A stretch of 64,000 nucleotides of DNA. It comes from an uncultured Candidatus Rokubacteria bacterium (lineage in GTDB: Bacteria; Methylomirabilota; Methylomirabilia; Rokubacteriales; DASRDR01). Under the pieces are notes generated by a model that saw only the letters and a list, made by a program, of their open reading frames with translations, did not search any database and was not told the origin of the DNA. Of this stretch, positions 1-64,000 are shown piece by piece. The stretch spans positions 896,001-960,000 of the forward strand of contig CAWGVS010000005.1 of assembly GCA_963826115.1 (NCBI GenBank), written 5' to 3'. Position 1 is the first letter of the stretch. Every line of letters begins with the position of its first letter. Made by a program: the position numbers and the translations under genes.

Positions 1-880
1 GCACGTGGAAGCGCTTGTGCATCGACAGCTCGTGGAGGATGTCGCTCGCCGGCGTGATCGGGTAGGCGCCGTAGACGACGGGCAGGCCGGTCCGCTGCGC
101 GGCGGCCAGGATCCCCCAGGACAGCGCGCGGTTCCCGGTCATGCTGCGGTAGACGCCGGGCGCCATCTCCGCGGGCTCGACGCCGTAGCACTCCGCGAAG
201 ATCTCCGCGGTCTCGCCGAAGTGGTAGCCGGCCTTCAGCGCCCGCGTGTTCGCCTCGGCGACGTCGGCGTTCTTCGTGAAGCGCTTCTTGATCCAGTCCA
301 GCGTCGGCTCGATGGGCCGCGTGTAGATCCACGACGTCAGCCCCAGCGCGAAGAAGTTCTTGCAGCGGTCCTTCTCCTTCGCGTTGAGCGGCAGGCCCGC
401 CAGGGCGTCGATGGTGAGTCGCGTGATGTCGATCTTGTGGGTCCGGTATCGCTGCTCGAGAGTCGCATCCTCGAGCGGGTTGGTCGCGTATCCGGCCCGG
501 TCGAGGTTCTTCTTCTCGAACGCGCTCGTGTTGATGATGAGGAGCCCGCCCTCCTTCAGATCCGACAGGTGGACCTTGAGGGCGGCGGGGTTCATCGCCA
601 CGAGGCAGTCGAGGCGGTCGCCCGGCGTGTACACCCGGCGGCTGCCGAACTGGAGCTGGAAGCTGGAGACGCCGAAGAGGGTGCCGGCCGGGGCGCGGAT
701 CTCGGCGGGGAAGTTCGGCAGCGTCGCGATGTCGTTCCCCGCCCACGCCGCCTCGGTGGTGAACTGCTCCCCGGTCAGCTGCATGCCGTCGCCCGAGTCC
801 CCCGCGAACCGCACGACGGCGCGATCGAGGATGCGCCTCGGCTTGACAGGGGGCGGCGCGGTGGCCGTGGTCTGGCTCAT
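1..880 (-). CDS. korA: 2-oxoacid:ferredoxin oxidoreductase alpha subunit (3' end outside window)
   Basis: Manual translation from ATG at 880: MSQTTATAPPPVKPRRILDRAVVRFAGDSGDGMQLTGEQFT...FPAEIRAPAGTL; GGAG RBS upstream; not in the ORF track because it runs off the window. Confidence 0.9.
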   Translation of the reverse strand, partial: MSQTTATAPPPVKPRRILDRAVVRFAGDSGDGMQLTGEQFTTEAAWAGNDIATLPNFPAEIRAPAGTLFGVSSFQLQFGSRRVYTPGDRLDCLVAMNPAALKVHLSDLKEGGLLIINTSAFEKKNLDRAGYATNPLEDATLEQRYRTHKIDITRLTIDALAGLPLNAKEKDRCKNFFALGLTSWIYTRPIEPTLDWIKKRFTKNADVAEANTRALKAGYHFGETAEIFAECYGVEPAEMAPGVYRSMTGNRALSWGILAAAQRTGLPVVYGAYPITPASDILHELSMHKRFHV

Positions 881-1101
881 GGAAAATCAGTCTCCTTGCG
901 TCGGATGGAGCCCGTCAGCGGGCTGGTACGACGGTCGGCGGGGACTCGGCGACATCGCGCCACCCGCTCGCGAGCACACGCGGCACATGGTACCCAAAGG
1001 CCCGCTCCATCGCAAGGTTAAGGGACACCTGGACGGCCCTTCTGGCCGCCCGGCCAGGCGGTGCGGCGAGCGATGGCGGGCATCGCGGCCAGCGCTACCC
1101 C

Positions 1102-2037
1102 TCAGGCCCGCTCCGCCTGGGTGGACAGCCCCCGCGCGCCGGCCGTGGCGGGCTCGTCCCCCGCCTTCCGGAGGACCTCGATGAAGCGGTCCACTGCGGG
1201 CGGCAGCCGCCGGCCCTTCCGGTGGATGATCGCCACCGGCCGCACGAGCCCGCCGATGGCGAGCGGCACCGCGCCGAGCGTCCGGATGCCGACCTCCTTC
1301 GCGACGGCGGGCCGGGGCAGGATGCTCACCCCGGCGGCGATGGCGATCGCCTGCTTGATCGTCTCGATGTTGTCGAACTGCATGACCACCTCGACGCGCA
1401 CCCCAGCCTGGCGCAGGACGCGGTCGATGGCGCGCCGGATGGGCAGGTCGTGATCGAAGGCGACGAACCGCTCGCCCTGGAGATCCGAGGCCTGAGCGAG
1501 GCGGCGCCGCGCCAGCCGATGGGACGGATGGCACACCAGCACCATGGGCTCCTCGCGGAGCGGCAGGACCTCGAGGGCCCGGCTCGCGGGCGGGTACGAC
1601 AGGATGCCGAGGTCGGCCTCGTCGGCGAGGACCGCCTCGACCACCTTCTGCGGGTGGAGGCACTGGAGCAGCACGCGCGCCTGCGGATGCATCGCCATGA
1701 ACGGCTGCATGTGCCGGCTCATGTCGTGGAGGCCGACCGAGTAGATCGCCGCTACCCGGACGGTGCCCTCCACCCGATGCCCGGACGTCGCCAGGTCCCC
1801 CCGGGCGCGGTCGAAGCTCTCGAGGAGGGCGCGGCAGGCCTCGTAGAAGGCGCGCCCCTCCGGGGTGGGCTGGAGCGGGCGGCGGGAACGGTCCAGCAGC
1901 TGGGCGCCGAGCTCCGTCTCGAGCTGCTGGATCGCCTGGCTCGCGGCCGACTGGGTCACCCCGCTCTCGGCGGCGCCCCGGGAGATGCTGCGGAGCCGCA
2001 CCACGTCGCAGAGGAGCTTGAGCGTCTCGAGCTGCAC
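1102..2037 (-). CDS. LysR-family transcriptional regulator, divergent from gltBD
   Basis: HTH SISRGAAESGVTQSAASQAIQQLETELG and LysR substrate domain (FDNIETIKQAIAIAAGVSILP); GTG 2037 start chosen (track starts at 2085). Confidence 0.9.
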   Translation of the reverse strand: MQLETLKLLCDVVRLRSISRGAAESGVTQSAASQAIQQLETELGAQLLDRSRRPLQPTPEGRAFYEACRALLESFDRARGDLATSGHRVEGTVRVAAIYSVGLHDMSRHMQPFMAMHPQARVLLQCLHPQKVVEAVLADEADLGILSYPPASRALEVLPLREEPMVLVCHPSHRLARRRLAQASDLQGERFVAFDHDLPIRRAIDRVLRQAGVRVEVVMQFDNIETIKQAIAIAAGVSILPRPAVAKEVGIRTLGAVPLAIGGLVRPVAIIHRKGRRLPPAVDRFIEVLRKAGDEPATAGARGLSTQAERA

Positions 2038-2052
2038 GGCGCGAGCGTACAC

Positions 2053-2069
2053 CATTAACGAATCTAATG
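2053..2069. promoter_or_regulatory. LysR-type T-N11-A binding box
   Basis: CATTA-acgaatc-TAATG dyad in the AT-rich LysR/gltB intergenic region. Confidence 0.6.
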
Positions 2070-2091
2070 CAGCGATTTTCGACATTTGGGC

Positions 2092-2120
2092 TTGGCTAAT
2101 GCTTCGCGCTACGATAGTCT
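2092..2120 (+). promoter_or_regulatory. Putative sigma70 promoter of gltBD
   Basis: TTGGCT-N17-TAGTCT. Confidence 0.45.
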
Positions 2121-2186
2121 CCAGCCACCGGCGTTCCGCGGCGCCGGCGAGGGCGGCCCGTGCGGTCGCCCCGGGAGAGTGAGCCG

Positions 2187-6749
<4,563 letters not shown>

Positions 6750-6753
6750 CCGG

Positions 6754-8202
6754 ATGGGCAAGGTCACCGGCTTCCTCGAGTTCGCGCGCGACAAGCAGCC
6801 CTACCGGCCGGTCGCGGAGCGCCTCGCCGACTGGCGGCAGGTCATGCTGCCGTGGCCCGTGGCGAAGCTCCAGACCCAGGCCGCCCGGTGCATGGACTGC
6901 GGCATCCCCTTCTGCCACCAGGGGTGCCCGCTCGGGAACCTGATCCCCGACTGGAACGACCTCGTCTACCGGAACGACTGGCGGGAGGCCATCGACCGTC
7001 TCCACGCCACGAACAACTTCCCGGAGTTCACCGGGACCCTCTGCCCCGCCCCGTGCGAGGGCTCCTGCGTGCTGGGCATCAACGACGACCCGGTGACGAT
7101 CAAGCCCATCGAGCTCACGATCGTCGACCGGGCGTTCGCCGAGGGCTGGATCGTGCCCGAGCCCGCGGCCGTCCGGACCGGGAAGCGCGTCGCGGTCGTC
7201 GGCTCCGGGCCCGCCGGGCTCGCCGCGGCGCAGCAGCTCTGCCGGGCGGGCCATGGCGTCACGGTCTTCGAGCGGGCCGACCGGATCGGCGGCCTCCTCC
7301 GCTACGGGATTCCCGAGTTCAAGATGGAGAAGCGCGCCCTCGACCGCCGCCTCGACCAGATGCGGGCCGAGGGCGTCGAGTTCGTGACCCGCGCCCACGT
7401 GGGCGTCGACGTCGACCCCGAGCGCCTCCGCCAGGACCACGACGCGGTGCTCCTCGCGGGCGGCGCCTGCCACGCGCGCGACCTGCCCATCCCGGGCCGC
7501 GAGCTCGAGGGGATCCACTTCGCGATGGAGTACCTCCCGCTCCAGAACCGTTGCTGCGAGGGCGACGCCGTCGCGGACGAGGACTTCATCACGGCTCGCG
7601 ACAAGCACGTGGTGATCCTGGGCGGGGGCGACACCGGCGCCGACTGCCTCGGCACGGTGCACCGGCAGGGCGCGCGGTCGGTCCACCAGATGGAGATCCT
7701 GCCCCGGCCCCCGGATCGGCGCGCGACGGACAACCCCTGGCCCCAGTACCCGAACGTCTACCGGGTCTCGTCGGCCCACGAGGAAGGCGGGGAGCGCGTC
7801 TACGCGGTCTCGACGAAGCGCTTCCTGGGCGACGCGCGCGGGCGCGTCACCGGCCTCGAGGCGATCCGCGTCGAGGTGGCCCGGGAGAATGGCCGGCCGG
7901 TCTTTCGCGACGTGCCCGGATCCGAGCACACGCTGCCGTGCGACCTGGTGCTCCTGGCCATGGGATTCCTCGGCCCGGAGCGCCACGGCATGCTCGAGAA
8001 GCTCGGCGTCCGCCTGACCGAGCGCGGCAACGTCTGGCGCGACGCGAGCTGGATGACGAGCGTCCCCGGCGTCTTCACCGCGGGCGACATGCAGCGCGGA
8101 CAGTCGCTGATCGTCTGGGCGATCGCCGAGGGCCGGAGCGCGGCCCGGGGCGTCGACCAGTACCTGATGGGCCGCTCCGATCTTCCCGCCCCCCTCGTCT
8201 AG
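6754..8202 (+). CDS. gltD: Glutamate synthase small subunit
   Basis: [54 protein letters not shown]. Confidence 0.97.
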
Positions 8203-8384
8203 CGTTTCCTCGTCGCCGGCCCGGCCAGGCCACTCGCTGCCGGGAACAGCTCGACCGGAGGCCTTCGGCGCGTTCGCAGGATCTCAGGGGGCCCGATGGG
8301 CTAGAATTGGACCGCCCGGAGGTCGCGTCCCGACCGTCACGGTCTGGCCGTTCCAGTGCTGTTTGCCAGGCGAGGAGTGCCGGG

Positions 8385-8957
8385 ATGTTCACGTGGCCGC
8401 GTGCTAGGCGACTCGGTATGGCTGCTGGCGTGATTCTGTGCCTGGCGACCGGTGTCGCTGATGGTCAGATCAGCAAGCCGCCGCCGGGATCTCAGCAGGG
8501 TACCCCCGGTGGCGTCCTGACGGTGTCCTTGCCGGATCTGGTCATCCTGAAGTTCCACTTCGCCAAGGTCGAGTGCAAGCTTCCGGGCGACGGCAAGCCC
8601 GGGTACCGCGGCTGGTTCGAGCTCAAGAATCAGGGGCTCGGGGCGGCGGTACCGCCGAAGGACACCGACCGGATGCTGAACGTGTACTTCGGGGGGAAGG
8701 TGATCTCCTGGGATCCGTTCCACAACACCGTCCCGATCGCCTCTGGCCACGTGTGGGGCTCGGATCACTACATCCCGCAACCGGCCGGCGCTCCGCCCTA
8801 CACGATGGTCGCGCGCGTGGATCCCGACCAGGTCATTCTGGAAATGCAGGAGAGCAACAACGACTTTCCGTTTCAGATCACGCAGGACGCCCGACACAAC
8901 TGCCGGGCACAACAGCAGGTGCCGGGCGGCCCGAAAGTCCCTGCCCCGAAGCCCTGA
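8385..8957 (+). CDS. Secreted CARDB-like domain protein
   Basis: GAGGAG RBS, signal peptide, LPDLVI...ELKNQGLG...VDPDQVILEMQESNN motifs. Confidence 0.7.
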   Translation: MFTWPRARRLGMAAGVILCLATGVADGQISKPPPGSQQGTPGGVLTVSLPDLVILKFHFAKVECKLPGDGKPGYRGWFELKNQGLGAAVPPKDTDRMLNVYFGGKVISWDPFHNTVPIASGHVWGSDHYIPQPAGAPPYTMVARVDPDQVILEMQESNNDFPFQITQDARHNCRAQQQVPGGPKVPAPKP

Positions 8958-8972
8958 CGGAGGCTCGGCCTC

Positions 8973-9683
8973 CTAGCCTCCGGCGCCGCGCCAGACGGCG
9001 TAGCCCACGAAGAACGGGCCGAGCGTCTGGATGAACTCGGCGGTCTGGGCCGTCCGGCGCATGGTCTGCACGAGGTGCGAGAGCGGGTGGAGCTCCCGGC
9101 CCACCAGGCCGATCACGAAGTCGTTGTCGTGGGTGTCGAGCCCATGGCAGGCCAGGCGGACATCGTGGGCCAGGTCCGCCTCGCCGTACGTGCGGCCCAG
9201 CACGGCGTGCTCCTTCAGGATCGCTCCCTGCTCCTGGGGCGTGAGCCGCGCGAAGGTGCCGGTCCGGCGAAGGGGATACCAGATCGCCCAGGGCCATTCG
9301 GGGCTGAGAGCCGTCCGGCGCGGGCGGCCGAGCAGCCAATCCTCGAGATCGGCCTCGAAGCCGCTCGAGTACGTGCGTCCGAACATGGCCAGCTCGGGCT
9401 TCCGCCGGAGGCCCGCGAATGGCTCGCTCCCGAGGAGCTCGCGCCACCGACCCACGAAGAAGGCCGGATCCTCCGCGATGCCCAGGACGCCGACCCCGAG
9501 GGGATCGGCCGCGTCCGCGTAGAGGACGCCCTCGAGCCGCGCGCGCTCGAGCGCCTGGACGAGGCGCTTCGGGTCGTCGCACTCGCCGAAGGCCTGGAGC
9601 TGCATGTAGAGCCGGCGGGTCGACGTCTGCTGGTTTGCGCCGTGCTCCCGGACGTCCACGCGGCCGCCCTCGGGTTGGGCCAT
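8973..9683 (-). CDS. Chlorite dismutase/HemQ (ChdC)-family heme protein
   Basis: WYPLRRTGTFARL, ILKEHAVLG, HGLDTHDNDFVIGL, LGPFFVG; ATG at 9683. Confidence 0.8.
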   Translation of the reverse strand: MAQPEGGRVDVREHGANQQTSTRRLYMQLQAFGECDDPKRLVQALERARLEGVLYADAADPLGVGVLGIAEDPAFFVGRWRELLGSEPFAGLRRKPELAMFGRTYSSGFEADLEDWLLGRPRRTALSPEWPWAIWYPLRRTGTFARLTPQEQGAILKEHAVLGRTYGEADLAHDVRLACHGLDTHDNDFVIGLVGRELHPLSHLVQTMRRTAQTAEFIQTLGPFFVGYAVWRGAGG

Positions 9684-9700
9684 GGCTGGTCCTCCGAGCG

Positions 9701-11419
9701 TCAGCCGGCCGGGGCCGGCTCCGGCGACAGCCCCGCGCGCTGATGCTCGCGGACCAGGCCGGCCTTGCGCACGCCGACGTCGAGGTGATCCCAGGGCATG
9801 GTCTCGTCGAGCCCGCGCTCGCGGTGCGTGTAGAAGTCCGGATCGCCCGTCCACTCGCGGAGCGCCGTCCGCCAGTCGCCCTCGAGCCGCGCGGCCTCCT
9901 CCAGGAAGTCCCCCACCCGCCGGTCGCCGCGCGCCAGGAGCGCCTGGAGGAACGCCTCGCGCGGGTTCTCGTGGAGGACCCGAACGTTGTAGAGGCGGCG
10001 GACGCCGGCCTTGATCGTGCGCAGCTTCGCGTCCAGCCGGTTGACCTGGTCGAACGCGGCCCACTGGAACGGCGTCCACGGCTTCGGCACGAACGAGCTG
10101 ATCGAGAGGGTCAGCCGCCCGAACGGCTCGCCCTGGGGCGACGGCCGCCTGAGCCGCTCGAGGAGCCGGGCGGCGAGGGCTGGAATCGCCTCGATGTCCT
10201 CGTCCGTCTCGGTCGGGAGCCCGATCATGAAGTACGTCTTGAGGTTCGGGATGCCGTGGGCGCGGACGAGGTCGCAGGCCTCGTAGATCTGGGCGTCGGA
10301 GATGTCCTTCCGAATGACGTGCCGGAGTCGCTCCGTGCCTGCCTCCGGCGCCACGGTCAGCGTGCGGTGCCCGCCCTTCTTGAGCGAGGAGACCAGCTCC
10401 TCGGTCAGGCTGTCCGCCCGGATCGACGAGATGGAGACCTCGAGCCCCTCCTCCGCGAGGACGCTCATCAGGCCGCCGATCCACGGGTAGTCGGAGACGC
10501 ACGCGCCGACGAGCCCGACGCGGGTCGACTCCTTCTTGATCTCGCGGATGGTCTCCCGGAGCGTCTCGAGGCTCCGGTGGCGGACCGGCCGGTAGATCTG
10601 GCCCTCGAGGCAGAACCGGCAGCCGCGCCCGCACCCCTTCCCCACCTCGAGGAGGGCGAGGTGGCCGTACTCCGCGTTCGGCGTCCGGAGGAGCGAGATC
10701 GTCCGGAAGTCGTCGACCTTCTTGAGGCGTCGCTTCGTCACCACCGCCGGCACCCCGGCGTCGGGGCGCACGGCGTCGATCGTGCCGTCGTCCCGGTACG
10801 CCACCTGGTAGCGCTGCGGCACGTAGATTCCGGGGACCGGCGCCAGGCGGTCCAGGAGGTCCTCGCGCCGCCGGGCGGCAAGCGACACCTGGCCGAAGGC
10901 GTCCCGGTAGGCGGCCACGATCTCCCCGACGATCTCCTCACCCTCGCCGACGACCACGAAGTCCATGAACGGGGCGACGGGCTCGGGGTTCGCGAAGGCG
11001 CAGACGCCGCCCATCAGGACGAAGGGGTCCTCGGGGCTGCGGTTCTCCGGGCGGCTGGGGATCCCCGCCATCCGCATGAGCCGGAGGGTGTTGATGTAGT
11101 CCCCCTCGTAGGTGATCGAGAAGCCGACCAGGTCGAACTCCCGGAGGTGGCGCTTGGATTCGAGAGAGAACGGCGCCGTACCCGTCCGCTGGTACTCCGG
11201 GAGGTCCTCCGGGTCCGGCAGGAACACCCGCTCGCAGACCACGTCGGGGAGGGCGTTCAGGTGGCGGTAGATCGTCTGGAAGCCGAGGTTCGACATCCCG
11301 ACCGCGTAGGTGTTCGGGTAGACCAGCGCGAACGAGACGCGGCCCCCCCAGTCCTTCCGGATGGTGCCGCTTTCCTGCGAGAGCAGGCGGTCAGCTTTTT
11401 CCTTGAGATTCCACGACAT
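9701..11419 (-). CDS. Radical SAM protein with B12-binding-like N-terminus (TIGR03960-like)
   Basis: YPNTYAVGMSNLG, GCGRGCRFC (CxxxCxxC), APEAGTERLR, FVPKPWTPFQW. Confidence 0.88.
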   Translation of the reverse strand: MSWNLKEKADRLLSQESGTIRKDWGGRVSFALVYPNTYAVGMSNLGFQTIYRHLNALPDVVCERVFLPDPEDLPEYQRTGTAPFSLESKRHLREFDLVGFSITYEGDYINTLRLMRMAGIPSRPENRSPEDPFVLMGGVCAFANPEPVAPFMDFVVVGEGEEIVGEIVAAYRDAFGQVSLAARRREDLLDRLAPVPGIYVPQRYQVAYRDDGTIDAVRPDAGVPAVVTKRRLKKVDDFRTISLLRTPNAEYGHLALLEVGKGCGRGCRFCLEGQIYRPVRHRSLETLRETIREIKKESTRVGLVGACVSDYPWIGGLMSVLAEEGLEVSISSIRADSLTEELVSSLKKGGHRTLTVAPEAGTERLRHVIRKDISDAQIYEACDLVRAHGIPNLKTYFMIGLPTETDEDIEAIPALAARLLERLRRPSPQGEPFGRLTLSISSFVPKPWTPFQWAAFDQVNRLDAKLRTIKAGVRRLYNVRVLHENPREAFLQALLARGDRRVGDFLEEAARLEGDWRTALREWTGDPDFYTHRERGLDETMPWDHLDVGVRKAGLVREHQRAGLSPEPAPAG

Positions 11420-11537
11420 GCAGGACTCAGCCTAACAGACGGCCGGAACGAGGGCAAGGAAGGCCCAGGCCGGCGGTGCGAGCTCGTCGGCCATGGATCG
11501 GCCCGGTCGCGAAGCGGGAGAACGCAGAGCTGGCCGC

Positions 11538-12662
11538 CTAGCGGCGGCCGGGGACCGGTGGCGCGGCCTTGCGCGTGGCGACGTCCTGGGCCATCGAGAG
11601 GCGCTCGACCTCCACCTCGAAGTCGGTCTGCGAGGTCGCGGTGCGCCGGGCCTCCTCGTAGGAGACCATGCCCTTCAGGTGCCACTCGATCGCGCTCTGG
11701 TTGAACGACTGCATCCCGTAGGTATCCCGGCCCTCGGCGATCACCTGCGACAGCTGCATGGTCCGGGTGGGCTCCTCGATGCAGCGCTGGACGGTCAGCG
11801 TCCCGACGAGCACCTCCACCGCCGGGATCAGGCCGGGCTCGTCCGACCGCTCCATGAGCCGCTGCGAGACGACGCCCCGCAGGACCTGGCCGAGCTGCTG
11901 GCGGATCTGCCGCTCGTAGTCCGGCGGGAACTGGGAGATGATCCGGTTCACCGTCTCGGCCGCCGTGATCGTGTGGAGCGTCGAGAGGACCAGGTGGCCC
12001 GTCTCCGCCAGCGTGAGCACGGTCTGCATCGTCTCCACGTCCCGCATCTCGCCGACCATGACGACGTTCGGGTCCTGCCGGAGGCAGATGCGGAGCGCCT
12101 CGGCGAACCCCGGGGCGTCCATCCCGACCTCGCGCTGCGTGATGATGCTGGCGCCGTCCTCGAACAGGTACTCGATCGGGTCCTCGATCGTGACGATATG
12201 ATCGGCGCGATGGTGGTTCATGTGGTTGACCATCGACGCCAGCGTCGTCGTCTTGCCGGAGCCCGCGGGCCCCGTCACCAGGACCAGCCCACGGGGCTCC
12301 ATGGCCAGCTTCGCCACGACCGGGGGGAGGTGGAGCTCCTCGAACGTCGGGGGCTCGTAGGGGACGACGCGGAGCGCGATGCCGATGTTCGCGCGCGCCC
12401 GGAAGATGCTGGCGCGGAACCGCCCGATGCCGGCCACCGTGTACTGGACGTCGACGCCGCCATCCCGGTCGAACCGCTGGCGCTGGAGGTGGTTGAGCAT
12501 CGCCCCGGCCATCTGCTCGAGGTCCTTCCCGTCGAGCAAGGGCCAGTTCTCGAGCCGCTTCAGGTGGCCGCGCACCCGGAGGATGGGGTGCTGCCGCGCC
12601 TTGAGATGGACGTCGGACGCGCCCAGGCTCATGGCCTCCCGCAGGACGCCGGCCAGCTCCAT
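11538..12662 (-). CDS. pilT: PilT/PilU-family type IV pilus retraction ATPase
   Basis: GASDVHL, Walker A GPAGSGKTTT, TIEDPIEY, LRQDPNVVMVGEMRD, GHLVLSTLHT, GMQSFNQ. Confidence 0.9.
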   Translation of the reverse strand: MELAGVLREAMSLGASDVHLKARQHPILRVRGHLKRLENWPLLDGKDLEQMAGAMLNHLQRQRFDRDGGVDVQYTVAGIGRFRASIFRARANIGIALRVVPYEPPTFEELHLPPVVAKLAMEPRGLVLVTGPAGSGKTTTLASMVNHMNHHRADHIVTIEDPIEYLFEDGASIITQREVGMDAPGFAEALRICLRQDPNVVMVGEMRDVETMQTVLTLAETGHLVLSTLHTITAAETVNRIISQFPPDYERQIRQQLGQVLRGVVSQRLMERSDEPGLIPAVEVLVGTLTVQRCIEEPTRTMQLSQVIAEGRDTYGMQSFNQSAIEWHLKGMVSYEEARRTATSQTDFEVEVERLSMAQDVATRKAAPPVPGRR

Positions 12663-12859
12663 CGCCCCCCCTGACTCCGACCCGACGAGACTGGAATCCC
12701 GGCCGCGCGACGCGCGAGGCGGGTGAGTGCCGAGTTCATTCTGTTCGTCGGGCCCTGCAGAAGTCAAGGTTTGCGGGGGTCCCCGCGACCCGTGCGAAAA
12801 TGACCCGCGGAGACGCGCGGTGCCGGACCCGGATCCGGCGTCCCCCGCCCCCAGATGAG

Positions 12860-13126
12860 ATGCCGCACCCGAGGATGCTCGCCCGCGTCGTCGCTCGGTG
12901 GCTCGCGCCGACCGCGCTCGGACTCGTCGCGCGCGCCGCCCTGGCGGACCACTTCGCCCCCGTCTCGCCAAAGCGCGGGTTCGACTGGATGACCTGGCTC
13001 CTCGTGGCCGGCGCGGTCGCGGCCGTCGGCCTGGCGGCCTGGGCCTTCTTCGCGCCGGAGCGCCCCGACTCGGGCCCGGAGCGACGAGGGCCCGAGCCGG
13101 CGGAGCCGGAGTCGACGCGACGATGA
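12860..13126 (+). CDS. Small hypothetical membrane protein
   Basis: Signal-like ARAALA followed by TM segment WLLVAGAVAAVGLAAWAFF; leads the copper cluster; start uncertain (12860 or 12875). Confidence 0.5.
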   Translation: MPHPRMLARVVARWLAPTALGLVARAALADHFAPVSPKRGFDWMTWLLVAGAVAAVGLAAWAFFAPERPDSGPERRGPEPAEPESTRR

Positions 13127-13184
13127 TCCGGCGGTCCGGGCTCCCTCGGCCGGTCTCCCGCACCCTCTCCGCCTGAGCGGGTTC

Positions 13185-15224
13185 GTGGAGACGTACGGCG
13201 TCGTCGTCCGGTGGTTGCACGCGGCCGGCGCGGTCACGCTGGTCGGCGCGTTCACGTCCTTCCTGCTGGTCGCGCGGCCGGCCGCGCGCGCCGCCGGCGA
13301 CGCGGGGCACGAGCGCCTGCCGGAGCTCGACCGGCGCATCATGACGCTCGCCCGGATCGCGCTCGCGGTCACGCTGGTCGCCGCCGGGTTGGACCTCTGG
13401 CGCCAGGTGGGCGTGGCCACGGGCGCGGGCCTCCTCGAGAGCCTGGATCCCGGGCGGATCGTGTCCGTCCTCGCCGACACCCGCTACGGGATCGTGTGGC
13501 TCGCGCGGACCGGGCTCCTGCTCCTCCTGGCGGCCTTCCTCCTCCTGGCCGACGAGCGCGGCGAGAGCGACTGGCTCGCGCTCCGCGTCGAGGCTCTCGG
13601 TCTGTCGGCCGCGGCCCTCCTCCTGGGCGCCCTGGCCGGCCATGCCGCCGCGGCCGAGGTGAGCGCGCTCGCCGTGTCGTTCGACGCGCTGCACCTTCTG
13701 GCCACGGGCGTGTGGGCCGGAGGCCTCCTGCCGCTGGCGCTCTGTCTTGCGTGGGCGCGCGGGTTGCCGAGCTCGGCCGCGGCCGCGCGGGCCGCCGAGC
13801 GCTTCTCGAGGCTCGGTCTCGGCGCCGTCTCCGTGCTCGTCGTGACCGGCGGGTTCGCCGTGTGGCAGCAGGTGGGCGGCGTGCCCGCCGCCATCGGTAC
13901 CGTGTACGGGCGCTGGCTTCTGGTGAAGCTCGTCCTCGTGGCGGCCTTGATCCCCATCGCGGCGCGGAATCTCCTCGTCTGGCGGCGTCGCCTCGCCGCA
14001 CCGGGCCCGGAGAGCGCTGCCGCGGCGACCGCGCTCCTCAGGAACGTGTGGCGTGAGGCGGTTCTGGTGGCGGCGATCCTCGGTGTCGTCGCCGTGATGG
14101 GGCTGACGACGCCCGCGCTCCACGACGACGTCGTGTGGCCCCTCTCGTTCCGGTTCGACTGGGCCGCGACGAAGGCTCTCCCCGGCGTCCAGCCGCGCGT
14201 CGCGATCGGCAGCCAGGTCGCGACGCTCGGGCTCGTCGCCCTCCTCCTGGCCCTCCTGATCCGGCCGCGACGGTGGCGTGTCGCCGCGCTCGCGGGCGGG
14301 ATCGCGCTCGCGCTCGGCGCGACGGTCGCGCTCCACCCGCTGGCCGTCGACGCGAACCCCTCGACGTACGTGCGGCCGACGGTGCCGTACGCGGCCGCGT
14401 CGATCGTCCAGGGCCGGGCGATCTACCGGGCGAACTGCGAGGCGTGCCACGGCGTCGCCGGGTTCGGCGACGGCCCGGCGGGGAAGGGCCTGCCGCGCCC
14501 CCCGGCGGACCTCACCGCGCAGCACGCGGCGGACCACACGGCCGGCGATCTCTTCTGGTGGCTGTCCCACGGCATTCCCGGAAGCGGGATGCCCGGGTTC
14601 GCCGACCGGCTGAGCCCCGAGGAACGCTGGGACGCGATCAACTTTGTCCGCGCGCTGGGCGGGGCCGAGCGGTCGCGGGACCTCGGGCCGGTGGCCACCG
14701 CGCGTCCGGCGGTCGTCGCGCCCGACTTCACGTTCACGACCGGGGTCGGCGAGGGGCGGTCGCTTCGAGACTGGCGGGGCAGCGGGGTGGTGCTCCTGGT
14801 CTTCTTCACGCTCCCCGGCTCCGCGGACCGGCTCGCGGAGCTGAACCGGTTGCCGATGACCTTCAAGCTCCGGGGCGGCGAGATCGTGGGCGTCCCGCTC
14901 GGCGACGCGAGCGCAGTGTACCGGGAGCTGGCCGGCCGTTCGGTCTTTTTCCCGCTGGCGGTGGAGGGCGCGGCGGAGGCGGGCGAGACGTACATGCTGT
15001 TCCGGCGGGACCTGACGCCGGACGGTCTCAAGCCCGAGCCGCCGCCGGCGCGCCACATGGAGCTCCTGGTGGACCGGCAGGGCTACCTCCGGGCCCGCTG
15101 GATCCCGCGCGACCTCGGGCGCGAACGGGAGGGATGGGCCGACCTGAACCGTCTCCTCGAGGAAGTGGACCGGCTGTCTCGTGAGGTCCCGGTCGCGCCC
15201 ATCGCGGCCGAGCACGTGCACTGA
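13185..15224 (+). CDS. CopD-family membrane protein fused to cytochrome c and a redoxin-like domain
   Basis: VRWLH, LAGHAAA, DALHLLATGVWAGGL, YGRWLLVK (CopD); CEACHG heme motif; APDFTF...LLVDRQGYLRARW; C-terminal EHVH. Confidence 0.85.
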   Translation: METYGVVVRWLHAAGAVTLVGAFTSFLLVARPAARAAGDAGHERLPELDRRIMTLARIALAVTLVAAGLDLWRQVGVATGAGLLESLDPGRIVSVLADTRYGIVWLARTGLLLLLAAFLLLADERGESDWLALRVEALGLSAAALLLGALAGHAAAAEVSALAVSFDALHLLATGVWAGGLLPLALCLAWARGLPSSAAAARAAERFSRLGLGAVSVLVVTGGFAVWQQVGGVPAAIGTVYGRWLLVKLVLVAALIPIAARNLLVWRRRLAAPGPESAAAATALLRNVWREAVLVAAILGVVAVMGLTTPALHDDVVWPLSFRFDWAATKALPGVQPRVAIGSQVATLGLVALLLALLIRPRRWRVAALAGGIALALGATVALHPLAVDANPSTYVRPTVPYAAASIVQGRAIYRANCEACHGVAGFGDGPAGKGLPRPPADLTAQHAADHTAGDLFWWLSHGIPGSGMPGFADRLSPEERWDAINFVRALGGAERSRDLGPVATARPAVVAPDFTFTTGVGEGRSLRDWRGSGVVLLVFFTLPGSADRLAELNRLPMTFKLRGGEIVGVPLGDASAVYRELAGRSVFFPLAVEGAAEAGETYMLFRRDLTPDGLKPEPPPARHMELLVDRQGYLRARWIPRDLGREREGWADLNRLLEEVDRLSREVPVAPIAAEHVH

Positions 15225-15264
15225 TCGACATGCGCCGGTCGATCGGGCATGCTCCCCTCGGACC

Positions 15265-15642
15265 ATGATGCGGCTCTGGAAGGTCGTCGTCCTCGTGAAC
15301 CTGGCGCTGGCCCTGGGGATCGGTCTCGGCTACCTCCGGTGGACGCGCGAGGTGCGCGGCCTTCGCGACGAGATCGAACGGCTCCGCGCCGAGGCGGCCC
15401 GCCCGGGCCCGCAGTCGTGGACGGTCCGGGGCATCGTGCGGTCCGTCATCCCGAAGCTGGGCGCGATCTTCCTCACCCACGAGGCCCTACCCGGTCTCAT
15501 GGACGCGATGACGATGGGTTTCGAGGCCGAGGATCCCAAGCTGCTCGACGGTCTCGCGCCCGGCGACTTCGTGCGCTTCACCGTGCGCCGGGACGGAGAG
15601 AAGCTGGTCCTGGTCATGATCGAGAAGGCGCGGACGCCGTGA
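15265..15642 (+). CDS. CusF-like copper-binding protein, membrane anchored
   Basis: THEALPGLMDAMTMGF His/Met motif and GDFVRFTV. Confidence 0.8.
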   Translation: MMRLWKVVVLVNLALALGIGLGYLRWTREVRGLRDEIERLRAEAARPGPQSWTVRGIVRSVIPKLGAIFLTHEALPGLMDAMTMGFEAEDPKLLDGLAPGDFVRFTVRRDGEKLVLVMIEKARTP

Positions 15643-16052
15643 CGGCCCGCTTCTGGGCGGCCGGGCTCGCGCTCGCCGGGGTGGCCGCGGCGGGGGGCGC
15701 GCCGGCCTGGGCGATCCACACCTCGACGGACACGCCGCTCGCGATCGCCCCCGAGGACGTCCAGCGCTACCGGGAGGGGGGCGAGGAGGTCGTCGTGTTC
15801 GACCTGCGCCCGGCGGCCGCGTTCCTGAAGGGTCACCTGCCCCGGGCGCGGTCCTTGCCCCTGGGCGAGATGAAGCGTCGCGAGGCGGAGGTCCCGAGGA
15901 GCGGCCGCGTGGTGCTCTACGCGGGGACGCCCGAGGAGGCCGCGGCGGCCTACCAGCTCCTGCGCGAGGCGGGGCACCGGAACGTCATGGTGCTGGCGGG
16001 CGGGCTGCCGGCCTGGGTGCGGCTCGGCTACCCGATGGAGACCGGGCCGTGA
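15639..16052 (+). CDS. Exported rhodanese-like protein lacking the catalytic Cys
   Basis: DLRPAAAFLKGHLPRA, VVLYAGT (Ala at Cys position), LAGGLPAW; GTGA overlap. Confidence 0.75.
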   Translation: MTARFWAAGLALAGVAAAGGAPAWAIHTSTDTPLAIAPEDVQRYREGGEEVVVFDLRPAAAFLKGHLPRARSLPLGEMKRREAEVPRSGRVVLYAGTPEEAAAAYQLLREAGHRNVMVLAGGLPAWVRLGYPMETGP

Positions 16053-16411
16053 GCGGCGCGCGCGTCCGGCGCTGGACCGCGAGCGTCGCGGCGGCGGCGA
16101 CGCTTGGCCTCGCGGCGGGGGCGGCCGGCCAGGCGCCGGCGGGCGCCGTTCAGGAGCAGCTGCTCCTCGACAACGACACGGTGCGCGTGGCGTTCCTCGT
16201 ATTCCCTCCCGGCGCGGCGTCGGGCGAGCACGTCGGCCTCGACCCGGAGCTCGGCATCGTGCTCGAGGGCGAGCTGACGCTGATCACGGCCGCCGGTCGC
16301 GAGGTGCTGGGCCCGGGCGCGGTGCGGTGGCTGCCGGCGCTCGAGCCGCACGACGCGCGGAACGAAGGGACCGTGCCGCTCAAGCTCTGGGTCGTCCTGG
16401 TCAGGAAGTAG
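16049..16411 (+). CDS. Exported cupin-domain protein
   Basis: Signal peptide; PPGAASGEH, VLEGEL, PHDARNEG. Confidence 0.75.
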   Translation: MSGARVRRWTASVAAAATLGLAAGAAGQAPAGAVQEQLLLDNDTVRVAFLVFPPGAASGEHVGLDPELGIVLEGELTLITAAGREVLGPGAVRWLPALEPHDARNEGTVPLKLWVVLVRK

Positions 16412-16425
16412 CACGGGCCCGTCCG

Positions 16426-16896
16426 TCAGCGCCCGCGGGTGTTCCAGGCCCGCGTGATCAAGTGGTCGACCGAGATGGCGCCGGGCCCCCGCGTCAGCAG
16501 GAACAGGAGGATCGACCCCCAGACCAGGTGCTCGGACCACGCGCTCGGGTACACGAAGAGCTGGATCGTCGCGATCATCCCGAGGAGCGGCAAGGTCGCC
16601 AGGCGCGTCGCCAGCCCGAGGATCAGGAGGGTCGAGCAGGTCAGCTCGAAGCTCGTGGCCATCAGGGCCGCGATCTCCGGCGGGAACCCCGGCAGGCGGT
16701 ACTCGTCCCGGAAGAGGCCGAGCGTCGACTCCCAGCTGGACGCCTTGAGGAGCCCGGCCTTGAGGAACACGCTGGCGACGCCCAGCCGGAACAGGAGCTG
16801 GTGGAGCGAGAGCGGCACGCGGGCCAGTCGATCGAGCCAGCCCGCCACCCCGGGTCGGTGGTCGGTCACGGCGGCCTCGTACGTGGCAGTCATCAT
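16426..16896 (-). CDS. bufD: DoxX-family membrane protein (bufferin cluster)
   Basis: VFLKAGLLK, LFRDEY, LGLATRLATLPLLGM, GPGAISVD; ATGA overlap with DUF2063. Confidence 0.88.
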   Translation of the reverse strand: MMTATYEAAVTDHRPGVAGWLDRLARVPLSLHQLLFRLGVASVFLKAGLLKASSWESTLGLFRDEYRLPGFPPEIAALMATSFELTCSTLLILGLATRLATLPLLGMIATIQLFVYPSAWSEHLVWGSILLFLLTRGPGAISVDHLITRAWNTRGR

Positions 16897-17708
16897 CGGG
16901 AGCCTCCTTCCTCCATGGCCTCGGCGGCCCGAGCGGGATGCGGTGCGACGGTGAATCCCGTGATCAGCGCCTCGTCGAGCAGGGCCCGGAGCGCCGCCGG
17001 GAGGTCGAACACGGGGTTCTGGGCCATCGCGCGGGCGGCGACCGCCTCCAGCGTCTCGCCGCCGCCCAGCCCGGACCGGAACGCGTGCTCGGCCGGCTCG
17101 AGGCGGCGCATCGTCGCGACGTCGTCCTGACGGCGAATCTCGAGCCGCGTCGCTCCGGCGGCGACATCGACCACGCCGTCGGCGTCCGGCTGGTTCGCGT
17201 GCCAGATGCGGTCCACCGGCCAGGGCGAGGCAAGCCACGCGGCCGCGGGATCCAGCCGGAAGACCAGGCGATCCACGTCGTCCGCGGCCACGACGCCGAG
17301 GGCCGCCGGCGAGATCGGGACGGCCTCGTCCGCGTGGAGCGCGACGTTCATCGCCCATTCGAGCCGCGCGACGTCGGCGAGGTACGGGTCGTCTGCGCAC
17401 GGCGGGAAGCTCGCGAGGAAGTCCGGGAACGTGGCGCCGTACTCGAAGAGGCACGGCCCCGCTGGCGGGTGGCTCCGGATGAACCGGTCCGCGGCGAAGC
17501 CGAAAAAGCGGCGGTCCACGAGCCGGCAGACCACCGGGAACGTCGCCTCGAGCGCCTCCGTCAGGCTCGAGAACACGTGGTTCCAGTAGATCTGCACGCG
17601 GGCGGCCGGCGCGAGCCCGTCGCCGACGACGGCGCTCGCCACCTCGCGGGCGTCCTCCCGCCAGATCGACCGCGCGAAGCCCGCCTGGAGCTCAGGCAGC
17701 GTGGGCAT
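16893..17708 (-). CDS. bufC: DUF2063 MNIO partner protein
   Basis: LPELQAGF, RVQIYWN, LEATFPVV, EYGATFPDFL, YLADVARLEWA. Confidence 0.88.
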   Translation of the reverse strand: MPTLPELQAGFARSIWREDAREVASAVVGDGLAPAARVQIYWNHVFSSLTEALEATFPVVCRLVDRRFFGFAADRFIRSHPPAGPCLFEYGATFPDFLASFPPCADDPYLADVARLEWAMNVALHADEAVPISPAALGVVAADDVDRLVFRLDPAAAWLASPWPVDRIWHANQPDADGVVDVAAGATRLEIRRQDDVATMRRLEPAEHAFRSGLGGGETLEAVAARAMAQNPVFDLPAALRALLDEALITGFTVAPHPARAAEAMEEGGSR

Positions 17709-18552
17709 CGCGCGTCGCGTGGAGGAGCCGGGCGTCGGCTTGCCGGGCCTCTCCCATCAGGGTGTCGAGCGGCGGAATGGCGGTGTCCCACTCGACGAGG
17801 GTCGGGCGCGGGCCGAAGCGGCGGAGCGCCTCCTCGTAGAGTGCCCACACCGCCGGGCTGACCGGCGAGCCGTGGTCGTCGATCAGGATCGGCCGGCCGT
17901 CCGTCTCGTTCACGGAGTGGCCGGCGACGTGGATCTCCCCCACCGCGCCGGCGGGGAGCGCGGCCAGGTACGCGCGGGCGTCGAGGCCGAGGTTCTCCGC
18001 CGTGACGTGGATGTTGTTCACGTCGCAGAGGAGGCCGCAGCCCGTCCGGCCGGCGAGGGCCGCCAGGAACTCGGGCTCCGGGATCGTCGAGCCGGCGAAC
18101 CGGAGGTAGCCGGATGGATTCTCGACGAGGATCCGGCGGCCGAGGGCCGTCTGGATCTCGTCCACGTTCCGGCATACCGCGTCGAGCGACTCCTCTGTGT
18201 ACGGCAGCGGGAGGAGATGGTTCAGGTAGGCGCCGCCCGCCTGGCTCCACGCCAGGTGCTCCGACACCATGGCCGGCTCGAAGCGGTCCACGAGACCCTT
18301 CAGCCGGCCGAGGTGGCGGCGGTCCACTCCGGCGGCGCTCCCGACCGACAGACCGACCGCGTGGAACGACAGCGGGTACTCGCCGCGGATCGCCTCGAGC
18401 GACCGGACCGCGGGGCCGCCGCCGAGGTAGTTCTCCGGATGGACCTCGACCCAGGACAGCGCGGGACGGGTGGCCTGGACCTCGGCGACGTGCGGGCTCC
18501 GGAGCCCGATTCCGGCCCGCGCCGGAAGCCCCTGCCCGCCGTTCAAGGTCAC
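17692..18552 (-). CDS. bufB: DUF692 multinuclear non-heme iron oxidative enzyme (MNIO)
   Basis: GIGLRSPH, EVHPENY, VSEHLAW, ENPSGY, LLCDVNN, EIHVAGH, IDDHG, LVEWD. Confidence 0.93.
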   Translation of the reverse strand: MTLNGGQGLPARAGIGLRSPHVAEVQATRPALSWVEVHPENYLGGGPAVRSLEAIRGEYPLSFHAVGLSVGSAAGVDRRHLGRLKGLVDRFEPAMVSEHLAWSQAGGAYLNHLLPLPYTEESLDAVCRNVDEIQTALGRRILVENPSGYLRFAGSTIPEPEFLAALAGRTGCGLLCDVNNIHVTAENLGLDARAYLAALPAGAVGEIHVAGHSVNETDGRPILIDDHGSPVSPAVWALYEEALRRFGPRPTLVEWDTAIPPLDTLMGEARQADARLLHATRDAHAA

Positions 18553-18862
18553 GCCACCCGTCCTCGCCGCCTGGAAGGGCTGGTTAGGCGCGGGGCTGCA
18601 TGCTGCCGTTGACGAGCCGCGCGCAGGTGCCCTTCGGGACGTACACCCAGGCGTCCTTCTGGCCGTCCCGCTTGGACGTTCCCGCGCACGAGGAGTTCGC
18701 GGTCTGGCAGTCGTTCTTGGCGGCCTTCGCGATGCCGAAGCACTTCTCGGCCTCGAACTTCGGGGCCGGGGCCGGCTGGGCGCCGGTGATGGCGGGCACC
18801 GCGATCGCGGCGGCGATGGCGGAGGCGAGGAAGAGTCGCGTGTTCATCGGGTCATCTCCTTC
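18466..18862. repeat. ~400 bp duplicated segment, copy A (bufA plus 5' end of DUF692 gene)
   Basis: Aligns by eye with 21940-22337 at offset 3474. Confidence 0.9.
18584..18847 (-). CDS. bufA: Bufferin-type (DUF2282) precursor, copy 1
   Basis: Sec signal peptide plus [14 protein letters not shown]...SCAG...WVYVPKGTC (4 Cys); AGGAG RBS. Confidence 0.9.
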
Positions 18863-19083
18863 CGACGGCTAAGGGTTGTGTGTGCTCCGCTCCCCGGTCC
18901 GGTGGCCGCGGCGGCACGCGCCGGCTCCCCGGACTGGCGAGCCACCTTCTTTGACACGCGGACCAGCCCTCCCGGTTCGCGCCCCGGGAGAGCGTAGCGG
19001 GGTTCCGGCGGGGAGCCGGACGGGCTGGGCCGGCCGATGGCCCGACCAGGGGTCGCGCCAGGATCGTGCAAGCGTCGCGATCG

Positions 19084-19761
19084 CTACGCCGCAAACCGGT
19101 ACCCCTGACCGTGCACGGTCAGGATGTGCTCGGGCCGCTCGGGGTCGCGCTCGAACTTCTGGCGCAGCCGGAGAACGTGGGTGTCCACCGTCCGCGTCGT
19201 GGGGAAGCGCTCGTACCCCCAGACCTCGTCGAGCAGACGCTCGCGGGTGAGGATCTCCCCCGGATGCTCGACCAGATAGCGCAGCAGGTCGAACTCCTTG
19301 CGCGTGAGCCGGACCTCGCTCCCGGCGCGGAAGGCCTGGCGCGCCCGCAGGTGGACCCGGATGTCCGAGAACTGGAAGACGTCCATGCGCTGCCGCGGGC
19401 CGGGCCGCCGGAGGACCGCGCGGACTCGCGCGAGGAGCTCGCGCAGCGAGAACGGCTTCGTGATGTAGTCGTCCGCCCCCAGCTCGAGCCCCAGGACGCG
19501 GTCCGCCTCCTCCCCGCGCGCCGTGAGCATCACGACCGGGATGTCGATTCCCTTCCGGCGGAGCGCGCGGAGGACGTCCCAGCCGCTCGAGCCCGGCATG
19601 GCGACGTCGAGAAGGATGAGGTCCGGCCCCTCGCGGAACGCGAGGTCGAGGCCCTCCTGTCCGGACACCGCGGCCAGAGTCTGGTAGCCCTCGAACCGGA
19701 GGTTGTCCTCGAGCCCCCGCACCATCGCGGGCTCGTCGTCGACGATCAGGATGCGCGGCAT
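19084..19761 (-). CDS. OmpR-family response regulator
   Basis: ILIVDDE, DLILLDVAMP, GADDYITKPF, TRTVDTHVLRLR, GQGYRF. Confidence 0.93.
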   Translation of the reverse strand: MPRILIVDDEPAMVRGLEDNLRFEGYQTLAAVSGQEGLDLAFREGPDLILLDVAMPGSSGWDVLRALRRKGIDIPVVMLTARGEEADRVLGLELGADDYITKPFSLRELLARVRAVLRRPGPRQRMDVFQFSDIRVHLRARQAFRAGSEVRLTRKEFDLLRYLVEHPGEILTRERLLDEVWGYERFPTTRTVDTHVLRLRQKFERDPERPEHILTVHGQGYRFAA

Positions 19762-19771
19762 GAGGAGGCGT

Positions 19772-21310
19772 TCAATGCGGTCGGGCCGCCGGCGGGGGGC
19801 CGGGAAGCCAGAGCGTGAAGCGGCTCCCTCCGCCCGGCTGGCTGTCCACGCTGACCCGCCCTCCGTGCGCGTGCGCCACGTGCCGGACCAGCGCGAGCCC
19901 GACCCCGCTCCCGCGCCGGCCCTGGGTCTCGCTCCGCCCCACGCGGTAGAACTTGTCGAAGATCCGCCCATGCTCCTCCCCGGGGATGCCGATACCCTCG
20001 TCGCCCACGGTGATCGCGACGCCGCCGTCCCGCGGGGCCGCCTCCACCGTGAGGACCTTCCGCGTCGCGGAGTACTTGATCGCGTTGTCGATCAGGTTCG
20101 CGAGCGCCTGGCCGACGGCGTCGACGTCGATCGGCACCTCGGGCAGGTCGGGCTGGATCGCCACGTCCACCTTGAACCCCTGCCGGGCCAGGACGTAGGC
20201 GAAGCTCTCGACCGTGTCCCGGACGAGGGCCTCCACGCTCGCCGGCACCAGGTCGTAGGTGCGCCGGCCGCCCTCGATGCGCGAGAAGTCGAGGACGTTC
20301 TCGATGAGCCGGGACAGCCGCTCGCTCTCGCGGGTGATGACCTGGTAGTACTCGTGGCGCGTCTTCTCGTCGCTCACGCGTCCCATCTCGAGCGTCTCGC
20401 CGAATACCCGGATCAGGGCGAGCGGCGTCTTGAGGTCGTGCGAGACGTTGGCGACGAACTCGGCCTTGAGGCGCGCCGTCTCGGTCTCGCGCCGGACCAG
20501 CCGGTACGTCGCGAGCACGCCGATGGCGATCACCACCAGGAGGAGACCGAATGCGAGGCTGAAGAGCACCACCTGACGATCGATGGCCGCCTGCGGGGAG
20601 ACCCCCGCCGGCTGGTCGAGGGCGAGCCGCCACGCGGGCAGCGCCTCGCTGAGCGGCACCGCCACGACGGCCTCCGCCGGCCCGGCGCCCGCCCGCCGGA
20701 AGACCGGCTGGTCGCGATGGTCGGTGACCGTGAGGAGCGGCACCTCGGGCCCGCCCAGGGCCGGCTCGAGGACGTCCCGCCGGATGACGGTCGGGTCGAG
20801 CACCATCAGGGCGAGGAAGGCCGGGTTGCCCCCGCGGCGGACCAGGCAACCCACCACCAGGTCGTCACCGACGACCCGGTGCGCCTTGCCGCCCTCCCGC
20901 CACACGGACCGCCCGAGGTCGTCGAGCGGCCCCTCGAGGGCCAGCCCCGCCGGCGCCCCGCCGCTCGGGTAGACGGCGCGGCCGGCCCGGTCGAAGAGGG
21001 CGAGCCGGGCGATGAGTGGGGTGTCCGCCAGCAGGGCGTCCACCGCGTCGGCGGCAATGGCGCCGCTTCGCGCCGCCGCCTCGAGGCGCCCCATGACCGC
21101 GTACTCCGCGCTGCGGAGCCTCAGGTCGACCTTCTCCGCGACCATGATGGCCATGCTCCGGGACTGCTCCCGGAAGAGCTCGTCGGCGGACCGGCGCCAC
21201 TGGCGGAGCGAGTGGTAGCCGAGAACGGCCAGGACCACGGCGGGCACCCCGATGGCGACGAGCGCGAAGGCCGTGAAGCGGACCCAGGGCGAGCCGCGCC
21301 CTCCCATCAT
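19772..21310 (-). CDS. Membrane sensor histidine kinase
   Basis: Two TM segments, H-box FVANVSHDLKTPL, NLIDNAIKYS, DEGIGI, GVGLAL. Confidence 0.93.
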   Translation of the reverse strand: MMGGRGSPWVRFTAFALVAIGVPAVVLAVLGYHSLRQWRRSADELFREQSRSMAIMVAEKVDLRLRSAEYAVMGRLEAAARSGAIAADAVDALLADTPLIARLALFDRAGRAVYPSGGAPAGLALEGPLDDLGRSVWREGGKAHRVVGDDLVVGCLVRRGGNPAFLALMVLDPTVIRRDVLEPALGGPEVPLLTVTDHRDQPVFRRAGAGPAEAVVAVPLSEALPAWRLALDQPAGVSPQAAIDRQVVLFSLAFGLLLVVIAIGVLATYRLVRRETETARLKAEFVANVSHDLKTPLALIRVFGETLEMGRVSDEKTRHEYYQVITRESERLSRLIENVLDFSRIEGGRRTYDLVPASVEALVRDTVESFAYVLARQGFKVDVAIQPDLPEVPIDVDAVGQALANLIDNAIKYSATRKVLTVEAAPRDGGVAITVGDEGIGIPGEEHGRIFDKFYRVGRSETQGRRGSGVGLALVRHVAHAHGGRVSVDSQPGGGSRFTLWLPGPPPAARPH

Positions 21311-21858
21311 CCCCGCTCGTCGAGGAGCCGGCGGATCATCGCCTCCGTCTCGGTGTAGGCCCCTTCCCCGATGTGCGTGTGGCGGATCACTCCACGGCGG
21401 TCCACGAGGACCGTGGTCGGCCACGCCCACGTCCGAAAGCGCTTCCAGATCGCGAAGTCGTTGTCCTGGACGACGGGATAGCGGATGCCGAGCTCCCGGA
21501 CGGCGCCTGCCACGCGGTCATGCGAGCGCTCCCAGAGGAACTCCGGGGAGTGGACGCCGACGATCGTGAGCCCCGACTCGCCGTACCGCTCGTGCCAGCC
21601 CCGCAACTGCGGGATCACGTTCTTGCAGTTGATTCAGCCGTAGGTCCAGAACTCGACCAGGACCACGCGCCCGCGGAGACTGCCGAGCGACAGTGGCTCG
21701 CTGTTGATCCAGGGACCGCCGGCGATCTCCGGCGCGGGCTGGCCGATCCCGGCCCCCCGCTGGCCGTCGGCGTGGGACGGCCAGAGAGCCCCCGCCGTGA
21801 TCGCCGCCACGAGCGCGACCAGCCCGATGGCCCAGCTGAGAGCCGCTCCTCGTTGCAT
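21307..21858 (-). CDS. Membrane-anchored DipZ-like thioredoxin, probable selenoprotein (UxxC)
   Basis: GAGG RBS and ATG 21858; FWTYG-TGA(21636-21634)-INCKNVIPQL continues in frame to GVHSPEF...WAWPTTVLVD; homologues have FWTxxCINC. Confidence 0.85.
21599..21614 (-). promoter_or_regulatory. Putative bacterial SECIS hairpin
   Basis: UCCCGC-AGUU-GCGGGG; loop begins 25 nt after the UGA. Confidence 0.65.
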
Positions 21859-21879
21859 CGTCGACACCTCTCGGATGCG

Positions 21880-21925
21880 AGTGTACCGAGGGGCCACGCC
21901 CGCGATGTCACGACGGTGTGAGATC
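21880..21925 (-). promoter_or_regulatory. Putative response-regulator box plus -10 of the thioredoxin/TCS operon
   Basis: GATCTCACA-ccgtcg-TGACA then 20 nt to TACACT; near-identical box at 22408-22427. Confidence 0.55.
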
Positions 21926-21939
21926 CGCCCCGGCGCCCA

Positions 21940-22026
21940 ACGGGTGGCGCGAGCCTCGGTGACGCGCGGGCCGGGGAGCCCGATCCCGGCCCGCGCCGGA
22001 AGCCCCTGCCCGCCGTTCAAGGTCAC
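21940..22026 (-). pseudogene. 5' remnant of the DUF692 gene
   Basis: MTLNGGQGLPARAGIGLPGPRVTEARATR versus intact MTLNGGQGLPARAGIGLRSPHVAEVQATR. Confidence 0.75.
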
Positions 22027-22057
22027 GCCACCCGTCCACGCCGCCTGGACGGACCGC

Positions 22058-22321
22058 CTACGCGCGCGGCTGCATACTGCCGTTGACGATCCGGTCGCAG
22101 GTGCCCTTCGGGACGTACACCCAGGCGTCCTTCTGGCCGTCCCGCTTGGACGTCCCCGCGCACGAGGAGTTTGCGGTCTGGCAGTCGTTCTTGGCGGCCT
22201 TCGCGACGCCGTAGCACTTCTCGGCCTCGAACTTCGGGGCCGGGGCCGGCTGGGCGCCGGTGATGGCGGGGACCGCGATCGCCGCGGCGATGGCGGAGGC
22301 GAGGAAGAGTCGCGTGTTCAT
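22058..22321 (-). CDS. bufA: Bufferin-type (DUF2282) precursor, copy 2
   Basis: 87 aa, four substitutions versus copy 1 (CYGV/CFGI, DRI/ARL); AAGGAGG RBS. Confidence 0.9.
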
Positions 22322-22382
22322 CGGGTCATCCTCCTTCGATCTGATGAGAGGTTCTTCGAGCCGTGGAGCGCTCCACGGCCGC

Positions 22383-22427
22383 AGTATGGCGCGGGGGGAA
22401 GTGGAGGTGTCACGAGCGTGTGAAATC
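22383..22427 (-). promoter_or_regulatory. Putative response-regulator box plus -10 of bufA copy 2
   Basis: GATTTCACA-cgctcg-TGACA then 19 nt to CATACT. Confidence 0.55.
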
Positions 22428-22452
22428 TCGCGCCTCGTGCCGGGCCGCCCGG

Positions 22453-24303
22453 CTAGCCGAGCAGGGCGACGATGGCTTCCTCGTCGGCGGCCCCGAGGGC
22501 GGTCAGGCGGAGCCGCACGGCGCCGGGTCCGTCGGAGGCCATGACCTTCGCGTAGATGGCCTCCGATGTCCGGTCGAGCGGCGGGGGGTACCGGAGCTGC
22601 AGCTTGACGTTGGTCAGGGGGGCCAGCGGCTCCCCGAGGGTCGCCTCGACGTCCCGCCGGCCGAGCCGCACGACCCGTCCCGCGATCGGGTCCGGCCGCA
22701 CGACCTTGCCGTCGATGACCCAGCACACGAGCGGGAGCTCCACGGCCACGAGCCGGGCAGCCTCCTCCGGCTCGGTGGGCAGGTCGCGGGCGAACCGGCC
22801 GCCGAGACCGCGCAGCTCGTGTAGCACGAGGGGCTCGGAGAGTCCCTTGACCTCGACGGCCACCGGCGGGCCCACGCGCGCCAAATCGCCCAGCTCGGCC
22901 AGCGTCCGCGCGGTCAGCAGCACCTGGCCGCCCACGGTGGCGCTCTCGACGCGGCTCGCGATGTTGACGGCGCTGCCCACCACGGCGTACTTCGCCCGCT
23001 GCTCCGAGCCGATGTTCCCCACCACGGCCTCCCCCGTGTGAAGGCCGATGCCCATCTCGAACGCGGGCAGCCCTGCCCGGGCGTGCTCGGCGTTGACCTC
23101 GACCAGGGCGGCCTGCATCGCGAGCGCGGTGGCGGCCGCCCGCTCGGCGTGGTCCGGATGGGGTACCGGGGCCCCGTACACGGCGAAGATCGCGTCGCCG
23201 ATGAACTCGTTGATGGTGCCGCCGTGCGCGATGACGACCTCGGCCATGCGCGCCAGGTAGCCGTTCAGGATCTCCATCACTTGCTCGGGGTCGCCCTTCT
23301 CGGCGAAGCGCGTGTAGCCTCGGAGGTCGGACATCAGCACGGTGACGACCCGCTTCGTGCCACCGAAGCGGAGGCCTTCGGGCGACTCGAGGAGCGCCTG
23401 GGCAACCTCCGGCGAGACGTAGCGGCCGAACGCCGAGCGGATGAAGTCGCGCTGGCGGAGCCCGTCGAGCATGGAGTTGAAGGCTTGCATGAGGCGGCCC
23501 ATCTCGTCTCGCGACGTCACGACGAGGGGCTCGGAGAGGTCGCCGCCCGCGACGCGGGAGACTCCGCCCGTGAGGAGCGCGATGGGGCGCGTCAGCCGGC
23601 GCAGGACGAGCAAGCCGAGGACGAGCGTGGCCACGGCCCCCAAGCCGCTGGCGAACAGGAGGCTGTTCCGGAGCTCGTGCAGGCGGTCCAGGTAGATCTC
23701 GACCGGGTAGGTGACGTGGAGAAGGGCGCCGGGCCGCCCCTGGGGGTCGAGGACGGGCGCGAAGGCCGAGATCCAGAGCCGGCCCTGGTCGCGATAGACG
23801 CGCGTGTAGCGCGCCACACCGTCGCCGAGCGTCCAGCCCATCGGCTCGACCAGCTCCGGCGGGAGCGGATAGGGGTCGCCCGGCCGCCCGGAACCGCTGC
23901 TGGCGAGCACCAGGCGTGCCATCCGTGTCGCGGGCTGGAGGTCCACCAGCGTGGTGATCGGGCTCGTCAGGAGGGTCTCATCCTGGATGGCTCCGAGCGT
24001 CTGGCGGAGGCGCAGGTAGGCCGGCGAGTCGGTCGAGCGGGACGCGTCGACCTCCGCGTGGAGCCGGGGGTCGAGCTGGAGGGCCGCGACGCGCGCGATG
24101 TTGAGGAGCTGCGTCCCGACCGAGTCCTCGACCTCGCGCTGCTGACGCGTGTAGGTCAGGACGCCGACCGCCCCGACCGCCAGGAACGTGACCGCGGCGA
24201 AGAACGCGGCGAGACGGACGCTCAGCCGCTGCCACGGCCGGAGAGGGGGCGGCGCGCTAACCGGCGGTCCCGGCGTGGCCGGGCTCACCTCTGGGCTCGT
24301 CAT
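22453..24303 (-). CDS. Class III adenylate/guanylate cyclase with two TM segments and HAMP
   Basis: [47 protein letters not shown]. Confidence 0.9.
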
Positions 24304-24482
24304 CGCGCCCTAGGATGCGCCGCGGCCGGCTTACGGTCCACTGCCGGGCGGGAGGCGGGCCCGGGGCCTCGAGACCGGGCCGGCCCGGGAGTTCGGACCC
24401 CGCTCCCGCGATGCGGTATCCTTGGCCCTGTGGGCCTTCGAGGCCCGGACGTAGGAGCAATCGTCACCGCGGGAGGACATGC

Positions 24483-24983
24483 ATGAGGGTCACGCTCCGA
24501 TGTGGGCCGGCGCTCCTGGCGCTGCTGGCGGCCGTCGCGCTGCCGGCCGCCTCGCGCGTGGGCCACGCCCAGTCGCAGCCGCCGATCGAGCTGATCAAGG
24601 TGGATCAGCTGAACGCCATGCTGAAGAAGGGCACGCCGGCCCAGATCATCGACGTCCGGAGCCGGCAGGAGTTCCTGACGCGGCACATCAAGGGGGCCGT
24701 CTCGATCCCGCTCGACACCATCGAGCTCCGGGTCGGCGAGGTCTCCCGCCAGGGCCTGGTCGTCCTCTACTGAGCGTGCCCACACCACCTGGCCAGTTTG
24801 GCCTACGGCAAGCTCCATCAGATGGGATACCGGAACCTGAAGGTCCTGGACGAGGGCATCCCCGGCTGGGTGCAGCAAGGGCTGCCGACCGAGGGCTGGC
24901 AGTCCCGCGGCCCGTTCGTCCCGCACGGGGACGAGACCTATCGCGCCGTGGGAGTGGAGCCCCCCCCGCGGACGACCCAATGA
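24483..24983 (+). CDS. Exported rhodanese-domain protein, probable selenoprotein
   Basis: GGAGG RBS; IIDVRSRQEF..HIKGAVSIP, VVLY-TGA(24771-24773)-ACPHHLAS...VLDEGIPGW in frame; TGA sits at the active-site Cys position. Confidence 0.85.
24791..24803 (+). promoter_or_regulatory. Putative bacterial SECIS hairpin
   Basis: GGCC-AGUUU-GGCC; loop begins 21 nt after the UGA; same AGUU loop as at 21599-21614. Confidence 0.6.
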
Positions 24984-25456
24984 GCGTGGACCCGGCGGCG
25001 CGCGCGGTCCTGCCCGACGCGCGCGACGCCATCCCGCGCCTCCTGGCGCGGCGTGGCTACCGGATCACCGCGCCGCGGCGCGCCGTGCTCGACGCGTTCG
25101 TCACGAGCCATGAGCCGCGCACCGTTGCCCAGCTCCACCGGAGCCTTGGCGGGGAGCGCGTCAACCTGGTCTCGGTGTACCGGACGGTGAAGCTCCTCTG
25201 CGACGTCGGGCTGGTGCGGGCGACCGACGCCGCCCAGGGGCAGCGGCGCTACGAGCTGGCCGAGCCCTTCACCGCCCATCATCACCATCTCATCTGCCGG
25301 CGGTGCGGCCAGATCGAGGACCTCGAGGGGTGCCTGCTCGAGCCTGACGTCCTCGCGCGGCTGGGCCGACGCGTCCGACAGTCCCACCGCTTCCGCGTCA
25401 CCGACCACGAGCTGCGCTTCTTCGGGATCTGCCGCCGCTGCGACGGCGGCGCCTGA
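24980..25456 (+). CDS. Fur-family metalloregulator
   Basis: RITAPRRAVL, SVYRTVKLL, HHHHLICRRCG, FFGICRRC; ATGA overlap with the rhodanese. Confidence 0.9.
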   Translation: MSVDPAARAVLPDARDAIPRLLARRGYRITAPRRAVLDAFVTSHEPRTVAQLHRSLGGERVNLVSVYRTVKLLCDVGLVRATDAAQGQRRYELAEPFTAHHHHLICRRCGQIEDLEGCLLEPDVLARLGRRVRQSHRFRVTDHELRFFGICRRCDGGA

Positions 25457-25469
25457 CCGCTCCGGCCCG

Positions 25470-26399
25470 TCAGGGCCCTGCCCAGGCTCCGAGCAACAGC
25501 ACCAGGCCCACGCAGGCGATCGCTCCCGCTCCGAGGACGCCGAGGACCCCCTTCACGCGGCCTCCCCTGCCGCGCGAGCTCGACGCGGCCCGGAGGGTGC
25601 CGCGCCGCGCGAGCACCGCCAGGATTCCGACCAGGGATACGGTGAGCCCCATCCCGACGGCCATCACCAGCGACGCCGCGATCCCCACCAGGAAAACCCC
25701 CTGCCCCAGCGCGAAGAGCAGGATGATGATCGCGCTCGCGCACGGCGTCAGCCCGGTCGCGAGGACCAGGCCACCCGACACCCGACCGCCGGCCGGATCG
25801 GCCGTCTCCGCCGTGTCCTCGTGCCGGTGGCTCCGGAGCTCCCGGATCGCGGCGACCAGCATCACGAGGCCGATCGTCGTGATGAGGCCGTAGGAGAGGA
25901 GCTCGATCCGCCTCGAGTCCCGGAGGACGTCGAGGCCGGCCCGTCCCAGCAGGAGCGCCGCGAGGGACACGATCGCCACCGCGGAGAGGGTCTGGAGCAG
26001 CGACACGGCGCCGGACACGGCCACCGCCGTGCCGAGCCGCGCGTCCCGGGCGAGGAAGAGCGACGAGACGACCAGCTTCCCGTGCCCGGGGCCGACCGCG
26101 TGGAGCACGCCGTACAGGAAGGCGATCCAGGCGACGGCGAGCGCGGGTTCCGCCACCTCGCCCTGGCGGAGCCGGCGGAGCTCCCGGGACAGCGCCTGGT
26201 TCAGCTGACGCTGCGCCAGGTTGACGCGGCCGAGGATCGCGCGGAGCCAGGGCGCCTGCGCTTCGGCCCCGCCGCCGACGCCGGCGGAGCCGGGGCCGAG
26301 ACCCGGATTGGGCGGCGCGATCGCGGGGCGATCGGTCTGCGCGACGGCCAGGCCGGCGCCGAGGAGGAGCACCGCCAGGGCCGCAACCGCTCGCGTCAC
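25470..26399 (-). CDS. Nickel/cobalt transporter (RcnA/NicO family)
   Basis: YGVLHAVGPGHGK, GLTPCASAIIIL, MAVGMGLTVS. Confidence 0.85.
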   Translation of the reverse strand: MTRAVAALAVLLLGAGLAVAQTDRPAIAPPNPGLGPGSAGVGGGAEAQAPWLRAILGRVNLAQRQLNQALSRELRRLRQGEVAEPALAVAWIAFLYGVLHAVGPGHGKLVVSSLFLARDARLGTAVAVSGAVSLLQTLSAVAIVSLAALLLGRAGLDVLRDSRRIELLSYGLITTIGLVMLVAAIRELRSHRHEDTAETADPAGGRVSGGLVLATGLTPCASAIIILLFALGQGVFLVGIAASLVMAVGMGLTVSLVGILAVLARRGTLRAASSSRGRGGRVKGVLGVLGAGAIACVGLVLLLGAWAGP

Positions 26400-26992
26400 C
26401 GGCGGCGCACCCCGCAGCGGACCGCGTCGGGTGTCGCGAAGGTCTTGTCCCGGACGACCCGGCACTCGACCACGAAGGCGCCGGCCGCCTGGGACTGCGG
26501 TGCCACGGCGGTCGGGTTGTACGCGATGTAGTAGACGGGGTCGTCGAGGACGACCTCGAGCGCGGTCGTCGTCGCCAGGGCCGCGCGGAGCGGCAGTACG
26601 AACTCGTACGTCACGATGCCCTTGGTAACGCTGGCCCGGAAGCTCTTGGCGGGCGTCAGGACGGCCGGCTTCCCGTTGACGTTGACCGTCGTGTAGTAGC
26701 CGGCTTTCTGGAACTCCGGGAGGTGCTTTTCCTCGATCCGCCGGACCTCCTCGGGCGAGAGCACCTGGTTCCGGTCGGCGTCGAACTCCTGGAGGATGAG
26801 ACTGCTGAAGAGGTCGTCGAAGGTCCAGGCGAGGCGGAGGCCCTCCACCCCGTCACCGGCGAGGAGCACCGTCACGGCGTAGTCGATGAAGACGTGGGGG
26901 TGCGCGGCCGCGGGAACGGGCGCCAGGAGGAGCAGCCACGCGAGCAGGCTGGCCCGCGCGCGCCGCCGCGCCGGCCGGATCGGCCGGATCAT
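26396..26992 (-). CDS. DUF1007 periplasmic protein
   Basis: Signal peptide, AHPHVFID, WTFDDLFS, DPVYY; typical partner of the adjacent transporter. Confidence 0.85.
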   Translation of the reverse strand: MIRPIRPARRRARASLLAWLLLLAPVPAAAHPHVFIDYAVTVLLAGDGVEGLRLAWTFDDLFSSLILQEFDADRNQVLSPEEVRRIEEKHLPEFQKAGYYTTVNVNGKPAVLTPAKSFRASVTKGIVTYEFVLPLRAALATTTALEVVLDDPVYYIAYNPTAVAPQSQAAGAFVVECRVVRDKTFATPDAVRCGVRRR

Positions 26993-27093
26993 GGCCCGAT
27001 CCTAGCGGGGCGCGCGCCCGCCGCCAAGGGAATGCGCGGCGCCCCGCTCCCTATCGGGGTATTCCCGATGAGACCGGGGCCGCCGCGCGGACC

Positions 27094-27894
27094 TCAGAAC
27101 GAGAGCGTCACGCTCGCGTAGGGACCGCTCAGGTCGACCTCCGCCTCGTCCCCGTCGTGCTCGCCCTCCGCATGGAAGTACCGGTACCCGATGCGGACCG
27201 CGAGCACGGGGATGGGCAGCCACTCGAGCCCGCCGTCGACGTCGAAGAACGTCCCCCCGTCTCCGATCGTCCCGCCCGTGAGACGGGCCGACAGCGCGAA
27301 GCTCTTGAGGATGGGGACGGGGAACGGGTGGACGATGCCCACCACCCCGAGGGCGGGCAGCGCCATCTGGAGCTCGCCCTCACCCTTCTGGCCGAGGGCC
27401 GGCGCCTCGAGGGTGGCCTTCGCCGAGACGACGCGGACGCCGAGCGTCAGCCCGAGGGCGAAGACGTCGTTGTGGACGACGTCGAAGCCGTAGTCGGCGC
27501 CGCCGAACAGGACGTCGGCCTCCGAGTCGACCCGCGTACTGACGGGGTAAACCTTCCCGTCGAACGTGAAGGTCTGGTCGATCCGCTTGCTTCCGTCCAC
27601 GCTGAAGCCGAACGCCTCGGCCCGGATCGTGTGCCGCTGGGCGAGGCGAAGCGTCGCCGACCCGACGATGACGACGTCGGGATCCTCGAGGCCGATGTCG
27701 TCGTTGCTGATGAGGTTGCCGGCGATCCCGAAGGCGGAGGATTTCGCCTTGGCGTCGAGGGTCGGGAACCAGCCCCCCGCTTCGAGATGGATCGTGGACT
27801 CGTGGAACGCCGCGGCGCCGGTCGGGCCGAGCAGGAGCAGCAGGACCATCGTCACCGACGACACAAACACAGGCGCGAGAACCTTTCGCGTCAT
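27094..27894 (-). CDS. Outer-membrane beta-barrel protein
   Basis: AGGAGG RBS, signal peptide, alternating beta strands, C-terminal GPYASVTLSF. Confidence 0.75.
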   Translation of the reverse strand: MTRKVLAPVFVSSVTMVLLLLLGPTGAAAFHESTIHLEAGGWFPTLDAKAKSSAFGIAGNLISNDDIGLEDPDVVIVGSATLRLAQRHTIRAEAFGFSVDGSKRIDQTFTFDGKVYPVSTRVDSEADVLFGGADYGFDVVHNDVFALGLTLGVRVVSAKATLEAPALGQKGEGELQMALPALGVVGIVHPFPVPILKSFALSARLTGGTIGDGGTFFDVDGGLEWLPIPVLAVRIGYRYFHAEGEHDGDEAEVDLSGPYASVTLSF

Positions 27895-27993
27895 GAAGAG
27901 CCTCCTGGGAGTTGTGCTGCGGGTAGTCCCAGTCTGCCACTGGCCTGCGATGGCTCGGTACGAATACGATGAGACCGAGAGGGGAACTATTCC

Positions 27994-28992
27994 ATGCGTG
28001 CGATGGTGCTCCACCGCCAGGGACCGGTGAGCGATCGCTCGCTCGCGCGCGTCGAGCGACCGGATCCGGAGCCTGGCCCGGGCGAGGTCCGCGTGCGCGT
28101 TCGCGCCGCGGCGATCTGTCGCACCGACCTCCACGTCGTCGAGGGCGACCTCCCGTCGCCCCGGCTCCCCCTCGTCCCCGGTCACCAGACGGTCGGCGTG
28201 GTCGATCGCGTGGGCCCGGACTGTCGCCGCTTCCGGCCCGGAGACCGTGTCGGCATCGCGTGGCTCCGCTCGACGTGCGGCGCGTGCGAGTTCTGCCGGA
28301 GCGACGCGGAGAACCTCTGCGAGGCGTCGCGCTACACCGGCTATCACGAGGACGGAGGGTTCGCGGAGCTCGCCGTCGTTCCCGAGGCCTTCGCCTACGC
28401 GATCCCAGCCGCGTTCTCGGACCCGGAGGCCGCGCCGCTCCTCTGCGCGGGGATCATCGGGTACCGTGCCCTCCGGCGGACCGAGATGACCCGCGGCGGG
28501 CGGCTCGGCCTCTACGGCTTCGGGTCATCGGCTCACGTGGTGATCCAGATCGCCCGACACCGCGGGACCGAGGTGTACGTCGCCACGCGGGCGCCCGCGC
28601 ACCGGGACCTCGCGCGGCGGCTCGGCGCGGTCTGGGCCGGCGAGGTCGGAGCGCCGATGCCGGCCGCGCTCGATGCCGCGATCGTGTTCGCGCCCGCCGG
28701 CGAGGTGGTCCCTCCGGCCCTCCGCGCCATCCGGAAAGGCGGGGTCGTCGTCCTGGCCGGGATTCACATGAGCCCGATCCCGGCCATGGAGTACGGCCCC
28801 CACCTGTTCCACGAGAAGACGCTCCGGAGCGTCGAGGCGAACACCCGGCGGGACGGTGAGGACCTGCTCCGGGAGGCGGCCGAGATCCCGATCCGGCCGG
28901 AGATCGTCCCCTATCCCCTGGAGGCCGCCAACGAGGCGCTCCTCGCGCTCAAGGCGGACCGGCTCTCCGGGACCGGCGTCCTGCTCGTCTAG
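27994..28992 (+). CDS. Zinc-dependent alcohol dehydrogenase family protein
   Basis: ICRTDLH, PGHQ, CGACEFC...NLC, PLLCAGIIGY, GLYGFG. Confidence 0.92.
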   Translation: MRAMVLHRQGPVSDRSLARVERPDPEPGPGEVRVRVRAAAICRTDLHVVEGDLPSPRLPLVPGHQTVGVVDRVGPDCRRFRPGDRVGIAWLRSTCGACEFCRSDAENLCEASRYTGYHEDGGFAELAVVPEAFAYAIPAAFSDPEAAPLLCAGIIGYRALRRTEMTRGGRLGLYGFGSSAHVVIQIARHRGTEVYVATRAPAHRDLARRLGAVWAGEVGAPMPAALDAAIVFAPAGEVVPPALRAIRKGGVVVLAGIHMSPIPAMEYGPHLFHEKTLRSVEANTRRDGEDLLREAAEIPIRPEIVPYPLEAANEALLALKADRLSGTGVLLV

Positions 28993-29013
28993 AGACCGCC
29001 GAAGCCGCCGCGG

Positions 29014-29625
29014 TCAGGCGCCGGGGCCGACCACGAGCTCGAGCGCGGTGATCCGCCCTCCGTTGATGGGGCTGAGGTCCATCGGACAGGACGAGACGGC
29101 CGCGACGACGTCCACCAGACAGCGGAAGACGATCCGGTCACCCGGGCGCGACGGCGCCGGGTGGAAGTCGAACTCGCCGTCGGGCCGGGGCGGCGTCTTC
29201 ATGAAGAGGTTGACCGGATCGGGAAGAAGCCACCCCTCGCCCTGGTGGTAGGGCGCCAGGGCCTCCACGAGGTTCATGCGGCAGCTCCGGTGGTCCGTGA
29301 GGCCGAAGCGCTGGCGATAGAGCGCCGGGCTGCAGGCGCAGAAGAGGAGGTCGTGGACCCCGACGTCGTCCCGCACGATCTCGAGCACGGGCTCGCGGTC
29401 CTGGTTCACCAGGCGGTCGCCAACGCGGAGTGTCAGGCGGCGAAGCGACGAGCGCGTCTGGTGTGGAGACACGGCCTTCCTCGGGTCGTCCCGCTGGATC
29501 GCGACGAAGTCGGCGACCTGCGCGCCCTCCAGGTCCACGACGGACAGGAGCTCGCCGGCCGCGGCGGTGATGGCGCCGCCGTGGGCGGCGGGGACGACGA
29601 CGGAACGCTCTTTCGAGTGGCTCAC
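29014..29625 (-). CDS. DUF1989 / urea carboxylase-associated family protein
   Basis: DLEGAQVADF, HDLLFCACS, HRSCRMNL, SSCPMD; GGAGG RBS before GTG 29625. Confidence 0.82.
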   Translation of the reverse strand: MSHSKERSVVVPAAHGGAITAAAGELLSVVDLEGAQVADFVAIQRDDPRKAVSPHQTRSSLRRLTLRVGDRLVNQDREPVLEIVRDDVGVHDLLFCACSPALYRQRFGLTDHRSCRMNLVEALAPYHQGEGWLLPDPVNLFMKTPPRPDGEFDFHPAPSRPGDRIVFRCLVDVVAAVSSCPMDLSPINGGRITALELVVGPGA

Positions 29626-29753
29626 GCGATCCTCCGTGTCAGGGGGTGTCCCGGACACTGTAGGAAGCCGCTTGGCGCAGGTCAAGCTCGCGGCTGCCGC
29701 GGCCGGACTGCGCTAGGATCGTCGTAAGACGACCGGACCTCGGAGGTGTCGGG

Positions 29754-30287
29754 ATGACGCATACGCTCTGGGTGGCGTTCTTGACGATCGGCCTCTTCTG
29801 GATGGGCGTGCCGGGCGCGCAGGCGGCGAGCAAGTACAACGCCTGCGGCCTCCTGACTGCCGCCGAGCTGCAGGCGGCCGTGCACGCGGGCGTCGACAAG
29901 TCCGACGACAGGGACGTGATCGTGCCGGGCGGCCCGTACAAGGGCGAGACGATGTCGACCTGCACGTGGGCCATGGGCGCGAGCTACGTCAGCCTGAACG
30001 TCATCCGTGCGCCCCAGACGGCCGAGCAGAAAGCCGCGGGGCTCGCTGGTCTCCGGCGGGTCGAGGCGGGTCTGGTCCAGAAGGGGTGGACGGTCCAGCC
30101 CGGAGGCATCCCGGGCGCCGACTGCAACGCCTACAAGCCGCCCGCCGGGAGCACGGCCCGGCCCTTCACCTCGTGCATCATGCAGAGCAAGGGGCTGGCG
30201 TTCTGGATCGGCGCGGGCGGGGCGACGTCGCTGACGCCGCAGCAGGTCAAGGGTCTCGGCGACAAGATCGCCGGCCGGCTCCCCTGA
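29754..30287 (+). CDS. Secreted 4-Cys hypothetical protein (DUF3558-like)
   Basis: GGAGG RBS, signal peptide, ACGLLTAAEL...TCTW...RLP; paralogue at 43711. Confidence 0.75.
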   Translation: MTHTLWVAFLTIGLFWMGVPGAQAASKYNACGLLTAAELQAAVHAGVDKSDDRDVIVPGGPYKGETMSTCTWAMGASYVSLNVIRAPQTAEQKAAGLAGLRRVEAGLVQKGWTVQPGGIPGADCNAYKPPAGSTARPFTSCIMQSKGLAFWIGAGGATSLTPQQVKGLGDKIAGRLP

Positions 30288-30302
30288 CCGGATCGCCGAC
30301 GT

Positions 30303-30983
30303 TCAGCGCAGGGTCCAGCGGAGCCAGGCCGTCCGGATCCGCCAGGGCCGCTCCTCGCGGCGCTTGAAGCCCGGGGCGCCCGAGTAGGCGCGTGCCGCCT
30401 CGTCGAGGGCGGCCCGTGCCCGAGCGATGTCTCCCGTGGCCTGACACGCGCGGGCGAGCTTGTACTGCCCTTCCACGCTGGACGCGCGCACCTCGGTGAA
30501 GCGCTGGAGGTGCATCAGGGCCTCGCCCGGCTGGCCGTGCTGGAGGTAGTAGTCGCCGAGCCGGAGGTGCGGCTCACCGTAGCCGAGCCGAGGATCCCGC
30601 CCGAGCGCCTCCTCGATCAGAGGACGGCCGCGAGTCTCGTCGCCCAGGCGGAGCCGCGCGACCCCGAGGTAGTACGCGGTCTCGGCGACCTCGGGCGCGC
30701 GGGCATGGGCCGCTTCGAGGTGCGGCAGCGCGCGCGAGTGGTCACCTGCCTCGACCAGGAGCCGCCCGAGGTCGGCCTGGGCGTTGGCGTCGTGGGGGTT
30801 CATCGCGACGGCCCGGCGGACCTGGCGGATCGTCAGCCAGCGGTCGATGGCGCGAGGGATCCGGAACAGCCGCGCGGTGAGGTAGCCGTAGCTGGCGGCC
30901 CAGATCACGGCGACGATCACGAGAGCGAGGACGGGATTGCCCGTCATCCAGGTGAGCACGCCGAAGAGGAAGAGGTTCCTCAC
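30303..30983 (-). CDS. Membrane-anchored tetratricopeptide repeat protein
   Basis: N-terminal TM, NPHDANAQADLGRLL, AYYLGVA, PHLRLGDYY. Confidence 0.8.
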   Translation of the reverse strand: MRNLFLFGVLTWMTGNPVLALVIVAVIWAASYGYLTARLFRIPRAIDRWLTIRQVRRAVAMNPHDANAQADLGRLLVEAGDHSRALPHLEAAHARAPEVAETAYYLGVARLRLGDETRGRPLIEEALGRDPRLGYGEPHLRLGDYYLQHGQPGEALMHLQRFTEVRASSVEGQYKLARACQATGDIARARAALDEAARAYSGAPGFKRREERPWRIRTAWLRWTLR

Positions 30984-31051
30984 GGGCTCTCACGATAGCG
31001 GCCGGAGCCGGCGCGCGTCCAGCGCCGATCCACCGATCGCGATCAGCGGGA

Positions 31052-31141
31052 TGGTGCCGGGGGAGGGAGTCGAACCCTCACACGTCTTGCGACGTAGCGG
31101 ATTTTAAGTCCGCCGCGTATGTCCAGTTTCGCCACCCCGGC
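31052..31141 (-). tRNA. tRNA-Leu(TAA)
   Basis: GCCGGGG...GCGGA-CTTAAAA-TCCGC, long variable arm, GGTTCGACTCC, CCA end. Confidence 0.95.
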
Positions 31142-31208
31142 GCGCGGTGACGTCGCCCACCTACGATACCCGGAATCCCTGCCCGGCTAGCTGAGAAGGA
31201 AGAAGTCC

Positions 31209-31586
31209 GTGCTACCCTCCCGGCATGACGCGCGGATTTCGGTCAATCGCGAGGAACACGGTGTCTGCCCAGGATTGCACGTGAGCCCCCCCGACGGCGC
31301 GACCTGCGTCGTGTGCAAGTCCGTGGCGGTGCCCATCAAGGGTGGCGGCGTCGTGCAGTGGGAGCGACAGGATACGCCGGAGTTCCACTACATGGCGACG
31401 CCGCCGGCGATGCGCCGGCGTCAGTGGGCCGCGGAGGAGAAGCTGGCGCCGCTCCGGGATCGCATGGATGCGATCCACCGGAAGGGCCAGGTCGCCTGGA
31501 TCGACGTGAAGGAGAACGGTGACTTCGTCTTCTACCAGGCGCCGCACGGGCAGGTGCCCGCGAACATCCCGCGGACGCCCAGGTAG
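31209..31586 (+). CDS. Hypothetical protein with CxxC
   Basis: AAGGA RBS, GC3-biased frame, TCVVCKS; start uncertain. Confidence 0.5.
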   Translation: MLPSRHDARISVNREEHGVCPGLHVSPPDGATCVVCKSVAVPIKGGGVVQWERQDTPEFHYMATPPAMRRRQWAAEEKLAPLRDRMDAIHRKGQVAWIDVKENGDFVFYQAPHGQVPANIPRTPR

Positions 31587-31616
31587 CTGTCGGGACGACC
31601 GCCGGGTTCGATTCTC

Positions 31617-31766
31617 TTAGAGACAGTTCCGGGCGATGCGACCCGAGAACGTGTCCACGCACGCCTGCGGCGGGGCCGGACCCGCCGGCTGCCCCGACGG
31701 CGCCGTCGAGACGCCTGCGCACCCGTACATTCCCAGCACGACCAGGCTCAGCAGGATGGCCCGCAT
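31617..31766 (-). CDS. Small lipoprotein (49 aa)
   Basis: GGAG RBS; MRAILLSLVVLGMYG-C lipobox; C-terminal Cys pair. Confidence 0.55.
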   Translation of the reverse strand: MRAILLSLVVLGMYGCAGVSTAPSGQPAGPAPPQACVDTFSGRIARNCL

Positions 31767-31903
31767 TCTTGTGCTCCAGTCCTCTTGTCCGGCTGCCACG
31801 ACGATCCGATGACGGCTCGTCCGCTGTCCACAGGGCTCGTCGAAATGTGAACGCGCGAAGAGAAGCCGGTGTTCCCCTCGCGCGGAGCTGGCACCAGGAG
31901 GGA

Positions 31904-31979
31904 TGGAGGCGGCGGGCGGATTCGAACCGCCGAGTAACGGTTTTGCAGACCGTCGCCTTAGCCACTTGGCTACGCCGCC
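31904..31979 (-). tRNA. tRNA-Cys(GCA)
   Basis: GGCGGCG...ACGGT-CTGCAAA-ACCGT...GGTTCGAATCC...CCA. Confidence 0.96.
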
Positions 31980-32030
31980 GTGTCCGGACCGACGCGAGAC
32001 GGGGAGTCAGCGCGCGGGACGACGCGCTGA

Positions 32031-32039
32031 ATTGTACCA
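32031..32039 (-). promoter_or_regulatory. Extended -10 promoter of tRNA-Cys
   Basis: TGgTACAAT about 50 nt upstream of the tRNA. Confidence 0.5.
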
Positions 32040-32082
32040 CCGCGTGCCGACGGGGAAGGCCCGAGCCTCCCTGCGTAGTCCG

Positions 32083-32205
32083 CTAGGGGTTGTCGGCGGT
32101 GATGTCGAAGCCCGCGTAGAGGATCTCTTGCTCGAGCTCCTCGGGCGTGAGGACGCGCTCGACGCGCGGACGCTCGTACTCGGGTGCGGCGGGCGCCTCG
32201 GTCAT
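32083..32205 (-). CDS. Putative RiPP precursor 4
   Basis: MTEAPAAPEYERPRVERVLTPEELEQEILYAG-FDITADNP; GAGG RBS. Confidence 0.75.
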   Translation of the reverse strand: MTEAPAAPEYERPRVERVLTPEELEQEILYAGFDITADNP

Positions 32206-32285
32206 GGCGTCATGCCTCAAGGCGTTGCGGAACCGTGCTCTCCGCGAGGCCCCGGACGACCTCACGGAGCAGCCCCATCGGCCGG

Positions 32286-32408
32286 CTACCCCTCACCGTC
32301 GACGCTGTTGTCGCCTGCGTAGAGGATCTCCTGCTCGAGCTCCTCGGGCGTGGGGACGCGCTCGACGCGAGGGCGCTCGTACTCGGGTGCGGTGGGCACC
32401 TCGGTCAT
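32286..32408 (-). CDS. Putative RiPP precursor 3 (absent from the ORF track)
   Basis: Manual translation: MTEVPTAPEYERPRVERVPTPEELEQEILYAG-DNSVDGEG; GAGG RBS. Confidence 0.75.
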   Translation of the reverse strand: MTEVPTAPEYERPRVERVPTPEELEQEILYAGDNSVDGEG

Positions 32409-32488
32409 GGCGTCATGCCTCAAGGCGTGGCGGAACCGTGCTCTTCGTGAGGCCCCGGACGGCCTCGCGGAGCGGCCTCATCGGTCGG

Positions 32489-32614
32489 CTAGCCGTCGCC
32501 GTCGATGCTGTTGTCGGTGCCGGCGTAGAGGATCTCTTGCTCGAGTTCCTCGGGCGTGAGGACGCGCTCGACACGCGGGCGCTCGTACTCGGATGCGGCG
32601 GGCGTCTCGGCCAT
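32489..32614 (-). CDS. Putative RiPP precursor 2
   Basis: MAETPAASEYERPRVERVLTPEELEQEILYAG-TDNSIDGDG; AGGAGG RBS. Confidence 0.75.
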   Translation of the reverse strand: MAETPAASEYERPRVERVLTPEELEQEILYAGTDNSIDGDG

Positions 32615-32694
32615 GGCGTCATGCCTCCTGGCGTGGCGGAACCGTCTTGTCCGTGAGACCCCGGGCGACCTCGCGGAGCGGCCCCATCCGCTGG

Positions 32695-32817
32695 CTAGCT
32701 GTCGCCGACGACGCTGTTGTCGCCGGCGTAGAGGATCTCCTGCTCGAGTTCTTCGGGCGTGAGGACGCGCTCGACACGCGGGCGCTCGTACTCGGATGCG
32801 GCGGGCGTCTCGACCAT
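32695..32817 (-). CDS. Putative RiPP precursor 1
   Basis: MVETPAASEYERPRVERVLTPEELEQEILYAG-DNSVVGDS; AGGAGG RBS; TAAAAT -10 candidate at 32877-32882. Confidence 0.75.
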   Translation of the reverse strand: MVETPAASEYERPRVERVLTPEELEQEILYAGDNSVVGDS

Positions 32818-32924
32818 GGCGCAAGACCTCCTGGCGCGAGTGGACCCGGAGTCTCCGTGAACACCAACGACTGCAGATTTTACCCCAGGCGCGGGCCCGG
32901 TGGCCCGGAAAGATCCGCGCACCG

Positions 32925-33314
32925 CTAGGGGGTCAAGACTTGCTCCTGTCCGTCCTCGTTCCGGAGCCTGAGCGAGCTCGTCCTGCCCTCGGCCTTCAGC
33001 ACGAGGTACGTGTCCCGCGAGGTGGCGTGTCCGGTGAAGCTGAGCCCGGCGCCCTCATCCGACGCCGCGATCTTGACGGCCGGGCGCCCGTGCGCGTCGA
33101 TCAGGCGGAGGATCACCGTCTCCGGCGTCGCCCCGGCCGGCAGGACCTGGAGGCTCGCCCGCACCCTCCCCTGCTGATCCACGATCTCGAGAGCCTGGGC
33201 CCGGAGCACCGGGGGCGGGCCCTGCGCGCCGCTCGGCCGGCCGTCGGTGAACAGGGCGGTCAGGAGGAGAAGATTCAGGGCCGCGAGGGCCGTGAGCCAT
33301 CGCTCAGTCGTCAC
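32925..33314 (-). CDS. Exported hypothetical protein
   Basis: AGGAGG RBS plus GTG; hydrophobic N-terminus; VLRAQALEIVDQQGRVRA. Confidence 0.7.
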   Translation of the reverse strand: MTTERWLTALAALNLLLLTALFTDGRPSGAQGPPPVLRAQALEIVDQQGRVRASLQVLPAGATPETVILRLIDAHGRPAVKIAASDEGAGLSFTGHATSRDTYLVLKAEGRTSSLRLRNEDGQEQVLTP

Positions 33315-33366
33315 GGGTCCTCCTGCGCTGAGCCGTGGGCCGGCGCCGAGGCCGGCCACGGCGGGC

Positions 33367-34638
33367 CTACGGGTAGAAGCCTCTCAGCTGGAACGCGTCG
33401 GCCACGCGGCGGATGCCCACCATGAGCGCCGCGGTCCGGAGGTCGACGCGCTCTCGCTTCGCCATCGCGCTCACCTGGTTGTACGCGCGGGTCATGAGCT
33501 CCTGGAGCCGCGAGTTGATCTCACTCTCCTTCCAGAAGTGGTACTGGAGCCCCTGCACCCACTCGAAGTACGAGACGATCACGCCGCCCGCGTTGGCGAG
33601 GATGTCCGGGATGACGACGATCCCGCGGTCGGTGAGGATCCCGTCCGCCTCGGGCGTCGTCGGGCCGTTGGCGCCCTCCGCGACGATCTTGGCCCGCACG
33701 CGGTCGGCGTTCTGCTCGGTGATCTGGCCGCCGAGAGCCGCCGGCACGAGAACGTCGCACGGGAGCTCGAGGAGATCGGCGTTCGAGATCGGATCGGCGT
33801 CGGCGAATCCCGCCACCGTGCCGGCCTCCTTGACGTGGAGCGCGAGGGCCCGGATGTCCATGCCGCGCGAGTTGAACACGCCGCCCTTCGCGTCGACCAC
33901 GCCCGTGACCAGCGCCCCTTCCCGCCACAGGACCCGGGCCGTCACCGAGCCTACGTTGCCGAAGCCCTGGATGGCCACGCGCGCGCCGCGGAGCTCGAGC
34001 CGGGCCTCGCGCACGGCCTGGGAGAGGACGTAGACGAGTCCGCGCCCGGTGGCATCCCGGCGTCCGGCGGAGCCGCCGACCAGGATCGGCTTGCCGGTCA
34101 CGACGCCGGGGACCGTGCGCCCCTGGGTCATGGCGTAGGTGTCCATGATCCAGGCCATCGTCTGCTCGTCCGTACCCATGTCAGGGGCCGGGATGTCGAG
34201 GTCCGGTCCGATGAACAGCATCACCTCGGCGGTGTAGCGGCGGGTCATGTGCTCGAGCTCCTGCCGGCTCATCGTCCCGGGGTTGCAGGCGACGCCGCCC
34301 TTGGCCCCGCCGTACGGGAGCTGCATGAGCGCGCATTTCCAGCTCATCAGCATCGCGAGCGCCGACACCTCGGGGAGCGAGACGCCCGGGTGATAGCGGA
34401 TGCCGCCCTTCGTGGGGCCGAGGATCGTGCAGTGGTGGACCCGGTAGCCGAGGAAGACCTCGGTGCGGCCGTCGTCCATGCGCGTGGGGACGCTGACGAC
34501 GAGGGCTCGGCGGGGATACCTCAGGCGCTCGTGGATGCCCGGGTCGAGGGCCAGCCGCTTGGCGACGGCGTCCAGCTGCTGGAGCGCGGTGCGATACGAC
34601 TCCGAGCTCTCGAAGGTGTCCTCTTTGCTCCCGGTCAT
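33367..34638 (-). CDS. gdhA: Glu/Leu/Phe/Val dehydrogenase (glutamate dehydrogenase)
   Basis: GPTKGGIRY, PYGGAKGG, DIPAPDMGT, IQGFGNVG, EGANGPTT, NAGGVIVSYFEW. Confidence 0.92.
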   Translation of the reverse strand: MTGSKEDTFESSESYRTALQQLDAVAKRLALDPGIHERLRYPRRALVVSVPTRMDDGRTEVFLGYRVHHCTILGPTKGGIRYHPGVSLPEVSALAMLMSWKCALMQLPYGGAKGGVACNPGTMSRQELEHMTRRYTAEVMLFIGPDLDIPAPDMGTDEQTMAWIMDTYAMTQGRTVPGVVTGKPILVGGSAGRRDATGRGLVYVLSQAVREARLELRGARVAIQGFGNVGSVTARVLWREGALVTGVVDAKGGVFNSRGMDIRALALHVKEAGTVAGFADADPISNADLLELPCDVLVPAALGGQITEQNADRVRAKIVAEGANGPTTPEADGILTDRGIVVIPDILANAGGVIVSYFEWVQGLQYHFWKESEINSRLQELMTRAYNQVSAMAKRERVDLRTAALMVGIRRVADAFQLRGFYP

Positions 34639-34749
34639 GCGAGACTCCTCCCAGGCGCGCACGATGCGAGCGGCGCTGCCCATGGCATGGTCTCACGACC
34701 GACCGGGAGGCGCCGCAAGGAGGAAACCCGACGGGACGGTCAAAATGCG

Positions 34750-34808
34750 AGAGGCGGGGTGGTCACCTCAGCGGCACGAAATGCCGCGAGTGACCCTTCC
34801 CCGCCTCT
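34750..34808 (-). terminator. Long stem-loop just 3' of tRNA-Gly
   Basis: AGAGGCGGGG..GTCAC..GCGGCA-cgaaa-TGCCGC..GTGAC..CCCCGCCTCT, followed on the minus strand by a short T run. Confidence 0.55.
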
Positions 34809-34818
34809 GGCGGAAAAC

Positions 34819-34893
<75 letters not shown>

Positions 34894-34904
34894 GCGATGT
34901 CCGG

Positions 34905-34933
34905 ATTCTAGCAGGGCGCCTCCGGAGGGTCAA
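34905..34933 (-). promoter_or_regulatory. sigma70 promoter of tRNA-Gly
   Basis: TTGACC-N17-TAGAAT with TG extension. Confidence 0.75.
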
Positions 34934-34948
34934 CGCGAGCGCGCCGCG

Positions 34949-35962
34949 TCAGCTCCGCGCCGCCTCGGGCGCCGCCCCGGCCCGGCGGAGGAACCGCGCC
35001 GCGTCCTCGGGCGGGGTCGGGTTGATGAAGAACCCGGTGCCGAGCTCGAACCCCGCCAGCCGCGTGAGCTTCGGCATGAGCTCGAGGTGCCAGTGGAAGT
35101 GCTCGGGGTCCGGGTTCCGGAGGGGCGCCGTGTGGAGCGCGAAGTTGTACGGCGGATCGGCGAAGAGCCGCCCGAGCCGAGCGAGCAGCTCCCGGAGGAG
35201 CCGCGCGAGGGCGTCGATCTCGTCCGTCTCGAGGCTCTCGAAGCTCGCCCGGTGAGTGGTCGGGAGCACCCACGTCTCGTACGGGAAGCGGGCAGCGTAG
35301 GGCGTCACCGCGACGAACCCGTCCTCTTCGAGGACCAGGCGGGTGCCGTCCCGCCGCTCCTGGCGGACGACGTCGCACCAGACGCAGCGCTCCTTCATGC
35401 GGAAGTAACGGAGGGCGCCGTCGAGCTCCTCGGCGACCAGCTCGGGCAGGATCGGCGTCGCGATGAGCTGGGAGTGCGGGTGCTCGAGCGACGCGCCCGC
35501 CTGCACGCCGTGGTTCTTGAAGATCAGGACGTACTCGAGGCGCGGGTCCCGGCGGAGCGCGAGGAGCCGCTCCCGGTACGCCACCAGGACCTCGCCGACG
35601 TGGGCGGCCGGCAGGGTCCCGAGGCTCGCCAAGTGGTCGGGGCTCTCGATCACGACCTCGTGGGCCCCCACCCCGTCGATCCGGTCGTAGATCCCGTCGC
35701 CCGCCGCGTGGACCTCGCCTCCGTCCGCGTGGAGCGCGGGGAACTTGTTGGGCACCACGCGGACCGACCACGGCCCGTCCTCCGAGCCGCCGGACCGGTA
35801 GACCTCGGGCGGCGTGCGGTCCTCGTGCCCCGGGCAGAAGGGGCAGCCCTCGGGCCCCCGCGTCGGCACGATCTCGGGCGCGAAGTCCATCGGCCGCCGC
35901 GCGCGCTCGGTGGCGATGATGACCCAGCGCTCCACCACGGGGTCCTTCCGGAGCTCAGGCAT
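34949..35962 (-). CDS. galT: Galactose-1-phosphate uridylyltransferase
   Basis: ELRKDPV, CPFCPG, VPNKFPAL, GASLEHPHSQ. Confidence 0.92.
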   Translation of the reverse strand: MPELRKDPVVERWVIIATERARRPMDFAPEIVPTRGPEGCPFCPGHEDRTPPEVYRSGGSEDGPWSVRVVPNKFPALHADGGEVHAAGDGIYDRIDGVGAHEVVIESPDHLASLGTLPAAHVGEVLVAYRERLLALRRDPRLEYVLIFKNHGVQAGASLEHPHSQLIATPILPELVAEELDGALRYFRMKERCVWCDVVRQERRDGTRLVLEEDGFVAVTPYAARFPYETWVLPTTHRASFESLETDEIDALARLLRELLARLGRLFADPPYNFALHTAPLRNPDPEHFHWHLELMPKLTRLAGFELGTGFFINPTPPEDAARFLRRAGAAPEAARS

Positions 35963-36995
35963 CGTCCGCTCCCCCGAGGTCGTAGGGCTCCTCCTCGGGG
36001 CGGGTCGAGCGTGACAGGAGCGCGAGGAGCGCCTCGCGGGGCGCCTTCCGCTCGAAGAGCACGGCGGCGACCTCCTCGATCACCGGCGTGGTCACGCCGG
36101 CGCGCCGCGCGAGGGCGACCCCCGCCTGGGCCGTGCGCACGCCCTCGGCGACCGAGCGCGTCCCGGCCTGCCACTCGGCGAGGGACTGCCCGCGGGCGAG
36201 GGCCAGACCGAGCCGGCGGTTCCGCGAGAGCTCCCCCGTGCACGTGAGGATCAGGTCGCCGAGGCCCGCGAGCCCGGCGAACGTGCGCGGCCGCGCGCCG
36301 AGGGCGACGCCGAGGCGCGTGATCTCGGCCAGCCCCCGGGTCAGGAGCGCCGCGCGGGCGTTGTAGCCGAGCTCGAGGCCGTCCGCGATGCCGGTGGCGA
36401 TCGCGATCGCGTTCTTGAGCGCGCCGCCGAGCTCCACGCCCGGCACGTCCGCCTGCGTGTAGAGACGGAACGTGGGCGTCGTCAGGGCGCCCTGGAGCTC
36501 CGTCGCGAGCTCACGGTCGGCCGACGCGAGGACCGCCGCGGTGGGCCGACCGTGGCCGACCTCCAGCGCGAACGTGGGTCCCGACAGCACCGCGACGCGG
36601 CCACGCGCGGCCGGAGGCAGCACCTCGGCGAGGATCTCCGACATCCGCGCGAGACGGTCTTCCTCGATGCCCTTCGCCGCCGACAGCACGCGGGCACCCG
36701 GGCTCAGGTGGGGGACCATCGCGGACGCCACCTGCCGGAAGACGTGTGACGGGACGGCGATCACCACCGTCTCCGCGTCGCCGACGACGGTCGCGAGGTC
36801 CCCGTGCGGCTCGATCGCCTCGGGGAGCCGCACCCCCGGAAGGAACCACGGGTTCTCCGAGGACGCGCGGATGATCGCGAGGAGCTCGGGCTCGAAGACC
36901 CAGAGCCGCGGCGCGAACCCCGCGCGGACCGCCTGGACCGCGAGCGCGGTGCCCCAGGCGCCGGCGCCGACGACCGCGAGCCGCCCGGCCGTCAT
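35955..36995 (-). CDS. gpsA: NAD(P)H-dependent glycerol-3-phosphate dehydrogenase
   Basis: VVGAGAWGTA, LSGPTFA, GGALKN, GLGDLILTC, SRNRRLG. Confidence 0.95.
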   Translation of the reverse strand: MTAGRLAVVGAGAWGTALAVQAVRAGFAPRLWVFEPELLAIIRASSENPWFLPGVRLPEAIEPHGDLATVVGDAETVVIAVPSHVFRQVASAMVPHLSPGARVLSAAKGIEEDRLARMSEILAEVLPPAARGRVAVLSGPTFALEVGHGRPTAAVLASADRELATELQGALTTPTFRLYTQADVPGVELGGALKNAIAIATGIADGLELGYNARAALLTRGLAEITRLGVALGARPRTFAGLAGLGDLILTCTGELSRNRRLGLALARGQSLAEWQAGTRSVAEGVRTAQAGVALARRAGVTTPVIEEVAAVLFERKAPREALLALLSRSTRPEEEPYDLGGADDA

Positions 36996-37612
36996 CGGGG
37001 GCCGCTCGCCGGCGGTGGCGCGGGGGCCGTTACCCGCTCGCCGAACCGAGCCTCCGTGCCCGCCAGGAGCCGCCGGATGTTCTCGTGGTGGCGGGCGATC
37101 ACGATGGCCGCGACGGCAAGGCCGGCGGCCGCGAGCGCCGGCGGGTAGCCGAGGGCCAGGATCGCGATCGGCAGCCCCAGCACCGCGCAGATGGACGCCA
37201 GCGAGACGAACCGGAAGGAGGCGACGAGGACCCCCCACACGACCGCGGCGGGGACCAGCGCCCAGGGCGTGATGCGGAGGAACGCGCCGAGCGCCGTTGC
37301 CACGCCCTTGCCGCCCCGGAAGCCGAGGAACACGGGCCAGCAGTTCCCGACGACCGCGAGCACCGCCCCGGCCGCGGCCCAGGACGGCCCCGGACCCGCG
37401 TGGCCGCCGATCCACGTCGCCGCGTAGCCCTTGGCGACGTCACCGAACAGCGTGGCGAGGGCGGGCGTCCAGCCGGCGGTGCGGAGAACGTTCGTCGCCC
37501 CGATGTTGCCGCTGCCGCGGCGGCGGATGTCGACTCCGAAGATGCGCGCGACGACGAAGCCGACGGGGATGGCGCCCACGAGGTAGGCGCCCAGGAGCCA
37601 GAGGGCGCTCAG
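36992..37612 (-). CDS. plsY: Glycerol-3-phosphate acyltransferase
   Basis: AYLVGAIP, GSGNIGATN, FRGGKGVAT, RHHENIRRL; first TM needs a start upstream of the track start (probable CTG at 37612). Confidence 0.92.
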   Translation of the reverse strand: MSALWLLGAYLVGAIPVGFVVARIFGVDIRRRGSGNIGATNVLRTAGWTPALATLFGDVAKGYAATWIGGHAGPGPSWAAAGAVLAVVGNCWPVFLGFRGGKGVATALGAFLRITPWALVPAAVVWGVLVASFRFVSLASICAVLGLPIAILALGYPPALAAAGLAVAAIVIARHHENIRRLLAGTEARFGERVTAPAPPPASGPR

Positions 37613-38187
37613 CGCCAGCGATCCTGTTCCCGGACCAGGGCGTCGACGTCCGAGGCGCGGTAGAAGCGGACGAAGTAGTCGATGCCGGAGAAGACCGTCA
37701 GCGTCAGCGCCGCCCAGAGCATGCCCCGGGACAGGTACACGAACTCCGCGTCGAAGCCGGTGGGGACGCTGCGCTCGAGGATGAGGAGCGTGATCGCCAG
37801 GTACTGGGAGAAGGTCTTGTACTTCCCGAGGTCCGACGCCTCGATCACCATGCCCTGGGCCGCGGACACGCTCCGGAGCCCCGTCACCGCGAACTCCCGC
37901 CCGATCACGATCACGACCATCCAGGCCTCGACCGTGCCGACCTGGACGAGCGAGATGAGGGCGGCCGACACGAGCACCTTGTCGGCGACGGGGTCGAGGA
38001 GCTTCCCGAGCGTGGTGACCTGGCCGCGACGGCGGGCGATCAGCCCGTCCAGCCAGTCGGTGAGGGCGGCGCCGGCGAACAGGAAGGCGGCCACGAGCGC
38101 GTGCGTGGACTCGTTCGAGATCAGGAAGGCGACGACGAGCGGGACGAGGCAGATGCGGCCGACCGTGAGCTGGGTCGGCAGGTTCAC
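37609..38187 (-). CDS. pgsA: Phosphatidylglycerophosphate synthase
   Basis: MNLPTQLT, TDWLDGLIARR, GKLLDPVADK, GREFAVTGLR. Confidence 0.95.
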   Translation of the reverse strand: MNLPTQLTVGRICLVPLVVAFLISNESTHALVAAFLFAGAALTDWLDGLIARRRGQVTTLGKLLDPVADKVLVSAALISLVQVGTVEAWMVVIVIGREFAVTGLRSVSAAQGMVIEASDLGKYKTFSQYLAITLLILERSVPTGFDAEFVYLSRGMLWAALTLTVFSGIDYFVRFYRASDVDALVREQDRWR

Positions 38188-38966
38188 GCGCGGCCTCCGT
38201 GCGTGCCCGTCACCGGATCATTATGGCGGGCCGCCCCGAGGGGGGTCAAGTTAACGGCGGCTGGCCGGAGGGCGCCGTCCCGGAGCACCGGGACGACGTC
38301 GTGGACGTCCAGGGCCACGCAGAGGGGCAGGTCGCCCCCCCGCCCCTGCCCCACGAGCGCCTGCGCCCATGCCGCGTCGGCCAGCATAGCGCCCAGGTCG
38401 TCCGCGTAGCGCTCCCAGAGGACCCGCGCCGCCCGCGCGGCGTCGGTCAGCTGGCCGCCCCGCGTCGCGAGCCGCGACACCAGGAGCCCCGCGCAGACCG
38501 CGTCCTCGAGACAGAAGCGGCCTTTCTCTCCGCTGCAGACCAGGAGCACGTCGCCGGGCTCCGAGGCCGCCCAGCGGACGACCGCCCCGGCGTTGGTGAA
38601 TCCTCCCACGGCGACGCGCCGCGCCCCGTGGACGGCCAGGAGAGCCCGGGTGCCGTTGGTGGTGGTGAAGACGACCGTGCGGCCACGGACCCGGTCCGGC
38701 GTGTACTCGGCGGGCGAGTTGCCGTGGTGGAACCCCGGCGGGGGCGCCCCGCCCCGCTCGCCCCCGACGAGGACCGGCCCGCCCTCGACCTCGCGGCCGC
38801 GCGCCCGCGCCTCGTCGGGCGTCGCGACGGGGATCACGGCGGACGCCCCGCCCGCGAGCGCGGCGACGATGGTCGTGGAGGCCCGCACCGCGTCCAGGAC
38901 GATGGCGCTCACGCCGGCGAGCGGGATCCCGCGCACCTCCTCGAGCGTGAGGGCGACGTCGATCAC
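38184..38966 (-). CDS. comB: 2-phosphosulfolactate phosphatase family
   Basis: [32 protein letters not shown]. Confidence 0.88.
38220..38249 (-). promoter_or_regulatory. Putative sigma70 promoter of pgsA inside the 3' end of comB
   Basis: TTGACC-N18-CATAAT. Confidence 0.55.
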
Positions 38967-40183
38967 GAGGAGCCGGTGGCGCGGTCCTGGTCGCGGAGGG
39001 CGCGGATCCGGAGGCGGAGCGCGTTCAGGCGGATGAAGCCCTCGGCATCCTTCTGGCGGTACACCGAGTCGGCCTCGAAGGTCACCACGTCCTGGCGGTA
39101 GAGCGAGCGCGCCGAGCGGCGGCCGGCGACCGTCACGTTCCCCTTGTAGAGCTTGAGGCGCACGGTGCCGGTAACGTCGCGCTGGGCGTGGTCCATGAGG
39201 ACCTGGAGGGTCTCGCGCTCCGGCGCGTACCAGAAGCCGTAGTAGACCATCTCGGCGTAGCGCGGGACCAGGGAGTCCCGCAGGTGGAGGAGCTCCCGGT
39301 CCATCGTGATGGACTCGAGCGCCCGGTGCGCCGCGTGGAGGATCGTCCCGCCCGGCGTCTCGTAGACGCCGCGAGACTTCATCCCGACGTACCGGTTCTC
39401 CACGAGGTCGACGCGCCCCACCCCGTTCTCGCCGCCGATCCGGTTGAGGCGCTCGAGCAGCGCCACGGGGCCGAGCCTCTGTCCGTCCACGGCGACCGGG
39501 TTTCCGGCCTCGAACTCGATCTCGATCACGGTCGGGAAGTCCGGGGCCTCCTCGGGCGATCGGGTCAGCAGGAACATCTTGTCCGGCGGCTCGACCCACG
39601 GATCCTCGAGGACCCCGCCCTCGTAGGAGATGTGGAAGAGGTTCCGGTCCATCGAGTACGGCCGGGCCGGCGTCGTCGGCACCGGGATCCCGTGGCGCTC
39701 GGCGTAGGCCATGAGGTCCGTGCGCGAGCGGAGGTCCCAGTCCCGCCACGGGGCGACGATCCGGAGGTCCGGCGCGAGCGCCGCGTAGGTGAGCTCGAAC
39801 CGCACCTGGTCGTTCCCCTTGCCGGTCGCGCCGTGGGCCACGGCGTCCGCGCCCTCGGCGCGCGCGACCGCCACCTGCGCCTTCGCGATGAGGGGGCGCG
39901 CGAAGGACGTGCCCAGGAGGTAGCCAGCCTCGTAGGTCGCGTTGGCGCGGAGCACGGGGAAGACGAAGTCCCGGACGAACTCCTCGCGGAGGTCGATGAT
40001 GTGGACGGAGCTGGCGCCGGTCCGGAGCGCCTTCTCGCGGACGGGGATGAGCTCCTCGGCCTGGCCCAGGTCGGCGGTGTAGGCGACGATCTCGGCGCCG
40101 TAGGTCTCCTTCAGCCAGGCCAGGATGACCGAGGTGTCGAGGCCGCCGGAGTACGCCAGGACGATCTTCTTGGGTGCGCTCAT
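38963..40183 (-). CDS. argG: Argininosuccinate synthase
   Basis: [34 protein letters not shown]. Confidence 0.97.
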
Positions 40184-40199
40184 GTGATGGGCTCCCGGC

Positions 40200-41111
40200 C
40201 TAGCCCTTGCCCAGGAGCCGGAGCAGGACGGCCTTTTGCACGTGTAGCCGGTTCTCGGACTGGTCGAGCACGACGCTCCGCGGCCCATCCAGAACCGCGT
40301 CGGTGATCTCCTCGCCGCGGTGCGCCGGCAGGCAGTGCATGACGACCGCCCCCGGCTTGGCGAAGCCCATCACCCGGTCGTTCACCTGATAGCGGGAGAA
40401 GGCCTCGAGCCGGCGCTCGCGCTCGGCCTCCTGTCCCATGCTGATCCACACGTCGGTGTAGATGGCGTCGGCGCCGCGGGCCGCCGCCGGCACGTCGTCG
40501 GTGACCGTGATGCGCCCGCCCCAGCTGCGGGCGGTCTCGAGAACGCGCGGATCGGGCTCGTAGCCCGGCGGCACCGCCAGGGCCACCTCCGTGCCCACGA
40601 GCGCCGCGAGGAGCATCAGCGAGTGGGACACGTTGTTGCCGTCGCCGATCCAGCCCAGCCTGAGGCGCCGGAGGTCCTGGCCGCGCTCCCACAGCGTGAA
40701 GAAGTCGGCGAGCGCCTGGCACGGATGCTCGTGGTCGGAGAGCGCGTTCACCACGGGAATCCCGGCGTGACGCGCGAGCTCGTCCACGGTGGCCTGCGCG
40801 AACGTCCTGGCCACCACCACGTCGACCCACCGTCCGAGGTTCCTCGCCACGTCCCGGATCGATTCCCGCTTCCCGAGGCCGATGTCCTGGCCGGCGAGGT
40901 AGACGGACGCGCCGCCGAGCTGAGCCATGCCCACCTCGAAGGTCACGCGGGTCCGGAGCGAGGGCTTCTCGAACACCAATGCCTGCGAGTAGCCGGCCAG
41001 CGGGGTCTGCACCTCGCGCGCCTTGGTCCGCCGCTTCCACTCGGCGGCGAGGCGGAACAGCTCCTCGACGTCCTCGGCGGACAGGTCGGCGATCGAGAGG
41101 AAGTGCTTCAT
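40200..41111 (-). CDS. argF: Ornithine carbamoyltransferase
   Basis: [30 protein letters not shown]. Confidence 0.96.
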
Positions 41112-42310
41112 GGCTTGGGTTGTTTGAGGACGTCTCCGACGATCGCCACCGCGCGGTCGGCGTCGTTCTCGTCGATGATGAGCGGCGGCGTCATCCGGAG
41201 GATCTTCTCCCCCGCGGTGAGGACGAGGAGACCCCGGTCGCGGCAGGCGTCCACGACGCCGCCGGCCGGGCGGTCGAGATCCATCCCGATCAGGAGTCCC
41301 TTGCCCCGGACCTCCTTGATCGCCGGCACGGTCGACGCGAGCGCGCGCAGCCGTCCGATCAGATGGGCGCCCACCCGGCCCGCGCGCTCCGGGAGCTTGT
41401 CCTCGAGCATCGTGGTGAACGTGGCCACCCCGACGGTGGTCGCGAACGGGTTCCCGCCGAAGGTGGTGCCGTGGGTGCCGGCCATCATCACGCGGGCGAC
41501 GTTGTCCCGGGCCACCATCGCGCCGATCGGGATGCCACTGGCCAGCGCCTTGGCGAGCGTCATCACGTCCGGCTCGACGCCCCAGTGCTGGTAGCCCCAC
41601 ATGCGCCCCGTCCGGCCCATGCCCGTCTGGATCTCGTCGAAGACGAGGAGCGCCCCGGTCTCGTCGCACAGCCGGCGGAGGACGGCCAGGTAGCCGTCGG
41701 GCGCGACGTTGACCCCGCCCTCGCCCTGGATCGGCTCGACCAGGATCGCGGCCGTGCGGTTGTCCACCGCGCGCTCCACCGCCTTCACGTCGCCGAACGC
41801 GACGTACTTGAAGCCGGGGACCAGCGGCTCGAAGCCGTGCTGGTACTTCTCGTTCGGGGTGGCCGAGAGCGCGCCGAGCGTCCGCCCGTGAAAGGCCCCC
41901 CGCATCGTGATGATGTCGACCACGTCCGTGGCGCGGGTCTCCTTCGCGTACTTCCGGACGAGCTTGATCGCGGCCTCGTTGGCCTCCGTGCCCGAGTTGC
42001 AGAAGAAGGCGCGGTCGCCGAACGAGTGGTCGACCAGGAGCTTCGCCAGGTGGATCTGCGACGGGATCTGATAGAGGTTCGACACCTGGAGCAGCGCGGT
42101 GGCCTGCTCGCGGATCGCGCCGACGATCTTCGGGTGGGAGTGGCCGAGGGCGTCCACGGCGATCCCGCCGACGAAGTCGAGGTACTCCTTGCCGTCGGTG
42201 TCCCAGACCCGCGCGCCCTCGCCGCGGATCAAGCAGAGCGGCGCCCGCCCGTAGTTCTGGAAGAGGTACTTGTTACTCCACTCGAGAAGGGTTTTCGTGT
42301 CCTGGCTCAT
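41108..42310 (-). CDS. argD: Acetylornithine aminotransferase
   Basis: NSGTEANEAA, FHGRT, EPIQGEGG, DEIQTG, TLAKAL, HGTTFGGN. Confidence 0.94.
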   Translation of the reverse strand: MSQDTKTLLEWSNKYLFQNYGRAPLCLIRGEGARVWDTDGKEYLDFVGGIAVDALGHSHPKIVGAIREQATALLQVSNLYQIPSQIHLAKLLVDHSFGDRAFFCNSGTEANEAAIKLVRKYAKETRATDVVDIITMRGAFHGRTLGALSATPNEKYQHGFEPLVPGFKYVAFGDVKAVERAVDNRTAAILVEPIQGEGGVNVAPDGYLAVLRRLCDETGALLVFDEIQTGMGRTGRMWGYQHWGVEPDVMTLAKALASGIPIGAMVARDNVARVMMAGTHGTTFGGNPFATTVGVATFTTMLEDKLPERAGRVGAHLIGRLRALASTVPAIKEVRGKGLLIGMDLDRPAGGVVDACRDRGLLVLTAGEKILRMTPPLIIDENDADRAVAIVGDVLKQPKP

Positions 42311-42592
42311 CGAGGCCTCCGGAAGCGGCGGTTCGCCGCGTGTGTTCTTGGGTGACGCCAGCGGGGCCGCGCGGCGGATTGCTAGCGGGCGGCCCGGTCC
42401 ACGTCGGGAGCCCCGGGGCAACGGCGGCGGGCAGAGCCCGGCCACAGCCCGGGGCCTGGCCTCATCCGGAGGGAGGGCTGCAACATGGCCCCGCCATTGT
42501 ACCAAAAGACCGGCCGCGCAAGCGCGCCCCGTGGCCGATCCCCGGCCGGGCCGGGCCGCGGCCGGCATCGGGGCCCTGGGTATTGATTCTGC

Positions 42593-43552
42593 ATGGTGAG
42601 ACCCCGATTGCCGGAAGGTGGTCGCGAGCGGGGGCGGCGGCCGCGCGATGTCCCGGGTGCGGCGTGGCGTCTCTCCTGGGAGGTCGTCGTGAAGTTCCTC
42701 GGCGATTCCCCGTTCGAGATGGCCGCGGCCCTGTCGTTCTACACGGTCCTTTCACTATCCCCCCTCGTCCTGATCGTGGTGTCGGCGGCGGGTCTCGTGT
42801 GGGCAGAGGCGTCGGTGCGCGCCGAAATCCTGAACCAGATGGGGGCGCTGATAGGGCCCGCGGGGGCGGATGCCGTGCGCACGGTCCTGGACCACTCGGC
42901 CTTCTCGGCCCACACGGCGATGTCGATGGCGATGGGCATCATCACCCTGCTCTTCGGCGCCACCACGGTGTTCGCCGAGCTCCAGTCCGCCCTGAATCGT
43001 ATCTGGAGCGTGGAGACGTCCCCGCAGGCCACCGTGCGGCCGGCCCTCCTGTGGAGCCTCGTCCGGACGCGGCTCCTGGCGCTGGCGCTCATCTTCGTTG
43101 TGGGATTCCTCCTGCTCGTCTCCCTGGTGGTGAGCGCGGGACTCGCCGCGCTCCACGGGTATCTGGCTCGCGCTCTCCCGGGCGGCGCGCTCGTGTGGGA
43201 GGCGGTCAACTTCCTCGTGTCGCTCGCCGTCATCTCGTTCCTCATCGCCATGGTGTACCGCGTCCTCCCCGACGTCCGGCTGGGCTGGGGCGACGTATGG
43301 GGCGGTGCGGTCGTGACCGCGATCCTGTTCGGCATCGGGAAGCTCCTCATCGGTCTCTATCTCGGCCAGACCAGCGTGGCGTCCGCGTACGGGGCGGCCG
43401 GGTCGCTCGTGGTGCTCCTGCTGTGGGTCTACTACTCCTCGCTCATCATGTTCCTGGGCGCCGAGATCACCGCGGTGCACGCGAGGCACCGCCACCGGGT
43501 CCGTCCGGCGAAATACGCCGTCCCGGTCGCGGCAAGCGGTGCGACGGGATGA
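42593..43552 (+). CDS. YihY/BrkB family membrane protein
   Basis: AAALSFYTVLSLSP, ELQSALNRIW, AYGAAGSLVVLLLWVYYS. Confidence 0.9.
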   Translation: MVRPRLPEGGRERGRRPRDVPGAAWRLSWEVVVKFLGDSPFEMAAALSFYTVLSLSPLVLIVVSAAGLVWAEASVRAEILNQMGALIGPAGADAVRTVLDHSAFSAHTAMSMAMGIITLLFGATTVFAELQSALNRIWSVETSPQATVRPALLWSLVRTRLLALALIFVVGFLLLVSLVVSAGLAALHGYLARALPGGALVWEAVNFLVSLAVISFLIAMVYRVLPDVRLGWGDVWGGAVVTAILFGIGKLLIGLYLGQTSVASAYGAAGSLVVLLLWVYYSSLIMFLGAEITAVHARHRHRVRPAKYAVPVAASGATG

Positions 43553-43710
43553 CGTCGGGGTGACAGGTCGACGCGGGTCGGGCGGAGCCTACTGCTGAAC
43601 GGCAGCATCCCGGAACGCCGTCGGCGAACGGCGTTGACAGGGCCGCCTTCGTCCACTGTAGTGAGCCTGGCGCGGACGGCTGGAACCACCCGCCGCGCCG
43701 GGGAGATCCG

Positions 43711-44226
43711 ATGCGAATTCCAGCGATCCTCGTCGTGTCCCTGCTCGCCCTCACGTCCGTCGCGGCGGCCCAGCAGTTCTCGACGTGCGCGCTCCTGACG
43801 CCCGGCGACATCGAGGCGGCAACCGGCACGAAGCCCGGGCCGTCTCAGCCCGGTCAGATGGACGCCGGAGCCGGGAGGAGTGGAACCGTCTACACGTGCA
43901 TCTGGCCGGCCGGCCAGACAGCCCAGCTGATGGCCAGTACGGCGCGCATCCCTCCGGGCATGGACGTGAAGGCCGTCGCGAAGAACAACGTCGGGATGGA
44001 CGCCCTGCGGGCCCAGCACTACACGGCGGAGGAGAAGGACTTCGGCAATGCCTTCTGCAGCGTCATGACGCCGCCCGCCAGCAAGAAGGACGGCATGATG
44101 CTGTCGTCCTGCGCCACCGGGGCCAAGGGCACCCTGCTCTCGCTCTCGTACATGAGCCAAACGAAGAAGCTCACGCTCGAGCAGACCAAGGCGCTCCTGG
44201 ACAAGGCCGTCGCGCGCCTCCCGTGA
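43711..44226 (+). CDS. Secreted 4-Cys hypothetical protein (DUF3558-like)
   Basis: GGAG RBS, signal peptide, TCALLTPGDI...TCIW...RLP; paralogue at 29754. Confidence 0.75.
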   Translation: MRIPAILVVSLLALTSVAAAQQFSTCALLTPGDIEAATGTKPGPSQPGQMDAGAGRSGTVYTCIWPAGQTAQLMASTARIPPGMDVKAVAKNNVGMDALRAQHYTAEEKDFGNAFCSVMTPPASKKDGMMLSSCATGAKGTLLSLSYMSQTKKLTLEQTKALLDKAVARLP

Positions 44227-44343
44227 TGTGGAGGCGCGGCCCCGGGCGCCCGCCCGGTCGGCTCTCGCCTCTCAGAGGGCCTGACGTCGACAGGACCGAC
44301 TCCCGGCGCGGCGATCCGCTCGGAGGACGGCGCGGGGGGCGCG

Positions 44344-45242
44344 CTACAGCACGATCTCGGTGCCGATGCCTTCCTTCGTGAAGATCTCGAGCAGGATCGC
44401 GTGGGGGATGCGGCCGTCCAGGATGTGGGCCTTGGCGGTTCCCGCCTCCAGCGCCCGGAGGGCCGACTCGACCTTGGGGAGCATGCCGCCGTCGATCACC
44501 CCGGCGCCGACCAGCCGGCGGGCCTCGCCCTGCGAGAGGGTGGAGATCAGCTCGCCGCCCGGGCCCTTGATGCCCTCGACGTCCGTCAGGTGGATGAGCT
44601 TCTCGGCCTGGAGCGCGGCGGCGACCTCCCCGGCGACGAGGTCGGCGTTGATGTTGTAGCTTTCCCCGCCGTCCCCCACCCCGACCGGCGCGATGACCGG
44701 GATGAAGCCGTGCTCGTCGAGGAGCCGGATCGGCTCCGGGTTGACGTGGGTGACGTCCCCCACGAGGCCCAGGTCGAGCTCCTCGCCCGCGGGCGTCCGA
44801 TGGACCCGCCGCCGGGCGCGGATCAGGGTGCCGTCCTTGCCGGAGAGCCCCACGGCCTTCCCGCCGTGGTGGTTGATCAGGCCCACGATCTCCTTGTTGA
44901 TCCGGCCGACGAGGACCATCTCGACGATCTCCATCGTCTCCTCGTCCGTGACGCGCATGCCGCCCACGAACCGCGGCTCCTTGCCGAGCCGCTTCATGAG
45001 GGCGCCGATCTGGGGGCCGCCGCCGTGCACGATCACCGGGTTCATCCCGACGTACTTCAGGAGGACGACGTCGCGGGCGAAGCCCTCCGCCAGCTGCGGG
45101 GACTCCATGGCGTGCCCGCCGTACTTGATGACGAGGGTCTTCCCCCAGAACGCCCGGATGTACGGGAGCGCGTCCATCAGGGTGCCGGCCTTCTCGATCA
45201 TCTTCTCCATGGCGCTCGTCACGGGATCCCCCTCGCCTGCCG

Positions 45243-45246
<4 letters not shown>
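44344..45246 (-). CDS. argB: Acetylglutamate kinase
   Basis: [29 protein letters not shown]; start may be 45210. Confidence 0.95.
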
Positions 45247-46612
<1,366 letters not shown>

Positions 46613-46616
<4 letters not shown>

Positions 46617-47155
46617 AGCTCCTCCACGGTCACCTGGTCGTTCGTGTAGACGCAGATCCCGGCCGCCACGCGCATCGCCTCGACCGCGATGGCCTTGGCG
46701 TCGAGCGCGGAATGGGCGACGAGGGCGCGCGCCGCCGCCAGCGCGTATGGCCCGCCCGAGCCGATGCCGATCAGCCCGTCGTCCGGCTCGATCACCTCGC
46801 CCGTCCCCGACACGATGAACGACGCCTCGGCGTCCGCCACCGCCAGGAGCGCCTCGAGGCGTCGCAGGACCCGGTCGCTCCGCCACTCCTTGGCGAGCTC
46901 CACCGCGGCCCGCCGGAGATTGCCCCGGTGCTCCTCGAGCCGCCCCTCGAACCGCTCGAACAGGGTGAAGGCGTCGGCCGCCGCGCCGGCGAACCCGGCG
47001 AGCACCCGGTCGTGGTGGACGCGCCGGACCTTGCGGGCGGTGTGCTTCACGATCGTCGGGCCGAGGCTCACCTGCCCGTCCCCCGCCATCGCCACCCGGC
47101 CGCGATGCCGGACGCAGACGACCGTCGTCGCGTGGAACGACGCCGGCGACGTCAC
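46613..47155 (-). CDS. hslV: ATP-dependent protease peptidase subunit
   Basis: HATTVV, AGDGQV, GIGSGG, ICVYTN. Confidence 0.96.
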
Positions 47156-48051
47156 GCGCGCGCCCGGGGATGAGCCGCGTCGTAGACCTTGGCGAGCCGC
47201 GCCGCGCTCACGTGCGTGTAGCGCTGCGTCGTGGTCAGCCGCGCGTGCCCGAGGAGCTCCTGGATGAGCCGGAGGTCTGCGCCCGCGTCCAGGAGGTGCG
47301 TCGCGAAGGTGTGCCGGAGCGTGTGGGGCGTCACCCGGCCCGCCAGCCCCGCGGCCCGCGCCCGCGCCCGGACGATCCGATGGAGGCTCCGCACCGTCAG
47401 GCGCCCCCCGCGCGGATTCCGGAAGAGCGGGCCGCGCCCGCTCTCGCGGGGGCCGAGATAGGCGCGGAGCGCGTCGATGGCCTTCGTCCCCAGCGGGACC
47501 ACGCGCTCCTTGCGTCCCTTGCCGAGGACCCGCACGGCGCCGTCACGGAGGTCGACGTCCTCGACGTCGAGCCCGGAAAGCTCGGCGACCCGGACACCCG
47601 CAGCGTAGAGCACCTCGAGGATCGCCCGGTCCCGGCGGTCGGACTCCGCGTCACCGGCCTGCGGCCGGAAGAGCGCCTCGCTCTGGTCGATCGGGAGGTG
47701 CGAGGGAAGGCGGCCCGGGAGGCTCGGCGTCTTCACTTCCCGGGCCGGGTTCACCCGGGCCCGGCCGCGCCGGATCAGGAACCGGAAGAAGCTCCGGAGG
47801 GTCGCGAGGCGGCGGGCGATGGACGTCCGCGCGAGGCCTCGGGCGTGGAGGTCCGCCAGGTAGCCACGCACGACGCGCGCGTCTGCGTCCACCAGGGCCC
47901 CGAGGTCCCGGCGCTCGAGGAAGGCGACGCAGTCGGCGAGGTCGGCGCGGTAGCCGCGCAGCGTGTGGGGCGAGGCCCCCCGCTCGGCCGACAGGTACCG
48001 GAGGAACGCGGCCACCGCCGGCCCGCCCTGCTCACCGCCGGCCGGCTTCAC
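47152..48051 (-). CDS. xerC: Tyrosine recombinase XerC
   Basis: [38 protein letters not shown]; topA-xerC-hslVU synteny. Confidence 0.9.
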
Positions 48052-50306
48052 GCGCTCTCGGTCTCGCGCCGGTAGTCGCAGCCCTCGCGCCAGCACGCGA
48101 GCCATCGCTTGCCCCGGCCGCCGCGCTGGGTCAGGAAGGGCGCGCCGCACTTGGGGCACGGCACGGTGACGGGGCGCTGCCACACCACGAAGCGGCACGT
48201 CGGGTAGTTCGAGCAGCCGAAGTAGGACCGGCCGCGCTTCGAGCGGCCCTCGGTCAGCTCACCCACGCAGCCCTCCTGGGGGCACGGGATGCCGAGCGTG
48301 ATCTTCTTGATGTTCTTGCACTCGGGATACCCCGAGCAGCCGATGAACCGGCCGAAACGGCTCTGCTTGTAGACCATCGGCTTGCCGCAGAGGTTGCAGT
48401 CCACTCCCGCCGGCTCGGGCTCGGCCTGTGCGCTGTCCCCAGGGTTCCGCGTGTACTTGCAGTCCGGGTAGCGCTCGCACGCCAGGAACCGCCCGTAGCG
48501 ACCCCACTTCTCGAGAAGGTTCCCCTCGCCGCACTTGGGGCAGGCCTCGTCGGTGCGCTTGCCGACCTTGAGGTCCTCCGCCTGGATGCCGGCCTCCTTG
48601 AGGTCCTTCTCGAGCGGCGTGTAGAACTCGCGGACCGTCTCGACCCACTTCCGATCCCCATCCTCGATCTCGTCGAGCGACTCCTCCATCTGCGCGGTGA
48701 ACGCCACCTCGAAGATGTCGGGGAAGTGCTTGACGAGGAGGTTGTTCACCGTCTCGCCCAGGTCGGTCGGCGACAGGGACCCGCGGTCCTTCTGGACGTA
48801 CTCGCGCTTCTGGATGGTGGTCAGGATCTGGGCGTAGGTCGACGGCCGCCCGATGCCCTTCTCCTCGAGCTCCTTCACGAGCGACGCCTCGGTATAGCGC
48901 GGTGGCGGCTGCGTGAAGTGCTGCTTCGGGTCGAGCCGGACCAGGCCGAGGCGCTGGCCCACCTCGAGCGGCGGCATGCCCGACACCTCGGCCTCGACGT
49001 CCTCCGGGGCGACCGTCGGCGCGGACTCGTCGGGCGCCTCGATGTAGACGGCCATGAACCCGGGGGCCCGCAGCTGGGAGCCCAGCGCCCGGAAGAGGTA
49101 CGGCCCGGCCGTCACGTCCACCGTGAGCGTGTCGTAGAGGGCGGGCCGCATCTGGCTCGCCAGGAACCGCTCCCAGACCAGCCGGTAGAGCGCCAGCTGG
49201 TCGCGGCTGAGATGCCGGGCCAGGCGCTCCGGCGGATGGTCGAGCAGGGTCGGCCGGATCGCCTCGTGCGCCTCCTGCGCCGTCTTGCGGGCCCGGTAGA
49301 ACGGCGGCCGGTCGGGCAGCGTGTCGGCGCCGTACCGGGCGGCGATGACGTCGCGCGCCGCGGCCTGGGCCTCGGCGGCCACCCGGGGCGAGTCGGTCCG
49401 CATGTACGTGATGAGGCCGACCGGGCCGCCGTTGCCGATCTCGACGCCCTCGTAGAGCTGCTGGGCGACCATCATCGTCTTCGACGCGGAGAAGCGGAGC
49501 TTCCGCCCGGCGTCCTGCTGGAGCGTCGACGTGATGAACGGCGGCGACGGGTTCTTCCGCCGCTCTCCCCGATCGACCGTCTTGACGACGAACTGGACGC
49601 CTTCCAGATCGGCGACGATGGCCTGGGTCTCGGCCGCGCTCGCGGGGACGAGCTTCTCGCCCGCCTTTTCCCGGAGGCTCGCCACGAACTCGGGGGGAAC
49701 CGCCGCCGCCAGGTGGGCGTGGAGGCTCCAGTACTCCTGGGACACGAAGGCCCGGATCTCCTGCTCGCGCTCGCAGATGAGGCGGACCGCGACGGACTGG
49801 ACCCGGCCCGCCGACAGGCCCCGGCGGATCTTCTGCCAGAGGAACGGGCTGATCTTGTAGCCGACCAGGCGGTCGAGCACGCGCCGCGCCTGCTGGGCGT
49901 CGACCCGCTTCTGGTCGATGCGTCCGGGCGTCTTGAACGCGGCCTTGACCGCCTTCTCGGTGATCTCGTTGAACGCCACCCGGTAGACACGGTCCGCCGG
50001 GATCTTGAGCTCCTGGGCGATGTGCCAGCCGATCGCCTCGCCCTCGCGGTCGGGGTCGGTCGCGATGTAGAGGGCCTTGGCCTTCTTGCCGGCCTTCTTC
50101 AGATCCTCGAGCGTCTTGGCCTTCGCGCGGACGGGCACGTACTGGGGCGCGAAGCCCTTCTTCACGTCGATCCCGAGCTTGCTCTTCGGGAGGTCCTTCA
50201 GGTGGCCGAGCGAGGCCTTCACGACGTACCCGCGGTCGAGATACTTCTGGATGGTCTTCACCTTGGTCGGTGACTCGACCACGACCAGGGACGTCCGTTC
50301 CGCCAC
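48048..50306 (-). CDS. topA: DNA topoisomerase I
   Basis: VVESPTK, ATDPDREGEAI, SAGRVQS, ITYMRTD, C-terminal zinc ribbons. Confidence 0.97.
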   Translation of the reverse strand: MAERTSLVVVESPTKVKTIQKYLDRGYVVKASLGHLKDLPKSKLGIDVKKGFAPQYVPVRAKAKTLEDLKKAGKKAKALYIATDPDREGEAIGWHIAQELKIPADRVYRVAFNEITEKAVKAAFKTPGRIDQKRVDAQQARRVLDRLVGYKISPFLWQKIRRGLSAGRVQSVAVRLICEREQEIRAFVSQEYWSLHAHLAAAVPPEFVASLREKAGEKLVPASAAETQAIVADLEGVQFVVKTVDRGERRKNPSPPFITSTLQQDAGRKLRFSASKTMMVAQQLYEGVEIGNGGPVGLITYMRTDSPRVAAEAQAAARDVIAARYGADTLPDRPPFYRARKTAQEAHEAIRPTLLDHPPERLARHLSRDQLALYRLVWERFLASQMRPALYDTLTVDVTAGPYLFRALGSQLRAPGFMAVYIEAPDESAPTVAPEDVEAEVSGMPPLEVGQRLGLVRLDPKQHFTQPPPRYTEASLVKELEEKGIGRPSTYAQILTTIQKREYVQKDRGSLSPTDLGETVNNLLVKHFPDIFEVAFTAQMEESLDEIEDGDRKWVETVREFYTPLEKDLKEAGIQAEDLKVGKRTDEACPKCGEGNLLEKWGRYGRFLACERYPDCKYTRNPGDSAQAEPEPAGVDCNLCGKPMVYKQSRFGRFIGCSGYPECKNIKKITLGIPCPQEGCVGELTEGRSKRGRSYFGCSNYPTCRFVVWQRPVTVPCPKCGAPFLTQRGGRGKRWLACWREGCDYRRETESA

Positions 50307-50316
50307 GCTGCCTCCT

Positions 50317-51447
50317 CTAGCTCCGCACGTACCGCTGGCCGGCGGTGCGGCGCACCAGCCCGCGCAGCTCGAGCGCCATGAGGCCCGCCGACACCTGGCC
50401 CGACGGCAGCCGGATCTGCTCGACCATCGTGTCGATGGCGACCGGCTCGTTCCCGAGGATGGCCAGGATCGCCAGCTCCCCCGGCTCGGCCGCCTCCGCC
50501 GGAACCGCCCGGTCGGCCGGCCGTGCCGCCGGCCCGCCGAGAGCGCGGCGCCACTCCGCGGGCCACTCCGCCACGACGTCCTCCCACCCTTGGACGAGCT
50601 TGGCGCCGTCCTGGATCAGACCGTTCGTGCCCTGGCTGGCCGGGGCCAGCGCGTTGCCCGGCACCGCGTAGACCTCGCGGCCGAGCTCACCGGCCAGCCG
50701 CGCCGTGATCAGCGCCCCGCTTCGCTCCGCCGCCTCGACGACCACGGTACCCATCGAGAGACCGGCGATAAGACGGTTCCGCGCCGGGAAGTGATGCGCC
50801 AGCGGGGGCGTTCCCATGGGGAACTGCGAGACGAGGGCTCCGGTTTCGACGATGTCAGCCGCCAGACGACGGTTCTCGGATGGATACACCACGTCCACGC
50901 CCGAGCCCAGGACGGCGAGCGTCCGCCCGCCGACGTCGAGCGCCCCCTGGTGGGCAGCGGTGTCGATTCCTCGGGCCAGACCGCTCACCACCGTCACGCC
51001 CCGGGCGGCGAGGTCGGCCCCGAGGCGCTCCGCCACCCGGAGCCCGTACGGGGTTGCCTTGCGTGAGCCGACGATGGCCGTGGCCAGTGCATCCTCTCGG
51101 CGGAGACTTCCGCGGACGAGCAGAAATGGCGGCGGCAGGTCGATCGGCCGGAGCGCGACCGGGTAGTCCGGGTCCCCCAGGAGGACGAGGCGGGCGTCGC
51201 AACGCGCCGCGGCAACAGCCTGCTGCCGGGCGGCACGCCGCCAGTCGAGGCTCGCGACCTCGCGGGCCGCCACGCTGCTGAGGGCGTCCGTCAGTTCGGG
51301 GGACGAGGCCTCGAGGACCTCGGCCGGCGGTCCGAGGCGGAGGAGGTCGTGGTAGCGCCGCAGACTCCCCCCAATCTCGGGGATCAGGGCGAGCGCCACC
51401 CACGCCCACCGCTCGTCGTCGGCGGTCGAACTGCCGAGCGTCGTCAC
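50317..51447 (-). CDS. dprA: DNA-processing protein DprA
   Basis: AIVGSRKAT, VSGLARGID, FPARNRLI, SGALITA; start uncertain. Confidence 0.93.
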   Translation of the reverse strand: MTTLGSSTADDERWAWVALALIPEIGGSLRRYHDLLRLGPPAEVLEASSPELTDALSSVAAREVASLDWRRAARQQAVAAARCDARLVLLGDPDYPVALRPIDLPPPFLLVRGSLRREDALATAIVGSRKATPYGLRVAERLGADLAARGVTVVSGLARGIDTAAHQGALDVGGRTLAVLGSGVDVVYPSENRRLAADIVETGALVSQFPMGTPPLAHHFPARNRLIAGLSMGTVVVEAAERSGALITARLAGELGREVYAVPGNALAPASQGTNGLIQDGAKLVQGWEDVVAEWPAEWRRALGGPAARPADRAVPAEAAEPGELAILAILGNEPVAIDTMVEQIRLPSGQVSAGLMALELRGLVRRTAGQRYVRS

Positions 51448-51487
51448 ATCAAGCTCAATACCACTAAACATGTGCAAAGCAAGCGCC

Positions 51488-51517
51488 ATGATATACACCC
51501 GCCGCGAGACACGTCAA
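51488..51517 (-). promoter_or_regulatory. Putative sigma70 promoter of dprA
   Basis: TTGACG-N18-TATCAT in an AT-rich stretch. Confidence 0.5.
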
Positions 51518-51593
51518 GAAAACGGACGGCGGGTCTTGCCTCTCTCGAGGGGGGATTCGCGTTCTGCGACGATGAGTTGAAGGTGATTCGCTG

Positions 51594-52463
51594 CTACCGG
51601 GGCTCCGCCGGCCGGCCGGAGCGGCCCGGCTGACGGAGCACCGCGCGGGCACGGATCGCGGCGTCGCTGTCCGGGAAGTCTCGGACCAGCTGTGCCCACA
51701 CCTCACGGGCCCGATCCTCGCGCCGGAGCGACCGGAGGGCGAGGCCGAGGCGGAGCAGCGCGTCGGGGGCCCGCTCGCCAGTCGGGGCGAGGTCGATGGC
51801 TTTCTGGTACTTGCTGGCCGCCTGGTCGAAGTCGCGGCTCCGGAAGTAGGCCTCCCCGATCCAGAACTGGGCGCTCGGTTCGAGGGGGTGCCCGGGGTTC
51901 TTGTCGGCGAACTCCTCGAAGTCGAGGACGGCCTGGCCCAGCTCGCCGGCCCGGAAGCTCTCCATCCCGCGGTCGAAGAGCTCCTCGGCGGAGATCGGCG
52001 GGCCGGGCCGCCGGGGCCCCACCGGACGGGACCGTGGCAGGTTCACGGTGCCGGCGCTGCCCGCCTCGAGCCGAGCGAACTGCTCGGCCAGGGTGGCGAC
52101 CCCCGCCTCCACGCCGGCGACCACCTCGGTCAGGTCCTCGACGCGGCGCTCGACCGTGGCGACCCGGTCGTCGACGGCCGTCTGGGCCTCGCGCGCCCGG
52201 GCCTCCTCGGTCTCGCGAGCCGCCACCGACCGGCGGGCCTCGGTCTCGAGGGCGACGCGGAGCGCCGCGGTGTCGGCGCGGAGCGCCTGGAGGTCGGCCC
52301 GGAGCCCGTCCACGCTCGTCCGGAGCTCCGCCAGGGCGGCGTCCTGCCGCGCCACCTGCTCCTGGAGGCCCGCGCAGCCAGGGAGACCCGCCAGGGCGCC
52401 GAGGGCCAGCGCGACGACGCCCGCCCGGGACCCCCGGCGGAACGCGGGTCCGCCCGGCCTCAC
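51594..52463 (-). CDS. cpoB: CpoB/YbgF-like coiled-coil TPR lipoprotein
   Basis: LPG-C lipobox, coiled coil, AQFWIGEAYF, APDALLRLG, FPDSDAA. Confidence 0.8.
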   Translation of the reverse strand: MRPGGPAFRRGSRAGVVALALGALAGLPGCAGLQEQVARQDAALAELRTSVDGLRADLQALRADTAALRVALETEARRSVAARETEEARAREAQTAVDDRVATVERRVEDLTEVVAGVEAGVATLAEQFARLEAGSAGTVNLPRSRPVGPRRPGPPISAEELFDRGMESFRAGELGQAVLDFEEFADKNPGHPLEPSAQFWIGEAYFRSRDFDQAASKYQKAIDLAPTGERAPDALLRLGLALRSLRREDRAREVWAQLVRDFPDSDAAIRARAVLRQPGRSGRPAEPR

Positions 52464-53173
52464 GAGCCCGCCACCGCCTCGACGCGGCGGGTCAGGCCGG
52501 CCGACATGCGCCGCTCGAGGGCGCGGCTCCCGAGCGACATGGAGTACGTCAGGACCCAGTACACGACCGCGATGAACAGGTAGAGCTCGAACGGCCGGAT
52601 CTCCCGCTGGTTCACCGTCTGGGCCGCCTTCGTCAGGTCCATGTACCCGATGATGGACGCGAGCGACGTGTCCTTCACCAGGATAATGAACTGGGTCACC
52701 AGGGACGGCAGCATGTTCCGTACGGCCTGCGGCAGGATCACCTGGCGCATGGTGGTGCCGTACCGGAGCCCGGTGGCCTCGGCCGCCTCCACCTGCCCGC
52801 GCGGTACCGACTGGATCCCGGCCCGGATGATCTCGCCGAAGTACGCGGCCTCGAAGACGACGAACGCGACGAGGGCGACCCAGTACTGGGGGAGCGACAC
52901 CCCGGTCGCGATCGGGATGAAGAACCAGAACCAGAACACCACCATGACCAGCGGCACGCCCCGGATCAGCTGGACGTAGAGCGACGCGGGATAGTGGAGC
53001 CAGGGGCGGACCGACAGCCGGCCCAGCGCGACGAGGATTCCCAGCAGGAACCCGAGGACGATCGTGGGGACCGCCAGCGCGACGGTTCCGCCCCCGAACG
53101 GCCCGATGCCGAAGAGCCCCTGCAGGAGGAGAAAGCGCCAGTTCTCGGCGATGACGGCGAAGTCCAGGCTCAA
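52460..53173 (-). CDS. Polar amino-acid ABC transporter permease
   Basis: IRGVPL, EIIRAGIQSVPRGQVEAA, LVKDTSL; TTG start. Confidence 0.92.
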   Translation of the reverse strand: MSLDFAVIAENWRFLLLQGLFGIGPFGGGTVALAVPTIVLGFLLGILVALGRLSVRPWLHYPASLYVQLIRGVPLVMVVFWFWFFIPIATGVSLPQYWVALVAFVVFEAAYFGEIIRAGIQSVPRGQVEAAEATGLRYGTTMRQVILPQAVRNMLPSLVTQFIILVKDTSLASIIGYMDLTKAAQTVNQREIRPFELYLFIAVVYWVLTYSMSLGSRALERRMSAGLTRRVEAVAGS

Positions 53174-53916
53174 TGCGCGACTCCCCCACCCCGCACGATG
53201 AGCCCCGGGATCGCCCACCGCCGCTCGGCGCGCGCCATCGCCGCGGCCACGACGAGGCACAGCGCGAGGTAGATGAGCGTGCCCGCGGTGATCGCCTCGA
53301 AGCCCCTCGCGGTGTAGCTCTCGATCTGCCGCGTCATGAAGGTCGTCTCCGCGACGCTGATCGTGAGGGCGAGCGAGGAGTTCTTGAGGAGGTTGAGCGA
53401 GTCGTTGGTGAGCGGGGGCACGATGAGCCGGAGGGCGATCGGCACCAGGACCAGGCGATAGGCCTGGCGGAGCGTGAGCCCGGTAGCCAGGGCCGCCTCC
53501 AGCTGGGCCGGCGGCACCGACTGGATGCCCGCCCGCACGATCTCGGCGAACCGGGCGCCGTGATACACGCCGAGCGCCGCCACCGCCGCCACGAACTCCC
53601 CGTGGTGCCGGTTCAGCCAGTCCTGGGCAGTCTCGGGCAGGAGCTCCGGCACGCCGAAGTACCACAGGAACATCCAGACCAGCAGCGGCACGTTCCGGAA
53701 GAACTCGACGTACGTGGCGCCGAGCCCGCGCAGGAAGCGAGACGGCACGGTCCGGATGGCGCCGAAGACGGCGCCGAGCCCCGCGGCCAGCACCCAGGCG
53801 AGGGCTGCCAGGGCGAGCGTCGTGAGGACGCCCTGGAGGAGCCAGCCGAGGTACGGGCTCGTCCAGAGGACGCTCCACTGGAACTGGTAGGCCAGGGCAA
53901 GAAACGGGCGCGGCAC
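53170..53916 (-). CDS. Polar amino-acid ABC transporter permease
   Basis: FRNVPLLV, EIVRAGIQSV, LKNSSL. Confidence 0.92.
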   Translation of the reverse strand: MPRPFLALAYQFQWSVLWTSPYLGWLLQGVLTTLALAALAWVLAAGLGAVFGAIRTVPSRFLRGLGATYVEFFRNVPLLVWMFLWYFGVPELLPETAQDWLNRHHGEFVAAVAALGVYHGARFAEIVRAGIQSVPPAQLEAALATGLTLRQAYRLVLVPIALRLIVPPLTNDSLNLLKNSSLALTISVAETTFMTRQIESYTARGFEAITAGTLIYLALCLVVAAAMARAERRWAIPGLIVRGGGVAH

Positions 53917-53939
53917 CGTTCGGGCTCGGGAAGACCCCG

Positions 53940-53971
53940 GCGGGGTCCGGGCCGGGTGACCCGGACCCCGC
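53940..53971. other. Intercistronic 12-bp perfect stem-loop
   Basis: GCGGGGTCCGGG-ccgggtga-CCCGGACCCCGC just after the binding-protein stop. Confidence 0.6.
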
Positions 53972-53983
53972 GACGGGACGGTT

Positions 53984-54850
53984 CTAGTGCGGGATGACCT
54001 GCATCTGCAGGAAGATTCGCGCCGTCTCGGAAAGGGGGTACGGGACCTCGCCCTGCGGCCCGAACCACTTGTCGTAGAGCTTCTGGTACTCGCCGGTCTC
54101 GATGGCGTCCATCAGCGCGAAGTCGACCAGGTTGCGGAAGTCGGCCTCGTTCTTCCGCATCGCCATGCCGTACGGCTCGTAGGTGTAGAACTCACCCACC
54201 ACGTCCCACTCGCCCGGGTTCGGCGCCTTCGCCTTGAGCCCGGCCAGCTGGACGCCGTCGTTCGTGTACGCGTCGATCTTGCCCTGGACGAGCGCGGTGA
54301 ACGCCGCCGCCTGGTCCGGGAAGACGACGAGCTGGGCCTGCGGGTACTTCTCGCGGATCACCTTCTCGTTGGTCGACCCCTGCTGGGCGCCGATGCGCTT
54401 GCCGGCGACGCTCTGGACCCCTCGGATCGGGCTGCCCTTCTTCACCAGGAACTGCGCGCCGGTCACGAAGAAGACCGCGCTGAAGTCCAGGCTGTCGCGC
54501 CGGGCGCGAGTGATGGTCATCGTGCCCGCGATCAGGTCGACGGCGCCGCTGGTGAGCAGCGGGATCCGCGTCGCCGGCGTGGACTCCTTGAGCTCGAACT
54601 TGATCTGCTTGCCGAGCTTCTTCTCGACGTTCGCGTGGACGAACTTCGCGAGGTCCACCGAGAAGCCGCCCCAGTTGTTCTGCTTGTCGATGAAGCCGAA
54701 CGGCGGCGAGGCCGTCCGCGTCCCGACGACCATGGTGCCCGTGCGGGCGATCTTCTCGAGGGTGGTCTCCGCGAAGGCCGGTGCCGCGCCCGCGAGGAGG
54801 ACGGCCAGGGCGAGCCCCACCGCCGCGATCCGCCGTGTCAGTGTCCGCAT
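53984..54850 (-). CDS. Glutamate/aspartate-type ABC substrate-binding protein
   Basis: Signal peptide, TLEKI, SPPFGF, TRIPLL, EPYG, LYDKWF. Confidence 0.9.
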   Translation of the reverse strand: MRTLTRRIAAVGLALAVLLAGAAPAFAETTLEKIARTGTMVVGTRTASPPFGFIDKQNNWGGFSVDLAKFVHANVEKKLGKQIKFELKESTPATRIPLLTSGAVDLIAGTMTITRARRDSLDFSAVFFVTGAQFLVKKGSPIRGVQSVAGKRIGAQQGSTNEKVIREKYPQAQLVVFPDQAAAFTALVQGKIDAYTNDGVQLAGLKAKAPNPGEWDVVGEFYTYEPYGMAMRKNEADFRNLVDFALMDAIETGEYQKLYDKWFGPQGEVPYPLSETARIFLQMQVIPH

Positions 54851-54872
54851 GTGTCGCTCCTTTGGCTCGCCG

Positions 54873-55646
<774 letters not shown>

Positions 55647-56040
55647 CCCTCTCCTCGCCCCGCCGCGCTCGGGGGCGCGCTGGGCCGCTCTACCGTCCGT
55701 CGGCCCGGCTCGCGCAGACGGCGGGCCACGGCCGGATGCTCCACGATGGCCTGCGGAGGCGGGCGGGCACACCCGGCAAGGCGCCGCGGGGGCTCGGCCC
55801 GGCCACTCAGGCGACACCCCGATCGGGCCCGAGCGGTCCACGCTGACCGCGAGCGACGAGGGACGCCGCTCGGCCGGAGTATATCCGCGCGAGCGACCGC
55901 TCACAAGTCGTCGGCGCTCGCTGCCCGACTGTCCGGCCTCGGTCGGAAGGGCCAGGGAGGCGGGCGGCCCGGCTCGTCCGGGGCGAGGCGCGACGGCGCT
56001 CGCTTGCCGCCACCGTGTGACGGCGGCTAAGATCGCGGCC

Positions 56041-56520
56041 GTGGACACGCCCGCGCTCGTCTCCACGGCGACCGCGCTCCTGGCGGGGCTCGCCTTCGGC
56101 TACTGCGCGCAGCGCGGCGGCTTCTGTCTCACGCGGGCGCTGTCGAACTGGGTCGTCATGGGCGACACGGCGATCATGCGCGCCTACGTGCTCGCGCTGC
56201 TGGTCGCGATCGTCGGGGTGCACGTGCTCGAGCTCGGCCTGGTGGAGTCCATCCCCGTCCGCCCGTTCCGCTGGCTCGCCAACCTGACGGGCGGCTTCGT
56301 GTTCGGGGTGGGCATGATCCTCGGTGGCGGGTGCGCGGGAAGCTCCTGGTACCGCCTGGGCGAGGGCGCGCTGGGCGCGTGGGTCGTCCTGGCGGGCTTC
56401 GCGATGGGGGCCAGCGCAGCCAGCGTCGGCGCGCTTCAATCGATCCGGACGATGCTCCAGGACTTCGAGTACGCGACCGCATCTGGTAGGACACCCAGGG
56501 GCGGCCGTTGGCGGGTGTGA
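56041..56520 (+). pseudogene. Truncated YeeE/YedE (sulfur transport) gene
   Basis: [11 protein letters not shown] and GGFVFGVGMILGGGCAG; homology stops near 56472, where the sequence becomes antisense soxY. Confidence 0.7.
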
Positions 56521-56790
56521 AGAGGAACTTGCCCTTGGCGGGGACCGGATCGCGCTCGATCGACACCTCGATCGACTGGATGTAGTGGTCGGGCTCCATG
56601 GGATGGTCGAGCCCACCCGGATCGGCACCGCGGCCGGGTCCTCGGAGATGATCGGCACGTCCAGGTCGATGCGGTGCTCGTGGTCGCTCCGTGGCTGAGC
56701 CAGGCCCGGACGCGATGCGACGAGACCAGTGAGACAGGCGGCGCCGGCCATCCGCATCACGTCGCGTCGCGCCAGTCCTTCAAACTTCAA
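56473..56790 (-). pseudogene. Frameshifted, truncated SoxY/SoxYZ-like carrier gene
   Basis: Tat signal LARRDVM; LDVPIISEDPAAVPIRVG, frameshift near 56611, then DHPMEPDHYIQSIEV..DPVP..FTPANG..YQMRS; 3' end missing. Confidence 0.65.
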
Positions 56791-58009
56791 GACTTAGACC
56801 ATCGTCACTCATGAGAAGGATGACATCGACCTCGCCGCCCGTCGGGATCGTCGTGTCCCCGGGCACGACCGCCAGGCCGTCGGCCAGAAGCATCGAGCGT
56901 AGGATCGCCGATCCCTGCCCCCCGGTCGGCCGGGCGCCGAGCCCCACCGCCCCGCGCTCGATCTGTACGCGGAGGTATCCAGGACGGCTGCCGGGGTTAT
57001 CGATGGGCGCGAGGGCCCGAGCCCGGATCCTCGGCCGCTGGAGCTCCCGGCGGCCCGCCAGTCGTCGCAGGAGGGGCCGGACGAAGAGCTCGAAGGTCAC
57101 CATCGAGGAGACCGGGTTGCCCGGCAGCCCGAAGAAGAAGCGCTCGCCGATCCTCCCGAACGTGAGGGGTTTCCCGGGGCGCATGTTGACCTTCCAGAAG
57201 TCCAGGCGCGCGCCCAGCTCTTCCACGGCCTCACGGACGAAGTCGCGGTCCCCGACCGAGACACCGGCCGACGACACGATCACGTCCGCCCGGAGGCCGT
57301 GGCGGAGCCTCTCGACCAGCACGTCGCGGCGGTCGGGGGCGATCCCGAGGCTCAGGGGGACGCCGCCCGCCTCGCGCACGAGCGCGGAGATCGTGTACGA
57401 GTTCGAGTCCGGGATCTGTCCGGGTCCGAGCGGCGCGTCCGGCGGCACCAGCTCGTCGCCGGTCGAGAGGACGGCCACGCCCGGGCGCACGTAGACCTCC
57501 ACGCGAGCGCGTCCGAGCGAGGCCAGCACGCCAAGCGCCGCCGGACGGAGCACGACTCCGGGCTCGAGCAGCCGGTCCCCGGTCCGGACGTCCTCGCCCC
57601 GTGGGCGCACGAACGCGCCCCGCTCGGCGGGTCGATCGATCGTGACCGTCGCGCCGTCTCGCCGGACGTTCTCCTGCGGGATCACGGCGTCGCTCCCCTC
57701 GGGAAGCGGCGCGCCGGTGAGGATGCGGTAGGCCTGACCGGGCGCGAGCCCTCGCGTCGCCATGCGGCCGGCGCTCACCTCGCCCACGATCGGCAGGACC
57801 ACCGGGTGGCTTCCCGTCGCGCCTGCCGTGTCGGCGGCCCGGACCGCGTAGCCGTCCATCGAGGAATTGTCCCAGGGTGGCACCTCGCGCGCCGAGACGA
57901 TGGGCTCGGCCAGGACCCGCCCGAGGGCGTCGTCCAGCGGCAGCCGCTCCGTGCCCAGGACCGGGACGTCCGCGAGCACGCGCTCCAGGGCCTCGGCTAC
58001 CGAAAGCAC
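56780..58009 (-). CDS. moeA: Molybdopterin molybdotransferase
   Basis: DNSSMDGYA, ILTGAPLP, STGDEL, GVSVGDRD, RPGKP, GLPGNPVS. Confidence 0.95.
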   Translation of the reverse strand: MLSVAEALERVLADVPVLGTERLPLDDALGRVLAEPIVSAREVPPWDNSSMDGYAVRAADTAGATGSHPVVLPIVGEVSAGRMATRGLAPGQAYRILTGAPLPEGSDAVIPQENVRRDGATVTIDRPAERGAFVRPRGEDVRTGDRLLEPGVVLRPAALGVLASLGRARVEVYVRPGVAVLSTGDELVPPDAPLGPGQIPDSNSYTISALVREAGGVPLSLGIAPDRRDVLVERLRHGLRADVIVSSAGVSVGDRDFVREAVEELGARLDFWKVNMRPGKPLTFGRIGERFFFGLPGNPVSSMVTFELFVRPLLRRLAGRRELQRPRIRARALAPIDNPGSRPGYLRVQIERGAVGLGARPTGGQGSAILRSMLLADGLAVVPGDTTIPTGGEVDVILLMSDDGLSLEV

Positions 58010-58117
58010 GATGGTGCGCTCCTGTGGTCAGGGGACGGGCCCGACACCCTCGCCAGTGTAGAGCCTATTCCGCGACTTGGGGAGACCGCGGCGCATCGCT
58101 GCGCGCGGACTGCCGGG

Positions 58118-59647
58118 TTACCAATAGGGCCGCTTCCACTCGAACCGGTACATCTCGCGGATCGGCTCGGAGGGGCAGCGGCCGAGGTCCATGCCGGCGT
58201 CGACGAGGAACAGCTTGCGCTCCCGGTCGTCCCCCGCGTACAGCGCGCGCTGCATGTCAAAGCACGGCGCGAGCCACCGGTCGTTTCCCAGGAGCCACCG
58301 GCCGGGCGCCTCACGGAGCCACGTCAGCGCCTGACCCACCTCCTCGGGTCCCTCGCGGTACCCCCAGTGCACGATCGGATTGCGCGCGAACAGCCACTGC
58401 CCGTCTCGCCACTGGATGAGTCCCAGCTCGCGCCCGGGCCCGATCCGGCGAGCGATGTCCTCCATGATGGCCCGGCGCGGGTAGCTCGACCCCTGCACCC
58501 GGGGCTCGACGAATCCCCAGGCGATCATGACGCCGAACCAGGCGGCCGCAACGGCGACGATCAGCCGCCGGCGTCCCGGGGTCGTCCCGAGGCGCGCGAC
58601 AAGCCCGACGACGACCGGCGCCGCCGCGAGCGCCAGCGCCGGCATCGCCGGGTAGACGTACAGGCTCCGCTTGCCGGTGCTGAGGCTGAAGAACAGGACG
58701 ACGAGCGCCACCCACCCGAGGAGCAGGAGGAGCCGGCCGTCTCCGCGACGGAGGCGACGTCGCCACGCCGGGACCAGCCACGGGAGCCCCAGCACGACCG
58801 GCAGCCACATGAGCGGAATGACCTCGACGACGAAGTACCAGAACGGCTCGCGGTGCTGCCACGCCGCGACCATCCGCTCCACGGTCTGCCTCACGAGGAG
58901 GCCCCGGACGTAGGCGTGAAGCGCGGGGTCGCTGGATCGGGCCGCGAGGACGAGGAGCGGGCCGAGCCAGGCCGCGACGGTGGCGAGCAGCACGAGCGGG
59001 CCGCCGAGCCACCGCCAGTCGCGTCGCGCGAGTGGAGCGAGGCCGTGGTACCCGCGCCAGCGGCCGTAGACGTACGGGGCCAGCGCGAGGAGCGGGAGGA
59101 AGCCCACGCCCTTCGTCACGACCCCGAGCCCCATGGCCGCGCACCCGACGGCGTACCATCCCCAGGCCGGGCCGGTCACCAGATGGCGGAGGACCCCGTA
59201 GAGGCCGAGCGTCGTCCAGAGGATGAGGACCGCGTCGGTCTGCCCAGCCTTGAGCACGAGGAGGCTCTGGACGGTGCCGAGGAAGAGGAGGCCCGCCGCG
59301 AGGCCCACCCGCCGGCTCCAGAGGCGGCGGCCCAGGTCGTAGATCAGGAGCGTCACCAGGACGCTGGACAGGAGGCCCGGCAAGCGGAAGGCGACCCTCA
59401 TGGACCCGGTCGCCTGGTACGCGAGCGCCACGGCCCACGGGAAGAGCGGAGGCTTGTCCGAATAGGGCTCACCGGCCCGGTGCAGGACGAGCCACGAGCC
59501 GTCCTGGAGCGTCTCGAGGGCGACCCCGAGAAACCGCTCCTCGTCGACGCCCCAGGGGTCGCGGAGCCCGATCCCGGCTCCGACCACCAGCAGGGCGAGG
59601 GCCGCCAGGAGCCAGACGTGCCGACGGGCGCGCGCATGCGCCGTCAT
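58118..59647 (-). CDS. ArnT/GT-39-83 family membrane glycosyltransferase
   Basis: VDEERF, YSDKPPLFPW, FRLP, TKG, HREPFWYF, KRSLY. Confidence 0.88.
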   Translation of the reverse strand: MTAHARARRHVWLLAALALLVVGAGIGLRDPWGVDEERFLGVALETLQDGSWLVLHRAGEPYSDKPPLFPWAVALAYQATGSMRVAFRLPGLLSSVLVTLLIYDLGRRLWSRRVGLAAGLLFLGTVQSLLVLKAGQTDAVLILWTTLGLYGVLRHLVTGPAWGWYAVGCAAMGLGVVTKGVGFLPLLALAPYVYGRWRGYHGLAPLARRDWRWLGGPLVLLATVAAWLGPLLVLAARSSDPALHAYVRGLLVRQTVERMVAAWQHREPFWYFVVEVIPLMWLPVVLGLPWLVPAWRRRLRRGDGRLLLLLGWVALVVLFFSLSTGKRSLYVYPAMPALALAAAPVVVGLVARLGTTPGRRRLIVAVAAAWFGVMIAWGFVEPRVQGSSYPRRAIMEDIARRIGPGRELGLIQWRDGQWLFARNPIVHWGYREGPEEVGQALTWLREAPGRWLLGNDRWLAPCFDMQRALYAGDDRERKLFLVDAGMDLGRCPSEPIREMYRFEWKRPYW

Positions 59648-59718
59648 GGGAGCGGACCCAGGCTACTCGCCGTTCCCGGGCGTCGCAAGCGCAGGGACGA
59701 TGCGGCGCGGCTCGGCCG

Positions 59719-60864
59719 CTAAGCCCCCCCGCGAGGCGCGAGACCGAAGCGCGGCACGAACACCCGGAAGGAGAGAATGAAGAGCGCGCCGAATCCGGCG
59801 GTCATCAGAACCGTGAGCAGGACGTCGACCGCGCCGTACCCGCCGCCGCCCGGGTGCATCGTCGACGGGAGCACCAGCACGATCCGCTCGAGGAAGATCG
59901 CCAGGAGCGAGAAGCACGAGACCGTGATCAGCACGCGGTGCCCATCCGGCGGGCGCCCGGTGAGGCGCACCAGGCCGTACGAGAACGGGATCACCCACCC
60001 GAGGAAGAAGGCGCAGATGGCGACCGACCGCCAGGGGTCCGAGAAGAACCGCTGGACGACGTACCGGGTCTCGACCGGGACGTTGCCGTACCAGATGACG
60101 ATGTACTGCGACCAGAAGAAGTAGATCCACACGATGCTGGTGGCGAAGACGAGCTTCGCGAGGTCCTGCATCTCCTTCGGGGGCATCACCCACCCCGGGC
60201 GCCCGTAGCTGTGGACGCCGGTGAGCACCACCAGGAACGCCAGCCCGGAGTAGATCATCCCGACCACCACGTACCCGCCGAGGAGGCCGCTGAACCAGTG
60301 GGGGTCGAGGGACATGACGAGGTCGTACCCGAGGAGCGAGCCCACGATGACGAAGAGGAACAGGAGCCACACGGCAAGCCGCGCCCGATCCGAGCGCCCC
60401 GGCTCCTCGCCGGCGCCGGCCGCCGAGCCGTGGACGGCCTTGGCGAACCGGACGCTGACCCAGTACAGGGCGCCCACGCCGACGATCGTCCGGAGCGCGA
60501 AGAACGGGACGTTCAGCCAGGCCTGCTTCGAGGGGACCGGAGTCGTCACCCACGGGTAGAGGACGCGCATGCCGAGCATGAGCAGCAGGAACAGCACGAA
60601 CGACACCGGCATGAACGCGACCGTCGTCGTGGCGATGCGGCGGAGCCGGACCGTCCACCGGGCGTCGGTAAGCTCGAAGATGCCCGCCATCGCCGGTCCG
60701 GCCGCCGAGAGACCGGACCAGAAGATGACGTTCACCAGGAACACGGCCCACGCGTGGGAGGCTGACCCGCTCGCGAGGGCGACCACGAAGCTCAGCGCCC
60801 CTAGGGCGACCAGGCCGCCGAGGATGGGTCCCGTCCGCCCGGAGCTCACGCCCGACCCACTCAT
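59719..60864 (-). CDS. actF: Alternative complex III subunit F
   Basis: WLNVPFF, MSLDPHWFS, WIYFFWSQYIVIWYGNVPVE. Confidence 0.85.
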   Translation of the reverse strand: MSGSGVSSGRTGPILGGLVALGALSFVVALASGSASHAWAVFLVNVIFWSGLSAAGPAMAGIFELTDARWTVRLRRIATTTVAFMPVSFVLFLLLMLGMRVLYPWVTTPVPSKQAWLNVPFFALRTIVGVGALYWVSVRFAKAVHGSAAGAGEEPGRSDRARLAVWLLFLFVIVGSLLGYDLVMSLDPHWFSGLLGGYVVVGMIYSGLAFLVVLTGVHSYGRPGWVMPPKEMQDLAKLVFATSIVWIYFFWSQYIVIWYGNVPVETRYVVQRFFSDPWRSVAICAFFLGWVIPFSYGLVRLTGRPPDGHRVLITVSCFSLLAIFLERIVLVLPSTMHPGGGGYGAVDVLLTVLMTAGFGALFILSFRVFVPRFGLAPRGGA

Positions 60865-61355
60865 CCCTTCTTCGCCAGCGCCCGGAGGTGGTTCACGATG
60901 TCCCACCGGTCCTGGACCGACAGCGCCTCGCCGTAGGCGGGCATGATCGCTCCGCCGAAGCCGATGTAATACGAGAAGTGCCCGTCGGTCTTCGCCTGGA
61001 CCGGCTGGCTCGTCAGGTCGGGGGGCGGGATGAACCGCGGGGTCACCAGGCCGTCACCCTTGCCCGCGGGCCCGTGGCACGGGGTGCAGTAGATGTCGAA
61101 GAGCTTCTTGCCGCGGGCGAGCGACTGGGCGTCGGCCGGCACCGGGTTCTTCCGCAGGGCGTACGCCTCGCGCGTCACCACGAGCTCCGACCCCTCGTGC
61201 GGCACGGTGCCGGGCGGCTGCCCCATCGTGACCTGGCCCGGGACCAGCTTCACGTCGTTCTGCATGCTGGTCATCCAGCGATAGACGACCAGGCCGCCCA
61301 TGACCGCCGCCACGCCGCCGACGACCAGGAGGCAGAGGAGGAACACCCACTTCAT
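60861..61355 (-). CDS. actE: Alternative complex III monoheme cytochrome c
   Basis: PPGTVP, GKKLFDIYCTPCHG, MPAYG, DRWDIV. Confidence 0.85.
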   Translation of the reverse strand: MKWVFLLCLLVVGGVAAVMGGLVVYRWMTSMQNDVKLVPGQVTMGQPPGTVPHEGSELVVTREAYALRKNPVPADAQSLARGKKLFDIYCTPCHGPAGKGDGLVTPRFIPPPDLTSQPVQAKTDGHFSYYIGFGGAIMPAYGEALSVQDRWDIVNHLRALAKKG

Positions 61356-61861
61356 CCCCGGACCTCCTCGGCGCCCGAGGTCCGGAGCACCTGCTCGACC
61401 GCCGCGCGGTCACCGGCGTCGCACGTCACCTCGATCCCGAAGCGGTCCGCGCTGAACCGGGGATCGTACTGGGGCGGCATCTTGAGGCTCGGCAGCCGCG
61501 CGGTCACGAGGAGACCGAGCAGGGTGCAGAGGCCGCCGAGCAGGATGGTCATCTCGAAGGCGATGATGACGAACGGCGGGATCGAGACCACGGGCTTGCC
61601 GCCGGTGATCAAGTTCCACTTGAGGGCCGTCCAGATCGTGAGCGCGAACCCGCACGCGGTCCCGGTCAGCCCGCCGACGAGCGTGAAGAGGCGCACCGGG
61701 CTCCGCGGGAGCCCGTGCCCGGTGAGTGCCTCCTCGAACTCGTCGAGCGGCACCGGGCTGTACGTGGCGATGGACCGAAGCCCCCGAGCCCGGAGCTCGC
61801 GGATGGCCCGGGTCGCCGTGTCCACGTGGGCGAAGACGCCGAGGACGGTCGTGGCCGCCAT
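61352..61861 (-). CDS. actD: Alternative complex III subunit D (DUF3341)
   Basis: YSPVP, GGKP, FEMTILLG, YDPRFSADRF. Confidence 0.87.
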   Translation of the reverse strand: MAATTVLGVFAHVDTATRAIRELRARGLRSIATYSPVPLDEFEEALTGHGLPRSPVRLFTLVGGLTGTACGFALTIWTALKWNLITGGKPVVSIPPFVIIAFEMTILLGGLCTLLGLLVTARLPSLKMPPQYDPRFSADRFGIEVTCDAGDRAAVEQVLRTSGAEEVRG

Positions 61862-63237
61862 CAGTGCGCGTGACCGTCCCGCACCGGATGCGGGATGGTC
61901 TCCTTGACCTCGACGATCGACATCGAGGGCATCACCTTGATGAAGCCGAGGAACAGGATGAAGAACCAGGCGAAGCTCCCGATGATGATGCCGGTGTCGA
62001 CGACCGTCGGGACGTAGGTGCCGAAGGTGTACGGGTAGAAGCCGTGGGCGAGGCCGGGGACGATGATGTTGAAGCGCTCGAACCACATCCCGATCAGCAC
62101 GAGGATCGACACCACGTAGAGCGTCGGGATGTGCGTCCGCGCGCGCCGCGAGAAGAAGACGAGCGGCGCGACGCTGTTGCAGAAGATCTGGAGCCACCAC
62201 CACGGGGCATACGTGCCGACCCACTTGAAGAGGTAGGACGCCCGCTCCATGGGCTCGCCGCTGTACCACGCGGTGAAGCCCTCGCACGCGTAGAAGTAGG
62301 TCAGCACGAGGCCGGTCACCAGGATCAGCTTGGCCATGTTGTCCAGGTGCCGGTCCGTGATGTAGGCGTACAGATTGAAGTATTTCCGCATCGGGATGAG
62401 CAGCACGAGCACCATGGCGAAGCCGGAGAAGATGGCCCCGTCGACGAAGAACGGCGCGAAGAGCGTCGAGTGCCACCCCGGGACCAGCGCCATCGCGAAG
62501 TCCCACGACACCACGCTGTGGACCGACACGACCAGTGGCGTCGCCAGGGCCGCGAAGAGGCCGTACGCCCGCCGGTAGTGCCGCCACTGGCGATCGCTCC
62601 CCTGCCAGCCCAGGGACATGGCGCCGTAGATCGTGCGCTTCCAGCCGGTGTTGGCGTCTCGCAGGGCCGCGATGTCGGGCACCAGGCCGACGATGAAGAA
62701 GACCATGCTGATCGTGAGGTACGTCGAGATCGCGAAGACGTCCCACACCAGCGGGGAGCGGAAGTTCGGCCAGAGGAAGCGCTCGTTCGGATACGGCACG
62801 AGCCAGTACGCGTACCACATGCGTCCGGCGTGGATGATCGGGAACAGGCCCGCGGTCATGACCGCGAAGATGGTCATGGCCTCGGACCCGCGGTAGATCG
62901 ACGTGCGCCACTTCGCCCGGAACAGGTACAGGATCGCGGAGATGAGCGTCCCCGCGTGTCCGATGCCGATCCAGAAGACGAAGGTGGTGATGTACATCGC
63001 CCACATCTGGGGATTGCGCTTCCCCGCCATCCCCATGCCGAAGTAGACCTGCAGCAGCCAGCAGGTGATCCCCCCGGCCAGGATCAGGGCGACGAGCGAC
63101 ATCCAGCCGAAGTAGGCCGAGCCGGGGAAGCTGAGCGTCTTCAGGACGTCCCGGTTGACGTCGCCGAAGGTCGGCGCCGCGGCGGCGCCCCCGGAGATCG
63201 GACGGACCGGCCGGTCGCTCGGGCTCGGCGCGCTCAC
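61861..63237 (-). CDS. actC: Alternative complex III subunit C (NrfD family)
   Basis: FVFWIGIGHAGTLISAIL, NFRSPLVWDVFAISTY, SVHSVVSWDFA, MWFERF. Confidence 0.92.
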   Translation of the reverse strand: MSAPSPSDRPVRPISGGAAAAPTFGDVNRDVLKTLSFPGSAYFGWMSLVALILAGGITCWLLQVYFGMGMAGKRNPQMWAMYITTFVFWIGIGHAGTLISAILYLFRAKWRTSIYRGSEAMTIFAVMTAGLFPIIHAGRMWYAYWLVPYPNERFLWPNFRSPLVWDVFAISTYLTISMVFFIVGLVPDIAALRDANTGWKRTIYGAMSLGWQGSDRQWRHYRRAYGLFAALATPLVVSVHSVVSWDFAMALVPGWHSTLFAPFFVDGAIFSGFAMVLVLLIPMRKYFNLYAYITDRHLDNMAKLILVTGLVLTYFYACEGFTAWYSGEPMERASYLFKWVGTYAPWWWLQIFCNSVAPLVFFSRRARTHIPTLYVVSILVLIGMWFERFNIIVPGLAHGFYPYTFGTYVPTVVDTGIIIGSFAWFFILFLGFIKVMPSMSIVEVKETIPHPVRDGHAH

Positions 63238-64000
63238 GCGTGCTCCTCCCGGAGGATCTTCTTCAGGTACGTCACCGCCGGGCGCGTGCCGAGCTCGCCC
63301 AGGACGTGGTAACCGCGCGGCGACGTCGAGAGGTGGGAGACGCGGCTGTTCCCGTCCTTGAGGTCGCCGAACGTGATCGCCTGGGTGGGGCACGTCTGCT
63401 GGCAGGCGGTCAGGATCTCGCCGTCGCGCGGCTGGCGGCCCTCGTCCTTCGCCCGGTCGCGCCCGGCGACGATTCGCTGGACGCACATGGTGCACTTCTC
63501 CATGATGCCGCGGTCGCGGACCGCGACGTCCGGGTTCAGCTGGAGGTTCATCGGCGCCGGCCACTCGTAGCGGTACCAGTTGAACCGGCGGACCATGTAC
63601 GGGCAGTTGTTCCCGCAGTACCGGGTCCCGACGCAGCGGTTGTAGATCTGCGCGTTGAGCCCGTCGGCGGTGTGGTACGCCGCGAAGACCGGGCAGACGG
63701 GCTCGCAGGGCGCCACCTCGCAGTGCTGGCAGAGCATCGGGAGGAATCGCGCGCTGGGCTGCCGGGGCGGCGGCGCCTCGGCGGCGTGGGCGGTCCCGAC
63801 CAATCCCGACCCCGCGTGCCCGGCCGGCGCCTCGTGGCCTCCGCGGTCCCACCACCGCTCGACGCGAAGCCACTGGATGCTCCGGCCGTAGTCGATGTCG
63901 CCCTTGCCCACCGAGGGGACGTTGTTCTCGGCCTGGCACGCGACGACGCACGCCTGGCAGCCGGTGCACGCATCGAGGTCGATGGCCATGCCCCAGCGGT
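63234..64000 (-). CDS. actB: Alternative complex III subunit B, Fe-S domain (5' end outside window)
   Basis: CTGCQACVVAC, CQHCEVAPCEPVCP, RCVGTRYCGNNCPY, EKCTMC, CQQTCP. Confidence 0.9.
   Translation of the reverse strand, partial: RWGMAIDLDACTGCQACVVACQAENNVPSVGKGDIDYGRSIQWLRVERWWDRGGHEAPAGHAGSGLVGTAHAAEAPPPRQPSARFLPMLCQHCEVAPCEPVCPVFAAYHTADGLNAQIYNRCVGTRYCGNNCPYMVRRFNWYRYEWPAPMNLQLNPDVAVRDRGIMEKCTMCVQRIVAGRDRAKDEGRQPRDGEILTACQQTCPTQAITFGDLKDGNSRVSHLSTSPRGYHVLGELGTRPAVTYLKKILREEHA

Follow-up and report, generated by a model that had tools for sequence, protein, structure and literature searches.

The closest described counterparts of the system analysed here are the enzyme sets that phosphorylate lasso peptides and decorate the resulting phosphate. 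According to the accessible text of the respective reports, the kinase BsfK requires the essential residues H148, K169, S170, D186 and D187, with the same spacing as the motif of the kinase described below, and, stimulated by its RRE, phosphorylates Ser3 of the core (PMC10368454), and PsmN attaches a hexose to phosphoserine (PMC8498205). The RRE-Finder paper and a 2025 paper on RRE structure contain no mention of kinase, nucleotidyltransferase or HPr. A search of openly available main texts retrieved no paper on the precursor family treated here, and none on a module of PqqD, HprK-like kinase, NTP_transf_5 and radical SAM proteins without lasso genes. Below, these systems are compared with an array of four short genes in a stretch of 64,000 nt (hereafter the window) from an uncultured Candidatus Rokubacteria bacterium, and with a set of enzymes encoded elsewhere in the same genome.

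A tandem array with a conserved central block

The array consists of four genes separated by three closely similar spacers and is followed downstream by a tRNA gene. Its features are as follows, with stop codons included in the gene coordinates:

32695..32817, minus strand: precursor gene A, the first of the array; 40 aa, tail DNSVVGDS; family-profile E 1.8e-28
32489..32614, minus strand: precursor gene B; 41 aa, tail TDNSIDGDG; family-profile E 1.6e-28
32286..32408, minus strand: precursor gene C; 40 aa, tail DNSVDGEG, substitution L19P; family-profile E 1.7e-27
32083..32205, minus strand: precursor gene D, the last of the array; 40 aa, tail FDITADNP; family-profile E 2.9e-25
32615-32694, 32409-32488 and 32206-32285 (span 32206..32694), minus strand: three 80-nt spacers, 84-90% identical
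31904..31979, minus strand: tRNA-Cys(GCA), co-oriented with the array, 104 bp downstream of gene D

Tandem Repeats Finder returned these genes as one array (32110-32821, period 203, 3.5 copies, 89% matches, score 1089), and the start-to-start distances were 203, 206 and 203 bp. A Shine-Dalgarno-like site lies 9 nt ahead of each ATG, GGAGG in genes A (32827-32831) and B and GAGG in genes C and D, and residues 9-32 are the same in all four peptides save for L19P in copy C. The first-pass annotation had described four co-oriented ORFs of 40-41 aa, each with its own ribosome-binding site, a block at residues 9-32 invariant apart from one L>P change, and four distinct tails; all of this was borne out, the ORFs lying on the minus strand (32083-32817) and the tails agreeing exactly, and of the spacing given there (203/203/206) the values hold and the order does not. 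Searches of Pfam and NCBIfam with the four window peptides returned no match at E <= 10.

In the 72-nt block coding for residues 9-32, seven of the eight variable columns are synonymous, an excess with a binomial p of 2.6e-4 (17 synonymous of 72 sites), in keeping with the synonymous codon differences already noticed in the leader at first pass. Pooled over genes A-D, the block has a pS of 0.255 and a pN of 0.009 (ratio 0.036), while residues 1-8 have a pN of 0.198 and a pS of 0, and the tails of A, B and C, gene D being left out as unalignable, a pN/pS of 0.57. The rate comparison between leader and core proposed in the first-pass annotation thus yielded ratios that are not near 1 throughout. 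Strong purifying selection acts on residues 9-32, and the N-terminal ends and tails are variable. Given this selection on the central block, evident from both the low pN/pS and the synonymous excess, the array is a protein-coding tandem duplication and neither a chance nor a neutral repeat.

Each spacer carries a predicted GC-rich hairpin and contains the ribosome-binding site for the gene that follows; the structure, with 25 predicted pairs, is unproven because these pairs show no compensatory changes among only three sequences. An Rfam search of positions 30900-35000 returned three tRNAs and one sub-threshold chance match, and nothing else. No promoter-like or terminator-like site was found between 31600 and 33500, and no att-like repeats that would mark an integrated element flank the array. 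Its neighbours are housekeeping genes, a scan of 22 ORFs from 22453 to 50306 turned up no gene for a PqqD, a kinase, a radical SAM enzyme or a peptidase, and the PqqD, NTP_transf_5 and HprK-like matches of the genome all lie outside the window, in agreement with the initial description of the array as an orphan. As a separate observation, dispersed precursors of the family tend to adjoin tRNA genes, in this genome too.

A leader-and-tail peptide family and a distant enzyme module

Judged by their sequences, the window peptides are members of a large unnamed family in which a putative leader is followed by a variable tail, the same architecture of conserved leader and variable core that had been recognised in the four copies at first pass. 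The conserved block is shared by 640 database proteins at E <= 1e-3, with the consensus YEPPR[VI]ER[VI]LTPxELExE[IVF]LYAG and a subsequent tail of 4-25 aa rich in Asp, Thr, Ser, Gly and Pro; among the 120 matches listed of these 640, every name is 'hypothetical protein'. An alignment of 62 members shows no variation at Y30, A31 and G32 and hardly any at E27 and Thr20. The family contains the lasso-type leader motif YxxPx[VI], with Y10 invariant, P13 nearly invariant and Val or Ile at position 15 in 51/59 tabulated genes, through which its members may bind an RRE. The block ends in Y-A-G, and Thr at position -2 is absent. After YAG, the 114 unique tails have a median length of 8 aa; they are almost devoid of Cys, Trp, Lys and His, and every one contains Ser or Thr, located within the first five residues in 112 of them (90.2 +/- 4.0 in shuffles, with 0/500 reaching 112). 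Single genomes hold up to 11 gene copies with differing tails. In a tree of 51 precursors, from which eight broken or aberrant cluster-linked rows had been dropped, genes A-D formed one clade (support 96/96), the tree as a whole being too poorly resolved (31 columns; 4/48 branches well supported) to place the origin of the window array.

Five paralogues of the window genes were found directly upstream of three enzyme genes in the same genome (G000):

G000:C5:242220-245604, on the same contig as the window array and about 683 kb away: enzyme module comprising PqqD, kinase and a radical SAM/NTP_transf_5 fusion

For the PqqD protein of the module (PF05402, 55.3 bits), the solved structures nearest to its profile are those of TbiB1 (E 1.3e-7) and TfuB1 (E 3.4e-3), which bind lasso leaders. 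The kinase is HprK-like (best match TIGR04352, 60.2 bits), and its motif H-x14-G-x4-GK[ST]-x15-DD is kept in this genome (GKS) and in 8/8 other loci checked. The fusion protein joins a radical SAM part (PF04055, 72.6 bits; TIGR04078 YydG-like, 76.3 bits) to a nucleotidyltransferase part (NTP_transf_5, PF14907, 96.5 bits). Its radical SAM domain possesses the CxxxCxxC motif and further conserved cysteines and is about equally far from YydG, PqqE, MoaA and SkfB; the best match among solved structures is 8ai6 (YydG, E 2.7e-10), with PqqE at E 3.1e-10. The genome has seven PqqD loci. Family precursors occur within 3.5 kb of the module's locus alone, and the six others, several of them with HprK-like and NTP_transf_5 genes, are conceivable alternative partners. 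Neither a leader peptidase nor a dedicated exporter came to light. The last two residues of the block are A-G, and the first-pass annotation had seen a likeness to double-glycine leaders, which gained no clear support: the genome's single match to C39 (PF03412), the peptidase type of PCAT exporters, is a 264-aa frame on contig C4, remote from every precursor locus.

Orthologues of both fusion and kinase occur in 8/14 other genomes of the genus, seven of these eight with adjoining precursor arrays, and with G000 included the module stands beside such arrays in 8/9 enzyme-bearing genomes of the genus (Rokubacteria/Methylomirabilota). Precursors are present in 9/9 enzyme-bearing genomes and absent from 4/6 genomes of the genus without the enzymes; in G006 (68% complete), one intact precursor is present and the enzymes were not found. 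In G168, which belongs to another family of the same order, the succession precursor-PqqD-kinase-radical SAM-NTP recurs in the same gene order at 47-59% identity. A metagenome scan with the fusion alignment recovered mostly generic radical SAM genes (25-35% identity), only two hits (L054 and L055) being close and both too short for context. The survey of homologue neighbourhoods suggested at first pass thus placed family paralogues next to an RRE and modifying enzymes in the genome itself, in seven further genomes of the genus and in G168, and the RRE partner with kinase and radical SAM candidates envisaged there has a counterpart in the PqqD, kinase and radical SAM genes that the paralogues adjoin. 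The cluster-linked paralogues have the generic layout of RRE-dependent RiPP precursors; the window array is not adjacent to the enzymes. Maturation in trans, likewise proposed at first pass, is supported by one genome, G014, because its enzymes are intact, its cluster holds only a leaderless remnant and its five intact precursors all lie elsewhere.

Proposed pathway and alternative readings

We consider it likely, with a probability of roughly 70%, that the window genes supply, in trans, precursors for an uncharacterised RiPP that depends on an RRE, is phosphorylated and is modified by a radical SAM enzyme; its chemistry we infer from the predicted domains of the module. The PqqD protein would bind Y10-x-x-P13-x-V15, so that the conserved block would serve as the leader, and the RRE-docked kinase would phosphorylate a Ser or Thr within the first five residues past YAG; the nearly invariant Thr20 of the block could be an alternative kinase site. 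The nucleotidyltransferase domain would then extend that phosphate with a sugar or a nucleotide, the radical SAM domain might add a further change such as an epimerisation or a cross-link, and the leader may be cut off after YAG by some protease. With their variable acidic tails, the precursors would yield a small product library from one enzyme set. A more far-reaching proposal, which falls a little short of even odds and is offered tentatively, is that of a new RiPP class of soil Rokubacteria, in which short acidic Ser/Thr peptides would be phosphorylated, decorated on the phosphate and altered by radical SAM chemistry, with a lasso-type leader and RRE and no lasso, and with a repertoire held mostly in dispersed tRNA-adjacent genes matured in trans by one enzyme set.

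A rather unlikely alternative is that the conserved block and not the tail is modified. In the manner of PQQ or mycofactocin biogenesis, the radical SAM enzyme would cross-link or excise conserved residues, candidates being Glu27 with Tyr30 or the YAG site, so that the product would be cofactor-like or a constant peptide and the tails dispensable. The invariance of Y30, A31 and G32 and the near invariance of E27, the practically equal resemblance of the radical SAM domain to PqqE and YydG, and the discrete PqqD, as in PQQ biosynthesis, would all fit such a scheme. The tails, however, are constrained in the position of Ser/Thr and in their avoidance of Cys, Trp, Lys and His, and the many copies with unlike tails in one genome fit a product library better than a cofactor. 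Moreover, the Glu-Tyr spacing of PqqA is E-x3-Y, unlike that of the block, and to our knowledge neither the PQQ nor the mycofactocin pathway has a role for a kinase or a nucleotidyltransferase. It is improbable that the peptides have nothing to do with the distant cluster and act as small proteins or regulators in their own right, their resemblance to its precursors reflecting common descent only. The location of the array amid housekeeping genes, far from the enzymes, speaks for such a role, as do differences between the two kinds of copies: N-terminal ends are mostly 8-11 aa in dispersed copies vs 13-26 aa in cluster-linked ones, and an M[ATVE]E start is found in 14/19 of the former vs 0/39 of the latter. 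Against this, the whole 24-residue block and the RRE-type motif are equally conserved in both, precursor presence tracks enzyme presence over 15 genomes of the genus, and G014 combines the enzymes with dispersed precursors only.

We regard it as very unlikely that the window genes encode lasso precursors that the genome's only lasso-type locus (G000:C6:110-116 kb) would process, and the opinion at first pass that they do not fit lasso peptides is shared here. The leader motif and the B1-like RRE do recall lasso systems, a single protease domain of the B2 type is encoded in the genome (PF13471, contig C6), and in a protein atlas, where the nearest clusters are unnamed, the nearest named ones are lasso leader families, at a score of 0.84 only and hence a lead. 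Nevertheless, the tails are too short for a ring of 7-9 residues, closed on Asp/Glu in lasso peptides, plus loop and tail, no Thr stands two residues ahead of the conserved boundary, where lasso leaders have Thr or, rarely, Ile/Val, the module lacks a lasso cyclase and a B2 protease in both G000 and G168, and the 3.5 kb on either side of the C6 locus hold no family member. A neutral or decaying, functionless tandem duplication is disfavoured as highly improbable. The duplication is recent, as indicated by the similarity of the spacers and the single clade, and L19P falls inside the conserved block of copy C; yet the block shows the low pN/pS and the synonymous excess given above, all four frames are intact with their ribosome-binding sites, and peptides 71-88% identical to copy A by BLASTP are encoded on other metagenome contigs (P0011, P0018, P0051 and P0079).

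Should the preferred reading, of precursors matured in trans, be true, lasso tailoring enzymes (RRE, kinase and nucleotidyltransferase) would form a self-standing pathway joined to radical SAM chemistry, with a product class that nobody has isolated, in a phylum without cultured producers. The family would then be a natural library of hundreds of tails on one invariant leader, useful for deriving the substrate rules of RRE-dependent kinases, and a clear example of precursors encoded far from their enzymes, which cluster-based genome mining misses. The tRNA-adjacent dispersed copies may in that case inform how precursor genes spread or are expressed.

Comparison with known systems

The module resembles most closely the phospho- and phosphoglyco-lasso tailoring sets (paeninodin PadeK, Bradymonas BsfK/BsfB1 and pseudomycoidin PsmK/PsmN) as presented in the accessible text of the reports, with which it shares a B1-type PqqD/RRE that is a protein of its own, a homologue of HPr kinase in which the catalytic motif and its spacing agree, and a nucleotidyltransferase of the NTP_transf_5 type (PMC10368454, PMC8498205). 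The precursors, like lasso leaders, carry YxxPx[LVI] and have Ser/Thr near the leader-core boundary, comparable in the accessible text to Ser3 of BsfA (PMC10368454). Unlike those sets, the module includes neither a cyclase nor a B2 protease and is paired with tails too short for a lasso, its nucleotidyltransferase is fused to a radical SAM domain, and only 6/114 tails end in Ser, the type of site used by PadeK. The HPr-rel-A system (TIGR04352 HprK-related kinase A with TIGR04353 PqqD-family chaperone) shows the same pairing and provides the best-scoring named families for both proteins; however, both score under the curated cut-offs (kinase 60.2 vs 200 bits, PqqD 33.3 vs 35 bits), and the module described here further includes a radical SAM domain and comes with a precursor family of its own.

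Epipeptides (YydF, modified by YydG/EpeE) are comparable through the radical SAM domain, for which YydG is the best match in NCBIfam and among solved structures, although the TIGR04078 score of 76.3 bits is far under the cut-off of 300 bits and PqqE, MoaA and SkfB score alike. YydG epimerises Val and Ile, residues that many tails of this family lack, and the precursors are unrelated to YydF. In prochlorosin-type libraries, many scattered precursor genes with a conserved leader and a hypervariable core are served by one enzyme set, as would likewise be the case here; those systems differ in relying on lanthionine synthetase chemistry and having no known RRE, and the dispersed copies of the present family, unlike theirs, are small arrays or single genes, often beside tRNA genes.

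The precursor array of the window

The array consists of four co-oriented precursor genes with products of 40-41 aa, downstream of which lies a tRNA gene of the same orientation.

Features of the window array (gene coordinates include the stop codon)
32695-32817, minus strand: precursor gene A; tail DNSVVGDS; GGAGG 9 nt before the ATG
32489-32614, minus strand: precursor gene B; tail TDNSIDGDG; GGAGG 9 nt before the ATG
32286-32408, minus strand: precursor gene C; tail DNSVDGEG; GAGG 9 nt before the ATG
32083-32205, minus strand: precursor gene D; tail FDITADNP; GAGG 9 nt before the ATG
from 31904, co-oriented with the array: tRNA-Cys, 104 bp downstream of gene D

The start-to-start distances are 203, 206 and 203 bp, and Tandem Repeats Finder reported a single array (period 203, 3.5 copies, 89% matches). 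Residues 9-32 (EYERPRVERVLTPEELEQEILYAG; the block) are the same in all four products, with L19P in copy C as the sole exception, and the tails (the residues after YAG) differ. The first-pass annotation had described such an array, with a conserved 24-residue stretch and a ribosome-binding site for each gene, and both points were borne out. Across the four genes, the 72 nt of the block contain 8 variable columns, 7 of them synonymous (binomial p 2.6e-4), with pooled pS and pN of 0.255 and 0.009, respectively (ratio 0.036). Every difference in residues 1-8 is non-synonymous (pN 0.198), and a pN/pS of 0.57 was obtained for the A-C tails, gene D being excluded as unalignable. The 80-nt spacers share 84-90% identity. 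The array is thus a tandem duplication of fairly recent date, with selection maintaining the central block and allowing both ends to change. The comparison of leader and tail had been suggested in the first-pass annotation as a check against a neutral repeat, which is rejected here on the block ratio and the 7 of 8 synonymous columns.

Each of the spacers between 32206 and 32694 can fold into a predicted GC-rich hairpin (consensus energy -30.6 kcal/mol); no covariation was found across the three spacer copies. A TAAAAT hexamer at 32877-32882 (minus strand) precedes the array's first ATG by ~60 nt; it lacks a corresponding -35 element at normal spacing, and a consensus scan returned no promoter.

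The array lies among housekeeping genes. Its downstream side is occupied by tRNA-Leu, a 125-aa ORF and tRNA-Cys, and its upstream side by glutamate dehydrogenase, tRNA-Gly, a GalT-like gene and a 144-aa ORF that belongs to no known family; genes for arginine biosynthesis, HslUV, XerC and topoisomerase I are found farther away. No PqqD, kinase, radical SAM or peptidase gene was found among the 22 ORFs scanned (22453-50306), and genome-wide searches for PqqD, NTP_transf_5, the B2 protease domain and HprK-related kinase A gave no match inside the window. The earlier claim that no PqqD, peptidase or tailoring gene is adjacent therefore holds, and the array is a true orphan.

The precursor family and the enzymes beside its five-copy array

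The four peptides had no match in Pfam or NCBIfam at E <= 10. A profile of A-D revealed seven further copies in the source genome, namely single ones at C12:700146 and C5:625241 (C denotes contigs) and five in tandem at C5:241.4-242.2 kb. A profile built from all eleven copies and run against a 5.8-billion-protein collection returned 640 proteins at E <= 1e-3. None of the best 120 carries a name other than 'hypothetical protein', and these share Y-E-P-P-R-[VI]-E-R-[VI]-L-T-P-x-E-L-E-x-E-[IVF]-L-Y-A-G, with complete divergence thereafter. In 62 aligned members, Y10, R14, E16, Y30, A31 and G32 are invariant, and E11, P13, L19, T20, P21, L24 and E27 are near-invariant. Tail statistics were obtained from the 114 unique tails of the best-scoring 120 of the 640 proteins and so describe the core of the family. 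Tail length ranges over 4-25 aa with a median of 8; Asp (17%), Thr, Pro, Gly and Ser are abundant, and Cys (1), Trp (0), Lys (2) and His (1) are nearly absent. Ser or Thr occurs in all 114, and within the first five residues in 112, against 90.2 +/- 4.0 in shuffled tails (0 of 500 shuffles reached 112); D-x-[ST] is present in 57 (shuffles 32.4 +/- 4.5), and a C-terminal Ser in only 6.

The five-copy array is followed directly by three enzyme genes.

Enzyme genes after the five-copy array (source genome, contig C5)
PqqD protein, 96 aa: PF05402, 55.3 bits
HPr-kinase-like protein, ~290 aa: TIGR04352, 60.2 bits against a cut-off of 200
Fusion protein, 740 aa: radical SAM PF04055, 72.6 bits, and NTP_transf_5 PF14907, 96.5 bits

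The PqqD protein, the putative leader-binding domain (RRE), has 75 homologues, and its nearest solved relatives are TbiB1 (E 1.3e-7) and TfuB1 (E 3.4e-3), both lasso leader-binding proteins. Its best NCBIfam match, TIGR04353, falls short of the cut-off of 35 bits with a score of 33.3; on this and the TIGR04352 score, membership of the HPr-rel-A family was rejected. The kinase motif H-x14-G-x4-GKS-x15-DD was found in the source genome as well as at each of the 8 other loci that were checked, and its spacing is that of H148, K169, S170, D186 and D187 of the lasso kinase BsfK, which are reported as important by mutagenesis (PMC10368454). The radical SAM domain carries CxxxCxxC at residues 28-35 and four further cysteines that are invariant across 24 aligned homologues. 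Since the solved structures closest to it are YydG, PqqE, MoaA and SkfB, all at similar E values (~1e-10 to 1e-7), it is classed broadly as a peptide-type radical SAM enzyme; TIGR04078 (YydG-like) scored 76.3 bits against a curated cut-off of 300, and YydG family membership was rejected. The enzyme family extends beyond the genus, because the full-length protein has ~25 clusters at 35-51% identity in a representative library.

Six further PqqD loci occur in the source genome (C1:41-45 kb, C9:31-36 kb, C12:797-798 kb, C6:833-835 kb, C12:368-370 kb and C6:110-116 kb), most with HprK-like and/or NTP_transf_5 genes; a protease domain of the lasso B2 type is encoded at the last. Among all seven PqqD loci, only that on C5 has family precursors within 3.5 kb. 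At C9:31250-31690, a leader-like …LPYEPPELL… begins the open frame upstream of the PqqD domain, which may be an RRE with a built-in docking motif. NTP_transf_5 match pairs at C9:33730-35603 and C12:649-2522 have identical scores and spacing, which suggests one sequence assembled twice at contig ends.

Conservation of the module and dispersed precursors

Apart from the source genome, the genus is represented by 14 genomes, of which 10 contain precursors (only a weak partial match in G008); 0 of 26 sampled genomes of other genera do. Eight of the 14 carry orthologues of both the fusion (75-80% identity; fragmented in G001) and the kinase (59-72%), and in 7 of these the enzymes are immediately preceded by a precursor array; the cluster spans contig breaks in G011 and G009. 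Neither precursor matches nor enzymes were found in G004, G005, G007 and G010, and G006 (68% complete) has one precursor and no enzymes found. Among 251 genomes of the phylum the fusion occurs in 10, and the only one outside the genus, G168, belongs to another family of the order. It encodes a precursor, PqqD (51% identity), kinase (47%), radical SAM (59%) and NTP_transf_5 (52%) in the same order, the last two as separate overlapping genes (L147, G168:C412, 5022-7090), so that the fusion in the genus joins two neighbouring genes. An aminotransferase gene precedes the array in the genus and is missing in G168. Co-occurrence and gene order in the genus and G168 therefore define a conserved module of precursor(s), PqqD, kinase, radical SAM and nucleotidyltransferase. 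The earlier proposal of an RRE-linked precursor family, with radical SAM and kinase enzymes among the candidates, is thereby strengthened, the family adjoining PqqD and both enzyme types.

Tabulation of 59 precursor genes from 12 genomes gave 39 cluster-linked genes, 19 dispersed genes (15 loci) and one unplaced. Dispersed copies retain the full block, and their N-terminal ends are mostly of 8-11 aa, versus 13-26 aa in cluster-linked ones; they differ also in an M[ATVE]E start (14/19 versus 0/39) and in Ile after Pro-Arg (12/19 versus 2/39). In a tree of 51 genes the dispersed label requires 5 changes versus 15.6 when shuffled (0 of 500 as low); window genes A-D form one clade (96/96), and deeper branches are unresolved. 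The telling case for maturation in trans is G014 (L148, G014:C13:236001-246000, 4823-6514), in which PqqD, kinase and fusion have all kept intact frames, only a leaderless precursor remnant ending …VLYAGVDNSLDVDGGG lies between aminotransferase and PqqD, and all five intact precursors are dispersed. Maturation in trans, as the first-pass annotation had supposed, is thus supported by this one genome.

All three dispersed loci of the source genome lie near a tRNA gene, at 104, 111 and 135 bp.

Dispersed loci of the source genome and their tRNA genes
31904-32817 (window): tRNA-Cys
C12:699949-700280: tRNA-Leu-CAG
C5:625202-625559: tRNA-Ala-CGC

Only 0.33% of this genome (64 tRNAs) lies within 140 bp of a tRNA, and the nearest tRNA to the cluster array is 128 kb away. 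A tRNA lies within ~500 bp at 7 of the 15 dispersed loci (five genomes), and two more, both in G014, adjoin tyrosine integrase genes. The tRNA-Leu/tRNA-Cys/glutamate dehydrogenase interval holds a family member in the source genome, G002 and G008, at different positions and orientations. No att-like repeats were found around the window array. This proximity could stem from hot spots of integration, from transcription shared with the tRNA or from clustering by chance. In G008, which is without the enzyme module, a MAETP-type precursor adjoining glutamate dehydrogenase is split by a frameshift (L024, G008:C72:167465-170509, 1421-1614); an assembly indel is possible, because the adjacent glutamate dehydrogenase gene is also frameshifted.

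Proposed pathway and relation to lasso systems

All steps of the pathway are drawn by analogy. Lasso B1 proteins bind YxxPxL, and on this model the B1-like PqqD would bind the Y10-x-x-P13-x-V15 motif. The kinase, assisted by the RRE, would phosphorylate a Ser or Thr near the tail start, as BsfK is reported to phosphorylate core Ser3 with strong stimulation by its RRE, BsfB1 (PMC10368454). The NTP_transf_5 domain would build onto the phosphate, as PsmN of pseudomycoidin is reported to add one or two hexoses onto phosphoserine in vivo (PMC8498205), and the radical SAM domain may contribute a further change of unspecified kind. Neither a protease nor an exporter is part of the conserved module, and the only C39-like match in the source genome is a 264-aa frame on a contig other than that of the module.

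A cofactor-type reading, in which the invariant Glu, Tyr and YAG would be modified and the tail would be irrelevant, fits poorly with the constrained tail composition and the many divergent copies. A lasso peptide was rejected because the tails are too short, Thr is absent at -2 and the module has neither cyclase nor B2 protease, in agreement with the misfit noted in the first-pass annotation. In the open-access article texts searched, RRE genome-mining papers among them, neither the precursor family nor a lasso-free module of PqqD, HprK-like kinase, NTP_transf_5 and radical SAM was found described. We class the present system as a putative RRE-dependent RiPP made of lasso tailoring parts.
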